DNA of 37,860 nt from an uncultured bacterium (GTDB lineage: Bacteria > Hydrogenedentota > Hydrogenedentia > Hydrogenedentales > JAEUWI01): positions 1 to 37,860 of the forward strand of contig CAXBPH010000033.1 in NCBI GenBank assembly GCA_963977445.1, written 5' to 3'. The translations under genes were made by a program, and so were the position numbers. Positions 1 to 37,860 of the stretch are shown piece by piece; positions within the stretch are counted from its first letter, which is position 1, and each line of letters begins with the position of its first letter. The notes beneath the pieces are model-generated. The model was not told the DNA's origin. It saw only the letters and a list, made by a program, of their open reading frames with translations, and made no database searches.

Positions 1-528
1 AGTCGACATACGTACCGAACACGTTGGCCTGCGTAATGGCTCCATCATTGGAGTCGATGCCCGGCATCAGAATCTGAGCTTCGTCGATGGCCCAGGCGTT
101 ATAAATATAGGATAACGTGTCTACGCGGCAGGGGTTCACCGGCGCGGCTTTGTCACCCAATTGATTCCAACGTCCACCTCAAAGCGGGCCTTTCCGTCCG
201 CATCCGACGGACACACGTTGACCGCAAGGTCTGTGAGGTATTCGGGATGAAGGGTGTCGCCCTGCCACATAAAATCGAGACCGATGACATCACAGGAACC
301 AGCGATGACGCCTTCATCGGCATATTTAGGTGGAGGGAATGCTTCCCCTTCGGATTCGTTGGCAAACATCTTGAACGAAAGTCCAAGCTGTTTAAGATTA
401 TTCTGGCAAGATGCCCGACGGGCTGCTTCACGGGCGCGCGCCAAGGCGGGAAGCAGGATAGCCGCCAAGATGCCGATGATGGCAATGACCACCAGGAGTT
501 CGATGAGAGTAAAACCACGATTCTTCAT
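1..528 (-). pseudogene. Prepilin-type N-terminal cleavage/methylation domain protein (DUF1559 family); frameshifted near 178-181 and truncated by the window edge
   Basis: N-terminus [50 protein letters not shown], then PEYL and CPSD motifs. The annotated frame stops at 136. A shifted frame starting at ~178 reads [40 protein letters not shown]... with no stop to base 1. True pseudogene versus sequencing indel cannot be decided here. Confidence 0.75.
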
Positions 529-1114
529 AAAAGATAAATCCTTTTGATTTAATGATTGCGATTCCAGAAACTCTTAACCCTTATGTAATGTAAATCTTAC
601 GCGCTCGATGGCGCCTTCTCGGAACGACCTCCGGCAACCCGAGTGATTTTAAACCCTTGTTTGCGTAGAACACTATAATTTATATATCTGATGTTGGCAC
701 AGATCCTGTGCATAGTCAAGAAAAATTAGCACCACCTTGGGATGTATATCCACCATAGACACAAGGTTTGCATAGAATTCTTACTATGCTGGCGATGTTG
801 TCTCAAAATGGGAATCATGGTAGGAGTACCGCTTCGTACAGGACGACTGTCCAAGCCAGATGGGATTGACGGGGCCGGTCGGCTCGGACTGGGTGAGAAA
901 ACGGATACGCAGCGGTGTCAGCTCTACGCTTGTATCTGCCGAATGGAAAGGTCGGAGACTAGAAATTATCCAACCGCGTGGCTGGCAGAGTACTGGGTCC
1001 TAACCTCCAGGAAGCGGACGGTTCCGCGGCGGTTTCTATTCCGGCCTGTTGCAGTACAATGCTGCTCCGCGCCTTGGACTAGGCACCGGCGTCATTCCAA
1101 GAGCAACAGATGTC

Positions 1115-2197
1115 CTAACGAGGGCTGGCACTCGCGCCAAACACGGCCAGCGCTTGATTGACGAATCCATCGACAAGGACATACTGCTCTTGAGGCATGG
1201 AATCCGTCAGGCGTTCCAACGTGAAGGTGAGGGCCCGGGCCTGCGCCGCATTGAAATTGTCTAACGTGTAGGGCTCGTCCGTCTGATCAAACAGGTCAAA
1301 TTCCCGAACCAATTCCTCGGCCATGACTTGGCTGGTGAGTTGTCTGTTTTCACTGCTCAGTCCAGCGGCCAGCATAGCCAACTGGCCGTCGACTGACCTC
1401 TCGTAGAGGATCTGGTCCGCCACCAGTTCATATTGATCAAAAGCGGCGAGCTCTTCGGTTTTCAAGAATTCAGACAGATCGTTGTGCAAGGTCTTCCGCA
1501 GGCCATCCCGTTCCGCCCTGACTTCGCGCGCCGTCTTCGTCCCTGAGCGCATGGCCGCTGCTGTAGTTTTACGATATGCATTGGTATTCGCAACGAGGGC
1601 TTCATTCACTAGTTTCCGTTGTTCGGGTGTTAGACCCAGTTCCTGATAAAAATCACCATAGACCATATCCATCAGGAGTTCCATCTGGGCCTGTGCCGCA
1701 CGTTCCATGGACTCCTTGCCTGTTTTGTCATCCACCTCCGCCTTTTTCTCGGATGAAGCGACCGCTTCTGCGTCGCCTGGCTCGTCTGCTTCCTCCGCCA
1801 TATCCTCACCATGGGGAGGTCCTGCTTCCTGACAGGCCTTCAACGAAGCCATGGTGTCGTTGATTTTTCCTTCGATCACCGCGAGAGCCTGTGTCAGGGA
1901 TTTTTCGTCCATATCCCCACGGGTTGCCCAATCTCCATCGGTAGGATCGGACCATGTCGCACCGGCGAAGTCCGTACCCGATTCGCAGCTGGATTGTAAC
2001 TCCTCTGCCGTAGCGAGTAGGGCCTCTTTTTGCGCCAGTTTGAGCAACAGTGTAAGGCGCGGGTCACTGGCAACCGGTGAATCGCCTGTCTTTGAGATAG
2101 AAATTACTTCTGGGGCACGGGTGGTTGCCAGGTAAATGGTAGCAACCAGGAAGACCAGAAAAAGGAACCACCCACCGAATTGAAACCCTCTAGACAT
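1115..2197 (-). CDS. Hypothetical protein with N-terminal membrane anchor and acidic, helical body
   Basis: Long ORF (track 1115..2212). ATG at 2197 is preceded by GGGAG. Hydrophobic N-terminus FGGWFLFLVFLVATIYLA. No catalytic motif recognised. Confidence 0.75.
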   Translation of the reverse strand: MSRGFQFGGWFLFLVFLVATIYLATTRAPEVISISKTGDSPVASDPRLTLLLKLAQKEALLATAEELQSSCESGTDFAGATWSDPTDGDWATRGDMDEKSLTQALAVIEGKINDTMASLKACQEAGPPHGEDMAEEADEPGDAEAVASSEKKAEVDDKTGKESMERAAQAQMELLMDMVYGDFYQELGLTPEQRKLVNEALVANTNAYRKTTAAAMRSGTKTAREVRAERDGLRKTLHNDLSEFLKTEELAAFDQYELVADQILYERSVDGQLAMLAAGLSSENRQLTSQVMAEELVREFDLFDQTDEPYTLDNFNAAQARALTFTLERLTDSMPQEQYVLVDGFVNQALAVFGASASPR

Positions 2198-2349
2198 CAC
2201 ACAATCTCCCACGTTTACGGGTCCCGATTGACCCCATACTGCCGCCTGCCACCCCCTGCCCCCGGGCCTGGCACTGTGTTCTTCTACTTATACTCCTTTC
2301 ACCGATGAATATTCGACCGGAGTCACGATTCTTTCCAGCCCCCCCAACG

Positions 2350-2358
2350 TGTTATAAT
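2350..2358 (+). promoter_or_regulatory. Putative extended -10 promoter element for the lipA operon
   Basis: TGtTATAAT about 45 bp upstream of the lipA ATG; no convincing -35. Confidence 0.45.
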
Positions 2359-2403
2359 TTCGCCTGTTTGACGGGCAATCACAACCCAAAGTTGATTTAT
2401 CGT

Positions 2404-3318
2404 ATGAGTATTACAAAAACACCGAAAAAAACCTTCCCAGACTGGATTAGACAGCCCTGGCCATCAGGTGATGTCTTTAGCGAGGTCAAGTCGCTTTTGG
2501 GCGATCTGAAACTCCACTCCGTCTGCCAGAGTGCCCATTGTCCCAACCAATCGGAATGTTGGGGACGTAAGACCGCCACTTTTATGGTCATGGGCAACAC
2601 CTGCACCCGCCACTGCTCCTATTGCGCAGTAAATAGCGGAAAGCCCGGTGAACTGGACCAGGATGAGCCGGCCAACATCGCCGAAGCCGTTCGGCGGCTG
2701 GGCTTGAAACATACCGTCATTACTTCGGTGACACGGGATGACCTGACCGATGGTGGCGCGCAGCACATAGCCGACACCATATATGCCATTAAAAAAGTCA
2801 TGCCCGACACGACCATCGAGGTCCTGGTACAGGATTTTGATGGGAATCGGGAGGATATTGCCCTGGTGCAGGCGGCGCAGCCCGAAATCTTCAGTCACAA
2901 TATCGAAACCGTGGAGCGTGTGTTTTCCCGAATTCGGGATCGCCGTTTTACCTATGCCCAGTCGCTGGACGTATTGCGCACCGCAAAAGAACTCAGCCAG
3001 GGACATTTTATCAAGTCCGCTTTCATGCTGGGATGTGGAGAGACGGACGAAGAAATCCGTCAAACCCTGATCGACCTGAAAGAAGCCGGTTGTGACTCGG
3101 TGAGTATCGGTCAATACCTCCAGCCCACCCCCAAACACCATGCGGTTGAGGCCTATATACCTCCCGAGCAGTTTAAGGTTTACGAAGCCCTCGCCTATGA
3201 GCTGGGTTTTGGTTTTGCCGTTGCCGGCCCCTTTGTGCGTAGTTCGTACCGGTCGGAAGCGCTCCTGGATTCTGAATACGCGAAAAAACGCAAGGAGATA
3301 CATTCCGATGCAGATTGA
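2404..3318 (+). CDS. lipA: Lipoyl synthase
   Basis: CX4CX5C motif (CQSAHCPNQSEC), radical SAM CX3CX2C (CTRHCSYC), ITSVTRDDL, HNIETV, GQYLQP, C-terminal RSSY. Start placed at ATG 2404. Confidence 0.97.
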   Translation: MSITKTPKKTFPDWIRQPWPSGDVFSEVKSLLGDLKLHSVCQSAHCPNQSECWGRKTATFMVMGNTCTRHCSYCAVNSGKPGELDQDEPANIAEAVRRLGLKHTVITSVTRDDLTDGGAQHIADTIYAIKKVMPDTTIEVLVQDFDGNREDIALVQAAQPEIFSHNIETVERVFSRIRDRRFTYAQSLDVLRTAKELSQGHFIKSAFMLGCGETDEEIRQTLIDLKEAGCDSVSIGQYLQPTPKHHAVEAYIPPEQFKVYEALAYELGFGFAVAGPFVRSSYRSEALLDSEYAKKRKEIHSDAD

Positions 3319-3553
3319 AGTGTGCCTGCCCAGCCTGGGCGACGATGACGATGCCGTAAAGGGTGGCACCATTTCCGAGTGGTTGGTCGAAGTGGGCAGC
3401 CCCATGGCCGAGGGGGACGATCTCCTCGAATTGACGACCGACAAGGCCGCCTTTGTCCTACCAGCACCCCAACGGGGAACCCTCGTGGAACGTAAAGTAA
3501 ACGAAGGCGACGACGTTGCCGTCGGTGACGTAATATGCATAATTGAGGTCTAA
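3308..3553 (+). CDS. Stand-alone biotin/lipoyl attachment domain protein (81 aa, E2-type lipoyl domain)
   Basis: MQIEVCLPSLG...GTISEWLVEVG...GDDLLELTTDKAAFVLPAP..G.L....VNEGD.V.VGDVI. TDKA lipoylation motif. Start overlaps the end of lipA. Confidence 0.9.
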   Translation: MQIEVCLPSLGDDDDAVKGGTISEWLVEVGSPMAEGDDLLELTTDKAAFVLPAPQRGTLVERKVNEGDDVAVGDVICIIEV

Positions 3554-3658
3554 TCAGACCTTTGTTTCCCCCTACTTCGCCCCATTGGTGGCGACCGTTG
3601 TATCCCCACTCCAAGACGATGTTCTGTGAAATCCGGTGGGGTATCGAAAGGAATTAGA

Positions 3659-4942
3659 ATGGCCTTTAAGGTTGGCGTTATCGGAGCTGGCACCGTCGGC
3701 GGTGGTGTTATCGAGACCCTCCTGGCAAATCGTCAGGTTGTGGCAGACAAGACGGGCGCGGAAGTGGCCCTGACCCATGTTGCGGACCTCAATCCCGACT
3801 TGTTCAGTGACTACAATCTTTCCGGGATCACCATCAGCAATGACGCCAATGTGCTCATCGCCGATCCCGATGTGGATGTGGTCTGTGAATTGATTGGCGG
3901 CTATGAGCCTGCGCGCACCTTTATCCTTGCCGCCCTCAATAACGGCAAGCACGTGGTCACGGCAAATAAGATGCTCCTCGCTATGGCGGGTCCCGAGCTC
4001 AATGAAGCGGCGATCAAGAATGGTGTCGAGCTTCGATTCGAAGCGTCCGTTGCCGGTACGATTCCCATCATTAAGGCCATCCGCGAAAGCCTCGCGGCCA
4101 ATAATATCAACGCCGTTTATGGCATCCTGAATGGTACCTGCAATTACATCCTTACGCGTATGGCATCCGAGGGACTGCCCTTCGACGACGTGCTTCAACA
4201 GGCCGTCGCCTTTGGCTTTGCAGAAACCCCGCCAGATCTCGACATCGAAGGCCACGACACGGCCCACAAATGTCAGATACTCGCCAGTCTTTGCTACAGC
4301 ACACCGGTCAATCTCGATGATATTTATGTTGAGGGCATCACCAAGGTGACCGGCCTGGATGTGACCTACGCCGGAGAGATGGGTTATCAAATCAAACTGC
4401 TGGCCGTTGTTCGCAAGGTCAAAGGTGAAGTAGAAGCCCGGGTACACCCTACCCTCGTGCCCGATGCCCACCTGCTGGCTGCAGTAAAATATGAATTCAA
4501 CGCCGTTTATGTGGAATCAGACATCGCTGACGCCACCCTCTATTATGGCCGTGGTGCCGGCAAATTGCCCACCGCCAGCGCTGTGGTCGCCGATATCGTC
4601 GATATCGCACGTCGGGGGGACGCCCCGGCCCAGGCCCCATTCCGCTATACCAATGCCCAGCCATTGCGGGACATGGGACTTCGTGAGGGGCGCTACTATC
4701 TTCGCCTCACCACCGAAAATCATCCCGGCGTGCTGGGTTCTATCTGCTCCATTCTCGGTACCCACGGCGTGAGTATTGCCTCCTGTATTCAGAAAGAAGA
4801 ACAACCGGGTGTGCCGGCACACGTTGTGCTCATGACCCACGAAACGCAGGAATCAAACGTGGTCTCGGCCATCGCCGAGATCGATGGACAAGGCTTTATC
4901 GACGAAGCCACCCACATGATTCGCGTTCTCGCCAACGCCTGA
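3659..4942 (+). CDS. hom: Homoserine dehydrogenase with C-terminal ACT domain
   Basis: GAGTVG Rossmann motif, KHVVTANK, FEASVAGTIP, GILNGTCNYIL, D..G.D.AHK, GRGAG, and ACT domain (ENHPGVLGSI). Confidence 0.96.
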   Translation: MAFKVGVIGAGTVGGGVIETLLANRQVVADKTGAEVALTHVADLNPDLFSDYNLSGITISNDANVLIADPDVDVVCELIGGYEPARTFILAALNNGKHVVTANKMLLAMAGPELNEAAIKNGVELRFEASVAGTIPIIKAIRESLAANNINAVYGILNGTCNYILTRMASEGLPFDDVLQQAVAFGFAETPPDLDIEGHDTAHKCQILASLCYSTPVNLDDIYVEGITKVTGLDVTYAGEMGYQIKLLAVVRKVKGEVEARVHPTLVPDAHLLAAVKYEFNAVYVESDIADATLYYGRGAGKLPTASAVVADIVDIARRGDAPAQAPFRYTNAQPLRDMGLREGRYYLRLTTENHPGVLGSICSILGTHGVSIASCIQKEEQPGVPAHVVLMTHETQESNVVSAIAEIDGQGFIDEATHMIRVLANA

Positions 4943-4990
4943 CGTCTGGCCCGTAAAAACATCAACATACACCGAGTAGAAGGTAATACC

Positions 4991-6088
4991 ATGCGCAATG
5001 AAGGTCTGATCAATCGCTACCGCTCTTATATGCCCGTGACGGATGACACCCGAATCATCACGCTGAGTGAAGGGTCTACCCCCCTCATTCCTGCTTATAA
5101 TCTGAGCAAGGCCATCCACCCCAAATTGGAAATCTGGCTCAAGTACGAAGGATTGAACCCCACCGGTTCCTTTAAGGATCGTGGGATGACCATGGCAATC
5201 ACTAAGGCGGTGGAAGAAGGTTACAAGGCGGTCATGTGTGCCTCGACCGGCAATACCTCGGCCTCCGCAGCGGCCTATGCGGCCCGCGCAGGCATTCGTT
5301 GTGCCGTCCTTATTCCCGAAGGCAAAATCGCCCTCGGAAAGCTTTCCCAGGCCATGATCCACGGTGCCAAGGTCATTCAGATTCGCGGCAACTTCGACGA
5401 AGCCCTCACCCAGGTGCGGAAAATCTGCGAATCCAATCCTATCGCCCTGGTGAATTCGGTCAATCCTTATCGCATTGAAGGCCAGAAATCGGGAGCCTTT
5501 GAAATCGTCGATGACTTCGACGGCGTCGCACCCGACTTCCAAGCCATGCCCGTGGGAAACGCCGGCAACATAACGGCCTACTGGAAGGGCTACAAAGAGT
5601 ACTTCGAGGCGGAAAAAAGCGTCAGCAAGCCGGTTATGCTTGGCTTTCAGGCCGCCGGTTCCGCCCCTATTGTATTGGGTCATCCTGTAGAGCAACCCCA
5701 GACTTTTGCCACCGCCATCCGAATTGGCAATCCTGCGAGTTGGCAGGCAGCCGAAGCGGCCCGCGATGAATCGGGTGGGCTGATAGACATGGTGACCGAC
5801 GACGAGATCCGTGCGGCTTACCAGAAACTGGCGGCGACGGAAGGTGTTTTTTGTGAACCCGCCAGTGCCGCTGGTGTTGCCGGACTCATCAAGTTGTCGG
5901 CCGCTGGCTATTTTGACGACAAGACACCGGCACACAGTGAGAAGATTCGGGTCACCTGTATCCTTACCGGACACGGCCTCAAAGATCCGGATAACGCCAT
6001 TGCCTCCGCCGAAGAGACGGTAACGGTCGACAATGACGAAGATGAGATTCTGAAGGCCATCGCTCTTACGTCGGAAAGCGCCGTCTAA
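4991..6088 (+). CDS. thrC: Threonine synthase
   Basis: NPTGSFKDRG PLP-lysine motif, CASTGNTSASAAAY, PVGNAGNI, ATAIRIGNP, EPASAA, TGHGLKDP. Confidence 0.96.
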   Translation: MRNEGLINRYRSYMPVTDDTRIITLSEGSTPLIPAYNLSKAIHPKLEIWLKYEGLNPTGSFKDRGMTMAITKAVEEGYKAVMCASTGNTSASAAAYAARAGIRCAVLIPEGKIALGKLSQAMIHGAKVIQIRGNFDEALTQVRKICESNPIALVNSVNPYRIEGQKSGAFEIVDDFDGVAPDFQAMPVGNAGNITAYWKGYKEYFEAEKSVSKPVMLGFQAAGSAPIVLGHPVEQPQTFATAIRIGNPASWQAAEAARDESGGLIDMVTDDEIRAAYQKLAATEGVFCEPASAAGVAGLIKLSAAGYFDDKTPAHSEKIRVTCILTGHGLKDPDNAIASAEETVTVDNDEDEILKAIALTSESAV

Positions 6089-6177
6089 CGATCTTCAGTC
6101 AACACTTCTTGCGGGGCACACGTTGCCCCGCAATTTTTACTGGCGCCTCAGGCGTCACCACAGGAGATTCTCCGCGA

Positions 6178-6843
6178 ATGTATGGCTTGGTATTTGATGT
6201 AGACGGTGTACTTGGAGACACCGAAGGACTCAGTGTTACGGCGACCAGCCGCATGTATGAGGAACTCTATGGTCTCACGGTCCAGCCGGAAGACTTTACG
6301 CCCTACATCGGAACCGGTGCGGAGATCTATTGCATCGAGCCCGCCAGAAAATATGGCGTGGAAATCGATGTGGCCAAGGCCGTGGAAGCCCGTCACCAAT
6401 ATTTTCTACAGCTCCTGGAATCTGATCCCGACATTTCCTTTCCTGGCATTCATGCGCTTATCGACGAAGCGGCTCAGGCCAGCGATTGGAAACTGGGTAT
6501 CGCCACTTCCAGCCCCGGAAAGAAATCGGCACAGACCTTGAAGTCTTCCCGGGTAAATACCGACCTCTTCGACGTCTGGATTCACGGTGACATGATTTCC
6601 CACAAAAAGCCCCATCCAGAGATCTACGAAACGGCGGCCCGTGAGTTGGGCCTCTCCCCTGCTGCATGTGTGGCGGTGGAAGACGCCATACTGGGCGTAC
6701 GGTCTGCAAAGGCCGCTGGGATGAAGGTTATCGCGGTGACCAACTCCTTTGAAGCGACAGAACTTCAGGAAGCCGACTTGATTGTCTCGTCACTGGAAGA
6801 GGTGACGTTGAAAATGGCACTCGGACTACTCCAGGACGCTTGA
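6178..6843 (+). CDS. HAD-superfamily phosphatase (subfamily IA, beta-PGM/CbbY-like)
   Basis: Motif I FDVDGVL, motif II ATSS, KKPHPEIY, EDA..G..AKAAGM. AGGAG precedes ATG 6178. Confidence 0.9.
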   Translation: MYGLVFDVDGVLGDTEGLSVTATSRMYEELYGLTVQPEDFTPYIGTGAEIYCIEPARKYGVEIDVAKAVEARHQYFLQLLESDPDISFPGIHALIDEAAQASDWKLGIATSSPGKKSAQTLKSSRVNTDLFDVWIHGDMISHKKPHPEIYETAARELGLSPAACVAVEDAILGVRSAKAAGMKVIAVTNSFEATELQEADLIVSSLEEVTLKMALGLLQDA

Positions 6844-6844
6844 T

Positions 6845-7507
6845 ATGGGTACCCCGGCCTCCCAGGAATTCGTGGTACTTCGCGAAGCAACACCGGTGCC
6901 CTACAGCGTCATGTTTGAACGACAGATGGAACGTCATCTGGGCGTGGCAACAGGCGAAGCACCGAATACGCTTTATCTGTTGGAGCACCTCCCCGTTATC
7001 ACCCTCGGAAAAGAGGCCAAAGAGGAGCACCTCCTGCTCTCTCGGGAGGCCTATTGCGAACGGGGTATCGATCTACTGCCCGTAAATCGCGGTGGGGATG
7101 TGACCTACCACGGTCCCGGCCAGCTGGTCGCCTACCCGATCTTGAATCTCAATCACTGGAAGACGTCGGTCGGCTGGTACCTGCGAACACTGGAGGCGGT
7201 GCTCATAGATACCCTGGGCGATTATGAGCTGGTCGGAGAGCGCGTGGAGGGGCTTACGGGGGTCTGGGTTGGGGGTGCCAAAGTGGCCGCTATTGGCATT
7301 GGCCTGCGGAAATGGACCACCTTCCACGGCATTGCCTTGAATATCCAGCCCGACATGAACCATTTCGGATACATTGTGCCCTGCGGCATCGCCGACAAGC
7401 CCGTCACGTCCATCGCACAGCTCCTGGGCAAGGCCCCGGCCCTGGACGAGGTATCCCGTAGATTCGAGCAACACTTTCGGAAGCATTTCGACCTGCCGCC
7501 CGCGTAG
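6845..7507 (+). CDS. lipB: Octanoyltransferase (lipoyl/octanoyl transferase)
   Basis: LEH.PVITLG, RGGDVTYHGPGQLV.YPI, KVAAIG, HGIALN, IVPCGI. Confidence 0.96.
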   Translation: MGTPASQEFVVLREATPVPYSVMFERQMERHLGVATGEAPNTLYLLEHLPVITLGKEAKEEHLLLSREAYCERGIDLLPVNRGGDVTYHGPGQLVAYPILNLNHWKTSVGWYLRTLEAVLIDTLGDYELVGERVEGLTGVWVGGAKVAAIGIGLRKWTTFHGIALNIQPDMNHFGYIVPCGIADKPVTSIAQLLGKAPALDEVSRRFEQHFRKHFDLPPA

Positions 7508-7523
7508 TCGGACGGCACTCCCC

Positions 7524-7746
7524 CTAGGAGTCTGACTCCGAATCCCCGTGGCGCACGCGAAATCAGTTGCGAGCAGTGCGCGGAGCGACGAGGACGCAAT
7601 ATTGATATTGTTAGGAGGAGCGACAAAGCAATGCGACGCAAATGGTTTCGCCCGAAGGGTTTGTCCCCAGCACACCGTCTGCAACGCAGCAGACGGTGTG
7701 CTGGGGACAAACGTGCATCCGCGTGGATTCGGAGTCAGACTCCTAG
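7524..7746. mobile_element. MITE-like non-autonomous element with terminal inverted repeats bounded by CTAG
   Basis: Perfect 22-bp inverted repeat CTAGGAGTCTGACTCCGAATCC (7524-7545 / 7725-7746). Internal perfect 24-bp hairpin (7659-7682 / 7689-7712) and an imperfect stem (7557-7571 / 7637-7651). No transposase ORF. Confidence 0.75.
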
Positions 7747-8804
7747 CGGAGTGGTCCTTTGCCCCCACCGGTCGTCGCTTTTTGCGCCGCTTCCTGCTGG
7801 GCTTCCTTCAGTTTTTCAACGGTCTGTTGAATATCGCTTTGTTCTGAATTTGCCCGTAATGAAGACTCATAGCTCTTTTGTGCACTGGGGTAATCGCCCA
7901 ACTGCAATTGGAGGGCTCCCAGAAAATTCCAGATTGCGGTATCGTTCGGAGCAAGGGTTGTAGCGCGAGAAACCGCGAGTATTGCCTGGGGCAGCCGCGC
8001 CGCCGAATAGAGTAGTCGGGCGTAGGCGTAATGATTTTCTGCTGTATCCGAAAAGCTCTTCCGGTAGCCGTCAAAATCGTCCAGGGCGATACGAAGCTGA
8101 GCCCGAAGTTGGGTATCGTAGGGCTGGGCCGCCCGCCCAACCTCACTGAGTATGGTCCCCGCTTTGGCAACGTCACCGTCATACACGGCGACCACCAGCG
8201 CACCGAGTCGCGCACGGGTGTCGGTGGCATCAAGGGCCAGTGCCTCCGTAAAGGCCTTGCTGGCGGCTTCGGCCATTCCCGTGTCAAGATAATAGGAACC
8301 GAGCTCATTCCAGGTAGCCACGGCCCCGGGGGATTCCTTGTCCCGATCGAGTGACGTATACAACGCGTCGATACCTGCCTGGCGATCGGCTGCACCGGAA
8401 ACAAGCAGGCAGCTGCCATAGGAACGCCAGAGCGCCGCACTATCCAATCCCTGATCCAGAGCCTGACGGGCTACTTCCGCCCCGAGGTCATCGTCCCCTT
8501 TTTCCCGCAACACGGCAATATACCCGAGCGCAGAATCTTCGTCTCCCGTGCTACGAAAGGCGTCTGCATAGGCAGATTCCGCTTTCCTCAACGCCGATGT
8601 GGCCTCAATATCGAGGGTTTCGTAGGCCGTCATATCCTGCTGTGCCATAGCGGCAGTCTGTTTGGCCACCGTATCCTGAAAGTGTTTGAAGGCCTCGGCT
8701 CCGGGGCTTCCCGGATCTGCCCAGGCACCTGGAACGGCTGCAAGAAGCAGACAAAAGAGTACTACAGGACGGCTCAAACCGTTGGGGCGAAATCGGGGGA
8801 CCAC
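7743..8804 (-). CDS. Tetratricopeptide repeat protein with probable signal peptide
   Basis: Hydrophobic leader (VVLFCLLLAAVPGAWA) and several TPR-like units (ATWNELGSYYLDTGMAEAASKAFTEALALD; AIWNFLGALQLQLGDYPSAQKSYESSLRAN). GGAG precedes GTG 8804; overlaps the hflX end. Confidence 0.85.
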   Translation of the reverse strand: MVPRFRPNGLSRPVVLFCLLLAAVPGAWADPGSPGAEAFKHFQDTVAKQTAAMAQQDMTAYETLDIEATSALRKAESAYADAFRSTGDEDSALGYIAVLREKGDDDLGAEVARQALDQGLDSAALWRSYGSCLLVSGAADRQAGIDALYTSLDRDKESPGAVATWNELGSYYLDTGMAEAASKAFTEALALDATDTRARLGALVVAVYDGDVAKAGTILSEVGRAAQPYDTQLRAQLRIALDDFDGYRKSFSDTAENHYAYARLLYSAARLPQAILAVSRATTLAPNDTAIWNFLGALQLQLGDYPSAQKSYESSLRANSEQSDIQQTVEKLKEAQQEAAQKATTGGGKGPLR

Positions 8805-10402
8805 AGATCATTCTCCATTCTATCCAGCAACGGTGCAAACGTATCCCGATCGAGAGCGCTGAGGGGTAAGCCTTCGAAGCGTTCTGTAAGGCCATCGAGG
8901 GTCTCGGGGTCGCACTTGTCTTGTTTGTTTAAAACGATATAGGTTGGCTTGTCGTCTAATTCGAGCTCGGCCAAGAGCTTCTGAACCGCATCATATTTTT
9001 CTTCCAGATCGGGACAGGACGCATCAATCACATGAAGCAATAAATCGGCGTCCTGCAGCTCTTCAAAGGTCGTTCTGAAGGCGGCCATGAGTTCCTTCGG
9101 CAGTTCCCGAATAAAGCCCACCGTGTCGGTAATAATGACTTCACGTTCCTGGGGAAAGCGAATGCGACGAGAGACGGGGTTCAAGGTTGCGAAGAGCGCG
9201 TCTTCTGCCGTTACATTGCTATTGGTCAGGTGATTCAGCAGGGTAGATTTGCCCGCATTGGTATAGCCCACGACGGCAACGGTGGGTACACCCTTGCGTT
9301 TTCGGACACCCCGACGTAGCTCACGGCGTTCGCCAAGCTTGTTCACTTCCCGCTCAAGACCGGCGATACGATCGCTGGCCCGACGGCGGTCCACTTCAAG
9401 CTTCGTTTCACCTGGTCCCCGGCCGCCGATACCGCCGGACAAGCGGGAGAAGGCTGAACTCTTCATCCCGAGGAAAGGCTGGCGATAGCGAAGCTGGGCC
9501 AGTTCGACCTGCAGTTTGCCTTCACGGGTTACCGCGTGGAGGGCGAAGATATCCAAAATGACCTGGGTGCGGTCCACCACCTTGAGATCGGTGAACTCGC
9601 TGATACTTTTCATCTGGGAAGGCGAAAGGGGCAGGTCGAAAACCAGCATCTCTGCGCCGAGTTGCATGGCTTTAATAATCGCCGACTTGAGCTTACCCTT
9701 ACCAATGACAAACTTCGGATCGGGGCTGCGGCGCTGAATGATTTCGTGAACGATGGTAATACCCGCACTTCGCGAGAGCTCTTTGAGTTCATCGATGGAA
9801 TCCTGGGCCATGGTCTGGGGTTTGCTGGACACATGGATAACCACGGCCCGATCCAGATTGTCGCCACTCTCCCGTCCCCAGCTGAGCCGGGCAAATTCGT
9901 CTTCCAGTGCGCCGATGAACGAGAGAAAGTCTTCGGGTAACTCGTGAACCGTCGTTGGCTTGAGAATGGTCCAGGGTTCATCCCCCGCATTGGCCGGCAT
10001 CAGATGGGCCCGGTGTACTTTTCCCGGGAGCCCGTTGGCCCCCACGCCGATGGCGACAACGCAATCCAGACGCAGCAAGGCCAAGTCCGTAAGGTCATCG
10101 TCATTGAGGGGTTCTTCGTTGAGGTGGGTATGGATGAGACGCAGGCCACAAAGTCGATTGCGTCCACGCCGATTGATATCGGGGAGAAAGATTGAACGTG
10201 CATCCCCCACCACCGCTGCGGAGACCCGTCCCCGACGATCAATAAGCAAACCTATCTGACGGTTTAATTCACACGAGAGCTCCGTGATAGCACGGGCCAA
10301 CTCGGTCGATATAAGTGAATCGGGTGATACTTTACGCTTGGATAGTTTCTCGAGCTGTTTGGTCTGGTAGGCCTTGAGCCCGGATGTGTTACCGCTTAGC
10401 AG
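8774..10402 (-). CDS. hflX: GTPase HflX (long N-terminal extension type); start inferred at CTG 10402
   Basis: DRTQVILDIFA, EGKLQVELAQL, GPGETKLEVDRR, G1 GYTNAGKS, LFATL, DTVGFI, NKQD. The frame stays open upstream of TTG 10300 and encodes LLSGNTSGLKAYQ... Confidence 0.93.
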   Translation of the reverse strand: MLSGNTSGLKAYQTKQLEKLSKRKVSPDSLISTELARAITELSCELNRQIGLLIDRRGRVSAAVVGDARSIFLPDINRRGRNRLCGLRLIHTHLNEEPLNDDDLTDLALLRLDCVVAIGVGANGLPGKVHRAHLMPANAGDEPWTILKPTTVHELPEDFLSFIGALEDEFARLSWGRESGDNLDRAVVIHVSSKPQTMAQDSIDELKELSRSAGITIVHEIIQRRSPDPKFVIGKGKLKSAIIKAMQLGAEMLVFDLPLSPSQMKSISEFTDLKVVDRTQVILDIFALHAVTREGKLQVELAQLRYRQPFLGMKSSAFSRLSGGIGGRGPGETKLEVDRRRASDRIAGLEREVNKLGERRELRRGVRKRKGVPTVAVVGYTNAGKSTLLNHLTNSNVTAEDALFATLNPVSRRIRFPQEREVIITDTVGFIRELPKELMAAFRTTFEELQDADLLLHVIDASCPDLEEKYDAVQKLLAELELDDKPTYIVLNKQDKCDPETLDGLTERFEGLPLSALDRDTFAPLLDRMENDLWSPDFAPTV

Positions 10403-10490
10403 AAGACTGTACTCCTATGGATAATTGAAAAAAGGTCCGTCATCCTGTGCCCATTATCCTACTATGCCATAGCGATACGGTACAACAAGA

Positions 10491-10524
10491 AACGACCCTG
10501 CCTATATGTCTAGACAGGGTCGTT
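10491..10524 (-). terminator. Probable intrinsic terminator downstream of the TIM-barrel gene
   Basis: On the minus strand AACGACCCTGTCTA-gacata-TAGGCAGGGTCGTT forms a 14-bp stem with one G-U pair, followed by TCTTGTTGT. Confidence 0.6.
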
Positions 10525-10549
10525 ATGCATACTGGATTAGAAATCGGGT

Positions 10550-11527
10550 CTACTGGAACATCACGCGGCGAATAATCCGCTGTGATTCGGTCGCGTCCAG
10601 CGTCTTCTGGGCCTTACGAAGCTCGGTGGTATCGAGCTTTTCGAGCTTCTTGAAGAGCACATGGAGATTGCCAATAGCAATTTGCAGGGCGTGGGTCGGT
10701 TCGATGCGCTGGGGCAGCATATCGATCGTAAGGTAGCCCTTATACTTCGCCGTTTTCAGGTAGAACAAGGTCTCCATCGACTCCCAGAGATTGAGACTTC
10801 CGGGAATCATGGCATCGTCCCAAAGGCGATAACCGTCGCTGAAGTACATCTGAAAGAGTTTGCTTGACCGGGTGAGGAAGGCCACGGACTCTGCGGGATT
10901 TTCCCCAGACATCATGGCGTGGGAGAAGTTCATGGCTACACCCACGTTCTTCATGGCAATTTCCTGACACATGGAAAGGGCTTTGCCAACGGTGGCAACC
11001 GTAAGGTGCTTCCGAGGTTCGCGGGGCTTATACGCAATGGCGACGTTTACGTCGGGCGAAGCATACTTTGCGATGGTCTTGATGGAGGAAATGACCGTAT
11101 TCCAGTGGGCCGTATAGTCCACCTGGAAGGGATAATCGAAACCATCCGTGTTCAGGCGCAGGGTGATTTCTGTCGCACCGAGGGCACGGGCCAGATCAGC
11201 AGCCTTACGGCCTTCATCGATAGCGGCATTCCGGGTCTTCTGGTGCTGGTGCCCAAAACCTGCCAGTGAAAACTTACGGGAATGGCAAAGATTGGTGTTT
11301 ACACCGGAACAGGCCAGGCCATTGTCCTTCAGAAGCCGTTTCATGTCTTTGACGGGCAATTCAGAGGAAATATCGGTCTGGCTGACCTCTACTGCTTTCA
11401 AGAGCTTAATCTTTGCCGCAAGTGCAACTGCCTCGGTCACTTTGGGGACATCGCGATACCCTTCGACGCAATAGCGGTCCGGGTTGCTCGAAAAGACCCA
11501 AAGTCCCGTGGAAAATTTTGCGATCAT
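10550..11527 (-). CDS. Xylose isomerase-like TIM-barrel protein with degenerate metal site (possible pseudoenzyme)
   Basis: DGFDYPFQ.DY, YKPREPR, H....GENPAES and WDD.MIPG resemble the xylose isomerase-like family. AGGAG lies 6 nt before the ATG. Confidence 0.85.
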   Translation of the reverse strand: MIAKFSTGLWVFSSNPDRYCVEGYRDVPKVTEAVALAAKIKLLKAVEVSQTDISSELPVKDMKRLLKDNGLACSGVNTNLCHSRKFSLAGFGHQHQKTRNAAIDEGRKAADLARALGATEITLRLNTDGFDYPFQVDYTAHWNTVISSIKTIAKYASPDVNVAIAYKPREPRKHLTVATVGKALSMCQEIAMKNVGVAMNFSHAMMSGENPAESVAFLTRSSKLFQMYFSDGYRLWDDAMIPGSLNLWESMETLFYLKTAKYKGYLTIDMLPQRIEPTHALQIAIGNLHVLFKKLEKLDTTELRKAQKTLDATESQRIIRRVMFQ

Positions 11528-11709
11528 TATTGTCTCCTATTAAATACTATTGGCCCGTTTACGCTTTTAGGGCCGGATTGGAAATGCGTTCAATGCGTGG
11601 TATCTCTGGCCCCGCTGGTACGTCAGAACGCACCACGAACGTAAGAAATGGGGGAATCTGAGAGATCGCTGACCTGAAGGCATCAGGTAGCGGGCCATCC
11701 ATTGCGCGC

Positions 11710-11738
11710 ATTATATGCGATAACTACTGGGTTGTCAA
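11710..11738 (-). promoter_or_regulatory. Consensus sigma70-type promoter (TTGACA-17 bp-TATAAT) pointing toward the TIM-barrel gene
   Basis: Minus strand reads TTGACA acccagtagttatcgca TATAAT: an exact match to both hexamers with a 17-bp spacer. Confidence 0.85.
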
Positions 11739-11821
11739 TAGGTTCGCTTGAAATGGACGCTAATACTCCACCATACCCTATACTGCTAAAACCTATTAAG
11801 TGTGGTCCCTTTTCAGACCTA

Positions 11822-11843
11822 TTATACCCGCCTGCGGGTATAA
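11822..11843. promoter_or_regulatory. Perfect 10-2-10 palindrome, possible operator
   Basis: TTATACCCGC-ct-GCGGGTATAA. Confidence 0.45.
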
Positions 11844-11965
11844 AAAAGAGGCGAGTGCAGGTAGCGGGGGAACTACCATGTTGCACTCGCCGATGGTGGG
11901 AACCAGTCATTGCTGACTGATAACGCCGGGGTGTCAGGGGGAATGACTCCATGCGGCGTCACCAT
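11842..11965 (-). ncRNA. Candidate small RNA with three stem-loops (two UUCCCCC loops, one GCAA tetraloop) ending in a terminator-like hairpin
   Basis: Stems at 11918-11964, 11904-11919 and 11850-11891, followed by TCTTTTTT. G-U pairs, the GNRA loop and the U-tail all favour the minus strand. The 5' end is uncertain (could extend to ~11992). Confidence 0.55.
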
Positions 11966-12149
11966 AGTAAACATGAGACCCGGGGGCTTTATTCCCGAAT
12001 TTTACCTGATAAATGGGAAGGCATGGATATAACTGTCTTCAATGCGGCTTCTACCCACCAAATCGGGCAATTTCACTGCGAAATTCCCGTATGACGTACG
12101 ATATTTTTTACCCTTGAACTTTCCCATCTGAATTTCGCATAGTGGTGTC

Positions 12150-13292
12150 ATGTCAATTTCAGCACCACAGCGGCAGTGGCTGACCCTGAAAATGATTCCG
12201 GGGGTCGGAACCACCCTATTCGTACGCCTTCTCTCCCGTTTTGGATCCCCACAGGACGTACTCAGCGCTTCGGAAAGCGCCCTTCGCGACGTGGTGGGCC
12301 CCAAACTCGCCGAGCGAATCCGCACCTACCAGCATATGGTCGATGTCGATCGCCAGATAGCCCTGCAGGAGGAATATGGTGCCCGTATTATCACGATGGA
12401 TGATACGGCCTATCCCCTGTCGCTGGCGGAGATTTATGACCCGCCCCTGGTTCTCTTTGCCCGCGGTCATGTGGCAGCGCCCGATGCACCCTGCGTCGCC
12501 CTTGTTGGAACCCGGAAGCCATCAACCTATGGTGTCCGAATGGCCCGAAGTCTGGCCTATGATCTCGCGTTGCGGGGCATAACCGTCGTCAGCGGCATGG
12601 CGGAAGGTATAGATACGGCGGCACACGAAGGAGCCCTCGAAGCCGGCGGTCACACCATTGCCGTCCTTGGCTGCGGCGTAGATGTGGTATATCCCCCACG
12701 TAATGCGGAATTAATGCATCGGATCATTGGACAAGGGGCCGTGTACTCGTGTTTCGAGATGGGTGTCAAACCTTCCAAAGGCCATTTCCCCTATCGCAAT
12801 CGCATCATCAGCGGATTGTCCATGGGCACGGTTGTCGTGGAAGCGCCCGTAGGCAGTGGCTCGCTTATCACAGCGCGCAACGCCGCAGAACAGGGCCGGG
12901 AAGTCTATGCCGTGCCGGGTGAAGCCGGTTCCTACAACAGCCGCGGCCCCCACGCCTTGCTCCGCGAAGGTGCCAAACTGGTCGAAAGTGCCGAAGATAT
13001 CATCGTAGAACTCAACATTGGCGCCGCCCATCGTCAGTCAGAAAAACTACAGACTGAATCAGGGGGCAAACAAGAGGTCCCATCATCGAACACTCAACCT
13101 GCGCGGCCCCGTCCCAACCTTTCCGCGACGGAAGAGGTTGTTCTCGATGTACTACACAGTGAGGGCTCCTTTGTGGATGAAATCGCCGCAGCAGGTCGGG
13201 TATCCGTATCGGAAGCGCTCAGCGCACTTACTATGCTGGAGCTCAAGGGGCTCGTTCAGCAATTCAGCGGCAAGCGCTTCGCCCGACGTTGA
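12150..13292 (+). CDS. dprA: DNA-processing protein DprA
   Basis: YP..L.EIYDPP..LF, VALVGTRK, VVSGMAEGIDTAAHEGAL, FPYRNRIISGLS, VVVEA...SGSLITA, GREVYAVPG, C-terminal winged helix. Confidence 0.96.
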   Translation: MSISAPQRQWLTLKMIPGVGTTLFVRLLSRFGSPQDVLSASESALRDVVGPKLAERIRTYQHMVDVDRQIALQEEYGARIITMDDTAYPLSLAEIYDPPLVLFARGHVAAPDAPCVALVGTRKPSTYGVRMARSLAYDLALRGITVVSGMAEGIDTAAHEGALEAGGHTIAVLGCGVDVVYPPRNAELMHRIIGQGAVYSCFEMGVKPSKGHFPYRNRIISGLSMGTVVVEAPVGSGSLITARNAAEQGREVYAVPGEAGSYNSRGPHALLREGAKLVESAEDIIVELNIGAAHRQSEKLQTESGGKQEVPSSNTQPARPRPNLSATEEVVLDVLHSEGSFVDEIAAAGRVSVSEALSALTMLELKGLVQQFSGKRFARR

Positions 13293-13376
13293 GTAGCGGC
13301 AGACTTGCGCCCCTGTAGCACGGTAACGTACATTCAAGGACGTTGTCGTAGCCCCGAAACCCGTCACCGGAATTCC

Positions 13377-14372
13377 ATGCCTCCCTTCCATGCTATAGCC
13401 GAAAAAGTGCGCCAAGGTCTGCCTCTCCCCCGCCACTGGGACCTTCTCCTCCGTGCAGCGACGCCACTAACCCGCCTGGGCATGGCACATCGACTTCGAC
13501 AACCGGTCAGCGCGGTAGAGGCCCACGTGGTGAGTTTCGGCAATATCACCACGGGTGGAACAGGCAAGACGCCTGCCGTCATTGCCCGTGTACAGGATGA
13601 GATTGCAGCCGGACACCGCGTCGCCGTGATTACCCGAGGCTATGGAAGTGCGCGGGTGGTCGAGCCCTATGTCGTCGAGCCAACGATGAACCTGCACGAC
13701 GTCGCACGTCTCGTGGGCGATGAACCTGCTCTGATTCGACATCGAGCCCCGGAATGCCTGGTCATCAAGGCGGCCCGCCGTGTTGATGGTGCCCGTCTCG
13801 CTGTCGAGACGTATTCATGCGACCGTATAATCCTGGATGACGCTTACCAACATGTGCAACTCGCACGAGATGAAAATATCTGTCTCATCGACGCGTCTAA
13901 TCCTTTTGGAAGCGGCCATCTACTGCCACGGGGTATATTGCGAGAGCCCCTGGAAGCACTCAACCGGGCAACGGAACTAATCATCACGCGATGTGATCAG
14001 GCCGAGGACCTCCCGGGGTTACGTCGCCGCCTGAAGGAGTACGTCCCCCATCTTCCGGTGCGGGAGACGATGCATGCTGCGGGCCGACTCTGGAATTTAC
14101 GGACGGGTGAAACCCTTTCACCTGCGCCGGGTCTGTCTATACGAGCGGTTGCGGCCATCGGTAATCCCGAAGCCTTTCTGAAGACCCTCACCGCCCTCGA
14201 TTTGGATATTGCCGACGTCTACACCTTTCCCGATCATAGGCAAATCTCTCGAGCGGCCCTGACGTCTTCCGACCCTATTATTACGACAGAAAAAGATGCC
14301 ATGCGTATTGTCGACCCGCCCGACAACCTCTATGCCCTCGAAATCATCTTAAAAGACTGGAAAGAATCATGA
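13377..14372 (+). CDS. lpxK: Tetraacyldisaccharide 4'-kinase
   Basis: SFGNITTGGTGKTP, TRGYG, GDEP, ILDDAYQH, LLPRGILREP, FPDH, TTEKDA. Confidence 0.93.
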   Translation: MPPFHAIAEKVRQGLPLPRHWDLLLRAATPLTRLGMAHRLRQPVSAVEAHVVSFGNITTGGTGKTPAVIARVQDEIAAGHRVAVITRGYGSARVVEPYVVEPTMNLHDVARLVGDEPALIRHRAPECLVIKAARRVDGARLAVETYSCDRIILDDAYQHVQLARDENICLIDASNPFGSGHLLPRGILREPLEALNRATELIITRCDQAEDLPGLRRRLKEYVPHLPVRETMHAAGRLWNLRTGETLSPAPGLSIRAVAAIGNPEAFLKTLTALDLDIADVYTFPDHRQISRAALTSSDPIITTEKDAMRIVDPPDNLYALEIILKDWKES

Positions 14373-15730
14373 TTCTACCTAACGTTTCTCCCAGACATTG
14401 TATCTTTGCCCTCTCCCTCCTCTTCTTCGCGGCAAACACTACGGCGGCAGATCCACAGGATTTTCAGGCCGGTTTTGCGGCCGTTGATATTACGCCGACC
14501 CTCTCGGTGCCTCTATGGGGCTACGGCAAAGAGCATCGTCCCGAAAACTTGTCTACCGGCACCCACGATCCTCTTTTTGCCAAGGCCCTGGTGCTGGAAG
14601 CAGGTGAATCACGTATCGCGATCGTTGGCCTGGACCTGGGGCGGGCCCCTTTCGAACCCATGGTGCGCCGTATCGAAATCAAAGTGCGCCACAGCACCTC
14701 TATTGAGCACGTCCTGCTGATAGCATCCCATACCCACCATGGTCCGGCATTGGAACTCGTCCCGGTAGCGGATGAAAACGACGAAGGATTGAACAACGCC
14801 TTCGCCTATTACGAGGAGCTGGAAACCAAACTTGTGGCCCTTATTGAAGACGCCGCCAGCAAACTGGAGCCCGCCACGATTGGCTGGGTTTCGGGTGAGA
14901 CCAAGGTAAATCGAAATCGACACACCCAGGAAGTACCCATTCCCCGGGACCCTGAGTTATTCGTCTTACGGGTGGATAATGCTGCCGGAAACCCCATCGC
15001 TCTTGCCGTAAACATGGCCGCCCACCCCACCAATCACCCCCACGGCAACAACCAATTCAGTGCCGATTTCCCCGGTGTCATGATGGGTGCTGTCACCGAA
15101 GCGACGGGAGCGCCTTGTATGTTTTTGCAGGGTGCCGCCGGAGACATGCAATGCGATGTGGACGATAGTCTGTGGGGCAAGGTGGACCAAATGGTTGAAC
15201 CGGGGCAGCTGCTCGCGTCAGAAGTACTTGCCCTCAACGAGGGTCTCGTCACCGCGTCACCAGCACACCCGGATCTTCGTGGCGTGGAAAACACGTTCTC
15301 CTTTGGACTACGGCTGGACCTCGACAATCCCGAGGTCGCTGCGGGAATGCGGGAAGGATTCGGCGAATCTCTCTTCAACAGTTATCACGGAAAATATGGT
15401 GGCGGCGTCATGCACCCCAAGCTCACTACGGTCCTGATCAATGGGGAACTGGCCATCGTGGGCGGCTCAGGTGAATTCTTCAGCGATCTATCGGTCCAAC
15501 TGAAACACCGGTCCACCGGGCCGAAGACCATCTTTGTCGGATACTGCAATGGTCACGACATGTACTTCCCCACACGCCGGGCTATCGAGCAGGGTGGCTA
15601 CGGTGCCGATCCGGCCAGTGCGTGGGTAGCCCCTGGCGGACCGGAGAAGATGATTGATCGAGGTGTGTACAATGTGGGCGAACTCGTTCGGACCTTCACA
15701 CGCGATCGTTTACCAGCGAAGGCGGAGTAA
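14369..15730 (+). CDS. Secreted neutral/alkaline ceramidase-like (N-terminal domain) hydrolase
   Basis: Signal peptide; AGFAAVDITP, HDPL.AKALVL, ASHTHHGP, AAHPT, SADFPG, FLQGAAGD, GYCNG..YFPT motifs. Confidence 0.8.
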   Translation: MILPNVSPRHCIFALSLLFFAANTTAADPQDFQAGFAAVDITPTLSVPLWGYGKEHRPENLSTGTHDPLFAKALVLEAGESRIAIVGLDLGRAPFEPMVRRIEIKVRHSTSIEHVLLIASHTHHGPALELVPVADENDEGLNNAFAYYEELETKLVALIEDAASKLEPATIGWVSGETKVNRNRHTQEVPIPRDPELFVLRVDNAAGNPIALAVNMAAHPTNHPHGNNQFSADFPGVMMGAVTEATGAPCMFLQGAAGDMQCDVDDSLWGKVDQMVEPGQLLASEVLALNEGLVTASPAHPDLRGVENTFSFGLRLDLDNPEVAAGMREGFGESLFNSYHGKYGGGVMHPKLTTVLINGELAIVGGSGEFFSDLSVQLKHRSTGPKTIFVGYCNGHDMYFPTRRAIEQGGYGADPASAWVAPGGPEKMIDRGVYNVGELVRTFTRDRLPAKAE

Positions 15731-15735
15731 ACGGA

Positions 15736-16584
15736 TTAGTCCCGAAACCACTGCGTGATGAGTGCTGCGGTTTCGGCCGGTTTCTCCTGGGGTATGAAAT
15801 GGCCTGCGCCCGCTACGGTTTCCACACAAACCTGCTGTAGTCGCTTTTCCTGCTCTGCGACCCAATTCTGGGCATAACTATCCTCACCCGTCACGAGGCA
15901 TGCGTTCAGTTCCAGTGCATCCAACGTGTCGTAGAGGTCACTGGCCCCGCCCAACTCGTAATACCAGGCCTCTCGGGTTCCCGGGCATTTCAGCTGGCAC
16001 GTGCCATCTTCCCCGACTTCCAAGGCATGGTCCAGATAGGCATCAATGGCCCGTTCTACCCAATTTGCCATGGGGGGCTTGGAGGCGAGTCGTTCCCGGG
16101 CGGCATCTTTAGACGCAAACTCATTTTTGCGATGAGCGACCATGGTCGCCAGGCGGTTCTCCCCCTCAAAGTAGGCCCGGTCGGCAATGATTGCGTCGAT
16201 AAGCATTACTTTCCCGAAGGTCTCCGGGCTCATCTGCGCGGCGTAGGCCACGTGGGCCCCACCTGCCGAGTGCCCCACGGCGGCTACCCCTGTGCCCAGG
16301 TTAAAGTGCTTCACGACGGCCAATAGATCTTTGCCGGAATAGTCCCAACGATACTGATCGCGAGTCGCAGGTGCCTCTGAATCACCCTGGCCCCGGGTGT
16401 CGGGAGCCAGTACTCGAAACTTGTCCTCGAGGGCCTCCACGACCGGATCCCAGATGCGACCGAGCGTACCCGTGCAGTGTGCCAGTATCAGGGGTACTCC
16501 CGGTCCGCCATAGTCCCAGACGTTCAGGGCAATGCCATTGTGTCCGGATACGGTGGTGGCGACGGGCTTACGACGGAGGGGCAT
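15736..16584 (-). CDS. Alpha/beta fold hydrolase
   Basis: D.RGQGDS, nucleophile motif GHSAGG, C-terminal AGHFIPQEKP. Confidence 0.9.
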   Translation of the reverse strand: MPLRRKPVATTVSGHNGIALNVWDYGGPGVPLILAHCTGTLGRIWDPVVEALEDKFRVLAPDTRGQGDSEAPATRDQYRWDYSGKDLLAVVKHFNLGTGVAAVGHSAGGAHVAYAAQMSPETFGKVMLIDAIIADRAYFEGENRLATMVAHRKNEFASKDAARERLASKPPMANWVERAIDAYLDHALEVGEDGTCQLKCPGTREAWYYELGGASDLYDTLDALELNACLVTGEDSYAQNWVAEQEKRLQQVCVETVAGAGHFIPQEKPAETAALITQWFRD

Positions 16585-16755
16585 GGGTATAACCTTTCGG
16601 GGTGATCCTGGCAGCAGGTTGAGGGTAGCAAATTGGGCCTAGGGGTGCACCCTACTTCTGGTCGGTGGGGTTATGGAGGCGACTGGGATGCTACAGGCCC
16701 TCGCAAATGCTATCCATCGTTGGTTCGGGATACGGGCTCCCTGATTGCCCCACAA

Positions 16756-18063
16756 TTACTCGTGTCGCAGGGCTTCCACGGGGTCCATCGTCGCGGCGCG
16801 TACTGCCGGATAGATTCCGAAGATTATCCCGACGATCCCCGAAATGGTAAAGGCCAGGATGGGGCCTTCAGGGGTGACAATCGTCTTCATCTCCGTAAAG
16901 GAGCCGATGGCAATGGGAATTACAATACCCACCGCGACCCCAAGGGCGCCGCCCGTGGCAGAGAGTAAAACCGTCTCAATCAGGAACTGGGTGATAATGT
17001 CCCGGTGTTTGGCACCCAGTGCACGACGGATACCGATTTCACGGGTACGTTCGGTTACACTGGCCAACATGATATTCATGATGCCAATGCCGCCAACCAG
17101 CAGTGAAATGGCCGCAATGGAGCCCAGAAGGATATTAAAGGTCCGCGCAGTTTCTTCCGCCGAGCGGAGCAGCTCCAAGGGAACCTCGAGTTCGAAATCC
17201 CGTTTCTTATGATTACGTGAAAGGATATCTTCGATGATGAGGGCGATCTCCTCGACCTCATCTTGATCTTCTACCTGAATAACAGCCTCGTGCAACTCAA
17301 CTTTTTCATTCTCGAAACTGCCACTGCTTTGTTTGCGCAGGACCTCTCCGAATCGTGCGCGGGCCGTGGTGAGGGGAATATACACCCGATCGAGATTGCT
17401 GCCTTCATCAGACGAACCTGGACGCCCGGACTCTACGTCGATGACGCCAATAACTTTATAATAGTCACTTTCGACCCGAATCCGTCGACCGATGGGGTTC
17501 GTCAGGGGAAAAAGCGCTGGTGCGATTGAGGCGCTCAACACGCAAACGTTTTCTTTTTCGTCACTCTCCAGCTCCGAAAAAAAACGCCCCTCCGCCAATT
17601 GCAGCTTTTTCATTTCTGGAAACCAAGGGACCGTTCCGATGATGTCGGCGTCCGCCCGCTGGGTCGCATTCCAGATACGTTTCCGCATAATTCGATTCGG
17701 CACCACAACCGTGACACCGGGTATCGTACCTCGGATACGTTCCAGATCGTCGTAGACCAGACCATATTCGATGACATAGGTCTGCTCCGCTGAATTACTC
17801 TGGGATTCCGGCGGTTTCACACTCCGTAGAATGATGTTATTGCTACCCAGTCTGCGAATCTGCTCCTGGGCCTCAAAACTTGCGCCTTCCCCAACGGCCA
17901 GCATGGCAATAACGGAACACACACCAAAAACGATGCCCAACACGGTAAGCAACGAACGGAGTCGATGGAGCCAGAGGCTCTTGAAGCCCAGAATTACGGT
18001 ACGGCGGAGTCGGGCGGGCGAAAGCGGGTTGGCGTTGCGACCTTGCAGTAATCGGCTATCCAT
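16756..18063 (-). CDS. MacB/FtsX-like ABC transporter permease
   Basis: RSLLTVLGIVFGV, ISLLVGGIGIMNIMLASVTERTREIGIRRALGA, GIYPA.RAA.MDPVEALRHE. Start overlaps the ATPase stop. Confidence 0.94.
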   Translation of the reverse strand: MDSRLLQGRNANPLSPARLRRTVILGFKSLWLHRLRSLLTVLGIVFGVCSVIAMLAVGEGASFEAQEQIRRLGSNNIILRSVKPPESQSNSAEQTYVIEYGLVYDDLERIRGTIPGVTVVVPNRIMRKRIWNATQRADADIIGTVPWFPEMKKLQLAEGRFFSELESDEKENVCVLSASIAPALFPLTNPIGRRIRVESDYYKVIGVIDVESGRPGSSDEGSNLDRVYIPLTTARARFGEVLRKQSSGSFENEKVELHEAVIQVEDQDEVEEIALIIEDILSRNHKKRDFELEVPLELLRSAEETARTFNILLGSIAAISLLVGGIGIMNIMLASVTERTREIGIRRALGAKHRDIITQFLIETVLLSATGGALGVAVGIVIPIAIGSFTEMKTIVTPEGPILAFTISGIVGIIFGIYPAVRAATMDPVEALRHE

Positions 18064-18754
18064 TGCGAATATCCGATTCAAGCAGGCCGTCACGGAGGCG
18101 AATTACCCGTTGAGAATGGCGCCCGATTTCGTCGTCGTGGGTAACCATGATAATGGTCTTCCCCTGCTCGTGAAGTTCATCAAACAGATCCAGAATCTCT
18201 GCGCCTGATCGGGAGTCCAGATTACCGGTGGGCTCATCGGCCAGCAACACGATAGGGTCATTGACCAGGGCGCGGGCGATGCCCACCCGCTGCTGCTGTC
18301 CACCAGACAACTCAAAGGGTTTGTGATCAAGCCGATGACCCAGGCCTACTTTGGATGCCATTTCAATGGCAATTTCACGACTGATTTCGGCGGCCACACC
18401 CTGGTAGTAGAGGGGTACCTCTATATTTTCAATTACAGTGAGCTGCTGAATGAGGTTGTAGGACTGAAAAATAAAGCCGAGCTTTTCGCCCCGCACTTCG
18501 GAGAGATTGTCGTCTTCCATCTTGGACACGTCGATATCGCCCAGAATATAGTGACCCGAGGAAGGCCGGTCGAGACAACCGAGTATATTCAACATGGTCG
18601 ACTTGCCGCAGCCTGAAGGTCCCATGATGGCGACATATTCGCCTTCGAGAATATCCAGGTCGATCCCGCCGAGGGCATCGAGGGTCTCCGAACCCATCTG
18701 GTAGGTCTTACGAACTTTTTCCAAACGGGCTATACTTGCAAGGGCGACAGACAT
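18056..18754 (-). CDS. ABC transporter ATP-binding protein (MacB/LolD-like)
   Basis: Walker [10 protein letters not shown], signature LSGGQQQRV, Walker [17 protein letters not shown]. Confidence 0.96.
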
Positions 18755-20553
18755 CAGGCGGCCTTTTCCTCCTTGGTGTTTTTATTAGCTTTGGCCGATT
18801 CTTCGGGCGCTTCCGGGGCAGCTTCCGGCAATTTGTTTTCTTCCTCATCACCACGATTGGCCGATGACGGTGCGCGAAGCGCTACCACGTCTCCAACGTC
18901 GATACCCGATTTAATCTCGATGAAGGTGGTGCTGAATGGCCCTACCTCGACAACACGTCGTTCCATGCCTTTGTCCGCGAGGTACACGGCCGTTTGGCCA
19001 TTTTCCTGGGAAACCGCCTGAAGCGGCACGAGCACCACATCTTTCACCGTCTCGATGATAATCTCACCTTCCGCGCTCATGCCCGGTTTCAGCCAGTCAT
19101 ACTGTCCTTCGATGAGGATGGATGTGGCGTATACTTTTAGATCGGGATTCATCCAGCGGTTCTGTGAGTCTGGGAGCACCCCAATTTTGAAGACCTCACC
19201 CTCTATCTGTAAATCAGGAAAGGCATCCACCCGAACGCGCGCGCGTTGCCCTTTCTCGATACGTTTCACAAAGGATTCATGAATCTTCACCTCAACCGTC
19301 ATCTGGGTCGTGTCGGGAATGGTGATGATAGACTGGCGTTCACGAATGGATGCACCCTCTTCAATACGGTCGTTATTTCGGTAGTAGTTCCGATTACCTT
19401 CACCATATATCACCAGCCCCGGCTTGGTCGCACGAATGATGCACTTTTCAATCTGTTCATTGAGCTCATCCCGATTCCGGCTCTGGAGCTCAAATCGTGC
19501 TTCCGCAGAGTTTAATTTGGCATCTGCCTGCGCCAGTTTCGACACGGCCAATTTTCGGGCACGTTGTAGTTTGCGGAGTGATTCTTCGTAATCGGAGAGC
19601 AATTTCTCGGCCTGTTTAGGAAACTCATATTTTACGTACAGATCAATATCCGTTTCGGCCGATGCCTTACTGATGGTCTTACGTTTCACGGCGAGTTCAT
19701 CGTTGTCTAACTCAATCTTGGTTACGAAATCTTTCGCGAAGAGCCGCTTTGTGCCATCCAGCTTGGACTCCGCCAACCCGACATCCTCCTGGGCCAAATC
19801 TACATCGTCATGGAGCTTCAGCAGCATTTGTCGTGCTTCACCATCGCCGAGTGACTCGGGGCGTGTATATTGGGAGAAATCGATATTCATGTCGGATTGC
19901 GAGTTACTCTCCAATTGTATTTTACCGGTCTCGGGATCCCGCGCCACGGCGGGCGAAACACTGGCAACCGCTTCGGGTGCAGGCTCGCGCTCACTGCCTG
20001 CCGCTTCAGCAAGCTGACTTTCGAGGAAACTTGTTTCCACCTTGGATGCCACTTCCGACGCCACGCCTTCACCGAGGAATTTTTTCAAATCCATAAGGGC
20101 AAATTTACTACCGAGTTCTGCCGCCTTGACGTCACTCAGGTTCTGGTTGATCTGGATTCCATATTCTTCCCGGGCTTCCGTAAAGCTGGCGAGTGAATTC
20201 TGGAATTGCAGCTCTTGCTCCGTCTGTCGGTCCAGCAGCTCCTTCGAGTCCAGTTCCACGAGAACCTTACCCTGCGCAACATCTTCCGCGGTTACGGTAT
20301 AGCCCTCTTCGACGATGGTCAGTATCTTTGTCTGCCCCTGAACCTCGGACTTGAGCTCTTGCGATTCTTTTGCCTCGACACTGCCCCCCTCCACCACCGT
20401 AATCTCCAGATCGCCCCGAATTGCGGCAAAGGTGGTGCCACGGCTCATTTGGGTCTCACCGTCCCCGCCGAAAATCAGATAGCCAGAAAACCCGACAAGG
20501 GCCAGAACAGCCACCACGAGATATCGACGCTTCATCTTTTTCTTGTCTGCCAT
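18754..20553 (-). CDS. Efflux periplasmic adaptor (MacA/HlyD family) with long coiled-coil
   Basis: N-terminal TM segment, lipoyl-like half domains (VEEG..V...GKVLVELD; IRATKPGLV), LKPGMSAEGEI, VLVPLQAV. AGGA precedes ATG 20553. Confidence 0.88.
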   Translation of the reverse strand: MADKKKMKRRYLVVAVLALVGFSGYLIFGGDGETQMSRGTTFAAIRGDLEITVVEGGSVEAKESQELKSEVQGQTKILTIVEEGYTVTAEDVAQGKVLVELDSKELLDRQTEQELQFQNSLASFTEAREEYGIQINQNLSDVKAAELGSKFALMDLKKFLGEGVASEVASKVETSFLESQLAEAAGSEREPAPEAVASVSPAVARDPETGKIQLESNSQSDMNIDFSQYTRPESLGDGEARQMLLKLHDDVDLAQEDVGLAESKLDGTKRLFAKDFVTKIELDNDELAVKRKTISKASAETDIDLYVKYEFPKQAEKLLSDYEESLRKLQRARKLAVSKLAQADAKLNSAEARFELQSRNRDELNEQIEKCIIRATKPGLVIYGEGNRNYYRNNDRIEEGASIRERQSIITIPDTTQMTVEVKIHESFVKRIEKGQRARVRVDAFPDLQIEGEVFKIGVLPDSQNRWMNPDLKVYATSILIEGQYDWLKPGMSAEGEIIIETVKDVVLVPLQAVSQENGQTAVYLADKGMERRVVEVGPFSTTFIEIKSGIDVGDVVALRAPSSANRGDEEENKLPEAAPEAPEESAKANKNTKEEKAA

Positions 20554-20560
20554 ATTTTCC

Positions 20561-22435
20561 TCAGCTTTCACGACGGTAGTCATCAGAGATTTCCTCCCAC
20601 TGACCATCTTCTTTAATATAGAGAATACCCATATCCAACCAGAACTGAAGTCGGGCCAGCGTATGACTGATTAACGCACCCGTGAGCTCATTCTGGGACT
20701 GGGTTAAATTATTCTGCGCATCTACCTGGTCCAGGGCAGAACCCCGACCCAATTCGGCTAGCAGTTCCTGTTCTTCAACACGCCGAAGGTTCAAATCCAC
20801 GCTCTTTTGAGAAATGAGGTAATTGCGGCGTGCCGCCTCCAGATTTCTCCAGGATTTACGAACATCCAACGAAATAGCATCTTCCGCGAGCGTTAATTCG
20901 CGTTCCGCCCGCTCATAGGCAATCAACGCCCGACGATAACTATTTCGCTCCGATTTCCTATCAAATGGCAGGTCCACATCAAGGCCCGCGCTCCAATTGG
21001 TCCGCCGAAAATCAAGGCGCTGGGCGTTATCGTCGCCTACGGAGCGCACGGAAGCGTCGGCGACCAGATCCACGTCGGGAAGTAGACTGTTTGCGGCCAC
21101 ATCGACGATACGGGCGGCATCTTCCACTTCATCTCGTACGGTGTAAAGATCGAGGCGCGCATTGAAGGCAACCTCCACGGCATCTTCCATCGGAATGGTG
21201 GGGTGCTTGAGGCCCGCCTGGCTGAGAGAATCCAATTCATGGCTATCGAGAACGATGTCGCTGGCCGTAGACAGACCCAGCAGAATCTTGAATTCATCCA
21301 ACCCTTCTCGGTAGCTCCGAACGGAGTTGATCCATCGATTCTCTGCATTCAACACCGCCGCCTCCTGACGCCCCACGCTCGCCAGGGTACTCCGACCTTC
21401 TACCGCGAAGTCCCCTTCACGCTCGGCATTCCGCTTAAAATTCTGGTAGCTGTTCCAATTGTTTCTTACCGTATCAAGATCCTGCAGGATGCGGTAATAG
21501 GAGGCGCAAACCTCAAAGGCGAATTGCTTCCGAAAACGACTGAAGTCCCGGAGACTGTAGAGCACGTCGCGCTCCGCTTGCGTCAAACGCTCTGCAGCCA
21601 CCTTGGAACCGGCCCCACGCAGCAAGGGTTGGGTCAGCGATCCCGAAAGTACGGAAGAACTGAAGGTACCCGTATCCCCCGCCAGGAAACGCAAAAAATT
21701 CGACGTCAGATTCAACGCGATCTGACCACCACCTTCGGTCAGCCAATTCACACCAACGGAGCTCCGACCCGTCGCCGAGCGATCACTTACAAACTCACGC
21801 TCTGTCCCCGTAAGTCCGGCAACGTCTCCTGCCTTCTCAACGAGTTCGGCATAGGCGTTTAGAACATCCGCCGAGGTACCGGTCAGGGCTTCCAGATCTT
21901 TGATGATCGCTCCGCCTGTCGCAAGGGCCTTGGTTAAATCCGTTGATTCCGTAATATTGGTTGTAGTGCGCCCGTAGTCACCGGATAGGCCACCAGAGAA
22001 AATGGGCGTGTAGCGATGTCGGTCCAACGTAAGGGACAACGCCGAAAGATAGAGGTTTTCTTTCCGGTTCTGATAGGTTCGGCTATTCGTAACAGCCAGC
22101 GCCAAGGCCTTTTCAAGGGACAGTACGGCCGCACCCACATCGCCGTTCCCTGTATCGCCCAGGGCCTCTTCCGTCATCTCATTGTGGGGCAGACCTTCCA
22201 GGACATCGACTTTCTCGGGTGATTCGATACTGAAATCTTCGGTCATCCCGACGACTTCGGGGGATTTTTCCTCGAGAATCTCATAGACCTCGCGATCAGC
22301 ACGTTCTTTGTAATGTGTCGTGGTGCACGCGGAAAGGGTGAGGCAGAGTACAGCAGCCAATAGGCCCGTAGATGTGCGCCTACCCATGCACGTAGCCGAA
22401 AATGAAAGCATAGTTTTATTACCAAGGTACTTCAT
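20561..22435 (-). CDS. TolC-family outer membrane efflux lipoprotein
   Basis: Lipobox LSAC, LSLEKALALAVTNS, LTQPLLRG and amphipathic helical repeats typical of OEP proteins. First gene of the efflux operon; exact start uncertain. Confidence 0.85.
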   Translation of the reverse strand: MKYLGNKTMLSFSATCMGRRTSTGLLAAVLCLTLSACTTTHYKERADREVYEILEEKSPEVVGMTEDFSIESPEKVDVLEGLPHNEMTEEALGDTGNGDVGAAVLSLEKALALAVTNSRTYQNRKENLYLSALSLTLDRHRYTPIFSGGLSGDYGRTTTNITESTDLTKALATGGAIIKDLEALTGTSADVLNAYAELVEKAGDVAGLTGTEREFVSDRSATGRSSVGVNWLTEGGGQIALNLTSNFLRFLAGDTGTFSSSVLSGSLTQPLLRGAGSKVAAERLTQAERDVLYSLRDFSRFRKQFAFEVCASYYRILQDLDTVRNNWNSYQNFKRNAEREGDFAVEGRSTLASVGRQEAAVLNAENRWINSVRSYREGLDEFKILLGLSTASDIVLDSHELDSLSQAGLKHPTIPMEDAVEVAFNARLDLYTVRDEVEDAARIVDVAANSLLPDVDLVADASVRSVGDDNAQRLDFRRTNWSAGLDVDLPFDRKSERNSYRRALIAYERAERELTLAEDAISLDVRKSWRNLEAARRNYLISQKSVDLNLRRVEEQELLAELGRGSALDQVDAQNNLTQSQNELTGALISHTLARLQFWLDMGILYIKEDGQWEEISDDYRRES

Positions 22436-22618
22436 AGGATTCCTGGCCGTTAGAAAATCGCACCAACCGCGTGTCGTTAATGGTGCCGGGTGCGCGCTCT
22501 CCACGTCGGGGTCCTGACAGCGAACAACACCTGATAACGCATTAAGACGATTAAACCCCGATAATGCAGTTTAGTTCCCGGAGAATCTCTCGATCCCGAT
22601 TTGCCCGCCGAGGCCGCA

Positions 22619-23572
22619 TCAATCCGGTTGCTGAGCCGCCTCGTCAACCGCCGAGAAAAAGTCTCGAACTGCAACGATATCAGCCCCGATGGCCGCGATC
22701 AATGTTGATAAATCGGGAAATTTCGCTTCACCGCGAAGGCGATGAAAAAGATCGATCGATAACTCCTGCCCAACGAGGTCCGTGTCCACATCCAACACAT
22801 GAACTTCGATCATTGGACTCGTGTGCTCGAGGGTTGGTGCCACTCCGATATTTACCGCACCGAGGGCCTGGTTGTCGCCCCAATAGACCCGGGCGCCATA
22901 AATGCCGAAATTCGGTAGCAGTTTCTCTGGGGGCATGATATTGGCCGTAGGAAAGCCGAGACCGCGCCCAAGGCCTCGTCCCCTGACAACGGTGCCGGTA
23001 AGCCGGTAAGGACGCCCCAGAAGCGCATGTACGCGCTCCATGTCTCCCTGTCGCACTCCGTTCCGAATCTCCGTGCTGCTGATACGCATGCCACCGGAAT
23101 CGGAGCACGGCGGCAACTGCACCACATCAAGTCCCAATTCAATGGACACTTCGGACAGATAGGAAAAATCTCCCCGAGCCCCTGCACCAAACGTGAAGTC
23201 GTGTCCTACCACCAGGCACTGCGCACCACAATGTTTAAGCACGATATGCCGCAGAAATTCTTCGCGATCCATTCGGGCAATACGTGCGTCAAAAGGCAAG
23301 ACGAAATAGGCATCAAGTCCAGCCGTGGAAAGGAGCTGCTCTTTTTCCGTCGGTGAGGTCAGCTGTGCGGGGGCATCTTCGGGGTTGAAGAAGGCACGGG
23401 GATGAGGCCAGAGACTCATCAGGCCCGATGAACCTCCCCGTTCACGAGCGATACGGTTCACTTCATCAAGAACGTATTGATGTCCCCGGTGAACGCCGTC
23501 AAAACTTCCAATGGTAAGCACAAGGTCGGGAATGGAACACGCGCATGTTGTTATGTCCTCGAACACCTGCAT
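22619..23572 (-). CDS. ribF: Bifunctional riboflavin kinase/FAD synthetase
   Basis: TIGSFDGVHRGHQ, VVGHDFTFG, ISSTEIR, GRGLGFPTAN, NIG.APT, EVHVLD, RLRGE.KF. Confidence 0.96.
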   Translation of the reverse strand: MQVFEDITTCACSIPDLVLTIGSFDGVHRGHQYVLDEVNRIARERGGSSGLMSLWPHPRAFFNPEDAPAQLTSPTEKEQLLSTAGLDAYFVLPFDARIARMDREEFLRHIVLKHCGAQCLVVGHDFTFGAGARGDFSYLSEVSIELGLDVVQLPPCSDSGGMRISSTEIRNGVRQGDMERVHALLGRPYRLTGTVVRGRGLGRGLGFPTANIMPPEKLLPNFGIYGARVYWGDNQALGAVNIGVAPTLEHTSPMIEVHVLDVDTDLVGQELSIDLFHRLRGEAKFPDLSTLIAAIGADIVAVRDFFSAVDEAAQQPD

Positions 23573-23609
23573 TATGCTTGATCCATTGCCTTGTTTGGGT
23601 ATCCCGGTG

Positions 23610-24512
23610 CTATTGCGATTCGGAATGAAAGACCCGCTTGGGATAGACAAGTGTTTCCCCGGGGGTGGATTCTACCTGAGCGAGAGCAAGGAGGTCGCCT
23701 GCTGTATTCTTGATCTGCAACCAACCCGACATAACCGGACAACCCTCCAGAAGATCACTGCTACGGAGGGTACCACCATTGGACAATATTTTCATGGCCT
23801 CCGGATCGAGAATCCCCATCGGTAGCTCCAGGGCATCGCCCATGGGTAACAGACGTGCGGCAACCGAATCGGGGTCAGAAAGACCCTCTAACGTAATACT
23901 GTTATCTACGTGATGCCTGCCCACCGCGATACGTCGCAATGAAGCGAGTACGGCACCACAGCCGACGACCGCTCCCACATCGTGACAGAGACTGCGTACA
24001 TAGGTGCCACTGGAACAGGCGACCCGAACCAACGCATCGGGAGACTCGAAGGAGAGCACATCGAAGGCATCGACCACGACACTGCGTGCAGGTCGATCAA
24101 CCACTTCGCCTTTACGGGCTTTTTTGTAGAGACGCTCGCCACCAATTCGGACGGCACTCACCATAGGTGGAATCTGTTCGATTGGACCGACAAATTTGTC
24201 GCATTCCGCCTGAATGGTATCGCGATCCAACGCAGGTACGGGGGACTCGGATACGGTTTCGCCTTCAAGATCGTAGCTTGACGTCGTAATACCGAGACGC
24301 ATGGTCCCTTCGTAGACTTTACCCAACGCGGTAAAATGCTCCGAAAGACGGGTGGCCGAGCCCAGGCACAGGATTAATAATCCCGTCGCCGCCGGGTCCA
24401 GGGTTCCGGTATGACCGATACGTCGCATCTGAGCGATTTTGCGAACTTTGTCCACAACGTCATGGGAGGTCATTCCAGAGGGTTTGTCGACCAGAAGAAT
24501 GCCATTCATCAA
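23610..24512 (-). CDS. truB: tRNA pseudouridine(55) synthase
   Basis: DKPSGMTSHDVV, GHTGTLDP.ATGLL, QIPPMVSA, CSSGTYVRSL. Confidence 0.97.
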   Translation of the reverse strand: MMNGILLVDKPSGMTSHDVVDKVRKIAQMRRIGHTGTLDPAATGLLILCLGSATRLSEHFTALGKVYEGTMRLGITTSSYDLEGETVSESPVPALDRDTIQAECDKFVGPIEQIPPMVSAVRIGGERLYKKARKGEVVDRPARSVVVDAFDVLSFESPDALVRVACSSGTYVRSLCHDVGAVVGCGAVLASLRRIAVGRHHVDNSITLEGLSDPDSVAARLLPMGDALELPMGILDPEAMKILSNGGTLRSSDLLEGCPVMSGWLQIKNTAGDLLALAQVESTPGETLVYPKRVFHSESQ

Positions 24513-25849
24513 TCGAGGGATCCCACCATATCGTCTAAGCGGGCCAAGACCTGCTCCATGGCGGACTCCAGAGACTCGCTCATGGTGACGCCCGCTGCAG
24601 CTGCGTGACCGCCACCGCCGAACTCCCGAAGAAACTCTGCGGCGTTAAAGGTCTTGTCGGAACGTACGCTGGCCTTGGTGGTGTCTTCATCGACACCCGT
24701 AAACAGAATGCCGGCAACTACGCCTTCCGTGCTGCGGAGGAAATTAACAAGACCATTCAGATCTTCTTTTTTTCCGCCGGCCGCTTCTACGTCTTCAAGG
24801 GTCACGTAGGAGGTAGCGACTTTGCCGTCACAACGGTAGATCATGCGATCCAGGACCAGCATAAGCAGCGACATTTTAGCCCGTGAATTACGTTCAAAAA
24901 TCTCACTGCAAATCGTGGCATGCTCTATCGGGGTTTCGAGCAGGGTAGCGGCAATTCGATGGGACCGCGCGTTCGTATTTGAATAGCGATATCCACCTGT
25001 ATCGGTCACCTGCGCCACATAGGCACAATGGGCGGCCTCCGTAGACATGGCTTTGCCGGATTCGGTAAACAGCTCGACAATAATTTCACCGGTGGCGGCG
25101 TAGCTGGCATCCACAAAGCCGGACGTACCTTCCGGCTCTTCTTCTAGGTGGTGGTCGATGATGAGAATCTTTTTACCGTCTGGAATATGCTTGACCACAT
25201 CGCCAATGCGACCCAATCGGGAAACATCGACAATCACGGCCAATTCGTACTCGGGAATTTCTGCTTTCGGAGTTTTGATCTCCGAGGCACCCGGCAAACT
25301 GGCATAGACTTCCGGCACGGGATCCGCCAACATACACGTGATGTCCCGTTTACCCAATGTCTGGAGAAGATACTTTAGCGCCAACATGCTCCCTACGGCA
25401 TCGCCGTCGGGGCTGACGTGACTGGTAATCAGAAAGGAATTGGACGACTTGAGTTCGTCCAGGACCGCAGGAAGTGCTATGGCATTCATGGGCTCTCCTT
25501 CGCGTTCGTCGCGAATCTCTTCAAAAACCTTTTCCAACGCATAGACGTTGTCCAAGGTTTGATCCGCGCGAAAACGTATTTCGGGGGTAAAACGAAGTCG
25601 GACCGCCCGCCCCACTTCCCGGCGAATCCACCCCGAGGAGTTCTGCAGGGCGATCAGGGAGCCTTTACGCTCTTTTTCCGAGCCATAGAGGCTCACATTG
25701 ACCGTCGCATAGTGGAGATCTTTCGACATCTCCACTTCCATTACCGACACGAAGCCGATACGGGGGTCTTTGAGCCCTTTTGTAAGCAGGCCGGCGATCT
25801 CTTGTCTGATGAGTTCCCCTACCCGTTGTCCACGTCCTTTTGTACTCAT
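24509..25849 (-). CDS. rbfA: Fusion of 30S ribosome-binding factor RbfA (aa 1-~115) and a DHH/DHHA1 phosphoesterase (NrnA-like nanoRNase/pAp phosphatase)
   Basis: N-terminal LKDPRIGFVSV.EV.MSKDL..A.V and RLRFTPEI.F..D. C-terminal SH.SPDGDAVGS, IDHH, DTGGYRY, SVRS, GGGGHAAAAG. One uninterrupted frame. Confidence 0.92.
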   Translation of the reverse strand: MSTKGRGQRVGELIRQEIAGLLTKGLKDPRIGFVSVMEVEMSKDLHYATVNVSLYGSEKERKGSLIALQNSSGWIRREVGRAVRLRFTPEIRFRADQTLDNVYALEKVFEEIRDEREGEPMNAIALPAVLDELKSSNSFLITSHVSPDGDAVGSMLALKYLLQTLGKRDITCMLADPVPEVYASLPGASEIKTPKAEIPEYELAVIVDVSRLGRIGDVVKHIPDGKKILIIDHHLEEEPEGTSGFVDASYAATGEIIVELFTESGKAMSTEAAHCAYVAQVTDTGGYRYSNTNARSHRIAATLLETPIEHATICSEIFERNSRAKMSLLMLVLDRMIYRCDGKVATSYVTLEDVEAAGGKKEDLNGLVNFLRSTEGVVAGILFTGVDEDTTKASVRSDKTFNAAEFLREFGGGGHAAAAGVTMSESLESAMEQVLARLDDMVGSLD

Positions 25850-26127
25850 AACATCTCAATCTGGTAGTCGACGATACTGGCGCCGACGCGCGTTTCTATG
25901 AAACGGCCAATCCCAGTGAGTTGGGAGTTGGCGTGCTTCGATTCATTGGAGACCACAACGGCGGTCAAACGTGCCCGCTGTCGCAGGTCTTGATAGGCCG
26001 TTTCTGCGATGGCGCAATTGAAACGGCTGCGAATCTGGTCCTTGAAGTCCTTCACGACCCGCCGCCTATCCTTTAGCGAACGGGCCCCTTCAATGAGGAA
26101 ATTGACGTGAAGAACACCAATAGTCAC
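25846..26127 (-). CDS. DUF503 (YlxP-like) protein
   Basis: SLKDRRRVVK...R.RFN.AIAE...QD..QRA motif; usual position between infB and rbfA. Confidence 0.88.
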   Translation of the reverse strand: MTIGVLHVNFLIEGARSLKDRRRVVKDFKDQIRSRFNCAIAETAYQDLRQRARLTAVVVSNESKHANSQLTGIGRFIETRVGASIVDYQIEML

Positions 26128-26142
26128 AGAACTCCTGGCCTA

Positions 26143-29142
26143 TCAGAGGGTTTTGGCTACACTTTCGATACGGTAGGTCTCAATAATATCGCCAATCTGA
26201 ATATCGTCGTAGCGTTCCAGCTTCAGACCACATTCAAAACCAGTCGAAACAGATTTGACCTCATCCTTATCGCGTCGCACCGTTGCAATCTTACCGGTGT
26301 AGACCACCACATCATCCCGAATCAACCGGGCCAGCGCGCCACGTTCAGTTTCACCGTCCTGCTGAATAGAACCGGCGATGTTACCCACCTTGGAAGACCG
26401 GAAGACCTGACGAATCTCGGCATGGCCAATAAGCACTTCCTTGGAATCGGGTGTCAACATACCTTCGAGGGCCAGGTGAACCTGGTCGATGGCTTCGTAG
26501 ATAATCAGATAGGTCCGTATATCGACGCCTTCTTCTTCCGCCATTGCTTTCACTTTTGTGGAAGCCGTAACGTGGAAGCCAATAATGACGGCGTTACTCG
26601 CACCCGCCAATAGCACGTCGGATTCGTTCACGCCACCTACACCAGAGTGTACGACGTTGATGGAAACTTCTTCATTACCAAGTTTGCCAAAACTGGAGAC
26701 CAGGACGTCAGCAGAACCCTGCGTATCGGCCTTGAGAATTACATTCAAGGTCTTCTGTTCAACACCTTCCATTAAGGCGTGGAAGTCTTCCAGGGTCATG
26801 TGTTTCGAGGCACCGGCACCACGCTTCTGGCGTTTCAACGCGCTACGTTTATCGGCAATGGTACGAGCGACGCGTTCTTCTTCAAGTACGTAGAACTGAT
26901 CGCCCGCTTCTGCCACCGCACTGAATCCGGTAACCAGTACCGGTGTCGATGGATCGGCCTCTTTGACCTGACGACCTTTGGAGTTGGTCATGGTCCGCAC
27001 CCGGCCATACGTTTCGCCGGAGAGGAATACATCGCCAACACGCAAGGTGCCGTTCTGCACCAAGACCCACGCAACGGGGCCGTGCCCCTTGGAAAGCTCT
27101 GCTTCCACAATGGTACCGCGGCCTTTTTTGTTTGGATTGGCTCTTAATTCGAGCATTTCGGACTCGAGGGCAAGCAATTCCATCAACTCATCGATGCCTT
27201 CACCGGAGTGAGCCGACACGTTCTTTATAACCGTGTCACCACCCCACTGCTCGTCCTGCAGGCCATAGTTGGCGAGCTCGGCACGAACACGATCGGGTTG
27301 GGCTTCGGGCTTATCGCATTTGTTGATAGCAACTACTATGCGCACTTCGGCGGCTTTGGCGTGATCAATGGCCTCAATGGTCTGAGGCTTGACACCGTCA
27401 TCGGCGGCAACCACAAGTACCACGACGTCAGTGACTTTGGCACCCCGTGAGCGCATCTGAGTGAACGCTTCGTGACCGGGCGTATCGAGGAACACGATTC
27501 GTCCGCCCGAAAGCTCTACATCGTAGGCGGCGATATGCTGGGTAATACCACCCGCTTCGCCGTCGGCAACATTGGCCTTGCGGACCACGTCAAGTAGCGA
27601 CGTCTTACCATGGTCAACGTGACCCATGATGGTAACAACCGGGGCGCGCAACACGAGATCCGCTGGATCGTCGGGCTCTTCGGCCAACACGGCGTCTTCT
27701 TCTGGAATAATGGACTGTACTTCAAAGTCTCGCTTCGCTGCGACACGACGAATAACGTCGATATCAAGACTCTGATTCTTGGTGACCATCATGTTGTCGT
27801 CCATGAGCTCAAGAATAAGGTCGGTCACGGAAACGGACATGGCTTCAGCAAGCTGTTCAACCGTCATGGAATCGTCCACTTCGATAGTACCGCCTGTTAT
27901 CTCCTCAACAATGGCCTCCACTTCAGTCTTGCTCTTCTTACGACGCTTCTTCGCGCCCATAGAACCTGCACCCGACTGAAATTCGCGCACCGCAGCGGCG
28001 GCATCACGACGAAGGTGACTCTCGATTACCCGAGCACGTTCAGCCCGTTTCGGCTTCTTGCGAACGACCTTGCCACCGGCCGCGACCGGTTTGCGTGGGG
28101 CATTACGAAACTGTTGCTCGCGCTTGCTCTCTTCTTCAATACTCGCGGCCGTACGTGGACGGGCCGGTGCGGCACCTGAGCCAGCGGGGCCACCACGGGC
28201 GCCACCTGGACCACCTCGGGCGGGCGCATTGCCACCTGGGCGCAGGCCCTGGCGTTTCTCGCGATCTCTACGAATAACTGCAGCAACCACGTCGGGATCG
28301 GGCGTGGGCAAGGGGCGTACCGGTGCCTTGGCACGGTCCTTTTCTTCCTTGTCCTGCAGGATCTCAGCCCGGGCGAGGCTGGTCTCATGGGCCGGCGTTT
28401 CGGAAGTGCGACGACCTCTATCGGATTCTGTAGTTTCCATATTGGGATCCACAGGTGGGAGAATTTCAGCAACAGGAGCCGCTGTGCTCTCTGCCGCAAC
28501 AGCGACAGGTTCAGCATCGGGCGTCTTGATGGACTCTACAGCCTTCTCTTCAGCAGCAGGCGTCTCGACAACCGCCACTTTAACAGCAGGCGCTTCCACG
28601 GCAGGCGTTTCAACGACTGCAGCTTCCACGGCAGGCGCTTCGACGACTGCAGCTTCCACGGCAGGCGCTTCGACGACCGCAGCTTTTTCTACCACCGGGT
28701 CTGGCTCGACTGCGGCGACTTCTTTTTCAGGTGCCACCTCAACAACAGGGGCAACCTCTGATTCTACTTCACCCGGCGCTTCTACTGAAGGGGGCTCTTC
28801 AACTGCGATCACGGCAACTTCCAACGTCTCAGCCTCATCCGTATTGGACGGAGCTTCGTCGGAATCGTTCGATTCTTTCGCAGCAGCAGCTTTCTTGCTG
28901 GGCGCCTTTTTCTTGGCGGCCTTCTGCAGGCGCTTTCGCTTTGCTTCGTCTTTCTTTTCTTTTTCTTGGAGGAACCCATCCAGGGAAGATGGATCTTCAT
29001 CAACATCTATGAGCATATCGCACTGGTCATCGTCAATATCGGTCTCGACGCCCTCAATATCGAAACCCAGTTGCCGCAGTGTTTCTACTGCTTCAACTGC
29101 ACTCATATCAAGACGTTTTGCCAAGCTGGCAACTGTCTGCAT
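26143..29142 (-). CDS. infB: Translation initiation factor IF-2
   Basis: [44 protein letters not shown]; long low-complexity N-terminal region. Confidence 0.98.
28556..28685. repeat. In-frame 30-bp tandem repeat inside infB ([10 protein letters not shown] units)
   Basis: Three near-identical copies at 28592-28621, 28622-28651 and 28652-28681, plus degenerate units from 28556. Confidence 0.9.
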
Positions 29143-29244
29143 GGTCTAAATTCCTCCAAAATATCTTTATCATATTGCGATGACGTCAACGCGTAATGAC
29201 GAAGCATCTGATTTGAAAACTGCATAGAAACATTGTGTCAAAGA

Positions 29245-30477
29245 CTACTTCGGCACAGCATCCCCTGCGGCATCATCGCTTTCAGCGGAGTCTTCGCCTT
29301 CAACGGCATCATCGCTTTCAACGGAGTCTGTCACACCGTCTTCAGCAGGAACTTCCGCACGTTCAACGGAGTCTGTCACACCGTCTTCAGCAGGAGCTTC
29401 CGCGCTTTCACCTGTATCTTCAAACAAGGCATCGTCTTCATCTTCTTCTTGTCCAACTTCGCCTTGAATATCTATGTTCCACCCGATAAGCTTTGACGCC
29501 AAGCGAGCATTCTGTCCGCGCTTACCAATGGCAAGGGACAATTGATCCTGGGGAACTATGACCCGGATATTGCCTTGTTCCTCGTCCATCTGAATTTGCA
29601 GTATGTCCGCAGGATTGAGTGCATTGGCACACAACTCGGTCGCCTGCTCGCTCCAGCGCACGATATCTATCTTCTCACCCGACAACTCCTCCACCACCGA
29701 GCGGACCCGGGCACCCTTCATTCCGACACAGGCGCCAACGGGATCTACGTTTACGTCGTTGGACTTTACGGCCACTTTGGTTCGGCTACCCGCTTCACGG
29801 GCAATGGCCTTAATCTCTATAGTCTCGTCGTACAACTCGGGCACTTCAAGCTCAAAAAGACTTCGGACCAGCTCGGGTGACGAGCGCGAAAGTATAACCT
29901 GCGCACCTTTGGGAGATTTTTCAACCTCAACCAGAATGGCCCGAATACGGTCGCCGGGACGATATGTCTCCCTGGGAGACTGCTCGCGGTAGGGAATCAG
30001 TGCTTCAGCCTTACCAATCGAAACTATAATATTACCATGACTGATACGCTTTACGCTGCCTGTAATTAACTCGCCTTCACGCTGCTTAAATTCGTCGAAT
30101 ATATTATCGCGTTCAGCGTCTTTAATCTTTTGTATGATTACCTGCTTGGCAGTCTGAGCCGCAATCCGCCCGAAATCCTGGGGGTGGGTCTGAATCTTCA
30201 AGCGGTTACCCACGACCACAGCCGAATTCAATTCGGCAGCCGCTTCGAGCGTTATCTCGGTGGACGTATCTTCGACCGTATCCATGACCGTGCGAATCTC
30301 AAAAACCTTGAACGCGAGTGTCTCGGGATCAACTTCTACCGTAATATTACTGGCATTGTCCGCTTCTTTTCGCGCAGCACTCTCTATAGCGCTACGAATA
30401 GCTTCGATGAGTGTCTCTCTATCGATGCTCTTATCTGCTTCTATTTGTTGTAATATTATACGTAAATTTGGATCCAA
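29245..30477 (-). CDS. nusA: Transcription termination/antitermination factor NusA
   Basis: DFGRIAAQTAKQVI.QKI, LF.LEVPE, AREAGSRTKVAV, DPVGACVGMKG.RV, LSLAIGKRGQNARLA.KL.GW.IDI. Confidence 0.98.
   Translation of the reverse strand: MDPNLRIILQQIEADKSIDRETLIEAIRSAIESAARKEADNASNITVEVDPETLAFKVFEIRTVMDTVEDTSTEITLEAAAELNSAVVVGNRLKIQTHPQDFGRIAAQTAKQVIIQKIKDAERDNIFDEFKQREGELITGSVKRISHGNIIVSIGKAEALIPYREQSPRETYRPGDRIRAILVEVEKSPKGAQVILSRSSPELVRSLFELEVPELYDETIEIKAIAREAGSRTKVAVKSNDVNVDPVGACVGMKGARVRSVVEELSGEKIDIVRWSEQATELCANALNPADILQIQMDEEQGNIRVIVPQDQLSLAIGKRGQNARLASKLIGWNIDIQGEVGQEEDEDDALFEDTGESAEAPAEDGVTDSVERAEVPAEDGVTDSVESDDAVEGEDSAESDDAAGDAVPK
29268..29403. repeat. Overlapping in-frame duplications (45-bp and 36-bp periods) in the nusA 3' end
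   Basis: TTCAACGGAGTCTGTCACACCGTCTTCAGCAGGA at 29317 and 29362; CGGCATCATCGCTTTCARCGGAGTCT at 29268 and 29304. Confidence 0.88.
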
Positions 30478-30498
30478 AGCACTCTCCTAGATCGGTCT

Positions 30499-30957
30499 CT
30501 AACGGTTTAGATTGGCACTACGAAGATTCTCTACGTGGATTTCGTAGAGAATGCCGTCGCAATCGACCTGTATGAGTCCGTCGCCAAAGCCGCGCAAAAC
30601 ACCCACAAATTTCTTCAACCCCTCGATTGGGGAATGGGTGATAATGGTAATCGATTCTCCCGCAAAACGCGCGAAATCTTCGGGCTTTCGTACGGGTCTG
30701 TCTATTCCTGGTGAAGAAACTTCCAGGATGTAATTACTGGATATGAAATCGTCCGCATCCAATAAGGGATTAAGCAATTGGGAAACAGTTGCGCAGTCCT
30801 GGTGAACGATTCCACCACCCTCTTTGTCTATATAGATGCGTAAAATACGCACACCGCTCTGGCCCGCAACCTCAACCTCTACAAGCTCATACCCTTGTTC
30901 GGTGATTTCCGGCTCGAATACCGACCAAAATCGTCGAACGAGTTCTTCTTTACTCAC
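30499..30957 (-). CDS. rimP: Ribosome maturation factor RimP
   Basis: GYELVEVE, LRIYIDK.GG....DC..VS, Y.LEVSSPGIDRP. GAGGT precedes the GTG start. Confidence 0.96.
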   Translation of the reverse strand: MSKEELVRRFWSVFEPEITEQGYELVEVEVAGQSGVRILRIYIDKEGGGIVHQDCATVSQLLNPLLDADDFISSNYILEVSSPGIDRPVRKPEDFARFAGESITIITHSPIEGLKKFVGVLRGFGDGLIQVDCDGILYEIHVENLRSANLNR

Positions 30958-30976
30958 ATTTTACCTCGAAAGTTAT

Positions 30977-31004
30977 AAAAAAAAGTGGGTCGAGACCCAC
31001 TTTT
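30977..31004 (-). promoter_or_regulatory. rimP leader hairpin / attenuator-like terminator
   Basis: Minus strand AAAAGTGGGTC-tc-GACCCACTTTTTTTT about 20 nt upstream of the rimP start. Matches the GUGGG...CCCAC + U-tract element commonly found ahead of rimP-nusA-infB. Confidence 0.75.
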
Positions 31005-31032
31005 CGGCGAAGTCATATTTTATGACGGCCTG

Positions 31033-31062
31033 ATTCTACCATAAACACACGGCACGGTGCAA
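31033..31062 (-). promoter_or_regulatory. Putative sigma70 promoter of the rimP-nusA-infB operon
   Basis: TTGCAC-18 bp-TAGAAT with a TGn extension, just upstream of the leader hairpin. Confidence 0.6.
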
Positions 31063-31145
31063 TGCGCAAATTGCGATTGCCGTGACAAGCTGCCAGGAAT
31101 CATAGCTTCGTGTCTTTAGATGATTTTCCTGCCATTCCCCGTGTT

Positions 31146-31838
31146 TCAGGCCCTTATCAGGGCCAGATTTCGATGCACCGTGCTATCGCCACGGTAGGAG
31201 AAGAAACCCGGTGAACATATGGTGCATTGCCTGCTTATTTCAATATTCTCATTTTTTACACCGGCGTCTTCAAGGGCACGCAGATTCGTGGACCAAAGAT
31301 CGAGATAGCGCCCCTGAACCACTACCCCCTCCCCCGCACAACGCGCTGCAATCTCTTCGGAAACCTCATAGCAACAGGGACCTGCTGACGGACCTATAGC
31401 TCCACGAAGGTCAACCGGGTTCACGCCGTATTCAGCAACCAAGCGCTCGATGCCCGCCGCAACTATTCCCATCGCCGTACCCTCTCTGCCGGCGTGTAGC
31501 GCCGCAACCGCCCGGGTCCTGGGGTCAAAGAGCAAGACAGGAACACAGTCCGCCACCGTAACCCCAATCGTCACGCCTTGGAGGGCCGTGATTAGGCCGT
31601 CACCCTCGAGGCGAGGGACCGTCGTGTCGAAGGCAGGCCACTCCCCATCTACCATAGCCACGTGGGTGCCATGAACCTGGTGCAGGGTTGCCAGACGCTG
31701 CGGGTCCATATTCAACCCCGCCAAGAAGGCGCCCCGTCCGGATGACTCATCAAACCCGTGACGACAATCACCATCGCTCTTGTCGGACATGGCGGCGACC
31801 GATACTCCTGCGGCACGCAACGACTCAAATGTGTACAT
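31146..31838 (-). CDS. pgeF: YfiH/PgeF family protein (laccase-domain purine nucleoside phosphorylase)
   Basis: QVHG, GDGLIT, VADCVPVLL, ALHAGREG, AIGPS.GPCCYEV, CTIC, FFSYR. Confidence 0.9.
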   Translation of the reverse strand: MYTFESLRAAGVSVAAMSDKSDGDCRHGFDESSGRGAFLAGLNMDPQRLATLHQVHGTHVAMVDGEWPAFDTTVPRLEGDGLITALQGVTIGVTVADCVPVLLFDPRTRAVAALHAGREGTAMGIVAAGIERLVAEYGVNPVDLRGAIGPSAGPCCYEVSEEIAARCAGEGVVVQGRYLDLWSTNLRALEDAGVKNENIEISRQCTICSPGFFSYRGDSTVHRNLALIRA

Positions 31839-31949
31839 AATCAGTCCTCAACGCAATTTAAGCACCTCGGTATCACAGGTATGCCGTTCGCTCCGAACTT
31901 TGCAGCCCGCCGACAACGAAACCGAAGGGTAGCACCATCACAACATGGT

Positions 31950-33341
31950 TTAGAGTATGTACTTCGAGAGATCCTGGTTTTCCACCTTATCGGAGAGGCG
32001 TTCATTGACCATAGCCACATCTACCGTAACGGAATCCCCGGAGCGCTCCGACGCGTCGAATGAGACATCTTCGAGCAAGTTCTCCAGCAACGTGTGGAGC
32101 CGGCGGGCACCAATATTCTCTGATTCTTCATTAACGCGCTGACAAAAGGCAGCAATCGCGTCGATAGCATCTTCCTCGAACTTGAGGGTCACCCCTTCGG
32201 TACTCATCATACTCACATACTGCTTGATGAGTGAATTCTCCGGCTCTCTCAAAATTCGGCTGAAGTCCGTTGCGCCGAGATTATCCAGTTGCACACGAAT
32301 GGGGAAACGGCCCTGTAACTCGGGGATCAAATCGGACACCTTGGCAACATGAAAAGCGCCCGCGGCGATAAACAGAATGTGATCGGTCCGCACGGGGCCA
32401 TACTTTGTCATGACAGTGCTGCCTTCCACGATAGGAAGAATGTCCCGCTGGACACCTTCACGCGAAACATCCGGCCCCTGACCATGACTGCCTCGTCCGG
32501 CAATCTTGTCGATCTCGTCGAGAAATACGATGCCTGAATTCTCGACACGGTGAATTGCGAGGGGGGTGACCGAGTCCATATCGATGAGTTCCTGGATAGC
32601 TTCCTGAAGAAGGATCTCCCGAGCTTCCGAAACCTTAACTTTGCGCACTTTGGATTTCTGGGGCATCATGCGCCCCATCATTTCCTGAAGGTTTACGCCC
32701 ATCTCTTCCATACCCGACGCGCCGAACACCTGCATCATCGAATTGCCGCCCGTATCCTTCACCTTAACTTCCACCTCACGATCATCGAGATCGCCGGCGC
32801 GAAGTTTGGCCAGGAGGATTTCGCGGGTGCGGACTTCGGGGGCGGGCTCATGACTGCGCGCAGGACCTTCATCGCCGCCTTCGGGATCGGCAGGCCGAAA
32901 TATCTTTTGTGGTCCAGAAGAAGGTTGCTTGGGAAGCAGGAGATCCAGGAGTTTCTCCTCCGCCCGTACGGTAGCTTCACCTTCTACTTCGCGCTGCATT
33001 TCCTCTTTGACAAGTTTAATGCCCACTTCGGTCAACTCGCGAATCATGGATTCGCAATCGCGTCCCACATAGCCCACTTCGGTAAATTTAGAGGCCTCTA
33101 CTTTTACAAAGGGCGCATCGGCGAGTTTGGAGAGGCGGCGGGCCACTTCGGTTTTGCCCACGCCCGTGGGGCCAATCATGATGATATTTTTCGGCGCAAT
33201 TTCATCCCGCAGTGATTCGGGGAGCTGTTGACGGCGCCACCGATTCCGCAGGGCGATTGCGACTTTTTTCTTGGCTTCGGTCTGGCCAACGATATGCCGA
33301 TCCAGGGCTTCTACTATCTCTTTTGGTGTCAATGCGCTCAT
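31950..33341 (-). CDS. hslU: ATP-dependent protease ATPase subunit HslU
   Basis: [61 protein letters not shown]-terminal DLSKYIL. Confidence 0.97.
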
Positions 33342-33418
33342 GGCATGATTCTCCATAGTGACGCGTGCGCACACCATGGTGGGTACGCGACGGGATAAGA
33401 ATGTAATGTGGGAATTGC

Positions 33419-33892
33419 TCAGGAGAGGGTAGGACTATCCTGTCCAAGATGATCCATCTTGTCAATACGCCGGACATGGCGTTCACCGCCACTGAACTCG
33501 GTATTGAGAAAAATGTCTATCAGGTGCTTACACTCTTCGAGGGTCGAAATGCGTCGACCAATGCAGAGAATATTGGCATTATTGTGGTTTCGCGCGAGAC
33601 GGACCATCTCTTCGGTGACGCATGCCGCCGCCCGAATTCCTTTGTGACGATTGGCAGCGATACTGATTCCCATACCGGTGCCACAGAGCAATACGCCCAA
33701 ATCGGCAGACTTATCGAGAACAGCATGGGCCACTTTTTCGGCAAAATCCGGGTAGTCGACTGAGCCCTTCCCATAGGTGCCCACGTGCGCTACCTGGTGT
33801 CCCAGGGATTGGAGATAGCTCACCAGAGCCGGTGCATAATAAGGCTCTGGATCTTCGTAGCCGGCGTGGTCACATCCGAAGGCAATGTTCAT
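33419..33892 (-). CDS. rpiB: Ribose-5-phosphate isomerase B
   Basis: [50 protein letters not shown]. Confidence 0.94.
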
Positions 33893-33998
33893 GGGGAGAG
33901 GTTCCAATGGTTGTCTTTGTTTCGACTTAAGGTATTGTATGGATTTTGCTATTGACGGAACAAGTGCGGGAGGATATTCGGGTCTGAAAAGACGGGTT

Positions 33999-34595
33999 TC
34001 AGTGGCCGGCCAGCTGATCGCGTCCTATAGCACCTTCGCGCAGGATTGCTCCCGATACCCCGTCCACGATAGTTGACGGCGCAGAAGCGGGCAGACGCCC
34101 CCCATCCAGTCCCAGGGCGACACCAGGCAGGTGGAGGTCCGCCAGATCGAGTACGGCTTCCTCCCCACTGGCGTTGGCCGAGGTGGACGTAAGAGGACCA
34201 CCGAAGGCACTGCAGAGCTGACGGGCAATTGCCGAGCCGGGGCACCGAACGCAAATGCGGTCCAAGCCCGGCGCAATGGCCTCCGGAAGCTTCGGGTGTT
34301 TGGGCAACAAGATAGACAACGGGCCGGGCCAAAAGGATTCCATCATGGCTTTAGCACGGGTTGGGATGTGGGTTGTCACCCCATCCAACTGATCCAGCGA
34401 ATCTACGATTAGGAGAATCGCCTTCTCTCGGGCGCGCCCCTTGGCGGCAAATAACCGCTCTAGCGCGTCTACGTTGAAGGGATCTACCCCCAAGCCATAG
34501 ACGGTCTCCGTCGGATACGCGACTATCTCACCCTGGCGCAGCAGCTGAACGGCCCGATCCAGCGAGGAAGGAAGGGCGGCGTCAATCCGTTCCAT
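33999..34595 (-). CDS. tsaC: L-threonylcarbamoyladenylate synthase (YrdC/TsaC type)
   Basis: AYPTETVYGLG, K.R, FWPGPL, TSTSANASG, PSTIVD, LREGAI. Confidence 0.93.
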   Translation of the reverse strand: MERIDAALPSSLDRAVQLLRQGEIVAYPTETVYGLGVDPFNVDALERLFAAKGRAREKAILLIVDSLDQLDGVTTHIPTRAKAMMESFWPGPLSILLPKHPKLPEAIAPGLDRICVRCPGSAIARQLCSAFGGPLTSTSANASGEEAVLDLADLHLPGVALGLDGGRLPASAPSTIVDGVSGAILREGAIGRDQLAGH

Positions 34596-35190
34596 GTATC
34601 GATTCCAATAACGCACGAAGTGCGGTAAACGCCCTGCCTCGGTGGCTAATGGCGTGTTTTTCTCCCGGAGTCATTTCGGCAAAAGTTCGCTCTTCACCGG
34701 ATGGCACAAAGAGCGGATCGTAGCCGAAGCCCCGGGCACCCGACGGCTCCACGGCGATGTGACCCGCTACCGTTCCGTGCATTACCTGACACGCGGTGGC
34801 ACCCCGGGGCGCAAAGGCGGCACAACAGGCGAAATGGGCACCCCGTTCGTGCCAGGGCGTATCGGACAATGCCTGGAGCAACTTTTCATTGTTGTCGCCA
34901 TAGGAGCAATCTTCACCGGCATAGCGGGCGGAATAGACGCCTGGAGCACCATCCAACGCATCCACACAGAGACCGGAATCGTCTGCGACACAGGCAACAT
35001 CAAAATGGGCTCCGTAATACAGGGCCTTTTTGCAGGCGTTGGCCTCGAAGGTATCGCCATCTTCTTCCGGCTCTTCAACATCCGGAAAATCTTTCAGACA
35101 CCGTACGTCCCAGGGAAGGCCGTCGAGCAGGGTGGCCAGTTCCGCAGCCTTATCGCGATTCCCCGTACCGAGCAGCAGGATTTCAGCCAT
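34582..35190 (-). CDS. rdgB: Non-canonical purine NTP pyrophosphatase (RdgB/HAM1)
   Basis: [52 protein letters not shown]. Confidence 0.95.
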
Positions 35191-35893
35191 GAGACAAGGC
35201 CTCCGCCTGCGCCTTGATGATTGACCGGATTCCAGCTTCCCCATGGGCCAGCATTTCGTCCATTTGAGCACGGCTGAAGGATTGTCCTTCGGCGCACCCC
35301 TGGATTTCGATGAAGTTTCCCCCACCGTCCATTACAATATTCATATCGACTTCAGCGACCACATCTTCCTCGTAACAAAGATCCAGCAGCGTTTCGTCAC
35401 CCACGACACCGACACTTACGGCGGCACAAGGCCCGGTGAGGGGACTCTCGGTCAAGGTGCCTGTCTTAATCAAGTGACTGATGGCGTCATGAAGTGCAAC
35501 GTAGGCCCCTGAAATGGCGGCGGTACGGGTTCCCCCGTCAGCCTGTAATACGTCGCAATCCAGGGTTATCATTTGTTCTCCCAAGCGCTCCAGATCGACA
35601 ACCGCACGAAGCGAGCGACCAATAAGTCGGCTGATCTCGAGGGCTCTTCCTTTTCCATTCGATTCCCGACGGATCCGCTCGTGGGTCGACCCGGGCAGCA
35701 TGGCGTATTCGGCAGTGACCCACCCTTTGCCACTATCACGAAGCCACGGAGGTACGCGCGCTTCCAGACTGGCAGTGCAGAGAACTTTCGTATCCCCAAA
35801 GGCGACGAGGACAGAACCTGCCGCATGGCGTGTGAAATTTCGTTGGAACGATACGGGGCGTAACGCGTCCTGAACGCGACCATCGGTACGCAT
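35183..35893 (-). CDS. rph: Ribonuclease PH
   Basis: [64 protein letters not shown]. Confidence 0.97.
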
Positions 35894-35914
35894 AATTTCT
35901 CCCAGCTTGTTATA

Positions 35915-35952
35915 TTGAAGTAAAGAAGCGCTGCCGCATTGGGCGACAGCGC
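35915..35952 (-). terminator. Possible terminator hairpin between ctpA and rph
   Basis: Minus strand GCGCTGTCGC-ccaat-GCGGCAGCGC (one G-U pair) followed by TTCTTTACTT. Confidence 0.45.
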
Positions 35953-35992
35953 CTTGAATTTCGAATTGTCAGTTACCCGGGAAGTCTTCTTC

Positions 35993-37576
35993 TCACGGCA
36001 CCTGTTCTTCTTCTACCGTATCTGCAACGGGCGCATCTTGCTTGGTATCTGCACTCGCCGCCATCTGGGTCTCCTTAACATCTCTGTGATATTTCTGCAG
36101 AATGGAATCCCAGCTTCCACCTTCCTTAATAATCTCTACCGCACGGAGCAGGGGCAGGTCTTCCACGGTCTTCTCGTCGCGATCTTTAAGACTGATACGA
36201 TCACGGAGAATGGTCGCCACGTCTTCACCGTAGTATTCTGCGACCTGAGTCAACAGGGCTTCCTTCTCATCCACCGCACTGGAATCTGCCACGGTTACGG
36301 AGTCTCCGGAAGCGGTACCGTGATTTTGCAGGTTCCGCTTGGTGTAATCCTCTTCGTAGGAGCGGAACATCTGGTTTATCAGCGCGTTAACTTCGCTTTG
36401 ATCCATTTCGACCGCCACATCGGGCAAAATGCCCTGATGGTCAATCGTAACGTCAGCAGGCGTGTAGTAGAGGGCTGTCGTCAATCGAAGTGCCGTATTT
36501 TCCGGCCGCTTCAAGGGGATAATTGTCTGAACACTGCCCTTACCGAAGGTCTTTTCTCCGATGATGAGGGCACGCTTATGAAATTGGAGGGCACCCGTCA
36601 CGATTTCGGCCGAACTGGCCGTATCGCCATTGACAAGAATCATCATGGGAAACTCTGGGGGCAATACCGGTGTATTCTCCGTGTAGAGCTCCATGTTTTC
36701 CGCATTCTCCGCCCCATTTAACTGAGCACGACCCTTGGTGTAGGTCACGAGCGATTTCTTGGGCAAGAAAAGATCGCTGACTTCCTGGCTTGCACTCAGG
36801 AGACCACCGGGATTCCAGCGCAAGTCCAACACAAAGGCGGTCATGCCTTCGTTCTTAAACTCATTCAAACGCTTTCGCATGTCTTTGGCGGTATTGTCTT
36901 TGAAATCACGGACCCGGATATAACCGATGCCGCCGGGAAGTATGCGTGCCTCGCGAATGCTTTCCAATGGGACCTTGGCCCGCTTCACGGAAAAATCGAC
37001 GTTCTGGAGGGCACCGCCCTGGACACGGGAAATCGTGATGTTAACGGACGTGCCCCGTTCCCCACGTATGCGATCAGCCACGGCATTCACAATTTTGAAT
37101 GCGGGGTTGTCTTTACCTTCTTCCCACATGGAGTCGGTGGTCACCCCATCCACGGCAACAATAATGTCACCGGCTTTTAAACCGGCCTCTGCTGCGGGAG
37201 CGCCTTCAATGGGCATGTAGACAATGACCTGACGCTCCTCTTCCCGAATGGAAACGCCGATACCTTCAAATTCGCCACGGGTATCTTCACGCATTTCCGT
37301 GAGCGCGGCTGCCGGGATATAGCTGTTGTGGCCACCCAAGGCACCCATCATGCCAAAAATGGCACCTTCCACGACACGATCCATATCGGCTTCTTCGACG
37401 TACTCATCGAGTATCTTTGAGAGTACTTCGCCCAGGGGCTCGATCTTGGGATAGAGGTCGACCTCGCTCCCCTGCGCATGGATACGCGGGGCGAAACCGT
37501 TGGTCAGCAGCAGGGTCAGTGCGGCGAGAAAGGTCAAAAGAGCGAAGAATTCGGTCTTGCTGGATTTACGTTGCAT
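35993..37576 (-). CDS. ctpA: S41 family carboxyl-terminal processing peptidase with PDZ domain
   Basis: Signal peptide, GEFEGIG, PA..AGLKAGD.I..VDG (PDZ), LDLR.NPGG.L, TASSAEI, TFGKGSVQ, GI.PD. Confidence 0.93.
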   Translation of the reverse strand: MQRKSSKTEFFALLTFLAALTLLLTNGFAPRIHAQGSEVDLYPKIEPLGEVLSKILDEYVEEADMDRVVEGAIFGMMGALGGHNSYIPAAALTEMREDTRGEFEGIGVSIREEERQVIVYMPIEGAPAAEAGLKAGDIIVAVDGVTTDSMWEEGKDNPAFKIVNAVADRIRGERGTSVNITISRVQGGALQNVDFSVKRAKVPLESIREARILPGGIGYIRVRDFKDNTAKDMRKRLNEFKNEGMTAFVLDLRWNPGGLLSASQEVSDLFLPKKSLVTYTKGRAQLNGAENAENMELYTENTPVLPPEFPMMILVNGDTASSAEIVTGALQFHKRALIIGEKTFGKGSVQTIIPLKRPENTALRLTTALYYTPADVTIDHQGILPDVAVEMDQSEVNALINQMFRSYEEDYTKRNLQNHGTASGDSVTVADSSAVDEKEALLTQVAEYYGEDVATILRDRISLKDRDEKTVEDLPLLRAVEIIKEGGSWDSILQKYHRDVKETQMAASADTKQDAPVADTVEEEQVP

Positions 37577-37842
37577 GGGGTCTCCAAACCTGGTCGTTCA
37601 AACCAAATTGGGTTGCTTGTTACTACGTTTGCCCACTGACTTTTTATAGGAGTGTACCAGAAGAATTCAGAACATTGCGACTGCCATGTCAATAATAACC
37701 CGAAAGTCTTACAGATACCACACCTTACAAGCTATTTGACAGTATTATTACTTTATCTTGAGGCTCCATCCTGATACAATTGCCACGGTTGACCAAGTTT
37801 TTTTGAATGTATTGCTCCCACCGGCGTCTGTATCGTTGGAAT

Positions 37843-37860
37843 GAGGAGATACAGCATATG
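37843..37860 (+). other. Probable ribosome-binding site and start codon of a divergent gene continuing beyond the window
   Basis: GAGGAG (37843-37848) followed 9 nt later by ATG (37858-37860). TGaTACAAT at 37772-37780 upstream. Confidence 0.45.

Follow-up and report, generated by a model that had tools for sequence, protein, structure and literature searches.

The window considered here, the whole stretch of 37,860 nucleotides that was analysed, contains a 622-bp gap between dprA and a divergent isomerase-like gene, with hflX and lpxK flanking this pair and the remaining genes of the window being housekeeping genes. The question raised by this gap is what it encodes: an RNA gene in its own right, a leader of the gene downstream, a DNA element or a small protein. 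On the minus strand, positions 11965-11842 read as three hairpins followed by a U tail (Table 1), just as a preliminary description of this DNA, made from the sequence alone, had set them out. The reading favoured here, with moderate confidence and from comparison of related sequences, is that of an independent sRNA gene of ~123 nt, carried by part of the Hydrogenedentota, which would be induced by an ECF sigma factor and would act in trans through C-rich seeds.

Table 1. Parts of the element, its putative promoter and the neighbouring genes, in window positions.
Feature	Position	Strand	Remarks
Stem-loop P1	11920..11962	-	Stem sequence variable; 7-nt apical loop UUCCCCC at 11943-11937
Stem-loop P2	11904..11919	-	CAGUCA/UGACUG; GCAA tetraloop at 11913-11910
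Single-stranded linker	11892..11903	-	Second C-rich motif, UUCCCACCA; nearly invariant across 16 sequences
Stem-loop P3	11850..11891	-	10-bp outer stem almost invariant; 4-5 bp inner stem covaries; loop UUCCCCCG at 11872-11865
U-rich terminator tail, UCUUUUUU	11842..11849	-	T-rich run after P3 in 16/16 aligned sequences
Predicted transcript, ~123 nt	11842..11964	-	Covariance model match 11839-11971, 133.8 bits
Putative ECF-type promoter	11970..11995	-	-35 core GGAAT at 11995-11991; -10 core GTT at 11972-11970; 18-nt non-conserved spacer; A/T-rich tract upstream
Xylose-isomerase-like TIM-barrel gene	10550-11527	-	Pfam AP_endonuc_2; nearest solved relative 3ktc, E 1e-51
dprA	12150-13292	+	

The minimum-energy fold of the minus strand is -56.5 kcal/mol, compared with a shuffle mean of -31.4 kcal/mol (z = -7.80), and none of 200 shuffles folded as well, whereas the fold of the plus strand is less exceptional (z = -5.22). 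Stems 1 and 2 as they were first drawn are both present, but the last two bases of stem 1 are also the first two of stem 2, and therefore the two cannot both form fully; as conservation favours stem 2, P1 ends at 11920. P3 is the stem of an intrinsic terminator, and the other strand has no T run corresponding to the tail. Stem 3 and the U tail are missing from the list that a simple terminator scan returned for the window, because an internal loop in stem 3 breaks the rule of the scan. In the window, matches to the heptamer TTCCCCC are no more frequent than expected (6 vs 8.6), and on the window alone the case would rest on fold energy; the element stands above chance because it is conserved and covarying in related genomes. 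A second small hairpin lies directly 3' of the U tail (window 11825-11840, minus strand), and in one group of relatives (loci L003, L004 and L071) a second terminator-like hairpin with a T run is found just after the RNA; such hairpins just past the tail may be tandem terminators.

Related genomes were reached through the neighbouring gene. Those DprA relatives that bear a name are assigned to Candidatus Hydrogenedentes/Hydrogenedentota. Of at least 120 DprA relatives 47 were aligned, and the alignment was used for a profile search of genome contigs. This confirmed 108 of 122 candidate stretches, and of these loci the best 80 were kept (1.15 Mb). Some of these are labelled Nitrospirales or Bathyarchaeia, and were taken as Hydrogenedentota-like on DprA similarity only. 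With the RNA of the window as query, blastn and nhmmer found it in 15 of the 80 dprA-anchored loci, and a covariance model built from 16 sequences found a single copy each in 17 of the 80, plus the window, with scores of 96-143 bits for 16 matches and of 36 and 24 bits for those in L046 and L050, respectively. With filters off, a marginal eighteenth related-locus copy was seen in L045 (13 bits, E 0.076), no copy was detected in L047, L052 or L063, and there was no second copy in the window. Among the 56 loci that extend 3 kb or more upstream of dprA, 16 have the RNA, as does one of the 24 shorter loci, and the model did not detect it in 3 of the 17 loci that retain the isomerase gene. Its core of ~80 nt is 84-94% identical where DprA is only 52-62% identical to that of the window. 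On the concern that the sequence might prove to be a dispersed multicopy repeat, there is one copy in the 37.9-kb window and one per related locus in 1.15 Mb; searches of plasmid and phage collections gave no match to the RNA.

A shorter, two-hairpin variant that lacks P2 occurs in L045 (3923-4073), L046 (8603-8716) and L050 (8499-8622), on the minus strand in each; promoter box and terminator are retained in it, as are a C-rich loop and a C-rich linker. L074 has, at ~19717-19890 on the plus strand and ~8.5 kb downstream of dprA, a GGAAT-N19-GTT box with a hairpin after it whose loop is C-rich; this might be a distant relative or chance. A heuristic scan for a box, a C-rich motif and a terminator recovered 9 of the 18 known copies and was for that reason too strict; beyond these it gave one unrelated site in a copy-bearing locus and unconvincing sites in L027 and L074.

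The stems of the preliminary description are borne out by these homologues near dprA. The full-length homologues are 115-128 nt long and show the same three-hairpin shape in 16 of 16 predicted folds. Over 26 pairs and 16 sequences, 95.3% of cells pair, compared with 28-35% when the partners are slid by 1-3 columns, a level that none of 500 shuffles attained. The number of pairs changed on both sides is 11 of 26, vs 3-4 for slid partners (reached by 2 of 500 shuffles), and the covariation score is 0.285 vs 0.04-0.09 (reached by none of 500). Double changes are seen in all four pairs of the inner P3 helix and in 6 of the 7 inner pairs of P1. In P2, 100% of cells pair across the 16 sequences, and in the outer P3 helix 99.4%, yet 5 of the 6 pairs of P2 and 8 of the 10 of outer P3 never vary, and these invariant pairs therefore speak neither for nor against those helices. 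Where these stems do vary, the changes are compensatory: P2 of L070 has a U-A to C-G change, together with a UUCG loop in place of the GNRA (GCAA) loop, and the outer P3 stem shows changes of this kind in L046 and L050. The outer part of P1 is not countable by column, because its internal loops vary in size and MAFFT loses register; the register was held for the inner seven pairs only, and folds of each sequence were used instead. Folded alone, P1 of each of the 16 sequences forms a hairpin of 31-44 nt whose apical loop carries the C-rich heptamer, with z-scores of -2.1 to -7.8 that are flattered by P1 boundaries having come from the folds themselves. As judged from the alignment, the three-hairpin fold is maintained through compensatory changes.

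Three C-rich motifs are nearly invariant within this fold, YUCCCCC in loop 1, UUCCCACCA in the linker and UUCCCCCG in loop 3. Their mean predicted unpaired probability across the 16 homologues is 0.98 for loop 1, 0.81 for the linker and 0.83 for loop 3, with a minimum of 0.41 for the linker.

The paired columns contain 17 G-U cells vs 4 A-C cells, an excess that indicates the minus strand and sustains the earlier strand assignment, as do the promoter box and the T tail, which fit this strand only. This bears on whether the conserved object might instead be the plus strand or the DNA itself, in the form of CsrA-like GGA hairpins with GGGGGAA loops, a protein-binding palindrome, or a repeat or mobile remnant. 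The plus strand also folds well (z -5.2) and its loops do contain GGA, but the G-U excess and the orientation of box and tail argue against it, and the single copy per locus and in the window, with no plasmid or phage match, argues against a repeat or mobile element, making such readings highly improbable. A small protein is harder still to credit. A frame of 30 codons from an AUG at 11965 is open in the window, L001 and L002, but the remaining 15 of the 18 copies lack this frame or have it shifted, and no Shine-Dalgarno sequence precedes the AUG; conservation, moreover, peaks at positions that keep pairing, and the stem changes are compensatory.

Upstream of the RNA, GGAAT-N18/19-GT(T/C) is found in all 18 copies, of which 12 have an 18-nt and 6 a 19-nt spacer, with GTT in 17 and GTC in one. 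The box ends 6-12 nt before P1, its spacer varies freely, and most copies have an A/T-rich tract upstream. GGAAT-N18-19-GTT is described as the consensus of SigH-dependent ECF promoters in Corynebacterium glutamicum, and as related to those of mycobacterial SigH/SigE and Streptomyces SigR (PMC10012870). The box of the RNA matches the SigH consensus letter for letter, this being an 8-base motif known from Actinobacteria. Taken by itself, the box is no commoner in the window than expected (3 matches vs 2.9), and of 49 strict matches in the 1.15 Mb, 17 are the RNA's own and ~32 are not; with the box at chance frequency elsewhere, the promoter argument rests on its invariance and its fixed position at orthologous sites. 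On these grounds, the GGAAT-N18/19-GTT box is likely a promoter for a SigH/SigR-type sigma factor of the ECF class (group 4). The -10 hexamer that had been suggested before, TAAAAT at 11999-12004, is present, but it is located upstream of the conserved box and the 17 other copies do not share it, and so it does not stand. With the transcript start placed 6-8 nt past the -10 core and the end placed by the U tail, the conserved box as likely promoter gives an RNA of ~123 nt, at the short end of the ~125-150 nt first claimed.

No ECF sigma gene with sigma-70 domains was found behind a box among the 25 of 40 downstream ORFs that were run on Pfam. The box does, however, occur at other genes. It lies 74-160 nt upstream of a disulphide-isomerase-family gene (PF06491) in both of the two loci that carry this gene (L001, ~16790-16815; L038, ~15907-15970), making the gene a candidate to share a sigma regulon with the RNA as its second member, although one recognised post hoc and from two loci. 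The same box is found 37-38 nt upstream of a conserved CBS-domain gene in L027 (9271-9296) and L037 (1907-1932), two loci without the RNA in which the CBS-domain gene adjoins dprA. Taken post hoc, the boxes at the PF06491 and CBS-domain genes are compatible with a regulon.

The position of the RNA allows for a second reading, in which it would be a cis-acting leader or attenuator of the isomerase-like gene, such as a terminator-bearing riboswitch. In the window and in 13 of the 17 loci that carry the RNA, this gene comes next downstream on the same strand, 185-390 nt away, and it is highly conserved (64-94% identity). Against this, a near-consensus sigma-70 promoter (TTGAC-N16-18-TAnnnT) intervenes between the terminator of the RNA and the isomerase-like gene in 18 of 18 sequences having the gene, in the window as a perfect TTGACA-17-TATAAT at 11738-11710 on the minus strand, leaving the gene with a leader of 150-276 nt in all 18. 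The class of the downstream gene is not constant either, being an APS kinase gene in L005 and a URO-D-like gene in L031 (the sequences of L053 and L014 end too near the RNA to show a downstream gene), and in three loci that have the isomerase-like gene no RNA was detected. No conserved antiterminator that would compete with the invariant and very stable terminator stem was seen. In the fold of the window, the 5' end pairs with the linker and so closes a three-way junction, but this pairing is not predicted in most homologues. A leader function is thus very unlikely, and a riboswitch or other cis leader was rejected as a class for this element. The intervening sigma-70 promoter and the two loci with another gene lead to the conclusion that the RNA is, as read from these loci, a separate unit, often but not always beside the isomerase-like gene. 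The stand-alone RNA gene proposed in the preliminary description accordingly holds up, with one copy, covarying stems and a downstream gene that has a promoter of its own.

The leader of the isomerase-like gene itself (window 11525-11738, minus strand) is conserved within subgroups only, and a conserved AACCTA precedes its sigma-70 promoter in many copies. This leader might be a cis-regulatory RNA of its own; that of the window folds no better than shuffles (z -1.6). It contains a third UUCCCCC at 11650-11656 (minus strand), and a similar UCCCC occurs at the same position only in the closest relatives, L001-L004 and L071.

The Rfam 15 search of the whole window gave no match at gathering score to any family, RsaE, cuckoo, MicA, RybB, 6S, SRP and tmRNA among them. 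At E <= 10, three copies (those of the window, L004 and L019) gave weak and unrelated matches that differed per copy, the best with 17 bits vs a threshold of 50, so that no family reaches even a weak recurring score, in line with the earlier failure to recognise a known family. Literature pairing the name of the phylum with 'sRNA' or 'structured RNA' yielded no regulatory RNA for Hydrogenedentota.

Elsewhere in the window, a nested palindrome without an Rfam match lies at 7521-7749, between convergent lipB-like and TPR genes, with 31-nt outer arms (90% complementary, 167 nt apart) around a perfect 24-nt hairpin at 7659-7712; the palindrome may serve as a bidirectional terminator, or it may be a repeat element. 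Tandem 15-nt direct repeats occur at 28535-28699 (minus strand) within the IF-2 gene (26143-29142), and tandem 36/45-nt direct repeats at 29268-29406 (minus strand) within nusA (29245-30477).

Three groups of known sRNAs offer comparison. In RsaE, C-rich motifs meet G-rich sites, whilst sRNAs of the MicA/RybB type carry their seeds at the 5' end and need Hfq. The Hydrogenedentota RNA resembles RsaE/RoxS in being a short sRNA with an intrinsic terminator and several unpaired C-rich motifs, conserved across a wide taxon; where at least two single-stranded C-rich motifs mark RNAs of that kind, three are predicted here. According to published descriptions, RsaE is conserved in the Firmicutes and interacts with its targets directly (PMC6158497, PMC4409812), and RoxS is regulated by nitric oxide (PMC4409812). 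The Hydrogenedentota RNA differs from these in belonging to another phylum, in the lack of an Rfam match at E <= 10 for the three copies, in its ECF-type box as opposed to the promoter under nitric-oxide regulation described for RoxS, and in its motif, which is longer (UUCCCCC) and placed on two hairpin loops and the linker.

The second comparison is with MicA, RybB, MicL and MicV of Enterobacteria and Vibrio, which are described as the non-coding arm of the sigmaE ECF regulon (PMC4102768, PMC6694218). An ECF-type promoter of its own, putative here, and a Rho-independent terminator are shared with these; P3 with its U tail is found in 16 of 16 sequences, and the promoter that belongs to the neighbouring gene in 18 of 18. 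The box is, however, GGAAT/GTT and SigH-like, going by the consensus described for C. glutamicum (PMC10012870), and not of the enterobacterial sigmaE type, and by Rfam there is no sequence similarity to MicA, RybB, MicL or MicV. The third comparison is with the CcsR ('cuckoo') RNAs of Rhodobacter and other Alphaproteobacteria, which have been linked to RpoHI/RpoHII and of which CcsR1-4 are described as tandem repeated hairpin units beside a DUF1127 gene (PMC8034643). These likewise show a C-rich loop motif on hairpins, and the control by a stress sigma factor ascribed to CcsR is presumed for the Hydrogenedentota RNA, but the latter is a single gene with three different hairpins, with no DUF1127 gene nearby and no Rfam match. 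By analogy, the closest systems would be RsaE/RoxS in design, the sigmaE sRNAs in presumed control and CcsR/cuckoo in loop display. As there is no Rfam score, and phylum, promoter and architecture differ, the RNA belongs to none of the three; it is a new sRNA family, of a known kind of regulator.

As far as its sequence and predicted fold allow, the Hydrogenedentota RNA is probably a stress-induced regulator of the translation of other genes. Stress, possibly thiol-oxidative or heat, would free an ECF sigma factor of the SigH/SigR kind, and the RNA would then be transcribed from the GGAAT-N18/19-GTT box; it is because the box is read as an ECF sigma promoter that the RNA is expected under stress. 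The exposed C-rich motifs would pair in trans with G-rich stretches in or near the ribosome-binding sites of targets, blocking translation or altering mRNA stability, and within the regulon of that sigma factor the RNA would be the non-coding arm.

Target predictions covered the neighbourhood of the RNA. At the translation starts of the 30 genes of the window, the best duplexes (-20.5, -20.0 and -19.1 kcal/mol) fall within the 1-5% random tail of 90 tests. A scan of whole-length duplexes for six neighbour genes across loci gave means equal to background, and is uninformative because internal structure is ignored and the means equal background. Seed complementarity in the leader of the isomerase-like gene, followed through 12 loci, gave empirical p values mostly above 0.1, with the two low values (0.01 and 0.04) falling at different sites of the leader. 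The motif CCCCC is no complement of the canonical GGAGG Shine-Dalgarno sequence.

These results bear on a further possibility, that of a protein-titrating sponge. In CsrB/RsmZ, GGA loops sequester CsrA, and here three C-rich motifs on a rigid, invariant scaffold would sequester an RNA-binding protein with a preference for single-stranded C-rich RNA. That one motif is exposed in three copies (predicted), and that no mRNA target was found among the 30 genes of the window or in the isomerase leader of 12 loci, would agree with a sponge. P2, the linker and outer P3 are, in addition, almost invariant while DprA drops to 52-62% identity, and for P2 and the outer P3 stem such constancy goes beyond the needs of seed pairing, so that these stems may point to a protein partner. 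However, the 18 loci show no candidate protein linked to the RNA, its neighbours being housekeeping genes, and P2 is lost from the two-hairpin variant whereas the C-rich motifs are kept, from which it follows that the scaffold is not strictly required. Known sRNAs with C-rich motifs, such as RsaE/RoxS, are moreover described as base-pairing (PMC6158497, PMC4409812). A sponge is consequently rather unlikely. Its wider form, a hub of a phylum-wide stress circuit in which an ECF-induced scaffold RNA would titrate a protein by three C-rich displays, with or without mRNA pairing, is given slightly less credence again; if true, it would amount to a CsrB-like sponge in which both the motif and the protein differ, found in a phylum without a cultured model.

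Returning to the favoured reading, that of an independent trans-acting sRNA, the RNA provides an independent example of repeated C-rich loop motifs on an sRNA, which are otherwise known from Firmicutes and Alphaproteobacteria, and the occurrence of such motifs in separate phyla suggests that the design arises repeatedly. The putative promoter box offers a handle on an ECF sigma regulon in Hydrogenedentota genomes. For the Hydrogenedentota, which are without a genetic model, the finding adds an RNA family that its covariance model, covarying structure and conserved promoter box make ready for the RNA family databases.
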